Shown here piece after piece: positions 1 through 64,000 of a stretch of DNA of 64,000 nucleotides. Source of the stretch: Octopus sinensis (taxonomy: Eukaryota); the NCBI RefSeq assembly GCF_006345805.1, contig NC_042998.1:158782001-158846000 (forward strand), written 5' to 3'. The notes beneath the pieces were generated by a model. It was not told the origin of the DNA. It saw only the letters and a list, made by a program, of their open reading frames with translations, and did no database searches. Within the stretch, counting starts at the first letter, position 1; every line of letters starts with the position of its first letter. The position numbers and the translations under genes are program-made.

Positions 1-350
1 ATCTGGTACTTATTCTATCAATGCTTTTGGTCAAACCGCTAAGTTATATGAATGTAGACAAATCAACCACAGTTGTCAAGCAGTGGTGGGGTCAACTACA
101 ACACGCGCGTGCACACACGCACACACAAACATACATCCATTCACATGAACATGCAAACACACACAAACACGTGCAACCACACACAAACACGTGTATGCTT
201 ATACGACAGGATTCTTCAGCTTTCCACTTACCAAATTCACCCACAAAGTATTGGTCAACCCGAAGCTTTTGTAGAAGACACTTGCCCAGTGTGCTGCGTA
301 GTAGGATTGAACCCGAAATCATGAGGCTACAAAGTGACCTTCTTAACCGT
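1..350 (-). mobile_element. tRNA-derived CORE-type SINE (octopus OR-like family B), partial
   Basis: Reverse complement contains CTGGGCAAGTGTCTTCTAC, a (TG)n middle and the tail motif TAACTTAGCGGTT..GATAGAATAAGTAC shared with about 10 other copies in the window. Confidence 0.75.
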
Positions 351-529
351 ACAAAGAAATAATTAAAAATAAAATCACGTAACTTCCTGCAGGCCCCTGC
401 TCATTTGAAAATATTAAAAGTTATATTAGATGATGTAGATTGAGATAAAATTGAGATGGTCTGCAGCTAGATGCCTTGGACTAAATTATTTTGACCAGGG
501 TGAAGCAATGATATTAAATTAATTTGAAA

Positions 530-745
530 GCAGCGAGCTGGCAGACTCGTTAGTACGCCTGGCAGAAAGCTTAGCGGCATTTCGTCTGTCTTTACCCTCT
601 GAATTCAAATTCCACCGAGGTTGAATTTGCCTTTCACCTTTTCGGGGTTGATAAAGTAAGTACCATTTGAGCATGGCGGTTGATGTAATCGACTATTCCC
701 TTCCCGCCAAAATTGCTTGACCTTGTTCCAAAATTTGAAACCAAT
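530..745 (+). mobile_element. tRNA-derived SINE family A (Nin/Deu-like central domain)
   Basis: GCGAGCTGGCAGA..GAATTCAAATTCC (B-box-like)..GCCTTTCACCTTTTCGGGGTTGATAAA..AAGTACCA; many homologous copies in the window. Confidence 0.75.
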
Positions 746-1634
746 ATTAAACGAATTTTCTTGCGACTACTAGAACGGTTTTAACGATGTTTACGAAAAG
801 AAATGCCTTATATAGCGGGCAGTCTTCTTGTGTGCTTTATGCAATGTTAAGAGTGAGGAGTGGATTAACAAAACCGTTTGTGTGTTCGAACAACGTTTTC
901 TAGTAATATCTAGTTCTGATCGCCAATATCTTATTTATGAAATGTGTGGCTTTGTGCCAAATAACAATATTGGGTCCAAATTTTGGCACCAGGCCAACAA
1001 TTTCCGGGAGGATGTAAGTCGCTTACATCGACCCCAGTGCTCAACCCCGAAAGGATGATAGATAATATTATTTCCTAAAAATACTTCAAAGAACGTGCAA
1101 AGATTTAACGTTAGTGTAGTGTAAGGGAAGTAACTCTTGACTACTTGCTTCGGATTTTCTTCCGTGATTGTGAGCTGTCATGAGTGAGGGAAGCGAACAA
1201 TAAACAGAAACTACTACACAGATATAACATTATTTGATTTTAATTATGTTCTTGCAAACTACCAAATATTTCAGAAATCTGTTTCCACTATCATAGATTA
1301 TTTTATTAGAAAAAATTCCTATTTTATGTCTATAATTATTTAGTGGACACAGCAATGTAAATTAGTTATACATGTTGGTTTCAACTTACGATTGAAAGAT
1401 CAACTATTTCGTTCAATTTTTAAAATTATTTATTTATTTATTTATTTATCAATACTATAGCAAAATAACTATATTTTTACGTATAAAGGGACAAGCAGAA
1501 TGAATCGACGAAGTATATGGCTGGTACTGAGGTTATGAAATCGTAATAACATAACATTATGACTTTATTGTTATATTTCGGAATGGTCATTTTGCCAGTT
1601 TAGCCAATATTATGACTTTAATAATTACAAAATA

Positions 1635-1850
1635 TAAGGCAACGAGCAGGCAGAGTCGTTGGCGCAGTGGAGAACATGCTTAGAGGCATTTCTTCTGGTT
1701 TTATACGTTCTGGATTCAAATTCCACCGAAGTCGACTTTGCCATTCACATTCACCTAACTGGCTCATAAACTAAATACAAAATGAAAACTGAGATAAAAG
1801 TAATCGACTACAAGCAATTGCTGGTCTGGTACTGAAGTTTACAAATATTA
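1635..1850 (+). mobile_element. SINE family A, diverged
   Basis: GGCAACGAGCAGGCAGAGTCGTT..GGATTCAAATTCCACCGAAGTCGACTTTGCC. Confidence 0.65.
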
Positions 1851-2654
1851 TTAATATACAAGCAGTGTAATTAATATACCGGCATTGATTTAAATAACTT
1901 TGTGGATGAACTCATCCACAAAGTTATACCAGTTAATTTGAAAGCAGAATCTAGACAGAGAAACTAAAATACTTTCATGTATTTTACTTTGTTTGCTAAC
2001 ATTTCTATTAATTATCCTGACACTGGTACCGTTCTGGTGGTGCATAGTTTAGTAGTAGGGGATTGCACTTGTGATCGTAAGATTATGGGTTCGATTCCTG
2101 GACCAGGAGTTGCGCTGTGTTCTTATACTTAATTTCAGTCACTCCAGTCCACTCAGCCCACATCAGACGGAGCAAGCCGGCGATGGATGATGGACCTACC
2201 TAATAAACGAACAGAGGGGAACTTCTAGGCTGACAGGCCATAGGCTTACAGGTGCTGGATGTTACGGTTTTCTTTATTTTTCTTTATTTTTTGGCTGATT
2301 CCTTGAACTGGGCACAAGGAGCAGGTAGATTGGAAGGAAGAGGTAGACTGAAAGTACGTTATTTTATCTGCTCCAGATGGCTAAAAAACAAGATGTTTCC
2401 AATGGGATGTGTGTGTATGTGTGTGTGTGCTTGCCCCAGCATTGCCGCGGTCTATTGACTGAAACAAGTAAAAGGTGAACTATAAAAGCTATATACAGAG
2501 TAGGCTAAAAGTTATGCGCCAAAATTAAAACTCAATATACATTGTATAGCACATTTGAAAAATAACACTTTAATTACGAGATATCGAATATTTTGGTACG
2601 TGAGTTTTGGCCCACCCTTTATGTATATATATAGTATATATATATATATTATAT

Positions 2655-2729
<75 letters not shown>

Positions 2730-2769
2730 TATATATATGTATATATATATGTATATATATATGTATATA

Positions 2770-2858
<89 letters not shown>

Positions 2859-2859
2859 A

Positions 2860-3095
2860 TCTTTTATCTTTTGCTTGTTTCAACCATTTCACTACGGCCA
2901 AGCTGGGGCACCGCCTTAAAGGTTTTTCTCGAACAAATCGACCCTAGATCTTTTTTTTTTTTTTTGAAGCCTAGTACTTATTCTATCGGAGTCTTTTGTC
3001 GAACCGCTGATTACTGGAACGTAAACACACTACCATCAGTTGACAAGCGGTGAGGAGAGGGGCAAATACATACGCGCGCGCGTGCATGCACACAC

Positions 3096-3146
<51 letters not shown>

Positions 3147-3322
3147 CATATATACAACAGGCTTCTTTCAGTTTCCGTGTACCAAATCCACTCACAAGGC
3201 TTTGATCGGCTCGAGGCTATAGTACATATAAGACACTTGCCCAAGGTGTCACGTATTGGGACTGAATTTGGAACCATGTAGTTGAGAAGCAAGCCTCTTA
3301 CCACGCAGCCACGCCTACGCCT
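2860..3322 (-). mobile_element. SINE family B, full length
   Basis: Head GGCGTAGGCGTGGCTGCGTGGTAAG, CORE-like ACCTTGGGCAAGTGTCTT, (TG)n middle, tail ending GAAACAAGCAAAAGA. Confidence 0.8.
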
Positions 3323-4074
3323 ATATATAAATATTTGTTTGTTTGTATGTATTCAGTCTTATTGAAGACGAAGTTTAAATTGTAATGCTTGTCGTGTGTC
3401 TATCATGTGTCGAGATTTGAAACTGATTAGTCATAATATAAGCAAATAAGGCAATCCACTCAAGTACTTTATTGTTATTTAATTTCGTCACCCACCAGTG
3501 GAAAGTTACTGTGGATTTTAACTAGATTCTTTTGGGTATTTTGCTTCCTCCTGTACCGATTCTACCATACAAACGACCTTAACGGAAGCTGTCGTTTGGA
3601 ACAGGAATATTAACAAGGGAGACAATTCATTTTCGTTTTTAGGAGTTTTTTCCCTTGATGACGTTTTTGCCTTGATGATGTTTCCGTTTTCGCACTCCGT
3701 TTTTTGATGCGCATTTTTCTCTGGATTCTGCAGAATACACAAAAGGGGACACTTCAATGTATTTCTGCTTTAATGGCCGATGTATTCCTAGATACACTAC
3801 GTTGGGGGAAAAAACAAGATAGTCGTGAGTGAAGCACGTTTGATCTACTTAGTCAAGGCCAATATAGAAATAAACAACAACTATATGAGCAACGATAACA
3901 CTAGCATCAACACTACTAATGGTGTTCCCCTTGTAGCTCTTGGGAAATTAAGAAGGGCCCGTGTGTTTGAAAGGCTGATAGAAGTTGAACCTCTTTGACG
4001 ACACCATGTAAAGGGAAGGGTGAGCGAAGAGAGAAATTCTATCATTAAGTAAATACACACGAATTTCTTTTGCG

Positions 4075-4512
4075 ACTGCTGTTGTTGTTGTTGCTGTTGT
4101 TGTTGTTGTTGATGATGATGATGATATTGTTGTTGTGTTTGATGTTGTTTTTTATGTTGTTGTTGATGATGATGTTGTTGTTGTTGTTGATGTTGTTTTT
4201 GATGGTGTTGTTGTTGTTGTTGACGATGTTGTGGTTGTTGTTGTTGATGTTGTTGCTGTTGTTGCTGTTGCTGTTGTTTTTGATGTTGTGGTTGTTGTTG
4301 ATGATATTGTTGTTGTTGTTGTTGATGTTGTCGCTGTTGTGGTTGTGGTTGTTGTTGTTGTTGTTGTTGTTGTTGATGTTGTGGTTGTTGTTGTTGATGT
4401 TGTTGATGATGATGATGATATTGTTGTTGTGTTTGATGTTGTTGTTGTTGTTGTTGTTGTTGTTGATGTTGTGGTTGTTGTTGTTGTCGTTGTTGTTGAT
4501 GTTGTTGTTGTT
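4075..4512. repeat. compound (GTT/GAT)n microsatellite
   Basis: Directly visible; source of the poly-L and poly-V ORFs. Confidence 0.95.
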
Positions 4513-4859
4513 ATGGCGGTGTTTGTGCTGGTGCCGGCGACGGCCGGTAGTGGTGCTGCGCTTTGAATATTTTTAAACGACCTCCTGCCGTTTTATACAG
4601 CATTTTGGTCCATGATTTTCCAGCCTCCTTATATATACATACTTTTAAGTCTATGTCCGGAAAACTTTTAATATGTTGCGGTATTATGTATTGCTGAAGG
4701 TCCTGCAAGCTCTATTCATTTCAATTTCATTTCACTTCCTCTTATAGTATTTAATTTCGTTCTTCAACGATATCTTATTTTTTCACATTAGCTAGAATTT
4801 TACATTACTGTCAACCATCCTGTTTCTTTCCTTGGGCTATTTCATTTCGTATATCTCAT

Positions 4860-5230
4860 TAGGAGCAGGCATGGCTATGTGGTAAGAAGCTTGCGCGTCA
4901 CCTTGGGCAAGTGTCTTCTGCTATTGCCTCGGGCTGACCAAAGCCACATGAGTGGGTTTGTTACAGGGAAACTAAAAAAAGCCCGTCGTGTGTGTGTGTG
5001 TGTGTGTCTGTATGTCTATCTGCTTGTCTATGTATGTGTTTGTCACTCACCACCGCTTGACAACTGGTGTTCGATTGTTTGTGTCCTGTAACTTAGCGGT
5101 TTGGAAAGAGATACGATTGAATAAGTTCCGTTCAGATTAAAAAAGAGAAAAGAAAAAAGAAATTACTGGCGTCTTCAAGGCGGTGCCCCAGCATCGCTGC
5201 AGTAGAATGATTTAAACGGATGAAAAAATA
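4860..5230 (+). mobile_element. SINE family B, internally deleted
   Basis: GGCATGGCTATGTGGTAAGAAGC..CACCTTGGGCAAGTGTCTTCT..(TG)n..GGCGGTGCCCCAGCAT. Confidence 0.75.
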
Positions 5231-5619
5231 AGTAATAATCTGTACTTCATCTCTGTTTTTATTTTTATATAGAATATTTTCGATTATTTCCCTCCTTTTA
5301 TCTTGCTTTACATCGCATTGCTTTTTTCTTGTTTGCATATAACTTTCTTGCTTGACAATACGTGCGTGTCTATGGGCACATGAAGTGTGCATGTGTGTAT
5401 GTTTTAATGTGTACATTCGTATATGTGAATATGAGTGCATATCTGTATGTAGGTTTGTGCGTGTGTATATATGTTTATATATATATAGTGTGTGTATGTA
5501 TATGCGTGTGTGTATGTGTGTGCGTGTACGTGTGATTGTGATTTCGCGTACTTATAAGGTAAGGGTGTAAGGGAAGTAATCTAGGAAAATACAAGTAAAC
5601 TAATAGCCTTTCTACAATA

Positions 5620-5935
5620 GGCATATGGCGTAGTGGTTAAAAGTGCGGGCTACTAACCCCAAGATTCCGAGTTCGATTCCCAGCAGTGACCTGAAAAATA
5701 ATAATAATAATATTAATAATAATAATAATAATAATAATAACAACAACAACATCGAAAAATATCTTAGGAATGAGAACACAGGTTCGAAAATTTCCCAAGA
5801 CACCTGATGAAGGCTGGCGGGTATATCAGCCGAAATGTTGTGTTAACAACAAACAAGATGAGGACAAATATCCGTCAAATGTAAATAATGTAAATAATGT
5901 ACATAATTCCTTATCTCTTAAATATAGAACTGTAT
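5620..5935 (+). mobile_element. SINE-like element: tRNA-like head + (AAT)n + hammerhead-bearing tail
   Basis: A-box TGGCGTAGTGG, B-box GAGTTCGATTCC, (AAT)n spacer, tail closely homologous to 31175-31365 (minus strand). Confidence 0.75.
5799..5844 (+). ncRNA. minimal type I hammerhead ribozyme motif
   Basis: GACAC-CTGATGA-A-GGCTG..CAGCC-GAAA-T-GTT-GTGTT: stem I GACAC/GTGTT, stem II GGCTG/CAGCC; the second copy has the palindromic AACGTT stem III. Confidence 0.7.
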
Positions 5936-6204
5936 TAAAAATTCTCCACCTACATTGGTTCTATCGGTAATAATACATGTTGGATTATACCACAAAACCT
6001 TTCTAGATCTAGTTCTATGGGTCCTATAATGGTTACCTACATTGCCAATATAGGGGATCTTCTCTGAGAACCAGTTATTACGCAGTACAACATTGTAATA
6101 CGGGGAGACAGCATGAAAAACTGCCTCGTCCGATGACAATGAGGGAAGGCGCTTTCCTATATTACTTACCATATTTTTGAACTGTAAGACTATATTGTAT
6201 TATT

Positions 6205-6415
6205 ATACTGAACTGGCAGAATCGTTAGCACGCCGGGAGAAATGCTTAGCAGTAGTTCGTCCGTCTTCACGTTCTAATTTCAAATTCCTCCGAGGTCGAC
6301 TTTGCGTTTTATGCTTTCGAAGTCGATAAAATAATTAACAGCTGACCACTGGGATCGATGTACTCAACTACCCCCCTCCAACATTTCAGGTCATGTGCCT
6401 ATAGTAGAATGGATT
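6205..6415 (+). mobile_element. SINE family A
   Basis: CTGGCAGAATCGTTAGCACGCCGGG..CCGAGGTCGACTTTGC..GTCGATAAA. Confidence 0.75.
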
Positions 6416-6584
6416 ATTATTATATCATATATACTCACATATTCAGTATTATCACAACTCTCTGACAAACGGTCATGTAAAACAGTTTGTGAAGATTTCT
6501 TTCGGTTTTAATAAATAGTATATTACTCTACCTTTGGTATTCGAGTACTACTTTTTCTATCTTGTTTAGCATCTATGTACTTAC

Positions 6585-6652
<68 letters not shown>

Positions 6653-6659
6653 TATGTGT

Positions 6660-6880
6660 GTGTGCGCGCGTGCGTGTATCTTTATGTCTGTGTTTGACCC
6701 CATCACCACTTGACGACCAGTATTAGTATGCTTACGTCCCTCAGCGTTTCGGCAAAAGAGTCAGCATAAGAATCAGGCTTTAAAAGATAAATATTTGGAT
6801 TGATTCGTTTGACTACATTTCCTCAAGGTAGTGCCCCAGTATGGCTGCAGTCTAATGACTGGAACAAGTATATAGATGAA
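6660..6880 (+). mobile_element. SINE family B 3' half
   Basis: CACCACTTGACGACC..GTGCCCCAGTATGGCTGCAGTCTAATGACTGGAACAAGTA. Confidence 0.65.
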
Positions 6881-8321
6881 AGATAGAAGAAAGATGTGTG
6901 TACACATCCATTAGTTTCTCATTTTCTTCTAATTTGCTTCTACTTTTCTGTATTTTACTTCCTTATTTTGCCTGGAACTAATTTCTACCTACTGTAATAA
7001 CTACTAATTCAATTACATTCAATATTTTTTCGACACCCTTATATTCACCATAACTTACATCAAGGCATAGATTGTGTTATGGTGTACAACAATCCACTAG
7101 AGTTTTCGTATTAAATTTACAATTAAGAATTTGCTATTAACTTAAATGTCCTCTCATAGCAAACTCATAATGATATAAAATTTAAGTTTCTATATTATTT
7201 TGCTCTTTATTTATTTAAATTGAAGTTTTGTTCAAACAAAAGCTCGTAATTGTTGAAGAGAAAATATCACGTGAACTGGCCTCCGACGAGAAAACACAGG
7301 CATGGCCCATATTTGTTTTAAAGTCGTTTGTAAGAGAGACGTGCATTCTCTTCACAAGAACGTTGAAACGTGGGAGGACGTTAATGATGATCACACCCGC
7401 TGGAAACCAGAACCAGACATGGGTTGAAAATGATGAGGGGAGATTCTGAAGTTTAGTGATGAAGAAAAACAAAATCGACAGAAAAACAGCGACAGGACAA
7501 AACAGGCAGACAGCGCTTTCAGGCAGTCGCTACAACCAGGATGTCAATCACGTGTTGGTCTCTATAGAAACATCGGTCGATGCTCTACCAATGAGACAGA
7601 AGCAAGATTTTCTAGGCGCAGATCTATGATGTCGTGAGATGAAACGATTCCTTCAGTAACTCTATTACACACGCATACGCATTCATGCATACATACATGC
7701 ATATATACATACGCACATACATACATAATACATACATACATACATACATACATACATACATCATACATACATATATATATATATATATATACATGCATAT
7801 AGACATTCACACACACCTACATGCATACATGCATGCATACATATACACATACATATATGCAGGCAGGCAGACAGACATGCAAACATACGCAATGAAGTAA
7901 TTAATGAGATTTAGTTTACATTGAGATTGTGCATGTGAAATCCCAGACTAGCGACAACACATCTCAACGAATCTTATTCGTTACCATGGTGGAAGTAATG
8001 AAGTAATGTCACTAAACTCTCAAGTGTGTGTGTGTATGTGATTGTTTGTGCATGCGTGTGTATGTGCACCCGTGCGCGAGTCTGTGTGAGTGTTTATGCT
8101 TGTGTGTACACATCGTACACACAAACACATACATAATATAGACATATATATATGCATATATGCATACATTCATACATGCATTCATACATTTATACATACA
8201 CACAAGTGCAACGATATAAACACACACACACACACATACATTCATATAATGAAAATAGTGGTGTGAGAGCATGAGCATATCTGCTTGCGTTCAGATTAGT
8301 TTGTGTGTGTGTGTGGTGTGT

Positions 8322-8365
<44 letters not shown>

Positions 8366-8499
8366 CGTGTGTGTTTGTGTGTTTTATTATTGAATATATC
8401 TGTATTCCTGTTTCGTCGTAGTCATCTGGTCAGGTTAAGTAGTTACTTATTTATGGGATGGTGTTATTCCCTCTACTATTTTATGCTGGTCATTATGAA

Positions 8500-10660
8500 C
8501 CTTAACGACACGATGAAGACTAGCTCTACTCCATCAAACGAACCAATCAACGAGAAACTGCTGGAAGAGATAGTAAGACTTGTTAGATACCGACTTCCAT
8601 GACTTCTCCTGACAAGACATGACCAACAAACATGGAGACATAAGATAACGAAAATTTTCCTCCGAGTACCTCGAATCAGAGCTCAAGGATTTGGGTTCCT
8701 TCAGATCCCAACTGCAAAGATGTAATAAGACCTTGTCCTCCTTGAACGAAACAAAGAACATTTATGAGATAAATCCTGACTTTTACTGTCAGGTTCTCAA
8801 TAGCAACATTACTCAAATTTACTCTAAAACATATTCCCAGGTACACAGCAGTTGGAACATTAACTCTAAATGCATATGTTCAAGCTTACACATATATGTT
8901 CAAGTCGGATAGAAACACTCACCAAATTTATAGCTGTTATCACCATTAAGAACCATAAAAATAACTTTATATGCAAACTTTTATCTAGGTTAATATATCA
9001 CAAATTATATAGATGAGTTTCATCAATATGAAAATATTAGGTATCAACATTACAATTTTAAAAAAGCAGCATTACTAAATGGAATAACACCTGCGAGGCT
9101 ATCCCTAGAGTCAAACATATGAGATGAGAACAACAGTAGACTCTCCCAGTTCGATACTGTCGATGTTCAACTTTTCATATCCAAAAATTTGTTCACTAAA
9201 ACACTTGATTTTGTTAAGCTACACGCTCTGATAAGCATCAAAGACATAATGATCATAATTCATGCTAGGAAGATCCTGGTAATGGAGGTCTCAACCGAGG
9301 TAAAACCAATAACGGAGGGCAGACCCAGTGTTTGGTGTAATCCTGGGTTCGTTCTATGGCACAGACAACTGAAACCTTTTTTTAGACTTCTTATGTCAGA
9401 TATTTTTGAAAGAAGGTTACCCTCCACTATTCACTTTCAACCATGCTAGATGGCTTTAAAATAAACATTATAGATACTTTCATTTCCGTCAATATAAAAA
9501 ATATTATAGAGACTAACCTGAGAGTAGTTAATTTTCTGGGTGTCACTCTGGACATTACTGGTTCCATTAAGCCTTTTAGGAATCAAAATGAGAAATTTAC
9601 ATGCATTAACATAGTTTCCTGTCACCCTCTCTAGTATTTAAGAAACTCTGGAAAGATGTGAGCAGACAAATCTCTAGCCTATCATCGTACAATCACGGCC
9701 AGTGTGCCGCCAAAAGAACTAGGTACAATTTGGTAATTTGGTTTGTATGCCACTTCTCACTCAACGGTAAACCTAATACAAGCAACATCTTTAATTTAAA
9801 GTAGCCATCCCCAACAAAGACATACATTCACAAGATTTTTCAATAAACACACAGTTAAGACCACCAACAGCTGCACCCCTTTCTGAAATAAATAATATGA
9901 AACAAATCCAGCCCTACTGTTGGGCTGGTTGTTCATGCTTGAATCTTACAGCGCATCCGCATTGAGCCAATCCTTTATGAGGCGTAACTGAAAACTACTG
10001 ATGAGAACTATGACCAAAGGATGCCTCATTCAGAAACACCGGAAAACGGAATAGGACAAAGATTAGAATGTACATCGGGCAATGAAAAGAAGATATCTAG
10101 GCTTTGACATGAGCTGGAGAATAGCAAAAATTCCAGACCTTACATGAATGGTACCAAGAAATGCAAATTTTGCCTAGTAGAAAAGAGCATAATTCATAGA
10201 AATTTGCAGAAACCAACCTTACATCTCTAAGTCAAGTAAGAGATTTTTCCATCTACATATACAAGAGAAAATTATACTCTGGTAATGGATTTACTATAGG
10301 CTCCACCTTTACCTTAATATACTCTTTGCTTTTTACAGATCTTTATATAATATATTTTCTCCAAGTGTGTTTTCCTAAATCCATCTGGATTTTTTTATTT
10401 CCGTTCTTTTCTCTGGAACTTCTGTCTTCATATATTCATTTTCCTACCCTTTCCTATTTCTTTCTCATCCCGTTCACTCTCTCCATCCTTTTAATATATA
10501 TTTAGTATATGCGTGAGTCAGTGTATACAGATGCGTTTGTTTGAGTGTATATTTATGGGTCGTACATACAAACACATAGTAACAATCAGTAACTAAAAAA
10601 ACTGATGAGAGCAGTAAGTCCGCAATGAAACAAATGTATCCGTTCTTTCAATAAAAAATA
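8500..10660 (+). mobile_element. decayed Penelope-like element (RT + GIY-YIG remnants)
   Basis: RT motif VVNFLGVTLD..IKPFRNQN..INIVSCHP (9520-9630); GIY-YIG remnants YIG..WRI..PYMNGTKKCKFCLVEK (about 10070-10190); many stops; 5' boundary uncertain. Confidence 0.7.
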
Positions 10661-10946
10661 TACTTATTTTTACGTGCAGTAAATTCTCTGCGCGCTTCTT
10701 CTGAAGGTGTGAGAAATAACTTCAGAGAAGCTATTACGGTTGTTTTGAAAATTTTCAAGGATGGACTTGGCCAGGTTAAGACGATTCAAACCCTTGCTTC
10801 GATTCGAAGCCAGTAATAGTTGTTCTTCTATCCGAGAATTGTAACAAATCTGTGAATGTAAAAACACATACATATACATGCATGCCGTGTGTGTGTGTGT
10901 GTGTGTGTGTGCGTGCGTGTGTCTGTGTGTCTGTGTGTCTGTGTGC

Positions 10947-11019
<73 letters not shown>

Positions 11020-12897
11020 ATTTTTAACATAGTGGTTGGAAAACAATCCACGAGCTTTTTTCGAGGTTAATTTTTCAGCAGTCAACATCCGATCAGTATT
11101 AATATATATCTGGATGGTTACAATAGGTTCGACCTGAAAATTATGGAACAAATTAACAAAGTAAATGTAAGAAGTTTCCCAAACCGCAAAATATATGACG
11201 GAAATGGATGAAATAATCGACAGTAATTACCTAGGGCGGCAGTTTCGGTGACATTTCTCAACGGCAAAGCTTTTTCAGCAGGCTTCATAGAATTCCACAA
11301 ATTACAGAACAGATTGTCGCAGACGTCGATTTGAAAAGTGTACAGCTAACTATGTTAAAAAGCAACCAGGTATAAAGTCCCGTAAACCTTCATCACGTCT
11401 CTAAGGATTGGAAAGTACTCGAACATACATGCGCGCACGTATGTTGACTATCAGTCCATCTAAACTATCACTCTGCGCTATGAGTTCATGTCCTACCAAG
11501 GTTAGCTATGCCTTTTATTCTTTCAGGGTCGATGGTTATTCAAATGGTGAACCAACATGGTGGACCAGCAGAATTGTGCGTGCGTCGGACATGATTCTTT
11601 GAGGTATATGTTTCTGCTCTTTACATTCTAACTGCAAAACCTTTGGCGATACTGATATTAAGCAGTGCTGGCCCAGCTTTTTAACAAGACAGCATAGATG
11701 ACAAAGAAAGATGTCATCTGTTCCATAGTCAACAGCTAGTTTTTCACAGGTTAATAAGACATGCGCTATGAAGAGGGACTTGCCAGTTACATATACACGA
11801 GCAAACCCAATTAACGGATCCTTTTGCATACATCTCCAAAAGAGAAGGATATATTACACAATACAGTCCCTCATATACAAAAAGGTGTATAATCTCGAAT
11901 GGAATGCTTTTTTCATAGATCTACTGAAGAACAGCTGATCGGGGGGTTAAACATCTATTTATACACCCAACTAAAGAGACATTTTCTATGTCAGTGATTC
12001 GCAATGAGTCACAACGTTTTTTTCCCGTCTTTGTCATTTACTGCCTCGGCTTCATGTATTTCACCATTATTTATTCCTTTATTCTCATGCCAAAATATTC
12101 ATTGAATAATCTCTGTAAATCGAAGCCATACTAAGCCAAAACGTTAACTTTAAGATAACGTGAATTAGTAAATGTATGCATGTATGCGTGTTGGTGCATA
12201 TACCTTGCCATTGAATACCTTTCCTTGCAAAGATGTTTAAAGCAGAGAACATGAGAAATGTCTGGTTTTAATATTGATCCTGTTCATGTCATTGAATGTC
12301 AGAAGAAAGATATTTATCTTCGCAATAGACGTGGTTGACTGACAGAATAACGGTAGATTTTTATATGCTTATCGCTACAACCCTGTTATGTTCTTGAAAT
12401 AAAGTTGCACTAAAAGCAAGACATACAAACTGATAGAAGTTAAGAGCAAGAACATGAGAACGATAGAAAGGTAGAAAGAGTGAATGGATAAGAGAGTGAG
12501 GGGGGAGAGGGAGAAAGAGCGAGTAAGAGACAGAAAGAGAGAGAGAGAGAATTATATAATAAAGTGTTTCGTTTTGTTTTGAACTTTCCATTCTGTCCCC
12601 TGCGCGTGGTGTATTTTCATTGTTAGCAGGCCAGAATAGGTAGGACTGAACCCTTAAATGACACCTTTGCAGTCCCTACCTGACTTTTAAAATTGTATGC
12701 GTTGATGTCCATCCTAAACACCTTCAGAATTGATTGGGGTCCCTTATGAATATTTGCAGCAAAGTGAATTCCAGTTAAGGCACGGTGAACAAATAGTGTT
12801 GTTGCATTCAGTTGCGTGTTAGGACTATCGTGTAAAGTTAAAGTTACTCTTGAATCAGATGTTGTGAATGTTGTTGCTGCTGTTGCTACTGCTGTTG

Positions 12898-13035
<138 letters not shown>

Positions 13036-13307
13036 TAACCCATGGCAGCTTTTACTAAACACTATGATCAGAGGTGTTCCAGCTACCATCACCCTAACTT
13101 TTAGTCACTGCTTCATTATCTATTGTGCCTCATCTTGTTTAAGACAGTACCATGTCATTTGAGAAAGATCTACTGACTATGTCTAGCAGATAGATCGACC
13201 ATTTAGAGGTATTAAATCGAAGTGGTTTACCTGGTAAACAAATTGAAACCAGATAACATTAGAATCAGTTTTTGATGTTATTCTAAGGTTACATGTGTTG
13301 TCTACTT

Positions 13308-13419
13308 TATGATGATGATGATTATGATGATGATGATGGTGGTGGTGGTGGTGGTAGTGGTGGTGGTGGTAATGGTGGTGGTGTGGTGGTGGTGGTGGTG
13401 GTGGTGGTGATGGTGTTGG

Positions 13420-13453
<34 letters not shown>

Positions 13454-13518
13454 AATGATGATGATGATGATGATGATGATGCCGACGACGATGATGACGA
13501 CGATGAGGATGATGATAA
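13308..13518. repeat. (GAT)n/(GGT)n compound microsatellite
   Basis: Directly visible. Confidence 0.95.
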
Positions 13519-13529
13519 TTTTTTTCTAC

Positions 13530-13720
13530 TATAGGCACAAGGCTTGAAATTTTTGGTGGGGGAGTCGATCACATCGACCTAAGTGTTTCACTGATAGTTA
13601 ATTTATTGACCCCGAAAGGATGAAAAGCAAACTCGACCTCGGCAGAATTTGAGCTCAGAATGTAACGATGGGCGAAATACCACAAAGCATTTCTATCAGT
13701 GTGTTAACAAATCTGCCAGG
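13530..13720 (-). mobile_element. SINE family A
   Basis: GACCCCGAAAGGATGAAAAGCAAACTCGACCTCGGCAGAATTTGAGCTCAGAA is the reverse complement of the family core. Confidence 0.75.
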
Positions 13721-13769
13721 TCTTGTTAGAGCTCCTAGAGTCTTACATGTGTAAGGAGCTTGCTAACTG

Positions 13770-14270
13770 TAGCCTACGGTACCATGCGGGTTACTACCTG
13801 TAACCTTAGATATCTACAAGTTTTCGGCAGTATTTTCAAGTACTTACAAGCCTCCTGAAAATCCTTGCTGTCCTTAAGAGACAAACTTTCTGTAGGAGCC
13901 CTACTGAGCCTTCTATTTCAATCTCCTTCAGCTATTTGTCTATAACCTTGCTTACTCTTCCCAACGCACCGATTAATATATGCACGTCTTTAATTGTTCG
14001 CATGCTCCAAATACTAATTTCAAATTTCAAGGGATTGTATTTTCTTTTTTCTTTTTTTTTTCTTTTTCTTCCTTTTTCTTTACGACCCTGGAATCAAACG
14101 GACATGATAGGTCGATAAATAAGCGACTTCGCTTTTCCCCATCTATAATTGCTATGTCTGGTCTATTATTTTCTAACTTTTTGTCCTCTGAATAGGAAAG
14201 TTCTACAAAATCTTACATTTCTCCGACTCCAGTACTCTTTCGAGTCGATGATTGTTCCATGTTTCCATAT
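13770..14270 (-). mobile_element. R4/Dong-like RLE non-LTR retrotransposon, 3' fragment (not in ORF track)
   Basis: Manual minus-strand translation with frameshifts: HRLERVLESEKCKIL..NNRPDIAIID..LFIDLSCPFDS..KYNPLKFEI..IGALGRV..LQKVCLLRTARIFRR. Confidence 0.75.
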
Positions 14271-14271
14271 T

Positions 14272-14337
<66 letters not shown>

Positions 14338-14363
14338 CCACCATTACCCCCACCACCACCACC

Positions 14364-14397
<34 letters not shown>

Positions 14398-14420
14398 TTT
14401 GCATGAGATATTCAGTTGCC

Positions 14421-15653
14421 TTAAGAAATTTTGATCACCACTGGAATCACTTTTACATTACCCTCTCGCATTCCATATAATCTTGCCATTTTCACTTTCA
14501 ATTCGGAGTATTTGGTGATGTTTTTGACCGCTTTACTCACAACATACATGTCATTTGGTATGGCTACATCAATGATCTCATAGTATTTGTTTCTCTTACT
14601 CAATATGACAATATCCGGCCGACGGTGTTCGATTACACGATCCGTCTGAAAATCATAGTCCCAGAGTATCGTTACTTTTCCCTCCTCCTGCATAACTTTA
14701 CTTGGTACATACTCATACCAGTTCTCTGTTACTTTATATTGGCATAAGAGTCAATGAAGATACACACACACCTTATCGTGGCGGCGCTTGTATTCTTCTA
14801 GTGCAAGTTTCTTACATCCACTTACCAAGTGGGTCACATTTTCCACACTCTTTCCACAGAGACTGCATTTCTGGGTGTCAGAAGTTTTATAGATGTTATA
14901 CTTCACTGAATTGTTAGTGACAGATTGGTCTTGTGCAGCAATGACCAGGCTTTCGGTGGTACGCTACAAATCACCTCGCTCAAGCCATGCCCACAATGCT
15001 GCATAATCCTTAGCGTCCTGTGTATTCCATTCAAACTGTCCATGCATTCTTCTTTTCTCTTCTCCTCAGCTCTTTGATTAAACTCTTCCTTGCCCATCAT
15101 TTCATCTGCATTTACACCCATATCTTTCGCGTCATATTGCAGCAGGTCTTCATCCCTATTTACCAAATAATCGGCAAGCGTTCTCCTTTCACTCCTTAAA
15201 CAATGGTCTATAGTAATTAGTCCTCTGCCACCATTCTTTCTTTTCATATATAGTCTGTTTACGTTTGATTTAGGGTGTAGCACCCCATGCAGCGTCATCA
15301 GCTTTCTCGTTCTTCTATCCAGTGTTGAGATTTCCTCCTTAGTCCGTTTGAGGATAGAGGCACTATATCTGACCACTGCAGCAGCCCAGATATTGATTGC
15401 GGTAATCAAATTTTGGCATTCAGGTTGGATTTTAATACCATCTTCACCCTTTTCGATACGCCTTGCTGACCTTGACTTTCATTTCATGTGTAGAATGTCC
15501 TCCAGCTCCAAAATCACTAACTATCTATACCCACTACCGTCGGGTTCACCCATGGTCTCTCCTGATGGTAACCGCAATCCTCTGCATGTTGCTTTCTTCC
15601 CTCTTTTCATATTAAGTACTGAGCATTTGGTAATCCCAAATTCCATGCCGATA

Positions 15654-15655
<2 letters not shown>
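14421..15655 (-). mobile_element. R4/Dong-like RLE non-LTR retrotransposon fragment, degenerate
   Basis: DIGMEFGITKC; AINIWA..LHPKSNVNRLYMKRKNGGRGL; ILWDYDFQTDRVIEHRRPDIV..IIDVAIP..KY (PD-D/ExK RLE). Confidence 0.85.
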
Positions 15656-15750
<95 letters not shown>

Positions 15751-15808
15751 TATTATTATTATTATTATCATCATCATCATCATCATTATTATTATTATTA
15801 TTATATTA

Positions 15809-15857
<49 letters not shown>
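15655..15857. repeat. (ATT)n/(ATC)n microsatellite
   Basis: Directly visible. Confidence 0.95.
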
Positions 15858-15859
<2 letters not shown>

Positions 15860-16694
15860 GCTGACTCAAATGCATTGCAATATTTTTTTTGTAACTTATT
15901 TGCTTTATTCGTCAAGTTAAACAAAAGCAGCCTTGCACTCAGAGTAGAGTGCCAGTTCTATGATCTCTCGCTGGTACTAATCCTTGTCCTTTGAGGCGAA
16001 GAACTCTTTCACTAAATCTTCCACCTCCGCGAGCGCAGGAAATGAGCCATGGATTGGAACAGGTTATAATCCGAGCGAGCCAGATCCGGACTATATGCTG
16101 CTTGTGACATCAGTTCGATTCCATTGTATTTCTGGAGTTTATTCCTGGTCGGTCAAGCGGCATGAAGTCTTGTGTTATCTTGCTGTAGAAGAGCTCACTT
16201 TCTGTTAACTAATGCCGGGCATTTTAGCCGCAGAATGGCATCCATCCTCTCCAGCTGTTCGGAACACAGGTTTGCATCGATAGTTGAATTGTTCCATCAT
16301 AATTACACCAGACCCGGAGCATCACCTTATGTTCGAAACGCTTATGTTTAGTTACAGTTTCCCGAAGCTGGCCCTCACTTAACCACTGCTTGGGCATGTT
16401 AGAATTGCGGAAAATCATAACCCTCGGATTATTACTTGTTCCAATCCATATCTCACTTCCAGCGCTAGCGAAGCTTCATCAAACAAGCAGAGGTGAAAGC
16501 TTCAGTGAAGGAGTTATTCACCTTGAAGGATAATAACTGGTATCGACGTGGGATCAAAGAGCCGACAGAAAAGTGGCTTCAGACAGTGCATCACAATGGC
16601 TTCTACTTTAAATGGTAGGCTGCTTTTGTTTTAACTTCACAAATAAAGAAAACAAGTTACCAAAATATTGGAAAACTTTTGACTGAACACAATA
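15853..16694. mobile_element. mariner-derived remnant made of two oppositely oriented 3' ends
   Basis: Minus strand: KQWL..KVMLRVW..AYSPDLARSDYNLFQSMAHFL; plus strand 16430-16615: YLFQSISHF..NWYRRGIKE..EKWLQTVHHNGFYF; ends 15853-15932 and 16618-16694 are diverged inverted repeats. Confidence 0.7.
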
Positions 16695-16868
16695 CTTTTA
16701 TGTCAAACACAATGCTAGATAGAATGTTAAATCTTTTGCTTTGACATTCTGTTTGACATAACAATAATAATTCACTTCCAAAGTAAAAAATAATTCCCAA
16801 AATGTCAGAGGAAAATAGTAAACTGGTCATTTGGTATGTAAGCATATATAAGTCTTCTTGCACATGTA

Positions 16869-16911
<43 letters not shown>

Positions 16912-17035
16912 ATATATATATAATATTATATTATACTATATATTATATATTATATATTATATATATACTATAATATATATATACATATACATATATATAT
17001 ATGTATATATATAGATATATATATATATATATATA

Positions 17036-17942
17036 TATCATACTAAAGTTATTGAACAAGCAAATGCAAGGTCATCCGCATAGCATTTCATAATTCGAAC
17101 ATTTAATCATAGAATATACATATAAACATCCCACAAGATGGAACATAATTCATCTGTACAAGCATATAAGCATATAATAATAATAAGGTGCGAGAAAAAA
17201 AAATTTCATCACAGTTTAGAGTTAATACTTTAGCGATTCAGAAAAATACATTTTTTAAAAAAACATTACACCACCTAGAAAGTAAAAATATAATATAAAG
17301 TAATATATAAAAATATATAGGTATATAAAAATATATAATATATATATATATAGGCGGCATATAAAAAATATATAATATATATCATGTAAATAAAATAAAA
17401 CTTCATCGTTTAGAAATCTTATAAAATTATTATTCAAGTAAGAGAAGCCTTATAGTTAAAAAGGAAACCATATTTACTTATCCCTATGGCCATAGGAATA
17501 AGTAAATATGGTTCCTTTTTAACTATAAGGCTTCTCTTACTTGAATAATAATTTTATAAGATTTCTAAACGATGAAGTTTTATTTTATTTACATGATATA
17601 TATTATATATTTTTTATATGCCGCCTATATATATATATATTATATATTTTTATATACCTATATATTTTTATATATTACTTTATATTATATTTTTACTTTC
17701 TATGTGGTGTAATGTTTTTTTAAAAAATGTATTTTTCTGAATCGCTAAAGTATTAACTCTAAACTGTGATGAAATTTTTTTTTCTCGCACCTTATTATTA
17801 TTATATGCTTATATGCTTGTACAGATGAATTATGTTTCATCTTGCGGGATGTTTATATGTATATTCTATGATTAAATGTTTGAATTATGAAATGCTATGC
17901 GGATGACTTTGCATTTGTTTGTTCAATAACTTTAGTTTGATA
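17036..17942. repeat. about 900-bp near-perfect palindrome with no spacer, flanked by (TA)n
   Basis: Centre CCTATGG|CCATAGG at about 17489; mirror ORFs 17255-17437(-) and 17541-17723(+) differ by one residue. Confidence 0.95.
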
Positions 17943-18023
17943 TATTTGTCTCTTTCAATAGAGCACTTCTATAGCAGTCCTGTTTTTCTCTTTGTTCCTG
18001 ACAAGAAACAATCACTGTATTAT

Positions 18024-18058
<35 letters not shown>

Positions 18059-18297
18059 CTGTTGTGTCTGGAGAGTCATTTTCTTTTTGTGCTTTATAAT
18101 ATAACACACTCACCGGTAAAATTTCCACTTTTTTTTCTTATTTTTCATTTTCCTAAAATTTTCGTTGCGTCTTGCAACCTTTTGACTCTGTCCGTTATTT
18201 ACACTGCGTTCCCTTTTGTTTGTTTGTGCGCATGTGTGTGGGTCAGTGTGTGTGTGCCTATACATGCAAACCATATCCCAAAACGAAATATATATAT

Positions 18298-18341
<44 letters not shown>

Positions 18342-18349
18342 AGAGAGAG

Positions 18350-18415
<66 letters not shown>

Positions 18416-18825
18416 CATACATATGCAAGCACCCCACCTCCGCACATATATATGATATATACATATGTTCAGTGGTATCAGCGTCAAGTTGTGTTTAGGC
18501 ATAAGCAATCTTTAAGTTAGTTCAAATATGTTTCTGACATATTTCAACTTCTAAAAGAAAATTCTCTGCAGTTACCGTGGAGAAAAAAAAATTGTCTTTT
18601 GCTAAAAGGGTGTAAAACGCCACATCTTCCCAGTACTGCCCCCTGTCATATTCCTAGACGTGTTTCTACTTCTTTAGCCTTTATCAATGGGAAAAACTGA
18701 AAGAGGTAACCTGAATAGATTTTAGCTTTAACTAAAACACAGTCAGCAACATTGTCTGACTTGCACTATAAAACCGCCAGGTCTATATATATATTATATA
18801 TATATATATATGTACATAAATAAAT

Positions 18826-20375
18826 GACATCTGTGGAGGTCTGTATCACGACGATTGTCTGCTTTACCTCCAAAACGTTTCGAACCCAAAAATACAGAAG
18901 GTTAAGAACAGATTAGTTAGGTTTTTTAGCAGAATGGGCTTGCGCATAGTTTTTGACGATGAATTAACTAAAGCCAACTTCTTAGACATTACCCTCAATT
19001 TGCAGAATAACTCATACTTCCCTTATCATAAACCTTCCACAAATCTTAAGTATATTAGCATTTTCAGTAATCATGCCAGGACAATTACCGATAATTTAGT
19101 TAAAAACATATCTCTGAGACTGTCCAAATTATCTGCTAATGTCGACATCTTTAACCAAAAGGCAGACTTCTATAACGCCGCCTTGTTAAGAGCCAGTTAT
19201 AAGGAGAAAGTGTCATACATTGACTCAGCTCATTCTAAACCAACATCTGCTTCTCCAGATAGAAAAGTTACTCGTAATAGGAATAATGATTTCAATTCTA
19301 ATAGTGCCAGCAACCCTGTACATAAAATAAATTCTTTACGGACTAGGGGAGGTAAGCGCCATGCAACCCCAAATTTCCAACCCAGAAATTTTCCCCTTAC
19401 TATCACAAATAACACTAAGAACAATTCAAAGGCCACAAAAAACTTATCTGGTTCGTAATACCTTTCGGAAAACAAATTAAATCGAACCTTCCCTTACAGT
19501 TCCGTGAAGCCGTTGCTAGGAACTTTCCCAGAAATTCTAGATATCATTCTATTATCAATTCCCACGAAGTCAGAATCGCTTTCTCTAACACTAGGAATCT
19601 TTCACAAATTATATCTTCCCACAATACCAAGCTGCTAAACAAAGATTCTTCACCCGGGAGTTCCAACACAAATCTTGCTAATTCCAACCCATCATACAAT
19701 CATAATAATAGGAATAGAATTAATAGTAACAGCATTGGTAGCAGCGAAAGTGTTAACAATGATAATATTAATAATAGTACTAGTCGTGTTAATAACAATG
19801 GTAGTGTTGATGATAACAACAATAACCGTATTATTGTCGGTGGTATTACTGGTTGTAGTACCATTAATAATACTAATAATAATAGAAATAGTGTAGTTGT
19901 TAGCGCTAATAATAATAGTAACAACAATCATAACAATAAAAACTTCGTTTCGATCTCGGAGGACAACCCCAACAGAATTAAATTTTTGTCTAGTAATTCT
20001 AAGATTAAGAATTCTATTTACCAGTATAAAATTTCTTCCGGTACCGATGTCTTCTTCTATATAGGAGCGTCCACTTCCCAGTTATCCAAGAGAATTTCAA
20101 ACCATTATTCAACATTCAGGGATAGTAAAAAACGACATAGTACAGGGCTAAGTAAATTAATTTGGCGTCTTAAAGACAACAATATAAATTTCAAGTTAGA
20201 TTGGTTCATACAGTCTGTATCCTTTCCTTTTGATAAGGGCAGGAGATTTTGTAACATTTGTAACTCTGAACTATTCCATATTCTCTTCTCTAAGGTTCCC
20301 CTAGTAAACACACTCATAGAAAAATCATACAAATGTAAACACTGGCAGAAACATACTTTCTACTCATATAAATGA
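18826..20375 (+). pseudogene. PLE reverse transcriptase / GIY-YIG endonuclease, truncated and frameshifted
   Basis: ORFs 18934-19458 and 19986-20375; the second frame is open upstream to about 19440 through an Asn-rich linker. Confidence 0.85.
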
Positions 20376-20648
20376 TAACGATAGTCACTGTGGTTTGAAC
20401 AATTAGCTTTACGTCCACCCCACTTCTATAGCGAAATTCTTTCCTATCCCTTCGAACATTCTTTCAATCAACGTATCCTTCCCTCTCCACTTGTTCCCTA
20501 CCTATTATTCCTTTAACCCTTCTCTTCCTACTATCTATCTTTGACTTCAATTCTTCTAACGGTTTAAAAAAAACCCACTCATTATCGCTTTGTTTACCTT
20601 GTAGGCAGTCATCGAAATTTTTGTTTGTCTTGTTGTCGAGAGAGGCTC

Positions 20649-20741
20649 CCTTTCTTTCCTGATGAGAAGATTGCATAATGCACCCTTTATTTCTTCGGAA
20701 TGAAAACATGTTGTCTTCGAAACATATGTCGAGAGTAAAGG
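20649..20741 (+). ncRNA. minimal hammerhead ribozyme motif in PLE pseudo-LTR
   Basis: CCTTTCTTTC-CTGATGA(20659)-GAAGA..TCTTC-GAAA-CATAT-GTC(20730)-GAGAGTAAAGG; palindromic stem III ACATATGT. Confidence 0.8.
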
Positions 20742-20943
20742 AATTTTGTTAACATCTTCGTTCGACTCCATTTTTTCACTTATTCATATACAACACACAA
20801 ATTTCTGCACATGAACCCGGAGTTTCTACCCTTGGACAGGTCGCTTCAACCGTGTTTTCTGACGTGAATTTGCTACCCAGGTTTCGGTTAAACGAATTGT
20901 CCATGCTGTCGATAAACATAGGATAATTCATTCACCTATTTAA

Positions 20944-20979
<36 letters not shown>

Positions 20980-21373
20980 CTAGCAGTATCGCCCGGCGTT
21001 GCTCGGGTTGTAAGGGAAATAACTATATAAGCATTTTTAGAGAGTTATAGCCAAAAAATAGCAAAACAATGCATTAAAAATTGAAAAAAAATTAAGGTAA
21101 ATTTTTTTTTAAATCGTTGACACATCGTAGATATTTTTAGAGAGTTACTTCCCTTATATAAAAGCGAAAAAATGCATTAAAATGGAAAAATATGATGGTA
21201 AATTTTTTTAAAATCGTAGACTCATCGTAGACGCGCACTAATACCCAGAAGGGCTCGATATGAATCACGACTATAAGATACCCGCTTTTGGTTAAACTGC
21301 ACCGCAAAATGTGGGAGTAGTTACGAATCTAAATCGAAGGGGACAGACACACAACTTCACTCTTATATAAAGA
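20980..21373 (-). mobile_element. non-autonomous Helitron
   Basis: Minus strand begins A|TC and ends CTAG|T; subterminal hairpin CCCGAGCAACGCCGGG about 11 nt from the 3' end; no TSD. Confidence 0.8.
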
Positions 21374-22166
21374 TGCTTTTTTTTTTTTCAGTCATAGAGT
21401 TAGATTTATGAAGGTCTTCAGTAGAAAATCCTTCGAATTCTGACTCGCTGCTTGATATAATGAAATTCGTATCTATTTTTTGTCAGAATTACAAATTTTG
21501 AAAACACAATAGGAACAAATTGCGGAAAAAAATCTCCCATAATTCACGGAATTAAAATTACACTTCGATTTTTGTACAAAACTGTATTTGAAGTGTTTAC
21601 GAAGTATAATACGTGTTTTCACGAATGTACTAAAGAGATTTACTCTGATATTCTCATTTAAATATGAATAGGTAAATTCGGGCGGTTTGGTAACGAAAGG
21701 GTTTATATAAGTGTCGTCTGTTTATACATAAACACTGTTTCATACTTTCAGTTTAGTCTTCCTCAAATCACTCTGTCGCTAATTTACTCTCTTCCAAGAA
21801 CATTTTCACTCACTCTTATCTGTTAGCTTCCCATACATTTTACTCATGTATCTATCAGCGTGATAGACAGAAACAAATATTACATCTAGTTTCACTTTAT
21901 TCGTTGCACACTGTGTGTGTACGTTTGCGTGTGCTGTAAACCAGACTAAGAAAAGCATTTGACATACACACCAGAATGTGAGTTTTCTGTAAATTTTGCT
22001 TAATTGGAGTTTAAATTTTTAAAACTGGACCTGGCATGACCCGATGCATTCTACTCTTAAAAATGCTAGGTAAATTGTAATTGAAGAAATCCTATATTGT
22101 AGATTTCTATAACTGACAAAGGGAGGCAGATAAAATCTGCCTTTTATAATAAGAGATATATATATA

Positions 22167-22207
<41 letters not shown>

Positions 22208-22244
22208 GTTTAAAAAAAGTTGGATTCTCCCGTCGAAGAGAACG

Positions 22245-22512
22245 AATGAGCGTTTAGATTTTTTGCCGAACGACCTGCGCAAGTGAATTGTTTATAGTGA
22301 TCAAATGTTCGTGACGCACATTAGCTCACTCTCCCCATCAATTTTCCGATGAACACCTACACTGTGAACCACGCGTCAAGTGTCGAAGTGATTGCAGAGC
22401 AACATGAAATGAAGTCTTTTGCTCAAGGACACAACGTACCACACGGTCTAGGAACTGAAACCACGATCTCAGGATCGTGAGTCCAGTGCCCTAAACACTA
22501 GGCCATGCGCCG
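22245..22512 (-). mobile_element. tRNA-derived SINE (third family)
   Basis: Minus strand GGCGCATGGCCTAGTGTTTAGGGCACTGGACTCACGATC..GTGTCCTTGAGCAAAAGACTT (tRNA-like head + CORE-like motif). Confidence 0.65.
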
Positions 22513-22529
22513 TCATTATATATATATGT

Positions 22530-24838
22530 GTTGGATGAGTATATGGGTTTTTGCAGGTATTTATTTGGCAGTCTTATATATTGTATATCTAGTTTATCTT
22601 TGTACTCATCTTAATTTGTATCTTATGTTATTTATTAATAAATCTATTCATTTACTTATATTTGGCTTTATACATATTAGCAGTCTTATATATTTAGTTT
22701 ATATTTGTACTCATCTTGATTTGTACTTTATGTTATTTATCTATTTATTTATTCATTTATTTATATGTAAATATTTACATATTAGCAGCCTGCATATATT
22801 AAGTTTATCTATGTACTCATTTTAATGTATATTTTTTATTTTATTTTATGTTATTTATCTATTTATCTATTCATTTATGTATATGTAGATATATACATAA
22901 TAGCAGTATTATATATTAAGTTTACCTTTATATTTATCGTAATTTGTATTCTATGGTATTTATCTATTTATTTATTCATTTATTTATTTATATGTAGATA
23001 TATACATACATATCCATTATTTATTAAAATATATATATATGTTTACATGCTTTTACTTATATTTTCATTTTAATTTTAATTATTTCATCTTATTTTATTT
23101 TATTACATTTTAATTTTAAGTAATAACAATTATTAACTTATAATTAATTTAATTTACAATTATTTACTTATATACTATTTATTGGTAAGTCCTGTTAATT
23201 ACTATATATGTATTTATACGTCCACTGATATTATTTACTGCTAAATCCTGTTAATTATTATATATGTATTTATGTGTCCACTGATACTTAAATATATATA
23301 TATAAGTACTGCGAATGTTTACATGCACATCATATGTGAAAATATATAGTGTGTATGTATATGTTTGTTGTTACACATGAGTATACATATGGATATGTAG
23401 ATGTGAGTATAATTCTATTAGTTCGTTGGTGAGGGTTTAAATAGGAATATAATAGTATTGTAATAATACTAGACTTCTTACGTAGTGATGTTATCTGTAT
23501 AAGTTATAAGGAGTTATTTTGATTATATATCTTAGAATATTAGCGTATTTTGACTTTTTACTATTAATTTCTTATAATTTAATTATTATAAACCTCTGTT
23601 AACTTAGTATATATATATTTTTATGTCTTTTGATAGACAAACATAAACGGGTATTCTATACTTTATAATTTAGTAAATGTTTGAATGAAACATAGCGGTA
23701 AAGTTGCGGGCATTTTTAGTTCTAAAATATTTTGTTTACGAAAAATACGGTGTCACATGAATTATGTACCTTATGACAAATTACACTCTGCATCTGGATA
23801 TAATTATATGTATGATTGCATTTACGGATTTATGGACATATGTGAGCATATCTGTTTGTAAATACTTAGTTAATACCACCACCATGGTGCCATCCGGGAC
23901 GGGTGGATGTCTGCATGCTTGTATGTGCAATCGGTTGAGTTCCTCTGTTTGCATGTGTATAGTTGGGATAGTACCTCTTATGTTATTTATGATTTGGTTA
24001 TGTATGTGGGTATGTCTGTGTGTATGTGTGTATGTGTGTGGGTGTGTGTGTGTGTGTTTATACATATAACTAGGTATGTATGTGTGCACGCTTTGTGGAT
24101 GTGCGTGCGCGTGTGTATGTTTCCTAGCTAACTAACCGTAAAATTTCTATTGTAATTCAAATTTAAAAGTATAGGCCAATCGAATCCATCTGTGAAAATT
24201 AATACCATGCGGGCAGAGGAATTCGACTGATTGCGTATATATGCGGATGTCCGCTTGCATTGGATGGTACCGTCGTGGTGATATTAACTTTATTGACTTT
24301 TTGTGAAATGACACATTTTAATATATTGGACTGTTTAATATATATGCCTGCTTTGAGTGTGAGTGTGTCTGTTGTGGTTTCTTGATGTTGGTTGAGGAGC
24401 TGTGGAGTTCAATATGGAACATTATTGTGTTTGTTGATATATATTGATCTATATTGTTTATATTGTATTATTGTGTGTATATATATATGTAAGAATATGA
24501 GTGTGTATGCACACATATTTATATTTATATGTAAATTATTTAGGATTTGTACTTATACTTGCATTAAAATCTCTGAAGAGGCCGTGAGATATTCTTGTTA
24601 ATGTCTCATTTATACCTGCTTTATATGACTAATAGGTTAAATGAGACATACCTGTCTTCACGGCCGAAACAGCTGTCAGCTACAATGTAAATGTATTTCT
24701 ATTTCTATGTCTTGTTATATTTGTACTATATTAATGTATAATATCATTGCTATTGTGTAGTGGTTTAATAAAGTATTGATTGGGTATTATCTGATAGTTG
24801 TTGATTGATTTAGATATATTTCTCCATTTTCTCATTTT

Positions 24839-24840
<2 letters not shown>
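22530..24840 (+). mobile_element. putative non-autonomous PLE / retrozyme-like element (non-coding, internal tandem repeats, 3' HHR)
   Basis: AT-rich block between microsatellites; about 110-bp degenerate units starting GCAGTCTTATAT (22568, 22680, 22785, 22903); HHR at 24561-24687 followed by AATAAA. Confidence 0.5.
24561..24687 (+). ncRNA. hammerhead ribozyme motif with long stem II
   Basis: CTGAAGA(24573)-GGCCGTGA..TCACGGCC-GAAA(24666)-CAGCT-GTC(24677); palindromic ACAGCTGT; stem I weak. Confidence 0.75.
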
Positions 24841-24927
<87 letters not shown>

Positions 24928-25487
24928 GCCAGCTCCTGTGGAGGGCTCTTCATTAGGCCTTGGGCCCAACAATGACTCGTCATTGAGTACATATTAAAGT
25001 TTATTAAACTTGAACAATATTTTTCAAGCAATGAACAATTTTCATCAAAACAATGATATAATTTGTCGACTTGGAACTTACTGCAAAGCTGCATGATAAA
25101 CAACAGTACCACCACCACATCTGCCATGCACACACCATTCAGACTTCTGACGCCACCACCATCACTACCTTTGACTTGGCCGCCTTTCCCCTCCACCACC
25201 ATCTCCACTGTCTTTCACATCGCTTACTCTCACCAGCATCCATGACCACCTCGGCTACCACCACCACCGCCACCATCATCACCGCCACCTCCGCCTCTAT
25301 CACAACTGCAGCTCATACTATTACTATCATCCATTACAATCGCAAAAAGGCAAAATGTGTGTGTAAAGAATTCAGTGTTCAGTATGTTCGTTCAGCATGT
25401 TAGTTCAGTAAGTTGGTTCAGTGTTCAGTCCCTCTTTCTTTCTCTCTCTCTCTCTCTCTCTCTCTCCCTCCCTCTCTCTATCTATAT

Positions 25488-25566
<79 letters not shown>

Positions 25567-25900
25567 GTCTTATTATTACTCCCACTGCCAACATCAACAC
25601 TACTACCTTTAATAAAACATCAACTCTCCCTAAATTTCTTTCTCACTCTACCTCTCCCTTTCTTTTCCGTTTTCTCTTTCTATCTTTACCACCGCCCTCA
25701 CCGTCTCTATGCCTATTATTACTCTCACCCAAGCAATAGAAGACGCGTTATTGAATAATGAGAGAGGGGTCAAAGTGTGACACACTGACACACAGAAATT
25801 GGTTTTCGCATGTATTATACTAGATTATATATATATATATATATAAAAGAAAGAAAATGCACACACTTTACATATATTTTTTAATACATTTTATATTGTG

Positions 25901-25937
25901 TTTGTCGACCGGTTTCGCTTTCGCTAATCATGACAAA
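25901..25937 (-). ncRNA. hammerhead-like motif, A3-U8 core variant
   Basis: Minus strand TTTGTC-ATGATTA-GC-GAAA-GC-GAAA-CCG-GTC-GACAAA; 6-bp stem I, GNRA-capped stem II, palindromic ACCGGT. Confidence 0.7.
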
Positions 25938-28007
25938 CTGTCAATTAAAGAAGCAGACAAAGGAAGTACTGTAGTCCTGAAGGACACAGAATACTACAAA
26001 AACCTAGTATTATACATGCTAGCAAACGATGCCTTCTAAGAAAAAGTAGTAAACTATAAACAAAAATCTTGCATCCTTAGTTCTTCTACATAGAAAAGGC
26101 CCGACAGAAAAATATTTCACGTACTTTAAAAGTAAACCTAGTATTTTTTATAGCCTACCTAAAATACACAAGAGCGAGATAGTTAATGAAGCCTGCAAAC
26201 AATCATCAGGCAAATACATAAATATCCAAGCGCCAGAAGACCTAAAGTTAATACCCATTATAGCTGGCTCAGCTTGTGAAACCCACTGTCTAAGCTTTAT
26301 TCGAGACATCCTACGGAAACCATTGCTGAAATATATCAAAAGTTTCATTAGAAACAATCTAAACATGCTTGAGCACCTATCAAAAACAACTAATGAAGAG
26401 ATATTATTGGTTTCCTTCGATGTTATTAGTATTTACACCAACATCCCACATAATTATGGAATAGAAGCAATAAAATTCTGGTTGGAAAAGTAACCCGAAG
26501 TACTTCCGGAACTCATAAACTAGGTTTTTATTATTGAAACTTTAAAATTTATGCTTCAGAACAATTATTTCCTATTTGATGACACCTACTATCGTCAAAA
26601 ATGCTGATTGCGATGAGAACGAAAGCAACCCCTGTTCTTGTAAACCTAATAATTAGATATTTTTATTTCCCCATATATGAAGTATCACTGCAAAAATATG
26701 GATACTCATTTCACATTATTTAAGAGAGAACTGGAAAAGATACCTGGATGACTGCTTTATCATTTTGGAAGGAGACAATTGACAAACATTTGGAATTTAA
26801 ATCAATACTAAATAATATAAACCCTAACATTCAATTTACAATGGAATATAGCAAAGAACAGCTCCCTTTCTTAGATATTATGATAAAAAACGTCAACAAC
26901 CAAATTATAACTGACATTTATCATAAACCAATGAACTCGAAGCAATATCTCCTGTTTAGCTCATGCCACTCGAAATATATCATTTAATTTAACAAAAAGG
27001 ATTTGCACACTAGCGTCTGATAGAAATGCTTGGGACCTTCGTTTCCAAGACCCCAGAAGACTAACTGAAAGATAATATCCACACTCACTTATTCACGATG
27101 GACTTAAGCATGCTAAGAAATTAGACATTAAAACACTAAAGACAACAAAACGTAGCACTATCACCTTATCTCAAAACACTACTGTATATGTCAACTCACA
27201 ATCCTAGAAACAATGAGGCATACAACGCTATTGTACAAAATCTTACTATGCTCACTATATATCCAAAAATAAACATTCTGAAAACATGAATTCATCAAAT
27301 GCAAAAAGCAACCCAAATCGTTGAAAAGACTTCTAACAAATGCAAGGCTTTACGCAACAACCACGAAACTAACGGTTAAAAATATGGACGCCCAAACTAT
27401 GAAACTTGCCCCAATGAACTGGAAGGATCGGAATTCCTATTCAAACAAGGAGAGAGGTTCACAATTAAAACCAACTTGCTCAGGTTGTGGACATAACTAT
27501 ATAGGATAGATAAGTATGGCACTGTGACAGAGAACCACCCTACATTAGGAAGAGATCCGGTTCCTGCAATACAGAGAGTGAACACATAGAGAGATGTGCA
27601 GGTAATATCCAACCAAACTTCACAGTTTCCCTATCTACCAGTGCAAAGAAACAATTTCTATACAAGAACGTTTAAATAAAGAAAAGTTGTTCATCGAAAA
27701 ATACAGAACACTTCTAAAAATGAACGTATAAGAAACTTTGATCTCAAATATTTTAATTCATGATCACATACCCATCACTGTACATATTACATCTCACTAC
27801 TTTAACATTTGGGGTTTTGTATCTATATATATATATATATCCCCTCCACGAAAGATGAGAAATTACCCCACTCCACTATCCTCAATAATAACGATCACCC
27901 TTTACCTCCCAGTAGATTTTTCCGCTTATCGACTCATTCATTCACAAACTTCTCCACACAAAACATGGATTAAAATCTTAAGAAAATACGAAATTTTAAT
28001 AATTTCA

Positions 28008-28043
28008 GTGTTATGATTAGCGAAAGCGAAACCGGTCGACAAA
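28008..28043 (+). ncRNA. hammerhead-like motif, A3-U8 core variant (second copy)
   Basis: TGTT-ATGATTA(28013)-GCGAAAGC-GAAA-CCG-GTC(28037)-GACA. Confidence 0.65.
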
Positions 28044-28173
28044 CACAATTTAAAATATATTAAAACTATAAAGTGTGTGCATTTTCCTTCTTTTATTTTA
28101 TATATATTTTTTCTTTGCAGTGATACTTCATATATGGGGAAATAAAAATATCTAATTATTAGGTTTACAAGAA

Positions 28174-28582
28174 CAGGCTTGTTCCTTTTGTTTTCCAAAT
28201 TTCTCTCAGAAGCCTTGCTTTTGTACAGTTATCAATGAAGTGTTTGATACCTCGTTCTATAATGCCCTTACGGATTAGTATGTCACTGGTCATCCCATGA
28301 AAACAAAGCATCTTTTGAAGATTTAGCATATTTCATCAAATATTCTCTGCAATCATTTTACCGGTTATCCACCTCGGCAGAAAATTTGTAATACAATTTC
28401 TTCATATCCATTACACACATGTGGCTCAGAAGACCTTTATTTTGAAAGAGCTGAAAGGATTGACCTTTAGCTTGTTCAAAATTATTAACACTTTAACAAC
28501 AGTTTTGTTTTCTCTTTTGAGTTTTCAAATGCTTGTGTGAAAAGCATACATGGACAATATAACTTCCTTAATTCATTTCCAA
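28174..28582 (-). repeat. inverted duplicate of 29833-30242
   Basis: About 410 bp, apparently identical reverse complement (for example CAGGCTTGTTCCTTTTGTTTTCC versus GGAAAACAAAAGGAACAAGCCTG). Confidence 0.9.
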
Positions 28583-31174
28583 TAACGTGGGGATAATCGA
28601 GATTTCTCTCTTTTTGTTACTATATATGCGTGTGCATATATATGTATGTATATATATGTATGTATGCTGATATATATATATATATATATATATGCTTTGC
28701 CAAATAAACTTACTCTTCATTTTAGTGATTCACATGCTCTCAGCTTATAACTGAAACGGCGGTAAGCTAATGAAGTTGATTCGGTCATTTCGGTTCTCCT
28801 GTCATTTATTTATTTTCATAATATGCTAGGTACTCAACTAACTCTCTATTCTGAAGCTTATGTACATTCAGTTCTAACACTAGGTTGTTAGTATCGCTGT
28901 GCCTAAGTGAAATATTAAAATGTGTGTGTGTGTGTGTGCCTGTGTAAGTGTATGAGTATAACATGTAAGTCTGCTTATATACATGTGTTATATATATGTA
29001 ACATAAGGAAATCTACTGGCATACATTTTTTTATGTAACATAAGTGAATCTTCTAACATACCTTTCGTGTGACAAGAAAATATATTCTTGACTTTCAATT
29101 ATATTAACTTGCTCAAATGCAATACGACATTTCGACTAGAAAGTTCGTCAACTAAATTATGCGACTAGTTTATCAAATCTGGCTGCAAAATAGAGGATAT
29201 TGTTCGTATAGCCGAATTGTCTTATATATTTAGCGCAGTTAAGTTGATATTTTCTACAGTTACAAATTGATATACAAGCTCTTCATTGTGATTAAAAGAT
29301 GTCTCCATAGTTTCAAATATTATCACATTCTTCGAGACTCAAGGTCGAAAGTGGTTGTTAATTCTCTAACTGTACTATTTCCAACGCAATAACTTTCGCA
29401 TTAAAAAGAAAATAATGTTAACTGCGGTGCTACTGAAGATGAGAATCGCACAAAATATTCCTCTTTTTTTCCATGCACTTTTACTGGTAAGTCTTCAACA
29501 CAATAAAGAAAAGAATATTTTCAAAATTTAAGAAATAAGCAAAAGTTGGTTAGAACATTGTACAATATTACGCAGGAAGAAAAGATACTGATTTCAAAAA
29601 TATTGTCTTTAAAGTTTATCAATGCTATAGTCTTTTCTCATCTACTCTTTTTGAATAGAACTTTTGAAGGAATAGTGATTTTTTTTTTCAAATCAAATAC
29701 AGAAAGCTGTTATCTCGTTGCTACACAAGATAGCTCTCAATGTCTCTAGGAACTTCAAGAATGTTGAAGCTTTCAGCCTTGGAGACACTTTTCCTGTCAC
29801 AGACGAATCCACCTGCTGTGATTAATAAATCTTTTGGAAATGAATTAAGGAAGTTATATTGTCCATGTATGCTTTTCACACAAGCATTTGAAAACTCAAA
29901 AGAGAAAACAAAACTGTTGTTAAAGTGTTAATAATTTTGAACAAGCTAAAGGTCAATCCTTTCAGCTCTTTCAAAATAAAGGTCTTCTGAGCCACATGTG
30001 TGTAATGGATATGAAGAAATTGTATTACAAATTTTCTGCCGAGGTGGATAACCGGTAAAATGATTGCAGAGAATATTTGATGAAATATGCTAAATCTTCA
30101 AAAGATGCTTTGTTTTCATGGGATGACCAGTGACATACTAATCCGTAAGGGCATTATAGAACGAGGTATCAAACACTTCATTGATAACTGTACAAAAGCA
30201 AGGCTTCTGAGAGAAATTTGGAAAACAAAAGGAACAAGCCTGCTTTCGAGTCTTAGGAAGAGGTTCCTCTTAAAGTTCAAGGACGCTAGGAAACGATTTT
30301 AGCATACACATTAGGAAATGCTGAGTGGGTGACTTTCAGAAAATTATATCCAGTTTCTCATGATGCGAGCGTGGCGACAAACATTTCCGTCAATAACATG
30401 TCAATGGTATAAGAGATAGTAGAGAAGTAATTTGACAATTGCACTTCTCAAAGTTATTCTATTCATGTAACACGCCTTGCGTATAATCTGTTAGTTTTGA
30501 GAAAAAGTTTTACCGTTAGAAAATTATGTCAGACTGTGTAAAAATGACAATATAAAGCTGGGAAAAGTATTCTATTAGTATTTTGAATTATCGCTTACAT
30601 GCATATAACTTTTCTGTACACACACCTTGTAAATTACACACACCTGATATGATTTACAAGGTTTCCAATAGAAGCAAGCATACTTTGAAATAATCACTAT
30701 TTCTGTCTCCTTTGTTTGCGATACACATCTCCTCCCATTATGAATGTTTTTTTCAGATTCCTCAATAAACACCATTCTCTATACCCTCTCTCTTGTCAAA
30801 TGTCTCTGAGGAATGTAAAGTACCACTTCTCTTTCTTTTTACATACATAACTATTTATATAGGAAAACATGTCAACCCTTAACCTATAACTAATATTTTT
30901 CACTGAGTATTTAGCAACCTCCTTTTATAAGGTAAATTTATGGACATATAATGAGTGCTGTGAATAACATGATCGATAGAAGGTCGGAGCAACTACTTTG
31001 TGGTATATGGCACGTCCCTTACGTTCTGTGTTCAAATAGCATTCAAGTCAACATTAACTTTTATGTTCTCTTGAAGGTGGTGCCCTAGCCGGACTACAAA
31101 ATTGACCGAAAGTAACGAAATAACAAACATTATAACGAAATAACAAACATTATAACGAATAACAAACATACACA

Positions 31175-31365
31175 TTTCTATATTTAAGAGATGAGGAATT
31201 ATGATCGTTATTTACATTATTTACAATTGACGGATATTTCTCCTCATCTTGTTTGTTGTTAACACAACGTTTTGGCTGATATACCCTCCAAGCCTTCATC
31301 AGGTATCTTGGGGAAATTTCGAACCTGGGTTTTCATTCCTAAGGTATTTTTTGATGTTATTATTA
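31175..31365 (-). mobile_element. tail of the tRNA-head/HHR element (second copy)
   Basis: Reverse complement matches 5750-5930; HHR at 31261-31307 reads GATAC-CTGATGA-AGGCT..CAGCC-AAAA-CGTT-GTGTT (G12 mutated). Confidence 0.85.
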
Positions 31366-31447
31366 TTATTATCATTCTTCTTCTTCTTCTTCTTCTTCTT
31401 CTTCTTCTTCTTCTTCTCTTCTTCTTCTTCTTCTTCTTCTTCTTCTT

Positions 31448-31478
<31 letters not shown>

Positions 31479-31534
31479 TTATTATTATTATATTATTATT
31501 ATTATTATTATTTTATTATTATTATTATTATTAT

Positions 31535-33264
31535 TCAGTAGTTTTATTTTTATAGCGTGCTTTCACTTCACTACCGAGCGCAGCTCTGTGTGCCTTGGGT
31601 ATGTGCTGTGATTTGTTGTGATGCTCTGATGGTTATTGTATGGAAAGTGCTCTGCGTAGGATGTGTGCAGTGCCTAGTAGTGCAATTTTCTGTATGATAT
31701 ATGTGTTTGTAAGTCCTGGTGTTTTTGTTATGTATTTGTCTGAATATTTTTTTATCATGCCTAATGCACCTACTATGATAGGAATTGTTTCTGTTTTCAG
31801 ATTCCACATTCTAGTTACCTCTATTTCCAGGTCTTTGTATTTTGAGAGTTTCTCCATTTCTTTTAGAGACACGTTGTCATCTGCCGGTATTGATACATCA
31901 ATTAGAAAGCATTTTTTTTCTTCATGATCTCTGACAACTATATCTGGTCTGTTGGCCTTAATTTCTCTATCTGTGTGTATCGGCATATCCCAGAGTATGG
32001 TTGCTTTCTCGTTTTCTGTAACCTTTTCTGGTGTGTGCCTATACCATCTTTTTTCTGTTGTTATTCCATAATGTTGGCATAGCTTCCAGTGTATGTAGGT
32101 TCCAACTCTGTCATGTCTGTGAATATATTCCTTCTTAGCCAGGACTGGGCAGCTAGAGATAATATGATTTATTGTTTCTTGTCCATCTCCACATATTCTG
32201 CAGTTACTTGTAATATTTCTTTTCATTACATGTTTTTGGTAATTTCTGGTGGGGAGGCTTTGGTCTTGTGCTGCAATTAAAAATCCCTCTGTTTCTGCTT
32301 TGAGTCCTGAGCTTCTCAACCATTGCTGGGATCTTTCTTTGTCTATTTCTTTTGCGTTTAGTTTAGTGCAGTATTTACCATGAAGGGGCTTTTCTTGCCA
32401 TCGTTTTATCATGGTTCGTTGCTGTTCTATTTTTAGTTTGGATTTCATTTTATAGCTTTTGTTGTTTCTTCATCATCTTCTTCTTCTTCTTCTTCGTGTT
32501 TATTAGGTGGTATGATTTCTTGTTTATATTTGTCAGCTTCCTTAAATACTGAGAACAGTTTTTTGTTTTGCTCGTGTTTTGCTGCTATCTGGATCAGTTT
32601 TCCTTCCTTCTGAAGTAGGTATTTTTGCAGTCCTATGGTGGTTATTTTATAGTAGTTTTCCAGCTGTATAAGGCCTCTACCACCTTCTATACGTTGTATA
32701 TATAGTCTTTCTATGTCAGATTTTGGGTGATGCATCCTAGATCCTGTCAGTATTTTTCTTGTTTTCCTATCTATTTTGGACAGTTCATTTCGTGTCCAGT
32801 TAAGGATATTGTAGCTGTAACTTATAACTGGGACAGCTAAAGTGTTGATACCTATTATCTTGTTTTTAGCATTGAGCTCTGTTTTTAGTATTGATCTAAC
32901 TCGTCTATAATATTCTTTTTTTATTTTCTCTTTCATTTGTGTGTGTTGTGTCTTATCTAGTTCATGGATTCCTAAGTATTTGTAAGTTTGGCTTTGGTCT
33001 AATTCTTTTATTTCATTGGTTTTATCTAGTGTGATGTTGTTACTTTTAACTAGTTTTCCTCTTTTCATGGTTACTTTGGCGCATTTTTCTAATCCAAATT
33101 TCATATCTATTTCTTTGGTAAATCCATGAACTGTCTTTAATAGTGTTTCCAGCTGTTTGTCATTTGCAGCGTATAGTTTTAGGTCATCCATATATAAAAG
33201 GTGGCTGATCGTTTTGCCGTAACATTTATATCCGCATCCAGTTCTATTTAGCATATCAGATAGA
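31535..33264 (-). mobile_element. R4/Dong-clade non-LTR retrotransposon, 5'-truncated, young, inserted in (TAA)n
   Basis: RT ISHLLYMDDLKLYA, GGRGL, CCHC knuckle CRIC..HIISSC, RHD, RLE NRPDIV..IDVSIP..K..KY; short 3' UTR with AATAAA; (TAA)n on both sides. Confidence 0.92.
31633..33254 (-). pseudogene. RT C-terminal half + zinc knuckle + restriction-like endonuclease, one frameshift at about 32447
   Basis: ORFs 32445-33254 and 31633-32448 are consecutive parts of one R4-type protein. Confidence 0.9.
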
Positions 33265-33313
<49 letters not shown>

Positions 33314-33373
33314 TTATTATTATTATTATTTTTATTTTTATTATTATTATTAACCAATACGCCATATGCCCAC

Positions 33374-33445
33374 GGGTATATGGCGTAGTGGTTAAGAGTG
33401 CGGGCTACTTTCCCCCAAGATTCTGAATTCGATTCCAGGCAGCGC
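33374..33445 (+). mobile_element. tRNA-like head of the HHR-SINE family
   Basis: GGGTATATGGCGTAGTGGTTAAGAGTGCGGGCTACT..CCCCAAGATTCTGAATTCGATTCC, closely matching 5620-5690. Confidence 0.75.
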
Positions 33446-34326
33446 ATCCTTGCACTTTTGGCGGGGATAGACATGAACGTCACAGTAATTAATTTCTATA
33501 TCTTAGAATTATAGGACTTTCAATCGAATCATAAGAAGCCATTAATTATGACACAATTTGAATCCTGGCTAACAATGCCAAACTTTTTCTAAGCATATAT
33601 TTCCTTCTTTGCTTCATTCTTTCTTACTTTCTTTTTGTTTATTATCTTGAAGTTCAAATATGAGAAGCTTATTGCTGCGTGCCATGTGACATGATTCAAT
33701 GCGATTACACTAAATATCAAACTGCCGTGTCATTGTCCACGACAGAGTCAGGCATCAAAATGACAGGTATCAAAATCGTTGTTGCTATTAATGCATATAT
33801 TTCCTGACATCGTGTTACTCATACGATGACTATGTTCATGATGATGGTGAGGAGGAGGATGATGATAATGTTGATGATTTTGTTATTGACGCCGCCGTTG
33901 TTTACTGAGTTATGTCACGAATATTGTAAGTTAAAAGTAAATAACGAGATTAATGGAGTTACTGTTATATTCACTACTGCTATGGCCGCACTTAACACAT
34001 GTTTGGTATATCGAACTCTGGCTGAGCCACAATGCAACATTCACATTTCTTGAATTCCAATAAACAAATAAATAGGACACAAATGCCAAGAAAAATATTG
34101 AAATAGAATGTGTAGATACTAACAAAGAAAATTTTGAAATTTTACTCGTTATAATTAAGAACAATGAAAATACAAATATGAATATACTTAGATGCTAATT
34201 TGACCGAAACTAAAAAGAAAATGCCAAAAACAAAATGATTTAAATACTGCCTCACTTTAAAGTTTGACGAACTTCTTTAACCTTAGCAAATAAATGATGG
34301 CCAATTGGACAAATCCAACTTTATCG

Positions 34327-34370
<44 letters not shown>

Positions 34371-34479
34371 TAGTTTCCTAAAAATATGTATGCCCCTACC
34401 TCCTTGTTTTATCAAAATACATTATGAGCAAAGGACTACAACAACCTCCGAAATATTGGTCAAACAGTTATACCTATTT

Positions 34480-34708
34480 TTTTACTACCCACAAGGGGCT
34501 AAACACAGAGAGGACAAACAAGGACAGACAAACGGATTAAGTCGATTATATCGACCCCAGTGCGAAACTGGTACTTAATTTATCGACCCCGAAAGGATGA
34601 AAGGCAAAGTCAACCTCGGCGGAATTTGAACTCAGAACGTAGCGGCAGACGAAATACCACTAAGCATTTCGCCCGACGTGCTAACGTTTCTGCCAGCTCG
34701 CCGCCTTA
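34480..34708 (-). mobile_element. SINE family A, well-preserved copy
   Basis: Minus strand AAGGCGGCGAGCTGGCAGAAACGTTAGCACG..GAGTTCAAATTCCGCCGAGG..CCTTTCGGGGTCGATAAATTAAGTACCAG. Confidence 0.85.
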
Positions 34709-37700
34709 GAGTTATACCGTTATTAAGTTTTGTACGAGGACGGTCGTTCCAACATAGACAAACTCAGTGTGTGGTAGTTTATGTCTGAAATTTTGGCCAG
34801 CAAAACTTCTTCATTACATTCATTTGTAACTCAAAATAGATAGAAATCTCCGATGAGCTTTTTCGATATCAAAGAGGTTATGTGGATCAGTGGATCCACA
34901 CAACCTCTTTGCTCGAGCGATTCAAGGAAAGTAAAATACTTATTCCTGTATCCTAAAAAAATCCAAAAACATCTTTGATGAGCTTAGTGTCTGGATGACT
35001 ACTATTGAATGGCAAAAAAGAGTCTGCCTTACTGACATTCACCTTTTGGTGCAAAGAGAAGATAAGACCAGTTGATGGTCACATATTCGTTTCAGCTGAG
35101 CTGTGTCTGATAAAGATGATGAGATCTTTGAACCATTATGACTCAACTCATTCGTAATCCATGTAGAGTCATCAAACCATTGTCACCCAACAAGAAATAT
35201 TGAAAATGTATCAAAAGATATTCCCGATACTTCCTTCTGTAAACTCATGTAGTCAATGGTGGGGCAGTATTTTCTTCACTTTGAAGATGGAGGCAGCTCA
35301 CGAAGAGATCTTATTGTCACTGATTAATGGGTAGTCACACCTAAAATTGTTATGCAGCTCTGTCAAAGCAATTTTATATGCTAAGTGCGTTAATAAGAAT
35401 ATTGACGCACTTAGATGAAGTTCAATGATATCGCACAGTATGAAGTCAAATGATATCTATCTGAAGTACTTTTGGATTTGGTGTCTACCAATACTGTTTA
35501 ACAGGCGCCAACAAAGCAATCTAGCCTGTGATTTGACTTCACCGCTACCACAGTTTATCACCAAGTACAGGCATCATTTGTGCCTACTCTGTTCCTATAA
35601 GCAAAACTTTTCCCGATGCTTCATGTATATTTCTGAACTTAAAATATGAAACTAATGGAAGCAGGTGTAACCAAATGAATAGCGTAAGGAAGTCAAAGAA
35701 ATTCATGCTACTGGGCGTGTTTATATTGATTTCTAATTTTGACATGACAAATAGTTTTAAGAGGAGGCGCGTAGTTGATAGAATTGAACTATCATTGGTA
35801 CTTCTGAAGGAACCTGCACATGATCGCTCGACCTGGTAGAAATAGTAACCAAATCATATCTGACCATTTTAAAAACGAAATGTTAGATTGCATGAAGTAA
35901 TCTGAAAAACAAAAAAGGACTAGAATATCTTTGATCATATGTTGGCTTGATTAGGGTTGATTTATTAGTAAACGACACTCCAGTAGAAGCCTTTTTTGGC
36001 TACTTAACCTACTAGAAATCGTTATTAAACATCGCTCAAATTGCATCTTGCCGTCTAAAGACAAAGAACGATACATTCCATGTGGTTATAGTTATTAAAA
36101 ATATAGAACGGTTATGATTCGAATTTTTAAATTTTTATTTTAGTGCTACTCAATAAGTGCTGACCTGGAGCTGAACAAAAACGGCAAAAGCAGCAACAAC
36201 TATTAGGTATTTTATTGACCTCGAAAGAATAATCAGTGAAGCTGTTTCCAGCAGGATTTGAACGCTGTAATGCAGTTTTGAAAGCTCCAGAAAATTACAT
36301 TCTAAAATATCTTTTCCATCGTTGTTGTATTTTGCTTTCTGGAATTAATTATTTTCAAATTCATTTCTATCAGATAAGCAGACAATTATAAAGGAAAAAG
36401 TAAAGAAAAAAAGTAAAAAGAATTGAATAACTGAATTGGAATAAATCAAAGAACAACGAAACTAAGTTAAATCATTAATTTTTTGCATGTTAATCACTAG
36501 AGTTTGGTAATTTCCGCAAGACTTCCGATAACTGTCAAAACAACACAATTAACAGATAAAATTAGTTGAAAATAATTATTATTTCATTATATATTCTAAA
36601 TAAACTGCACACTTCCCAATTTATATTTAAAATTTAAATCATGTCAAGTACTCTCCGGAATGTAGCTCTATTTTTATATCAAACTTCCAGATCTGATAAA
36701 ATCTTTAACGAGGAATCTAATATTTATGCTAGCACTTCTCAGCTTTCCAACCAATCATTTAATTCATAAATCTCATCTAACGCTTATGACATCTCCACAT
36801 CATATTAAAATATAATATTGCACACACATATATTACAGGGGAACCAACAGAGGTGTCTGCAAGAAATAATGGTTATATCTCTCTCAGATCGCATCCCACT
36901 TTCTCTTAAAGAAAAAAAGAATGGTACATTGAATAACATTGAATAATAGGGTTCCAGACACACTACGCCTAAAGAAATTATATGCAGGATAGTCGTTGCT
37001 GAAACATTGAAACACTTTTGATCACAAGGCAGCGTAGTGCCATGGAGTACGCAAAATCATCAGTTTTTATTATAGGCGAAAAGACACAAATAACAGCTGA
37101 TTAAATCAACTTCAATACTACAGTAGGACATATCGATAATGAAGAGGAAAGTTAACTCTACTAACTATTTGAATCCAGAATGTAAAACGGACATAAATAC
37201 TGCACCACGTTTATACATCATTCTACTGGTTCTATTATTCATTGCTCTTGCTTCATAAATAATATTACATAGCATCAAGTCAGAAACAACATTGCACTAA
37301 ATGAGTTTAAAAAAGTATTATATCACATTGTATAACTATATAGATAGTTAACTAATAATACGGCATTTTGCGACTCGAAAATAATTCATAACAAACAATA
37401 TCACGCTGAGCGACATTATACATATATCATAATAGACGATGTCGCGCAATGTAACTCTATAATTACACAATATGATGCTATGTGACTCTATAAATATAAC
37501 ATAAAAAACAATATTTTACTGTATGACATAAATAACAAACAATACAACACTATATCAAGCTGACAGCGCGCTCTTGTGTCAGGGGAAGATAAATGCTACA
37601 TTTCCGAAATTTGATGCCCAATATTGTACTGTTTTTCATAAACCGCTACTTGTAGCCCAATCTGGATGACATAGTTCCCTGATAGTTATGCGTAACCAAG

Positions 37701-38194
37701 ACCGACTTGGAGCTAATCAACCGCAACAACTCTCTAGATCATATTTAGTGGAAAAGTCTATTTATGTTTATAATGTAGTGTACTGTGATTTTGTTTGTTA
37801 TTACATGTTTATATAATGATATTTGTGGTATATTTTGTTAGGAAATGTTTATAAATGAGATAGCCTGAAATTGCTGTAATATTGTTTATAATGATATATT
37901 TGTCGCATGATATAATGTGATATTGATTATTATTGCATGTTTGCAATGTGTTATATCTAATATCATTTGTTTATATTGACATAAAAGAATATTCCTCATG
38001 CTTGTAGTCTCCCTTGGCTCCATATTGTTTGTTAAGTTATGTGTATAGTGTTACATATGGTTAAAATAAAAGATTCTGTTCAAAATTCTGAGAACGAAAT
38101 AGAAAACAACAGGCATCTGAGCACGACCGAATCGTCATGAGTATAATGAAAACACTAGTCTCAATGTCAGTATATAACAATTACTAGAATATAG

Positions 38195-38388
38195 TGGTAT
38201 CAAATTTTGGCACAAGGCCTGCATTTCGAATCATGTCCGTTCTATATTTTTAACTCGTTTACAACGATCCCAGTTCCCAACTGGTACTTATTTTATCGAT
38301 CCCGAAACAATGAAAGCGAAGTCGACCTCGGCGAATTTTAACGCAGAACGTATAGGCGTGCTAACGATCCTGCCAACTCGCCGCCTTA
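38195..38388 (-). mobile_element. SINE family A, deleted
   Basis: CTGGTACTTATTTTATCGATCCCGAAA..GTCGACCTCGGCG..TGCCAACTCGCCGCCTT. Confidence 0.7.
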
Positions 38389-39044
38389 ATTACTAGAATA
38401 TATTGATACTTCATTAAGGCGGTCTAATAAGTTCAAAATATATACTTCATTCGCCATTTGGCTTTAATCTCAAGACCTACTTTCATCTCCGTCATCTTCA
38501 TTTTCAAAAAATTTAATTTAGCTGACATTAGAGTTATCTTCTTTGCTGGATGCTTTCAAATTTCCAGCAGTCCTTAAAGGAGCTATTCCTGACTAATTTC
38601 AGGGACAATCCTAGTCGAAGTCTTTCAACTCACTATACATTTATTATCGTTCAACCAGAGAAAGAAAAGCCTCTAAAACTGGTGGTAGGATGAAGAGAAG
38701 GAAACTGGAAACCGCCTCTGAATGCTTGTAGTACAGTGAACTCTAGACAATGGCACTTAAAGTAGTAGTTTGAAATTTGACCCATGAGTTTTTGCTTAGT
38801 TACAGGACCACCACACGTAATGGGTAAAGACAAATTTCAGTGCTATCCACATTTCCTGAGGTAAAAATTAGAAACTAATGTTGATCCTTTTCTCTTCACT
38901 ACAGAAGAAACTATAGTTAAATAAAAATATTTTGGGTGCCTCTAGTTAAATAAGTTACCTCACTTAAATAGTCGGTGTCTTTTTTTCTCTCTACAAAAAA
39001 GTCCTTGGCTAATTCTTGCTAGGATTTCATTTATTCTTAGTCTA

Positions 39045-39265
39045 AGACAGCGAGCTGACAAAATCGTCGGCACACGGGGAAAAAACGGTTAAAAGTATTT
39101 CTTCCATCTCTTTATGATTTGAGTTCAAATGCTACCGAAGTCTGTTTTGCTTTTCATTCTTTCGGGGTCAATGGAATAAGTACCAGTGAGTCTTAGGTTC
39201 GATGAAGACGACTAGTCCCTTTCTCTAAAGTTGCTGGCCTTGTGCCAACGTTTTAGATCAATATT
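39045..39265 (+). mobile_element. SINE family A
   Basis: GCGAGCTGACAAAATCGT..GAGTTCAAAT..TTTCGGGGTCAATGGAATAAGTACCAG. Confidence 0.7.
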
Positions 39266-40579
39266 TTGAGTTACTCAAGATACTGCACAATGGGATCGAA
39301 ACCGGAAACACGAAGTTGCGAAGCGAACTTCTTAACCAATCTTATGTTCACATGAGCCAAAAATACGAACTAGAGACTTCCTTGACTAGTTGATTGGCGA
39401 ATATCAAATCGATTCTTGTGTTGCATCTTAAATATCTTATGGCATTGTCATTATATGTGGCCTGTAGTGATCGTGTATCGTTGACGCGAGTCCCCCCACT
39501 CCTCAGTGTATATTACACAAATCACTATTCACTGCATGAATTATTAAATTCGCAATATATCAACATAGTTAATTCCTCTAAAGAGAAAATATTTTATTGG
39601 ACCGTCTTGTCTCCTCTTTTCTTCACATTCTGGATTCCTCTGTCGTCTGCTCAACCCACTTTCTCAGCTATATAAGTATGTTTGTGTGTGTGTGTATGTA
39701 TGTATGTCTGCATATATATATATATATATATTTATATATGTGTGTGTGTGTATGTATATATTACACATAGGGAGAGAAAGACAGATCGAGAGGAAGGGTA
39801 GAAGGTACTCACACACATACACAACACGCATACACACGTACACACATAACTATATACACAAAGATAGAGACAGGCAGGTAGAGAGTTAATTTTAGAAATC
39901 AACTACAATTCATAATTGAATTAAAGAGGTGAAAACCAACACTAAACAATGAAAGCGATTTACACTTCTTCCATCTATTTCAATAGTTCGACTTTAAAAT
40001 GCCTTTGTCAAAAGTAAAAATGGTGAGTTATTGTAGCTCTAATTTTCCCAGTAATTCCAGGACGTACATTTGTGAAGTACATGGATTATCTGTCTTATAT
40101 TAGCAAGTTTAAACCCTGAGATTCTTGCCTGTTTTTGGTTGAATTCCGTGAGCCCTTATATTCCTGATATTTTATTTTGTGGGATATGACAATTGTTCAG
40201 ATGTTTTTCTAAGGGAAGAAGCATTTGTATTAATGTGTTAATTTGTTTTAAATGCTATTTCCAACGTAAAATTTACAGCAATTATTACATGCTAATTAGT
40301 TAATATAACACGATCGATCTGCGCATGTCGCATCCCCATTACTGTACAAGCATTGCTCATCAGAGCTGCTCTAATTCTTCATTTTTTCTTCTTTTGATAA
40401 AGGCAGTTTGAGTCCGAATTATATGAAAACAAGTTAAAGTGATTTTTTCTGTATTGTTATTTTGTTTTACTCCTTTATTTCCAGCTTGCACTGTAGTGGC
40501 TTCTCAAAATTCTTTTAGTTCCATTTCACAATGCTTCAAATACGCTGCAATGCGCTCGGGCACGCGTCTGTGTGTGGGC

Positions 40580-41045
40580 GTTGGCATAGCTGTGTATTTA
40601 AGAAGTTTGATGTAAACAACAATGTGACTTCCAGTTCAGTAATTCTGCGCTGCACTCAGGACAAGTGTCTTCCTCTAATAAGACGTGGATTTAATACACA
40701 GAGGCTGTAGTGATGCCTATTGTGTGTATGTATGTATGCAATGCTATGCATGCATGTATGTATGTTTGTATGTATATGTGTATGTATGTATACATGCATA
40801 TTTGCATGCATGCATGTTTTTATGTATGTGCAAGTGATCGAGTGATTGTTTCTGTGTGCGTGGAGTGGAGTGTATATTTTTCACCACTGCACAAATGGTG
40901 TTGGTTTTTATTTACGACATCGTAACTTAGCGTAACTGGTGCTTAAAATTAGTGCTGGCATCACTTTGAGGAAACAAAGGGAACAAATCCTTCAAGGTGG
41001 TTCCACATCACGGCCGAAGTTCCATGGCTGAAAGCAGAAAAAGAG
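40580..41045 (+). mobile_element. SINE family B, diverged
   Basis: GGCATAGCTGTGT..GGACAAGTGTCTTC..CGTAACTTAGCG..CTTCAAGGTGG. Confidence 0.55.
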
Positions 41046-41476
41046 CAAAAATATTATTTGTGCCATTAGCTAGTGATTCGGCACAAAAGAGCGATAGAAT
41101 AAGTTCCGGAATTAAAGTAATATAGGAATACAATTCTTCAAGGCCCCAGCTTGAACGGAGTCTAAAGGTTGAAATAAGTAAAAGATAAAGATAAAAGATG
41201 TGTCTGTGTGTGTGTGAGTGTGTGCACGCGCGCGAATGTGAGTGCGTGTGTGGCACGTATGTTTCACTATTTTGACATCATCATTTTGCCTTTTATTTGT
41301 AAATGTTTACTCTACTTTTCTTCCCCTTCTCTCTTTCTCTATCCTTCTCCTCTGTCTTACTCCATCCTCCTCTCTCTCTCTCTCCGTCCTTTCTGTTTCT
41401 CCATCAGCCTCCTCTTTCCCCTATACTTTCACTCTCCTGTATCTCCCCCCTCGTTTCTCCCCTCTCTCTTTCTCTC

Positions 41477-41509
<33 letters not shown>

Positions 41510-42574
41510 TTCTGTTATCAATAAGATCCCAACTTCAGGGCAAATCGTTTGAATATCAGATAAGGTCAAGAACACATTCACAAAATTCACGCTTGACCTT
41601 TTTCTGCCGCCCCTCCAGTTTCAGCAGCAACGAAACATCAACGTTAATCAAAAACAATCAGTAAAATTCAAGAAGTGTAGCCGTCGTCCGAGGCGGCTAA
41701 AAGTCAATTGAGAAGGACAAAGAAATGAAGAAAAGGAAAGAAGTGAAGAGTGCAGCGTATGAGAGTGTCGCTGTGAGATAAAATATTTAACGATTATCCC
41801 AACTTTTGTCACCATTTAAAGATATTTCCCTTCCCTTACATCACGCAAGATTTCAGTGTCAGATTCCAGTTCTTCTCCTACTTTAAAATAACAATTTTGT
41901 ATTCAATGAAACGAAGATAATGTTACAAATCAACGATGGTGTGGAATTTCAGAGAAGTAAGCTAAATATAAGAACTTTAAGGGTAGCCTTGGCAAACATT
42001 AGCAACATATCTTTGTTACAGTACATATCAGTTTTAGTGAATTATTTCCATGCTTAATGAATAAATATAGACACTTTCCTATTATCGACAGCCATTTTTA
42101 ATATTTACTGAAGGATTAGTACTCTCGGAATAGCTATCGCTACCTCATAGTGACTGGAAATAAGGAAATGTATGATTGTTCCCTTCTGTGAGGGAACTTT
42201 TTGTCCAAACCATTTGATTTTTTTTTCACATTTTTGCTCTTCAAATCCTTTAGTAAATAGCAAAAATATCGCAGATGATAATAGGAGAGTACCTAAACAT
42301 ATATAAAACCTCGCTATATAAATAGATTCTGCGGTTCGACTTGAGCGAACTAATAAAAAAGGTGTCTTATTAGTTTCACCTGGTTATTGCTGGACCAAAA
42401 GGAATGTTGACTTCGATCGTTTCTTCGTTCGTTCCAGAGAGGTAAAGAGAGAGGGAGAAAAATAGAAACGCAGAGAGAGAGACAGGCAACTGTTTGCAAA
42501 AAATGCTGAGTAACAAGCACTGATTTTATTCATTTGCATATCAGAACACTTTTATAGGTGTTCGTATTAATCAA

Positions 42575-42611
<37 letters not shown>

Positions 42612-42659
<48 letters not shown>

Positions 42660-42875
42660 TTATGTGTTTGTGTTTGTCCCCCACCCCACCACTTGACAAC
42701 CGATATTGGTATGTTTATGTCCCCGTAACTTAGCAGTTCGGCAAAAATGACCGATAGAATAGGTACTAGGCTTACAAGGAATAAGTGCTGGGGTCGATTC
42801 GTTCGACTAGAGGCGGTAGGCGGTGCTCCATAATGGCTACAGTGAATTGACTGAAACAAGTAAAAGAATAAAAGA
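42612..42875 (+). mobile_element. SINE family B 3' half
   Basis: CCACTTGACAACCGAT..CCCCGTAACTTAGCAGTTCGGCAAAA..GACTGAAACAAGTAAAAGA. Confidence 0.75.
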
Positions 42876-43229
42876 ATACCGTTCATGGAAAACGTAAAGT
42901 CACAGTTATGGTCTGGTCATATATTTTTCCAAGCACTATTCAAGGTTGGGGATTCATTTCATCCCATGACTCAGCAATGTCATCCATTACATTGAACCTC
43001 TTCGAGAAGTCTGAAACTGTAGGTTTATCCTCCTATCAGCTGCTTTCAGAGCTTGTTTGAAAGATTTCCACAGGTAATATGCCTTGAAGTTAGCTATCAC
43101 AGCTTGATAGATTACTTGGAATAAAGTCGTTGCATTCTTGCGGACATTTTCTACTTGCACACTATCAGAAAGCTTATGATGTAAGTTCACTGACTGATTA
43201 AGAGCATATACTGCACACACACACACGAT

Positions 43230-44060
43230 ATCACAAAAATGCATACACACTACTCTTTGAATAAAGCAAATTTACCCAATGTTGCTACTGGAAGTTTAAA
43301 ATCGCAGTTGCAGTTCAAAGACGGTTTAGAAGCGAGTTTCAAAGTTCCATCTACGTGGCTTACTATTACTCGGATCAGAGATATGTTTGAAGCAGATGGA
43401 ACTGTTCAGAATATCCACAAGAAAAGTTCCGGAAGACTGCAGTCATTGACAATCCCTTCGAATCGAGAAAGTATACTATAAACGTATTGGCAGAGTTTAA
43501 GCAAATCTATGCGACAAGTGGGTTGCAAGATAGACATTTCGAAATAAAGCGTCCATCGTATTGTGAAGCGCTGTCATTGGAAAAGTTATATCCCAAGATA
43601 TGCACTCAATGAAAATTATCTAGACCGAAGAGTGGAGTTTTATGCGTGGTACTTGGCAAGACGTGTAGATGCACACTTTCCTAAAAAGATCATTTGAAGT
43701 GATAAGGCTACATGTAAATTGTTCAATTGTTCACCATACTTGCACCTACCTGGGACCTGAGAATCTGCATATTATGGAGGAACTTCATGTTAATTTACCA
43801 GAAGTTACAGTATGGTAATGAAAATGATTAGTTACAACATTCTTTTTTACGGTATTGTAACTGGTCTCATTTACTTGAATTTGCTGCAGCAATCTGTCAT
43901 GTAAAGCATTCAGATGGACTTTGAAGATGTAGAGCTTTCATTTCCAGCAAGATGGAGTACCCTCACACCATCATATTAATGTTTCCTGGTAATAGCGATT
44001 CCACTGCTTCGCGTTATCAGCAATGACTGGACCAGAACAGTCATCAGTTTGAAAACAGGC
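43230..44060 (+). pseudogene. decayed Tc1/mariner-superfamily transposase
   Basis: IRDMFEADGTVQ..KSSGR; [12 protein letters not shown]; DRRVEF; KII*SDKAT; FQQDGVPH DDE/D remnants, with many stops. Confidence 0.65.
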
Positions 44061-44116
44061 GCTCGTAAAACATTTAAATTCTCTCTCTTTTTCTCTCTTT
44101 CTCTCTCTTCCTCCCC

Positions 44117-44152
<36 letters not shown>

Positions 44153-44651
44153 TAAACAAACAAACATGCACACAGACATATCTCAGACATGATATAAAAA
44201 TTCATTACACAATGCATAGCATATTCACAAATCAAATAACCTAGACACATTTTGTAAAAAGTATATGCATTTAATTTTTTTCTGTATATCAATTTCAGTA
44301 TCTTTAGAAAGTTTTCAGTAATGGGAAAGTGGGAATATGCAAATTTGTCATAAAAGCAATATAACAAAATAGGAAAGAAGGTAAGGTAAAAAGAGAACAA
44401 GTGAAGAAAACAAGAAAGCAGGCAAAGAAGACGAAGAATAGAAAATAGTTTACCCAAGATGATAATTCCGCTTAAAGAACAAACAAAGAAAAATCATAAG
44501 AACTTTCACAATTTTCAGACGCCAACATTTTGCAAGAAGTTTAATAAAATAAATTAATAAGACTTATTCATAAAATATAGTAGGCTTTTGTAGAAATTTT
44601 GTTGCTGGGTCTCCCACCACCAACACCACCACTACCACCACCACCTCCTTT

Positions 44652-44655
44652 TCTT

Positions 44656-44742
<87 letters not shown>

Positions 44743-44822
44743 GTTATTGTTGTTGTTGTTGTTGTTGGCGTTGTCGTCGTCGTCATCATCATCATCATCC
44801 TCATTATTATTATTATTATTAT
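44652..44822. repeat. compound trinucleotide microsatellite (CTT/ATT/GTT/ATC)
   Basis: Directly visible. Confidence 0.95.
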
Positions 44823-45070
44823 GCCTCCCACTATTTTTGCTGAAAGGTGGGAGAATGTGGCAAGGATTGCTCATATGACTGGGCCTACTCTGAACATGTG
44901 CTTGAGGCCAGAGGAGTCGAGAGGGATTGAGGTGCCTACCTGAGGCACCCTTGGCAGTGAAGTCGTAATGACTAGGATGACTGGGGTTCCTCGATTGACC
45001 TTGAGGGAATCTTACCCCTTTTGGGGAATTTTTATTGTTTAATTTTATTAATTGCTATTGTTATCTATTT
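44822..45070 (+). mobile_element. possible L1/Tx1 3' end
   Basis: FAERWENVARIAHM resembles the Tx1 ORF2 C-terminus; followed by a T-rich tail. Confidence 0.4.
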
Positions 45071-45175
45071 TATACACGCCATTGTACCAGATCCCACTTA
45101 TCGCTTGTGCAATATTGTCCCTATTTATTTTGGGTTCGGCCTTTGTGACCAAGAAAGAAAACATTATTATTATTA

Positions 45176-45231
<56 letters not shown>

Positions 45232-46719
45232 TATTATTATTATTATTTTTGAGTGGAAGAGTAACGCATGCCATCAAAGTGACACTGGGGCACAAATATA
45301 CGAAGCCTAATATACCCATCATGACTACCCGTCGGATAAGGGTACACAAGACACATACACGACACAAGTTTATGTGCGCAACACGGTGATCTCATAAACA
45401 GAACATGACCTTGCAGGCGAGGCCCAGTAAGAATTTTTGTCTTGTGGGGTTGCCCATCCCTCTTAAAAGACTTGTTTAAGGATGATGGACATAATAGCCA
45501 TGTTTCCAGAGGTGAATTATTCAAACTCCAAAGAATTACTCTCAACACATGGCTATGATATTCACCCACTTCTTCTGCTCATGATCAAAGATGCACGTAT
45601 TGTCAGCTACTAGGGACATACTCAAATAGATAAGGTCAAGCAACTGACAAGCAAATCTGTGGAATTGAGCAGAATAGCTGTAGCCCATCATTTATACCAA
45701 AATATGTACATGGTAATACTTCCAATCAGTTAAGATCAGAAGCCATGAAAGCCACTGCTTGGCACTTGCTCGTCTATCGATATATATCGCACATCGCTCA
45801 CGTAATTTTGTTGTTATTTACATTGTTACACAAAGTTATATATTGAACATTTTTTATCATTATAGAAATATACTAACCAGGACCTTAGTGAGCTGGTTAC
45901 TTCTTCGCAATCTGTAGCCTTTAGAGGCTATTTTGGGGTTTGTTTACCAGACGCACCCCTCAATTTTTGTCTAAAATTATGGCGGAAGAAGATTGCAGAA
46001 CAGAACAGCCAAGTTAGGGACAACCGCAGCAGTAACAATAACAACAATAACATGCCATGGGAAATGTACGAAAATAATTTTCCACTGCAGTCAGCAACGC
46101 CATCACCAAATACAAGCATAACAAAAGAGATCAATAACAACAAAATGCAACATTAGCTAGAACACTGCCACCTAAACCACCACCACCACCACCACCACCG
46201 TCAGTGGCTATAACAATCCTACCATCATCACCACTAACATCATTAACGAAACAAACTAGAACAACGAAAATAAACCGTGTAAATCTTGTGTTAGCGGTTT
46301 TGCAGACGCGACGCGGTAAATAAATGACGAAATTATTGTAAATGAAAATAAATGTAAAAGTGCAAAATGTACGTTGGAGAAATGTGAGTGGAATGTGTCA
46401 CTGAAATTCCCTAGATCTGTTTAGCAAGAAACCAATTTGCGGATATTTCTATATAAAACTATTGGAACAAGAAGTAAAAGAAAAGTGCAGGTAGCACATC
46501 AGCAGTTACAAAAATGTCTGCGACCAATTTAGAAAAGCAGCACTTATATAGCCATTGGGAAATATATGGAACTGATCAAAGTGAGATTCGCCTCAGAGCA
46601 GTTGACTAAAACGCACTCAATGAACACCTAACGAGTGACGAACTCATCTTCATTTCCATTTACCATGGCCGAAGGTTGTTTAAAATAAGAATGTTAAATA
46701 TACAACCAGAAATCAACAT

Positions 46720-48545
46720 CTGCTGGTTAGTGGCAGCGGTTCTCTTTGGCATAGAATAGAAAACCAGACACAGAGAATATAGATGCAGAACTGTTTAGGA
46801 CAAGTAGTGCAGTAGTTAATACAGGCGGATAAGGCAAGCGTCAAGGCCATCGCGGATTTACAACCCTACCAGCTTCACGTGACTGTTGAGGGAGAAGGCC
46901 AAGATGTCCTCTGTGCGTGTCACAAATCACTGCAAAGCCTTTTGCCCACAGCAAAGGGAATCAACACTCCTGCCGATACCATCGCCAGCACCATCACCAA
47001 AACACCAACAGAAAATACATCAATAACAGCACCAACAGAGTAGTTGACTAAAACACCACCAACAGAACCGAAACTAACAGCTGCGAAAACAGTAGCAACA
47101 TCAGTTTACTGCACCATCCACAACAGCAGCCTCACCAACAACGACTACAGCATCAGAAAAAAAATACAAAGTAAAACCAATAGCTACTGCCACAAAACAC
47201 GAAAAAACCTCTCCAGAATATACCCCTCTCCTCTTCGGACCATCGGACATGTCTTGTGATGAGCCTAAATGGCAAACGGTCACCAAGGTCAAGAAAAGAA
47301 AAGGGGGCAAAAACACCAACACAAAAAGCTGCTAGATACGAACAAATGGAGGAGACACCCTTGAACAACAATGCTCAAACACCTCAAACACTAACATTGT
47401 CAGCATGATCTCCATCGCTACCACATCTACTTCCACTATCACAGACACCACCACTACAAGTACGACCTAATTCACACGCGCAACAAACAGTTTGATCACA
47501 AATCCCAATCTACGATTAAGTAACTCTCTTCTCTGTCTATTTCATTGTCCAATATTGCCTTGTTTGGGATAGGTAACATCAATGTACGTGGCCTAGTGTT
47601 GCCTGCAAAACAGGGTCACCTACTCAATGACCTCTGGTCACTATGTTTAGATGTTGTGGCTGTCAGTGAGACCAGACGCTCCGAGCGACGACTTTTAAAG
47701 CCCATTTTCGGTGGATACTTCAACCGGGAATGGGGGGTGGCACTGTGGTGTTGTTCAGGAGAGGTCTGGATGTTGAAGCTATCTTCCTGGACCCATAAGG
47801 TAAGTTGGTGGATCTAGATGTCTGGATGTGGAGAGTGACCACAGGGGAATGTTCAGACTGGGGGACAACCGTATTTCTTCAGACGTCTGGAAGTTTTCCT
47901 GGGAATGTCTAGACCTTTAGTGCTAATAGGTGACTGGGTGCCGTCTTGCACGCACGCTTAGATTGTGTGGGGCTAGCTATTAGAAGAGGGCGATGCAAAA
48001 GCCTCGCAAACCGGCTTAAACATTTTCAACTGTTTGACAGGCACCGATTGGAATTTCTTGACATGCCAATTTGGAGATGGATGAACCGCATCGGTCATCT
48101 GGATCATATGTTGATAGAGTATTTTGTAGGCTACACAGACCACAAATTCATGATCTGTACAGTCGACCTAGATAGACTTCGTAGACAGGGACGCGGCGTG
48201 CCTGGCTTACTGGATTAGCAAATTAGTTAAGCGGGCGTTGACAGGGGAAATCATCAATAACAACTGGTGGTTTGCCTTGGAAAGGTCAATTAGAGTAGAG
48301 TTGATTAGGTTTAGTAAGGTATGGGCGATAGAAAGAAATAGAATAGAGGCAAACTAGAAACTTATTAGAGGCACTTAGAAAAGGCATCGCAAACGATGTG
48401 CTGGCGGTGAGATTGTCCCTGGATCAATTCTTCAACACTAAGTAGAATGGATGCGTTTTCAGAACTGAGAAACGAAAGTCACTCGATGGGCTCGAGTGGC
48501 AGAGACACAACGTGGAATCAAATCCACAATTCAGCCTTTGGTGAA
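46720..48545 (+). mobile_element. decayed L1/Tx1-clade LINE (ORF1 remnant + APE endonuclease)
   Basis: IGNINVRGL..LDVVAVSETR (47570-47675), LVLIGDW, YTDHK are APE motifs; upstream Thr-rich region and WQTV..RKGGK. Confidence 0.7.
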
Positions 48546-48738
48546 ACAAAGACACACATACACACACATACACACATAAGTACACAGCGAAATATATAAA
48601 CACAGAAATTAAAACGTAAAAATATAAACACGTACCACAGTAGAAGTTTACAAGTGACTCAAGGGCTGAGAGTTTTGCGCATGTCAGTAAATTTTTCATA
48701 GGTGTCATGGAAGAAACCCTCAGCCACTGAGTTACACA

Positions 48739-48953
48739 CGAGGGTGTGCTGAAAAGTTTCTGCCTTTTGCTAAAAGAAACTATAGGAGGATCAGTTAATT
48801 ATGATTTTATTCAACATATTCCCCTCTCAGATTCACACTCTTATTGAAGCGGTCCTTCAATCATTCTAAAGCCCTGTAAAAGAACTCAGAAGGTTGACCT
48901 CCATCCAGGCCTTTAGAGATGCCCTTAAAGCCAGGAACTTTTCAACACTCCCG
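48739..48953. mobile_element. mariner-type MITE
   Basis: Imperfect TIRs CGAGGGTGTGCTGAAAAGTT..TG and CAGGAACTTTTCAACACTCCCG; 215 bp, non-coding. Confidence 0.7.
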
Positions 48954-48979
48954 TGTATGTATGTAGGCATGTTTGTATG

Positions 48980-49452
48980 TATGCCATTATTCAGTTAATT
49001 TCAAGATTTCTTGCCAATATGGAAAGACCCGGTTTATAATGAAAGATCCAAGGGTCCTTCATAGGAAGTTCAACATCAACAACAGGATATTTTGTTTGTT
49101 TGTATGTATGTATGTATTATGTATGTATGTATGTATGTGCAGATTTGTATGTTTTTTTTGAATATCTACATTTATATATAGTTGCATATCTAGGCATGCT
49201 CATATATATTTAAATGATTAACTTCTGGAAAGTTTTACAGATTATTATAATTCCAGTGATGGATTGAATTTATAGTCTTCGGATTAGCTTTCTCCTTCCT
49301 GATTTTGAGAAGCCTAATTTCTCAAGATTGGTATTTAGTCAGTGTTTTACATATCCCAGGGCCCCAACAATTACAGGTATGAACCTGAACTTGTAATCTG
49401 GATAGATCACTGCAGATTTCTTAGTAGGTCAGTATAGGTATTCTCTTTTTCA
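48980..49452 (-). mobile_element. RLE non-LTR retrotransposon 3' end embedded in (ATGT)n (not in ORF track)
   Basis: Manual translation KENTYTDLLRNLQ..YPDYKFRFIPVIVGALGYV..LEKLGF..LIRRL*IQSITG..ICKTF. Confidence 0.6.
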
Positions 49453-49494
49453 TGTATGTATGTATATGTATAAGAATGTATGTATGTATATATA

Positions 49495-49975
49495 CGCTCT
49501 GGCATGGCTGTGTGGTAAGACGTCTGCTTCCCATCCACATAATTCTGTGTTCAGTCCCACTGTGTGGCACCGTGGGCAGGTGCCTTTTACTGCGGCATCG
49601 GGCCGATCTAAGCCTTGTGAGTGGGTTCGGTATGGAAACTGAAAGAAGCTCGTCGTAAATATATACATATATATATATATGTGTGTGTGTGTGCGTGTGT
49701 GCGTGTGTGTGTGTGTGCGCGCGCGCGTGTGTGTGTATGTGTGTGTGTGTGTGGTGTGTGTGTGTGTGAGCGTATGTGTTTGTCTTCGACTACCATTTGA
49801 TAACCGATGGTGGTGAGTTTACGCCCCCGTAACAAAGCGATTCGGCCAAAGAGGCTGAGAGAACAAGTACCATGTTTAAAAATTAAGCAGTCGTGTCAAT
49901 TCGTTCGACTAAAATTCTTCAAGGCAGTGCCCCAGCATGGTCGCAGTCTAATGACTAAAACAAGTAAAAGATAAT
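49495..49975 (+). mobile_element. SINE family B, full length
   Basis: GGCATGGCTGTGTGGTAAG..TTCAGTCCCACTG..(TG)n..GTGCCCCAGCATGGTCGCAGTCTAATGACT. Confidence 0.8.
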
Positions 49976-50020
49976 ATATGCATATTATGTTTTGTACAGA
50001 TGGATTGCTCCGTGCTTTTT

Positions 50021-50094
<74 letters not shown>

Positions 50095-50223
50095 CTTATA
50101 AAATATTATCCTTGGTATCAAATCAATAACTGATTGTTGTCTGTGTTATTAAACTAACAATATTCGTCAATCTGCAACTACCTCTTGTTACCGTTGTTAT
50201 ATGTGTTACTGTTGTTATTGTTG

Positions 50224-50255
<32 letters not shown>

Positions 50256-51064
50256 AGTTGTGGTGGAAGTGGTGTTGGTGGTAGTGAGGGTGGTGGCTAT
50301 GTTATTCTTATTGTTTTTACTAGACTTGTTAGTATTGCTGTTATATTGCTGTTTGTTTCTTATATTATATGGCTGGCTGTTCTGTTATATCGCTATATCG
50401 TTGCATGGTTTAATTAATGCTATTATTATTCTTAATTATCTTGTTTTTCGTTGCTGTTTGTTAGGGTTATTTTTATTTATTTATTTATTCATATCAATAT
50501 CATGCAATTTGTGAACAATAGTACTGCTTGTTATAGGTTCCAACCGACTAATCACAAGTTTCCTGCATGTCCAATTGTATGAAATGCGAAGGGAGTGTCC
50601 GTTTCATTCGGTTAAAATAAAAATCACAATGCATTTTTGCTCAATACACCGGTTATATCGTTAGTTTTCTCATTGATGTATATATATCATTATTGTTGCT
50701 GTTGTTGTTGTTGTTTTTATTATGGCTGTTAATGTAACTAGTTTATGTGAAGTGGTAAAATCGTTAGAGGCGTCGGACAATATCACTGTAGACAATTTTT
50801 CAGTTATTGGCCTTTTAAGTTCTGAGTTCAAATCCCATCAATAACGACGTTGTCTTTTGTCCTTTTAGAGTCGTTAAAATAGAGTATGAATCGAAGACCG
50901 AAACTGATTGTGGACTAAACTTTGCTCCCATATTTGCAGCCTTGTACTTATGCTAGAAATGGAGAAATTATTATTATTATCATAATTAGATTGTTGTTCT
51001 TGTTGCTGTTGTTGCTGTTGTTACTGTTGTTGTTGTTGCTGCTATTGTTGTTGTTGTTGCTGTT

Positions 51065-51251
51065 AAGGTGGCGAGCTGGCAGAACTGTTTGCGCGCCGGT
51101 CAAAATACTTAGCGGCACTTCGTCCCTCCTTACGCTCTATGTATGACTTTGCCTTTCATCCTTTCAGAGACGATAAATTAAGTGCTAGTGAAAAACTGGG
51201 CTCGCGTAATCAACATTTCCCCTCTCCACAAATTTCAGGCCTTGTGCCTTT

Positions 51252-51255
<4 letters not shown>
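51065..51255 (+). mobile_element. SINE family A
   Basis: AAGGTGGCGAGCTGGCAGAA..GACTTTGCCTTTCATCCTTTC. Confidence 0.75.
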
Positions 51256-51301
<46 letters not shown>

Positions 51302-54148
51302 AACCCTTATAAATTAGTGACCTTCTGACTCAAGAAATGCGTGCTTTTTTCTACGAAAGGCTTCAAAAAATCATTACATTTTACTTTAAAGAATTATAAC
51401 CTTGTTAACATATCAACAAATGTTGCATTCCTGTGATGCTATGACTGCAACTTTTTACGATCAGAGACGAAGATCGAACTATACCAAACCACAGTTTAAA
51501 CTACATATATCTTTCACATTTCTGGGGAATCCGAAGACCTTAAACTGTCACATTCTGCCGAAAAAAGGCTATAAGTATCCTTCTTCAACTTGCTATACAC
51601 AACTTTACCAAAATATGATCCTGAACTAGTGAAGGAAACGAAGAAATGTAGTCCCCAATCGAAATTCCTCAGACTCACTTTCAACTGGCGAAAACACGCG
51701 TTTTAACTACGGAAACAATGGAACCGACTGCGGCGCACTTCGCAGAACAGAGAGCATTTCTGCAAGCCTACCTCCTGAGACCTAAACTTGGAATCTGCAT
51801 CAACTAGTTCGTGCTTTGCGTAGAGCAACATCGCCGAGACTATGGAAGCCCGCAAGCACAGCGTTTTCGACAGCTACACACTTCTCGTTTCGCATCCCAA
51901 GGTTAAGATCGTGAATTCTTCTACAATTCTACACGGAATTTTGTGACACTTATAGATTCTCGAGAAATTTTTCCTAGCATGTACCTATTCTTTCTTGTAT
52001 TTCAATACAATATTTCTAACAACGAACACTCCTTCTATTCACGTTTTGAACGGTCTTTTGTTTACATTTCATTTTGTACGGTTAACAGTAACTTTTGCCC
52101 TGCAAACCTTTATTTGTTTTCATGATAGCAAGTTTATAAACCCGTATCACAAATTTGTTTAACTTTAATGTCACATTCATTCTGAGAAGATGAGTAATTC
52201 ACGTACATCCATATTTTTGTAATGTTCCACTATCCGCTTTCAGTATATCTTTCATGTAAACGTATTGTACACTGTTTTCATTACATGGTTTTTGTTACAT
52301 GCTTTTCATAAATGCTTATAGTTTTTCGCAGGTTAATTAATCTTTACACTATTCTCTATATATTTTTAAAATATAAGTCAAGGTTCATACATACATTCAT
52401 GCATGCCTACATCCAACTACACACTTGCATCCCAATATTTGTGTCTTCATTGATATTTTTCCATGTCTGTGCCTGCTCAGCACTTTTCCCGACTCAGCGC
52501 ACGTCGGATGTCTTTTCTAGTTATAAGCACTTGGCCATGCTCTCTGCACCCTTGCTTCTAGACACCCCGCATACCTCTATACGAACAGACGTAGGTCACC
52601 GTATATACAGAGAAAGTCTGCCTGTCTCAACGCCCCAGCATGTCTCTTACACTTTGCTGTCCTTGCTTATCCATTGAAGGTGTACACGACCACAACACCA
52701 GATTCACTTGCGCTCTGCACTTCTTTTAAGACACGTATCACAGCATACACATTTTTGCCAGAAAAATTTCGAATAATGTCATGGATTGAGAATGTACTCT
52801 CTTGTCTCCTTTTACTCCTTTCGCTGATTGTCCGCAATCGAATTTCTTTTGCACATATTTATGCAATCGACTTCTGAATCACGCGCACGCTCACTTAACG
52901 CTACCCCAAAGCCAAAGCTCAGGCGGCACTCTTTGCACAAAGCGACATTAAGCTATTCGCGCCCATTCGAACAGATACCTATCCCGTATACATCACCTCA
53001 GATTCTCTTTCTCCTGATATATATGACTTTTCTGGCCTTGCATCATATCTACCAGTAACTTCACATTTTTATTGACAATTTTGAACGTTCTTCAATTTTT
53101 GCATAATTCACTTTCTGTAATTTTCCCTGTATCGTCTAGTTGTCTTCGGTAAGTTCTCTAAGAGGAGATATAATGTAAAGAATAGCTTCCAAATTTCTGA
53201 GTTAAGAATCGAAAACGAATCTTTGTTTTCCTAGAAGTCCTTTTCCAACTGTATTGTTGCACTTGGAAATTTATGAGAGTTAAATGACCTTGTAAACTTT
53301 TTCGAGTCACACATGGGTCAAAACTGATTCAGAGGAAACATTGTTTGTTTAACCTGACCTAATTTGGTTAAGAAGTATATATAAATAAGTAACCTCAAAT
53401 CGGTTCTCTCTCTTTAGTTGCCTGAGCTCTGGTCAAAGAGCATCTCTGTTTCTCACTTCAAGTATATCTTGTCATCGCGCGACAATACAATTCTTACTTT
53501 TTCTACTTGACTAAACTTTCTCTTTAATAGTCATCCACAGATGAAGTTAACTATGTACAGAATCCTCTAAACCACAACAACTCGAAGTAGTTGTAACTTA
53601 GTTTGTAACGACGATAATAACAATATAAATAAAGCGCCATCTCAACAACCAATTAATAATGTTCCTCTTCGCTCATTTATTCGGTGCGTTATCGTTACAC
53701 ATGATTGTTATAATTAGTAACCTCCAATGTTAAACCGGAAAAATTAGATCTTACACTTCAAAGTGGTGACGCCAATTTGCAAATAAGTACACATATGAAG
53801 CGTTACCCTTTAACCGTTGTAAATTGGTGATGCCGACGTTTCGTAACCGTTATATATATTAGAGGCGACCTTGATAGAACTTGTTTTGAGTACGCTCTAG
53901 TGTCATCGCCTCCGTCAACAGTTTTATTGTTACTATTGGTGATAGCTATTGTGTTTTCACTTCTTACCTCGCTTCCAAATTCATACGCAACAAAAGATTC
54001 CATAGCAATTCCATTGCCTTCAATCATTGTTCGTAACATAAGTCCCAAAGCTGAAATTTTGCGGTTAAAGTTGGTCGATTAAAATGACACGAGTATTTTA
54101 CTGTTATTTTACTTAATCGAACCCGGAAAGGCAAGGACCAAAGATTTA

Positions 54149-55430
54149 CGAGGAGCGTTCAATAAGTAATGCCCCTGAATCACTTCCCATAGCAGTAGAG
54201 CCACGAAACTTGGCACAGTTATTAGTCTTTTTCTACATAGGAACCATCCAGAGTTACGCATTTCTCCCATCGTTTGATGCAGCTCTTGAGACCATTTTTG
54301 TAGAAGACTCCAGCTTGGTCCTCCAACCACAACGTGACTTCAGAAATCAAAGCTGCATCATCTGGGAAACGCATTCCTTTCAAAAACAACTTCATGGCTG
54401 GGAAGAGGTGAAAATCAGAGGGTGCAAGGTCAGGAGAGTAGGGGGGATGGGGGAGGAGTTCATAGCCGCACGCCTGTTCTTCTGATCTGGTGACACGCGA
54501 GTTGTGAACCGGAGCGTTGTCCTGCAGGAGGAGGATGCCTTTGCTGATCTTGCCCCGCCTCTTGATTTCGATAGCTTCTCTTAATTTCCTCGTCAAAAGT
54601 GAAGCGTAATAGGCTCCTGTAATTGTGGTACCCTTTGCTAGGAAATCTGTCATCACTACTCCGTCCTGGTCCCAGAAGACTCTGAGCATGACATTGCCAG
54701 CGGAGGCTGCACCCTTGCCTTCTTTGGAGGAGGTGAGTCACGGTGCTTCCACTGCATTGACTTGGCTTTGGTCTCTGGATATTAGTGATGGACCCAGTTT
54801 TCATCCTGTGTAATCAGTCTTTTGAAAAATTTTGACTCATCTTCTTGGCACATCTCCAAATTCATTCTCGAGCACTCGACGCGTTCTTGCTTCTGGAAAG
54901 GTGTGAGCAGCCTGGGAATCCATCTGGCAGACACCTTTTGCATATGCAAATGGTCATGAATGATAGTTTCCACAGACCCGGTAATCTTGACCTCATGGGC
55001 TATTTGGCGAATAATTATGCGTCGATCTTCCAACATGGCAGCCTCAACTTGACAGACAAATACCTCGTCAATGGCAGAAGGGGGGCGACCAGATCTGGGA
55101 GCTGTTTCCGACCATGTTTGAATTCACGATGCCAGCGTTTTACAAGGTCGTATGATGGGGCATCATCACCATAAGTTACTTTCATTTCATCAAAAGTCTC
55201 CTGTGGTGTGCGTCCTTTCAAATACAAAAACCGGATCACTGCTCGACACTCAACAGGCTCCATTTCACACTTGACTCAGTTCAAACACCTGTAAATCAGA
55301 AACCACAATTAGTTCAGACCTATAATTTGCTACTTAATCTATAAAGATATAAATATTTGCACATGCAAAATTTCAACTAGATCAAACAAATGCAAGTGTG
55401 TCAGAGGCATTACTTATTGAACGTCCCTCG
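54149..55430 (-). mobile_element. full-length mariner transposon (1282 bp) with TA target duplication
   Basis: TA|CGAGGAGCGTTCAATAAGTAATGCCCCTGA ... TCAGAGGCATTACTTATTGAACGTCCCTCG|TA. Confidence 0.95.
54222..55263 (-). pseudogene. mariner DD34D transposase, frameshifted
   Basis: CRAVIRFL..HTH; SARWIPRLLT; ITQDENW; LLQDNAPVH; HPPYSPDLAPSDFHLF, split over three or more ORFs. Confidence 0.95.
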
Positions 55431-55564
55431 TAGTTCCACAAAAAACAAAGATATTGTCTGGAAGTTTCAAATTGTCAAATACGAAGAAAAATGTATACTA
55501 GTGTTTAATGTCAAAGTACATTTTCATACATTGATTTAAATGTGTGTGCGTAAGCATGTCTATA

Positions 55565-55599
<35 letters not shown>

Positions 55600-55600
<1 letters not shown>

Positions 55601-56830
55601 GATGCTTCGAGCCTACGCTAGTCGACAGAAAGCATTGAGAGGGGGAAAGCAGAGAGAGAACGAAAAAAAAAACGGAGGGAGAAAAATTGTGTAACGTTTA
55701 ACGGTTCAACATGATGAACCATTACGCAAGGGTACCCAAGCACATGGGTGTATGTGAAAATGGTGTGTGTGTGAATGTAGATGTGTGAATGGGGCATGCG
55801 AATGTGTGTAAGGGTGAGCTTAAAATTATGTGGGCTTGTGTTTGTGTAGTGCGTACATTTTGTGGAGTGATGTGTGGTTCATGTACAGGTGTGTATGTGT
55901 GTGCATGTGTGCGTGTGAGTGCGTGTGCGTGTGCACGCGCGCATATGTGCGTGCGCGTATGTGTGCGTGTGTTTGCAAACGCATGGGCTTGTGCGTGGGA
56001 ATAGGCGCATGCGTGTGTGTACAAGTAACATAATGCGTGTGTGGTGTGGAGTGATGTGCGTTTCGCGTATTTGTGTGTGTGCATATGGACGAGCGTATAT
56101 GTTTGTGAGACTATCGTGTGTGTGTTTGTGTGTGTGTTTGTGTGTGGGGATGTGCGTATGCAAACGCTTGTGTTTAGCAGTTGATGTTCGAGTAGTGTGT
56201 GCACGTGTGTATGTGTGTGCGTAATGGTTTTTGATGTGAGTACTGAGTTGAACAGTGTGAATGGTGGTGTGTGTGGGAAGGGGACTGAGTCAGGTGGTGT
56301 GCAGGTATGAGGGTGGATGGGAGGGTGAGCTGAAGGTGGGAAGCGTGTAGGTATCAGTGTGGGGTTGATGTTAAATGAAGGGAGGTGGCGAATTGAGACC
56401 TTAAGGAGCAAAAAAACGAAGGGAGAAGATTAATTCTTGTTCACGGTGAATGCGTGAGTTCGGGTGGCTCCTGAAAAAAGTCAGTCCGAAAACAGACATA
56501 TTGTAGCGAATGATCGGTGGAGCGAAAGTGGTGCTAGACGGGGGTGTCATTGTCGAGTGTGATGTTTCGGAGGTGCTCAGTCAAACGGTCGGTCAAGCAG
56601 CGTCCTGTTTGATCAATGTACAGGGAAGGACAAAGAGAGCAGGAGATGCAGTAGATAACATTGCTGGAGATGCAGGTAAAAGAGTCGGTGATGTGATAGG
56701 AGCATTGGTGGGTACCGGTGAGGGTAGTGGTGTTGGAGAACTATGGGCTGGTGTGACAGCATGGACGAGAGCAGATGAAGGAGTCACGGTGGGAGTCGAG
56801 AGTAGGGATAAAACTGTGGACCAGGAATTC
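55600..56830 (-). mobile_element. Penelope-like (Neptune-type) 3' fragment: GIY-YIG + CA-rich UTR + HHR-like end
   Basis: Manual translation ITDSFTCISSNVIYCISCSLCPSLYIDQTGRCLTDRLTEHLRNI (about 56690-56560); ends in CTTT-CTGTCGA..AGCGTAGGCTCGAAG next to (TA)n. Confidence 0.85.
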
Positions 56831-57099
56831 AAGCATGTTATAGGCCGTTTGAAGCAGAGAAGGAATAGCCTAAGGGAGATGTGTATGGTAGAATAGTACA
56901 TGTACATATACATACATGCATAGTAATCATATCTGTCCTCTGTACCCAGCGTATTGAGTTCTATATCGAATAATGTTTCAAACATTATTCATACATGACT
57001 GGTGTGAAACTCGAGTCGCGAGACAAACTCTCTCTCTCTCTCTCTCTCTCTCGGCTACAGTTTTAATAATAAAAAAGACTATATATGTGTATGTATATA

Positions 57100-57319
57100 T
57101 ATTTTTTTATTGGTTTCAGTCATTTGACTGCGGCAATGCTGGAGCACCGCCTTTAGTCGAACAAATTGACCCCAGAACATTCTTTGTAAGCCTAGTACTT
57201 ATTTCATCGGTCTTTTACCGAACCGCTAGGTTACGGGGACGTAAACACACCAGCATCGGTTGTCAAGCGATGGTCGGGGACGGACACAGACACACAAACA
57301 TACACACGCACACACACAC

Positions 57320-57405
<86 letters not shown>

Positions 57406-57533
57406 GGGAGAATTCATAAAAAATAAAAGACGAATACAGGTAGTGAAAAAGTCTTTAACGTTTCGAGCCTACGCTCTTCCACAGAAAGGAACACAGAAAG
57501 AAACAAGGAGAGAAAATAAAGAGAGAAAATAAA

Positions 57534-57571
<38 letters not shown>

Positions 57572-57720
57572 CGACGGGCTTCTTTCAGTTTCCGTTCACC
57601 AAATCCACTCACAAGGCTTTGGTCGGCACGAGGCTATAGTAGAAGACACTTGCCCAAGGTGCCACGCTGTGGGACTGAACCCAGAACCATGTAGTTGGTA
57701 AGCACACTACTTACCACCTA
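57100..57720 (-). mobile_element. SINE family B interrupted in its (TA)n tract by a pseudo-LTR fragment
   Basis: Tail at 57100-57300, head at 57570-57720, insertion at 57405-57538. Confidence 0.8.
57453..57488 (-). ncRNA. hammerhead-like motif, A6U variant
   Basis: Minus strand CTTT-CTGTGGA-A-GAGC-GTAG-GCTC-GAAA-C-GTT-AAAG; palindromic AACGTT. Confidence 0.55.
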
Positions 57721-57964
57721 TATATATATATATATATATATATCGGAATTAACTGTAAATAAATTACGGCATACATATCAAAATGAAATAGAATTTTAAC
57801 AGCCCTGAGCATAATTCTAAAAAAGAAAAGTGGGATAAATATACGTGTATTCACTTCGTCAGCAGAATAAGCAAAGAGAAATATTCCAGAAACAGATAGA
57901 TTTAGATACGCACGTATATATATGTATTGTATGCATATATGCATATATATATTGCGTGAATATA

Positions 57965-58010
<46 letters not shown>

Positions 58011-58644
58011 ATATATATATACATCCCACATTTAAACACACACACACACATATATATATTATTTTTATTTGTCATGTGGTTTAGGGGGTATGTGGATGGG
58101 TGCATTTTATGTGTAGCAAGGAGGATAGATTGATATTTGATAGATAGATACACAGAGAGTGAGAAAGAGAGTGAGAGAGAAAGAGAGAGAGAGAGAGAGA
58201 GATAGGGAAATGAAATATAGAGACGGGGAGTATGTGTGTGTGTGGTGTGTGTGTGTGTGTGTGTATGTGTGTGTGTTAGAGAGAGAAAGAGAGAGAGAAA
58301 GCGAAAGAGAAAGAAAGAGAGAGAAAGAGAGAGAGAGAGAGAGTTTCAGTGTGAAAGTCTATAAAATTGCATTGCTGACATGACTGATACGAATGTGTCT
58401 ATGTTGATGACCGTTATGTGAATATGAATTCAGAGGCGAGATTTGTAGTTGTGTGTGCATATGTGTGTGGTGTGTGTGTGTGTGTGTGCATATGTGTGTA
58501 TGTGTGTGTGTGTGTGTGTGTGTGCATGTGTATGTGTAAAGCCTGTCAATTTAGAGATCCCAGTATATGCACAATTATATACATATCTTTAGGAATATGA
58601 ATGGATATATGTATATGTATACATATGTGCATGTATATATGTAT

Positions 58645-58690
<46 letters not shown>

Positions 58691-58901
58691 TCAAACATAT
58701 AAATTATATATATATAAACATATATATGTATGTAAACACACACACATACGCATTTATATATATACATATACATTCACACACATACACACACGCACGCACA
58801 CACACACACACGCACACATACCATTGCACGCACACGTACGCGACAAAACAGAAACACCAGTTCACTTATATTCTTAGGTATCTGCGTCTGTTTGTATATG
58901 T

Positions 58902-58963
<62 letters not shown>

Positions 58964-59047
58964 GCACATACATATATTATATATATATATATATATATAT
59001 AACATTCATTTGCTTTCACTCTCACAAGCACACACACTGACATATAT

Positions 59048-59141
<94 letters not shown>

Positions 59142-59178
59142 TGCCTGATATCTATATATGTATTTGTGCCTGCATAAT

Positions 59179-59196
59179 GCTACTGCTACTACTACA

Positions 59197-59257
<61 letters not shown>

Positions 59258-59271
59258 TACTACTACTACTA
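59179..59271. repeat. (CTA)n microsatellite
   Basis: Directly visible. Confidence 0.95.
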
Positions 59272-59911
59272 TATGATCCATTAAGCTAGCTAATCTGCTG
59301 TTAGAATCCTTATATATTTCGCCTAAGCTGTAAATTAATCAGATATTTCAATATTCAGTCTTCCTCACACAACACAGAATCTATTGAAAAATCTATTTTC
59401 TTTTTGGTGGCTTCTGCTGCCGCTATTTGTGACTGTTCTTGTTGTTGTTTTGAGGCAGTGTTGTTGCTGCTGCTACGGCTGCTGTTGTTGTTTTGGTTGT
59501 TGTTTTTATGGTTGATGTTGATATTGCTGTTGTTGCTTTAAGGCAATGTTGCTGCATTAACTGTTATTGCTCTGTTGTTGTTATTGTAGTTGTTGTTATT
59601 TCTGCTGTTGTTTGCTCTAACTGTTCGTTTCGGGCAATGTTGTTGTTGTTGTTGTTGTTGTTGTAGCTGTTTAGTTGAGGAAGTGGTATTGTGGATGTTG
59701 GTGTCATTACTGTTGCTGCTGCTGCTGTTGTAGTCGTTGTTGTTGTTGTTTCTATTATAATTTAAGAAATTTCATTTGTTGGTACGCTTTTTTTAATTCC
59801 CTTTTTATTTTATCAAATTGTTATTTTCATGCTACACAAAATGATGATGATGATGATTATGTTGATGATGACAACGACGACGATGCTCTTGGTGGCGGTG
59901 GCGGTGGTGGC

Positions 59912-59943
<32 letters not shown>

Positions 59944-60159
59944 CAACCACGACCACGACCACGACGATGGCGATAATGATGATGATGATGGTTTCTTACG
60001 CTGGAACAGGGCCAGTAATGTTAGGAATAGCAATGCGCGGTCGATTAAATTGATTTGAACCCAAAGCTTTAAGAGAACATCACTGTAAACCACCAAGAAG
60101 TCTGCCTATTGTACTATTTACTCTCATGACAGCAGCAACAATAACAACAGCATCAGCTA

Positions 60160-60193
<34 letters not shown>

Positions 60194-61054
60194 GGTTTCT
60201 AATTTAGACCCAAGGGCAGCAGTTTTCAGTGGGCGAAAGGACGAAAGGCATAGTCGACCTCGGCGTGGCTTGAACTCAAACCCTAAAGAGCTGGAATACA
60301 AACCATAAAAACTGTATCCGACGCTTTAATGTTTGTACCTATCCAACAGAAATTACAACAGCAACTACAACAACAGCAGTAATAATAATAGTAATATTGA
60401 TGATAATGGTGATTTTTCTTTTGTGTGCGAGCGGGTACACATGGGCCCTAGGTATTGTGAACAATGTAACACAAATAAGTGGGGGTTATATCAAGCAAAA
60501 TATAGTAACCAAAACCGAACAATAATAATTTCAACAAGAAATGCTGCCAAAGAGGAGGAGAGCACCCAAGATAACTCGAGGAAACCCGACACAAAATCTG
60601 GGTTATTATGACCCTATCTATAGCATCAAAAGTGCCAGATGCAAGGTAAGCCCATTTAGCTTTGCCAGTTTTGCCAGTCTCATTTCCCCATGATAAATAC
60701 ACTAGAAAACAGCACCTTCCTCTTGACCCTCACGTTCGTCTACTAAATTATTTCTTGGAGATGAGGAAATTTTGGCCAACGAGAAATATTCCACACGAAT
60801 AGAGTAAAAGTCGAGTCAGAATTATGCAAACGAAAATCTGAATAAAAGTGAATATGTGACAAGCTTAAGAATATAAAATTCTAAAGATGGTAATAATTTA
60901 AAATTCGAATAAATGAAAAACTCAAAATCGATAAAAGACCTTTCCATTGACTAACAGAGGACCCCCTATTTGAAAGTAAAGACTTGACGATAAAGCAGCT
61001 ACGATTGAAATAAAATTCTTGAGTAGTGTATACAGCGCGAAAACATATATTTTG

Positions 61055-61462
61055 TGTTTTGTCTTTTACTTGTTTCAGTCATTAAACTGCGGCCATGCTG
61101 GGGCACCGTCTTGAAGAACTTTAGTCGAACGAACAAATACCAGTACTTACTTTTAAGCTTAGTACTTATTCTATCAGTCACTTTTGTCGGAAACTTAAAA
61201 ACACCAAAACCAGTTGTCAAGCGGTGGTGGGACAAACACAGACACAATGACACACACACAAACATATATATATGTTTGTGTGTATATATATATGTATATA
61301 TATATACACGGCAGGCTTCTTTCAGCTTCCGCCTACCAAATCCGCTTTGATTGGTCGGAGGCTATAGTAGAAGACACTTGCTCAAGATACCAAGCAATGG
61401 GATTGAACCCGGACCCATGTGGTTGGGAAGCAAGCTTCTTACCACACAGTCACTCCTGTGCC
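61055..61462 (-). mobile_element. SINE family B
   Basis: TCTTTTACTTGTTTCAGTC..GGCTATAGTAGAAGACACTTGCTCAAG..CTTACCACACAG. Confidence 0.8.
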
Positions 61463-62499
61463 GTATGCAAATATCAATACTTCGAATCCTCTCAACCTCA
61501 AAACTACTTTCACACAACATTGAAACCCAAGCAAAAACTTAAGTAAAAATCGAAAATGCAGAGGGACAAAGAAAAGATGGAAAATAATCTTAGGACAAAC
61601 AAAGTAAAAAAAAAAAACACTAAAGAAATATAGCAATAAAATAGTACTTAATCAAAGAAACCCGAAACAAAGTTTTTCTGTCCATTTTGAAGCCGCTTTA
61701 ATTTCTGTATTGCAAGTCATACAGCACAATAAAACAACACTGTTTACCCAAGATCGTCTAGTAAGTAATATAACAATGCGCGACCCAACGAGGAAGCCTC
61801 TATGTGCTCGATGGATTCTTAGACATAATAGCCCAAACTCTTTCAAGCCACAACACTGATTTAAAAAAGAAAAGGAGATATTGGATAATGTAGTCATAGT
61901 TATACTTAAAACGATTGTGTCACTTTTGGAACGCTTTTAATTATAGAGTCTATAACTGAACTAGTTGTATTTTTCCATTGTAATTTGTCAAAACGTTTGT
62001 CAGGAGTCATGAAATGGTGTCATTGTTTTGACATATATAATTTCCTAATTCAAACTCAATGGAACATACATAGGAGAGAATTAAAATCAGCTTTTCAAGG
62101 CAGGGAATCATTATTTACAACAATCCAAGAAGACTGAAGGACAATGCATCTCCGAATTCATTTTATTGAAAAGGTTTGTTGACAAGTATGATTAAAAGAA
62201 CTTTAAAACAAGATTAAATATATCCAAGATAATTGCATAAACCATAACATTTTCAATGTTCACTGTAAATAAACAAATTCAATTTTGCTTAAATATAATA
62301 AATGATTTGATCTGAATATAATAAATGATTTGATTTATGAGCGTCTTTTCAGGAGAAAAAAACGTTTTGATAAAGAACGACAATTATTTTGTTCATGTAC
62401 CGCCTATTTGTCAATAAAATGGACATATTCTTTAGCTTATTTTAATTGTCATTTGGCAATGTCATGTTGCAGCACACCATCACACACACACACACGCAT

Positions 62500-62890
62500 A
62501 TATATTCTTTTAGTCTTTTGATTGCACACACACACGCATATATATTCTTTTAGTCATTTGACTGCGGCCATGCTAGAGCACCGCCTTTAGTCGAACAAAT
62601 CAACTCCACGACTTATTCTTTGTAAGCCTAGTACTTATTCTATCGGTTGTCAAGCGATGGTGGGGAAATAAACACAGACACACTAATGCATAAATACATG
62701 CTTCCATACATGTATGAATATATATATATATATATATATATATACACGACGGGCTTCTTTCAGTTTCCGTCAATCAAATCCACTCACAAGGTTTTGGTCA
62801 GCTCGAGGCTACAGTAGAAGACACAGTGGAACTGAACTCAGAACCATGTGGTTGGGAAGCAAGTTTCTTACTACACGATCACAAGTGTGC
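62500..62890 (-). mobile_element. SINE family B
   Basis: GACTGCGGCCATGCTAGAGCACCGCC..ACGACGGGCTTCTTTCAGTTTCCGTC. Confidence 0.75.
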
Positions 62891-63235
62891 CTATATATAT
62901 ACATATAAATAGTTGAAATTTATAGAAAAACAAAAGACAAAGACAGGTGTATGAACAAGAAGGTGTATTAGTTTGGCGCTCGAAAAAATGAAAAAGTCTT
63001 ATAAATAAGCAAGCTTCCTACCACACAGTCACTCTTACGCCTATAGGTCAACTTTGCCTTTTATCATTTCGGGGTCGATAAATAAAAACCAGTTACGCAC
63101 TGGTGTTGATGTAATCGATTTAATCTCTTTGTCTGTCATTGTTTGTCCCCTCTATGTTTAGCCCCTTGTGGGAAATAAAGAAATATATATATATGTGTGT
63201 GTGTGTGTGCGTATGTATATACATACATATATCTA

Positions 63236-63320
<85 letters not shown>

Positions 63321-63339
63321 TATATAATAATAATAAATA

Positions 63340-63727
63340 TTAGGGAATAAATCCAAATTTACAGGGAAAAAATCAGATTTAGGATTAAATCCAATTTTAT
63401 AGTAAAATATTATATAATATTATTAGAGACAAAACCACTATTTTGCAAAACAAACAAGGAAAGACTTAATCAATACATAAAATTTTAATAAATAGTCAAA
63501 AAAACCGCCACTACAATCGTTTCTTGTCTTGATCGACAATCTTCAGGTGGACTTCCAATAAGTCAGTTTCAAATTATTTGAAACTGACTTATTGGAAGTC
63601 CACCTGAAGATTGTCGATCAAGACAAGAAACGATTGTAGTGGCGGTTTTTTTGACTATTTATTAAAATTTTATGTATTGATTAAGTCTTTCCTTGTTTGT
63701 TTTGCAAAATAGTGGTTTTGTCTCTAA

Positions 63728-63735
<8 letters not shown>
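63340..63735. repeat. PLE-type solo pseudo-LTR palindrome (arms of about 160 bp, centre about 63575) within (TA)n
   Basis: 63415-63574 mirrors 63577-63735; the left arm extends a further 75 bp or so; each arm carries an HHR. Confidence 0.9.
63600..63642 (+). ncRNA. minimal hammerhead ribozyme motif (mirror copy at about 63509-63551, minus strand)
   Basis: CCAC-CTGAAGA-TTGTC-GATCAA-GACAA-GAAA-CGATT-GTA-GTGG; stems I and II perfect, near-palindromic ACGATTGT. Confidence 0.8.
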
Positions 63736-63775
<40 letters not shown>

Positions 63776-64000
63776 ATATACATACATACATACATATATA
63801 TATACATATATATGCACATATATATATATACACACACACACACACATACACATATATACATACATATATATAATAGAAATATGTTTCATAAAGAAAATAG
63901 AAACTACACGTGGAAAAGATATGGGGAAAGTAAGAAGAAAAAAGCGAAAATGCTTATTGGATATCAAAAAAATAAAGGCTTTTTTATGAAAAGTAACGAA

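Follow-up and report, generated by a model that had tools for sequence, protein, structure and literature searches.

The tertiary pair between positions 3 and 8 of the hammerhead ribozyme holds the general-acid nucleotide of this ribozyme in place. Przybilski and Hammann reportedly found in 2007 that, in a scaffold-dependent manner, activity can persist with any of the Watson-Crick pairs at 3-8, and the work of Lunse et al. in 2017 is said to be the closest study of small hammerhead variants from Penelope-like elements (PLEs). The U3-A8 pair is in print for natural hammerheads (Perreault et al., 2011; PMC3088659) and for PLEs (Cervera and De la Pena, 2014; PMC4209133). The covariation of positions 3 and 8 in PLE hammerheads has been published since 2011-2014, which limits the surprise of a further variant. 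Perreault et al. cite Przybilski and Hammann for the activity of covarying 3-8 pairs, and they call a stem II of two pairs common (PMC3088659). The minimal hammerheads (min-HHRs) of metazoan PLEs are described as cutting slowly, even as dimers (PMC4209133), and the hammerhead of a lizard PLE as cutting only with its protein (PMC11167929).

We analyzed a stretch of 64,000 nucleotides from Octopus sinensis (contig NC_042998.1, positions 158,782,001 to 158,846,000; the window), in which a decayed PLE, truncated at its 5' end, carries two hammerhead motifs with A3 and U8, one in its inverted pseudo-LTR and the other in its 3' pseudo-LTR. The features of this locus are as follows.

25831-25935, minus strand: inverted pseudo-LTR piece at the 5' end of the truncated element, 87.6% identical to 28009-28107
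25900-25938, minus strand: left minimal type I hammerhead motif (A3 25931, U8 25926, C17 25907), with stem II at 25924-25917, the palindrome ACCGGU at 25913-25908 and the predicted cut between 25907 and 25906
25932-25935, no strand: microhomology of 4 nt at the junction between inverted pseudo-LTR and RT body, by comparison with 9 family copies
25938-27742, plus strand: RT and GIY-YIG endonuclease body, 5'-truncated and frameshifted, beginning just before the DKG motif
27743-28008, plus strand: 3' untranslated part leading into the hammerhead, from alignments to copies L037 and L124
28009-28041, plus strand: right minimal type I hammerhead motif (A3 28013, U8 28018, C17 28037), with stem II at 28020-28027, the palindrome at 28031-28036 and the predicted cut between 28037 and 28038
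28042-28113, plus strand: first part of the pseudo-LTR tail, from family tails
28114-28582, minus strand: later insertion splitting the tail, which repeats 26631-26694 (64 nt) and 29834-30242 (409 nt) exactly and in inverted orientation, the two pieces overlapping by 4 nt
28583-28622, plus strand: last part of the pseudo-LTR tail, with a TA-rich microsatellite at its end, placed by eye against family tails

The left copy reads UUUGUC-AUGAUUA-GC GAAA GC-GAAA-CCG-GUC-GACAAA on the minus strand from 25937 to 25901, exactly as an earlier note on this DNA had described it, and the matching core that the note placed at 28013-28037 is likewise correct letter for letter. The core N3-U-G-A-N-N8-A ... 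G-A-A-A ... U-H is present in the type I stem order, and all of it apart from positions 3 and 8 is canonical, so that the claimed change at exactly these two positions of CUGANGA holds. The 25-nt A3/U8 core (25931-25907, minus strand, and 28013-28037, plus strand) is identical in both copies, and the arms at 25831-25935 and 28009-28107 are 87.6% identical over 105 columns, in agreement with the claim that the copies diverged elsewhere and kept the core. This identity is weak evidence of selection, since a single insertion gave rise to both copies and the intact cores were the reason for choosing the locus; the evidence for selection comes instead from the comparison of subfamilies described below.

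In the subfamily stem I has 4 bp, UGUC/GACA. The 6-nt stem I of the earlier note is present in its letters, and that of the left copy can be drawn with 6-7 bp, but its outer bases are the antisense of the RT body across the inversion junction, and the extra length is an accident of that junction. In the right copy, a C-to-U change at 28012 gives a G-U wobble (28012/28038) at the stem I pair that closes the core. The motif had also been called extremely small; however, relatives with C3-G8 share both the 2-bp stem II and the palindromic stem III, so its size is not unusual. An Rfam search of the locus returned no hammerhead at the gathering score and none at E <= 10, so the motif is invisible to this search; the earlier note had expected this for CUGANGA searches. 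Allowing up to 3 mismatches, the 33-nt motif had 588 matches in the genome (22 exact) versus 0 for the reversed control, and it is therefore not a product of chance. A second match of the relaxed scan in the window, at 25048, was dismissed as an AT-rich chance match.

The assignment of the host to the PLEs is borne out by the RT and GIY-YIG endonuclease body between the arms. A 146-aa piece matched named Octopus and bivalve proteins, several of them with PF00078 and PF01541, and two short ORFs of the window had no match in Pfam. The window copy (L061, subfamily A1) aligns in its body to family copy L121, which carries PF01541 and, just under the cut-off, PF00078, and whose translation has a CX2-5CXXC linker before the endonuclease, a feature of Neptune or Nematis. 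Relative to longer copies in the genome, the RT body of the window is 75-80% identical at the DNA level, and tblastn recovers it as pieces in three frames. The hammerhead lies ~270-300 nt past the end of the RT-endonuclease ORF in the window as well as in L121-L128. The inverted pseudo-LTR piece runs out into a (TA)n tract at ~25826-25845, and a 5'-truncated body with an inverted terminal piece in (TA)n is reported as the usual layout of PLEs (PMC8557442). Pseudo-LTRs with 5' truncation were present both here, in inverted form, and in the sister element L133, as a tandem direct copy. The CX2-5CXXC linker is given as defining Neptune/Nematis-type PLEs, and an RT-endonuclease with this linker is common to the EN+ PLEs of that type and to the family studied here (Craig et al., 2021; PMC8557442). 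The element belongs with the EN+ PLEs and, by its linker, would be of the Neptune or Nematis type.

Compared with the published Neptune/Nematis-type elements (PMC8557442), relatives of this family add an upstream ORF of ~450 codons that overlaps the RT frame. This ORF was seen in the sister families (L130, L133), with homologues in L115, L124, and L125 and also in the metagenome loci L197, L207, and L232; it had no Pfam match. In both of the 2 copies examined, the overlap with the RT-endonuclease frame falls at the run UUUUUUAG, which suggests a ribosomal frameshift between the two frames. The insertion in the tail of the window copy is 100% identical to the segments it repeats, inside an element that is ~12% diverged, which suggests that it is either recent and templated or an artefact of the assembly. 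A GT...AG intron was considered for the tail and dropped, as the apparent acceptor belongs to this later insertion. In addition, a second and more distant PLE endonuclease remnant is found at 56561-56773 of the window on the minus strand (38% identity, E 2e-7).

A3-U8 is the state of the family and not a local mutation. The earlier note had left the family consensus to be checked, and it does keep A3/U8: in the family background 551 of 596 copies have the pair, whereas 25 are changed only at position 3, 20 only at position 8, and 0 at both. These scattered, even, single changes are the decay pattern of dead copies. When positions 3, 7, and 8 were left free, 65 exact matches were obtained, with A at 3 in 55 and U at 8 in 62 (counted by eye); the literal CUGANGA box, with C3 and G8, occurred in none of the 65, A3/U8 taking its place. 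Loci chosen by RT protein alone, some of which overlap, had A3-U8 at 19 of 20 motif positions. The family was also found in contigs from the runs of four organism labels, where no other letter appeared at 3 or 8 (4% cut) among the copies taken in, which were at least 82% alike. The 65 copies, with 10 changes at 3 versus 3 at 8, had hinted at an amplified C3-U8 subfamily; this was not upheld, because the genome-wide counts are 25 versus 20 and the changes are spread over all letters and loops; copies with C3 did not form one clade (37 of 84 rows, without upstream homology, were dropped).

The wider distribution of these states was obtained by scanning the genome with a general pattern, G10.1...C11.1-GAAACCGGU, in which positions 3 and 8 are free. 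It gave 6,270 matches versus 10 in the control, comprising 4,895 minimal hammerheads with U3-A8, 897 with A3-U8, 93 with C3-G8, and 385 with other states, so that 5,885 of the 6,270 carry U-A, A-U, or C-G at 3-8. With CUGANGA in only 93 motifs of this build, published descriptors undercount it badly. U3-G8 wobble cores are found among the matches listed (C1:10543281, C1:10543688, and C1:11663451, two of which are one inverted pair), and they are possibly intermediates or products of decay. The majority of the 93 C3-G8 motifs are one family (L274-L282), often repeating at ~360-bp spacing; no RT match was found near it in 10 loci tested, and it looks like a non-LTR retrozyme. Almost the same stem II accompanies a U3-A8 core at C1:20622811, a further swap between C-G and U-A.

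Across related families, positions 3 and 8 covary as a Watson-Crick pair, which supports the view in the earlier note that A3-U8 is a preserved pair. Sister families of the same genome (58-68% amino-acid identity) show this build with U3-A8. Metagenome loci with related RTs yielded 18 motifs from 17 of 80 loci, 16 with C3-G8 and 2 with U3-A8, and among these 18 there was no unpaired 3-8 and no A3-U8. All 14 family representatives pair at 3-8 (C-G in 8, A-U in 3, U-A in 3). Over all cells 91.4% were paired, which was above all slid controls and was reached in 0 of 500 shuffles, a test that is inflated by the relatedness of the 14 representatives. In the same representatives the G10.1-C11.1 pair closing stem II is always G-C (14/14), and both sides have changed at each of the 4 pairs of stem I and at the second pair of stem II.

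The RT-endonuclease tree (29 of 45 rows, with row L124p4947 left out as a flank artefact) places the A3-U8 copies in one clade (95/98), whose sister is a U3-A8 family (100/100). Both are nested inside two more U3-A8 branches (97/96 and 100/100), the outgroups are mostly C3-G8, and a quick tree of all 45 rows agrees. With A-U nested in U-A in this way, the likely path is from C-G through U-A to A-U, and A3-U8 likely arose once by flipping an older U-A pair, not by a direct swap from C-G. The variant is therefore compensatory, as first described, in that the 3-8 pair is kept, but its likely source is U3-A8 and not the C3-G8 of the canonical box. Because of the single origin, the hundreds of copies with A-U are not independent evidence.

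Evidence that the motif was maintained after the flip comes from the subfamilies of the A3-U8 clade, whose mean distances from the column majority are 11.8% for A1 (the older one, with the window copy), 6.9% for A2a, and 5.0% for A2b. Between A1 and A2b, 85 of 296 flank columns (29%) and 0 of 22 core columns differ (Fisher p = 0.0017), a comparison that is biased in that most copies were extracted with a core-requiring pattern, and for which the loci chosen by RT serve as a check. Stem I pairs were swapped compensatorily twice between these subfamilies, once from G-C to A-U and once from A-U to G-C, and one of the swaps is seen also as paired differences in all four organism-label runs. The other changes are confined to N7, the stem II loop, and the outer part of stem I. 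The unchanged core and the compensatory swaps indicate that the motif was likely under selection while carrying A3-U8 and while the family transposed. No clustering of the 5' ends of copies at the predicted cut was seen, in loci mostly chosen for holding the motif.

Taken together, the reading we prefer, with a probability of about 0.7, takes the motif for the minimal type I hammerhead of a single PLE family, in which the 3-8 pair likely flipped once to A-U and likely stayed under selection, and which is predicted to cut slowly after C17 as a dimer, the copy in the window being probably inert. In the active fold, A3 would pair with U8 as C3 does with G8. The 6-nt palindrome ACCGGU is unable to close a hairpin, so stem III would form between two copies, which may be supplied by tandem pseudo-LTRs or by two transcripts. 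Of 4 sequences cofolded with this palindromic stem III, 2 had the full double hammerhead as their fold of lowest energy, namely the left copy and an A1 copy. The right window copy gave a partial one, its stem II being only partly formed, and A2b, the youngest subfamily, had a different fold as its lowest-energy dimer. By likeness to other PLE hammerheads, cutting would be slow and may need the protein of the element, and we consider slow, dimer- or protein-dependent cleavage of the A3-U8 motif reasonably probable. The cut would process precursor RNA. The two motifs of the window lie on opposite strands, so one transcript would carry the sense copy and its antisense, which would pair with each other in place of a dimer; together with the broken ORF, this makes the window locus probably inert. 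No RNA source was listed for the motif; in one run, taken by guess for RNA, it is present as contigs, which shows neither transcription nor ends. Position 17 is C in the A3-U8 family and U in its sister family.

Selection on the motif could also act on a folded RNA element, such as a binding or priming site for the RT-endonuclease, with A3-U8 cutting negligibly, and we regard this as rather unlikely. When one type III hammerhead was put through a scan of all its double mutants, G3-C8 alone was rescued and the other mutants of that region, A-U among them, were low (PMC9901934); as the scan implies that A-U and the naturally common U-A are both low, that construct may be a poor guide. PLE hammerhead mutants did not impair insertion in vitro, so that insertion there is independent of cleavage, and in that study no RNA reads ended at the hammerhead cut site (PMC11167929). 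The very poor cutting by metazoan min-HHRs (PMC4209133) would fit as well, as would the A at cleavage position 17 in the two U3-A8 sister families that are commonest among the matches listed (L133, L135, L145, and L154): this A17 could pair with U3 and trap the core, as an analogue of the inhibitory C3-G17 pair. However, the catalytic G5, A6, A9, G12, A13, A14, the A15.1-U16.1 pair, and a non-G at 17 are kept across families, no fold but the active one contains the 3-8 pair, and a binding role has no obvious need for a 3-8 pair kept in three forms.

The pairing could also be a coincidence, A3 and U8 having arisen as separate, neutral changes in a dead ribozyme that was carried along by the founder of the family; this is disfavoured and in our estimate quite improbable. 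Given two changes, the chance of landing on a pair is ~1 in 3, and the single origin of A3-U8 would also suit this explanation. A point against the preferred reading is that, barring a joint change of both positions, the path from U-A to A-U had to pass through A3-A8 or U3-U8, in which 3 and 8 are unpaired. Against coincidence, the rest of the core is undecayed over 29% flank divergence, stem I was compensated twice after the flip, and every 3-8 state change in both trees keeps a pair. Still less probable is that A3 was selected because it creates an AUG start codon at A3-U4-G5, with U8 following to restore the pair. A3 does create the AUG, and the ORF of the Anolis PLE starts inside its hammerhead (PMC11167929), but the frame closes after 16-18 codons in 4 of 4 translated copies and is unconserved beyond the motif, and AUG was for this reason rejected as the ORF start. 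In the sister L133, moreover, the first ORF has its methionine ~240 nt past the motif. The family copies examined included no full-length one with A3-U8.

A natural lineage with a purine at 3 and U at 8 tests how far the hammerhead active site can change, and the genome offers C3-G8, U3-A8, and A3-U8 motifs in nearly one scaffold with the same palindromic stem III. The family bears on whether PLE hammerheads really cut, and if A3-U8 were selected yet inactive, a non-catalytic role for PLE hammerheads would be indicated.

Besides the Neptune/Nematis-type elements, three described systems are closest to the family. The pseudo-LTR hammerhead of the Anolis Poseidon element PAc is similar in its location, and its 3-8 pair was shown to matter, G3-C8 rescuing in part, with cutting that needs the protein of the element; PAc differs in its canonical C3-G8, in an ORF that starts inside the motif, and in belonging to the Penelope/Poseidon clade and not to the clade with the linker zinc finger (Frangieh et al., 2024; PMC11167929). 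In the natural U3-A8 variants of Perreault et al. (2011; PMC3088659), the tertiary 3-8 pair covaries naturally, as it does here. The PLE min-HHRs, including Schistosoma Cercyon with U3-A8, share with this family the type I topology, the pseudo-LTR site, G10.1-C11.1, a palindromic stem III for dimers, a short stem I, copies in the thousands that are mostly solo or inverted, and a compensatory 3-8 change (Cervera and De la Pena, 2014; PMC4209133). In contrast to them, the family has a purine at 3 and a pyrimidine at 8 (A3-U8), and a 2-bp stem II without an extra base after A9 (PMC4209133). The extra unpaired base between A9 and G10.1, common but not universal in min-HHRs, is absent here and in most close relatives, and it is absent also from some rows of the published alignment (PMC4209133). 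The part of the supplementary alignment examined has only C3-G8 and U3-A8 cores (PMC4209133). Our comparison also covered the portions consulted of PMC6765202, PMC3884650, PMC10085705, PMC2920678, and bioRxiv 10.64898/2026.07.22.740005, and no natural A3-U8 hammerhead was found in the searchable text of the literature and supplements. Set beside these systems, the A3-U8 form of the PLE minimal hammerhead is a real variant, shared across the family and backed by phylogeny, and it is likely a working natural variant for which self-cutting is predicted. Tentatively, and at somewhat less than even odds, it may be the first family-wide natural A3-U8 hammerhead that is active, from one clade that walked the 3-8 pair through C-G, U-A, and A-U within a 35-nt scaffold with a 2-bp stem II, a build of which pattern searches miss ~98% here.
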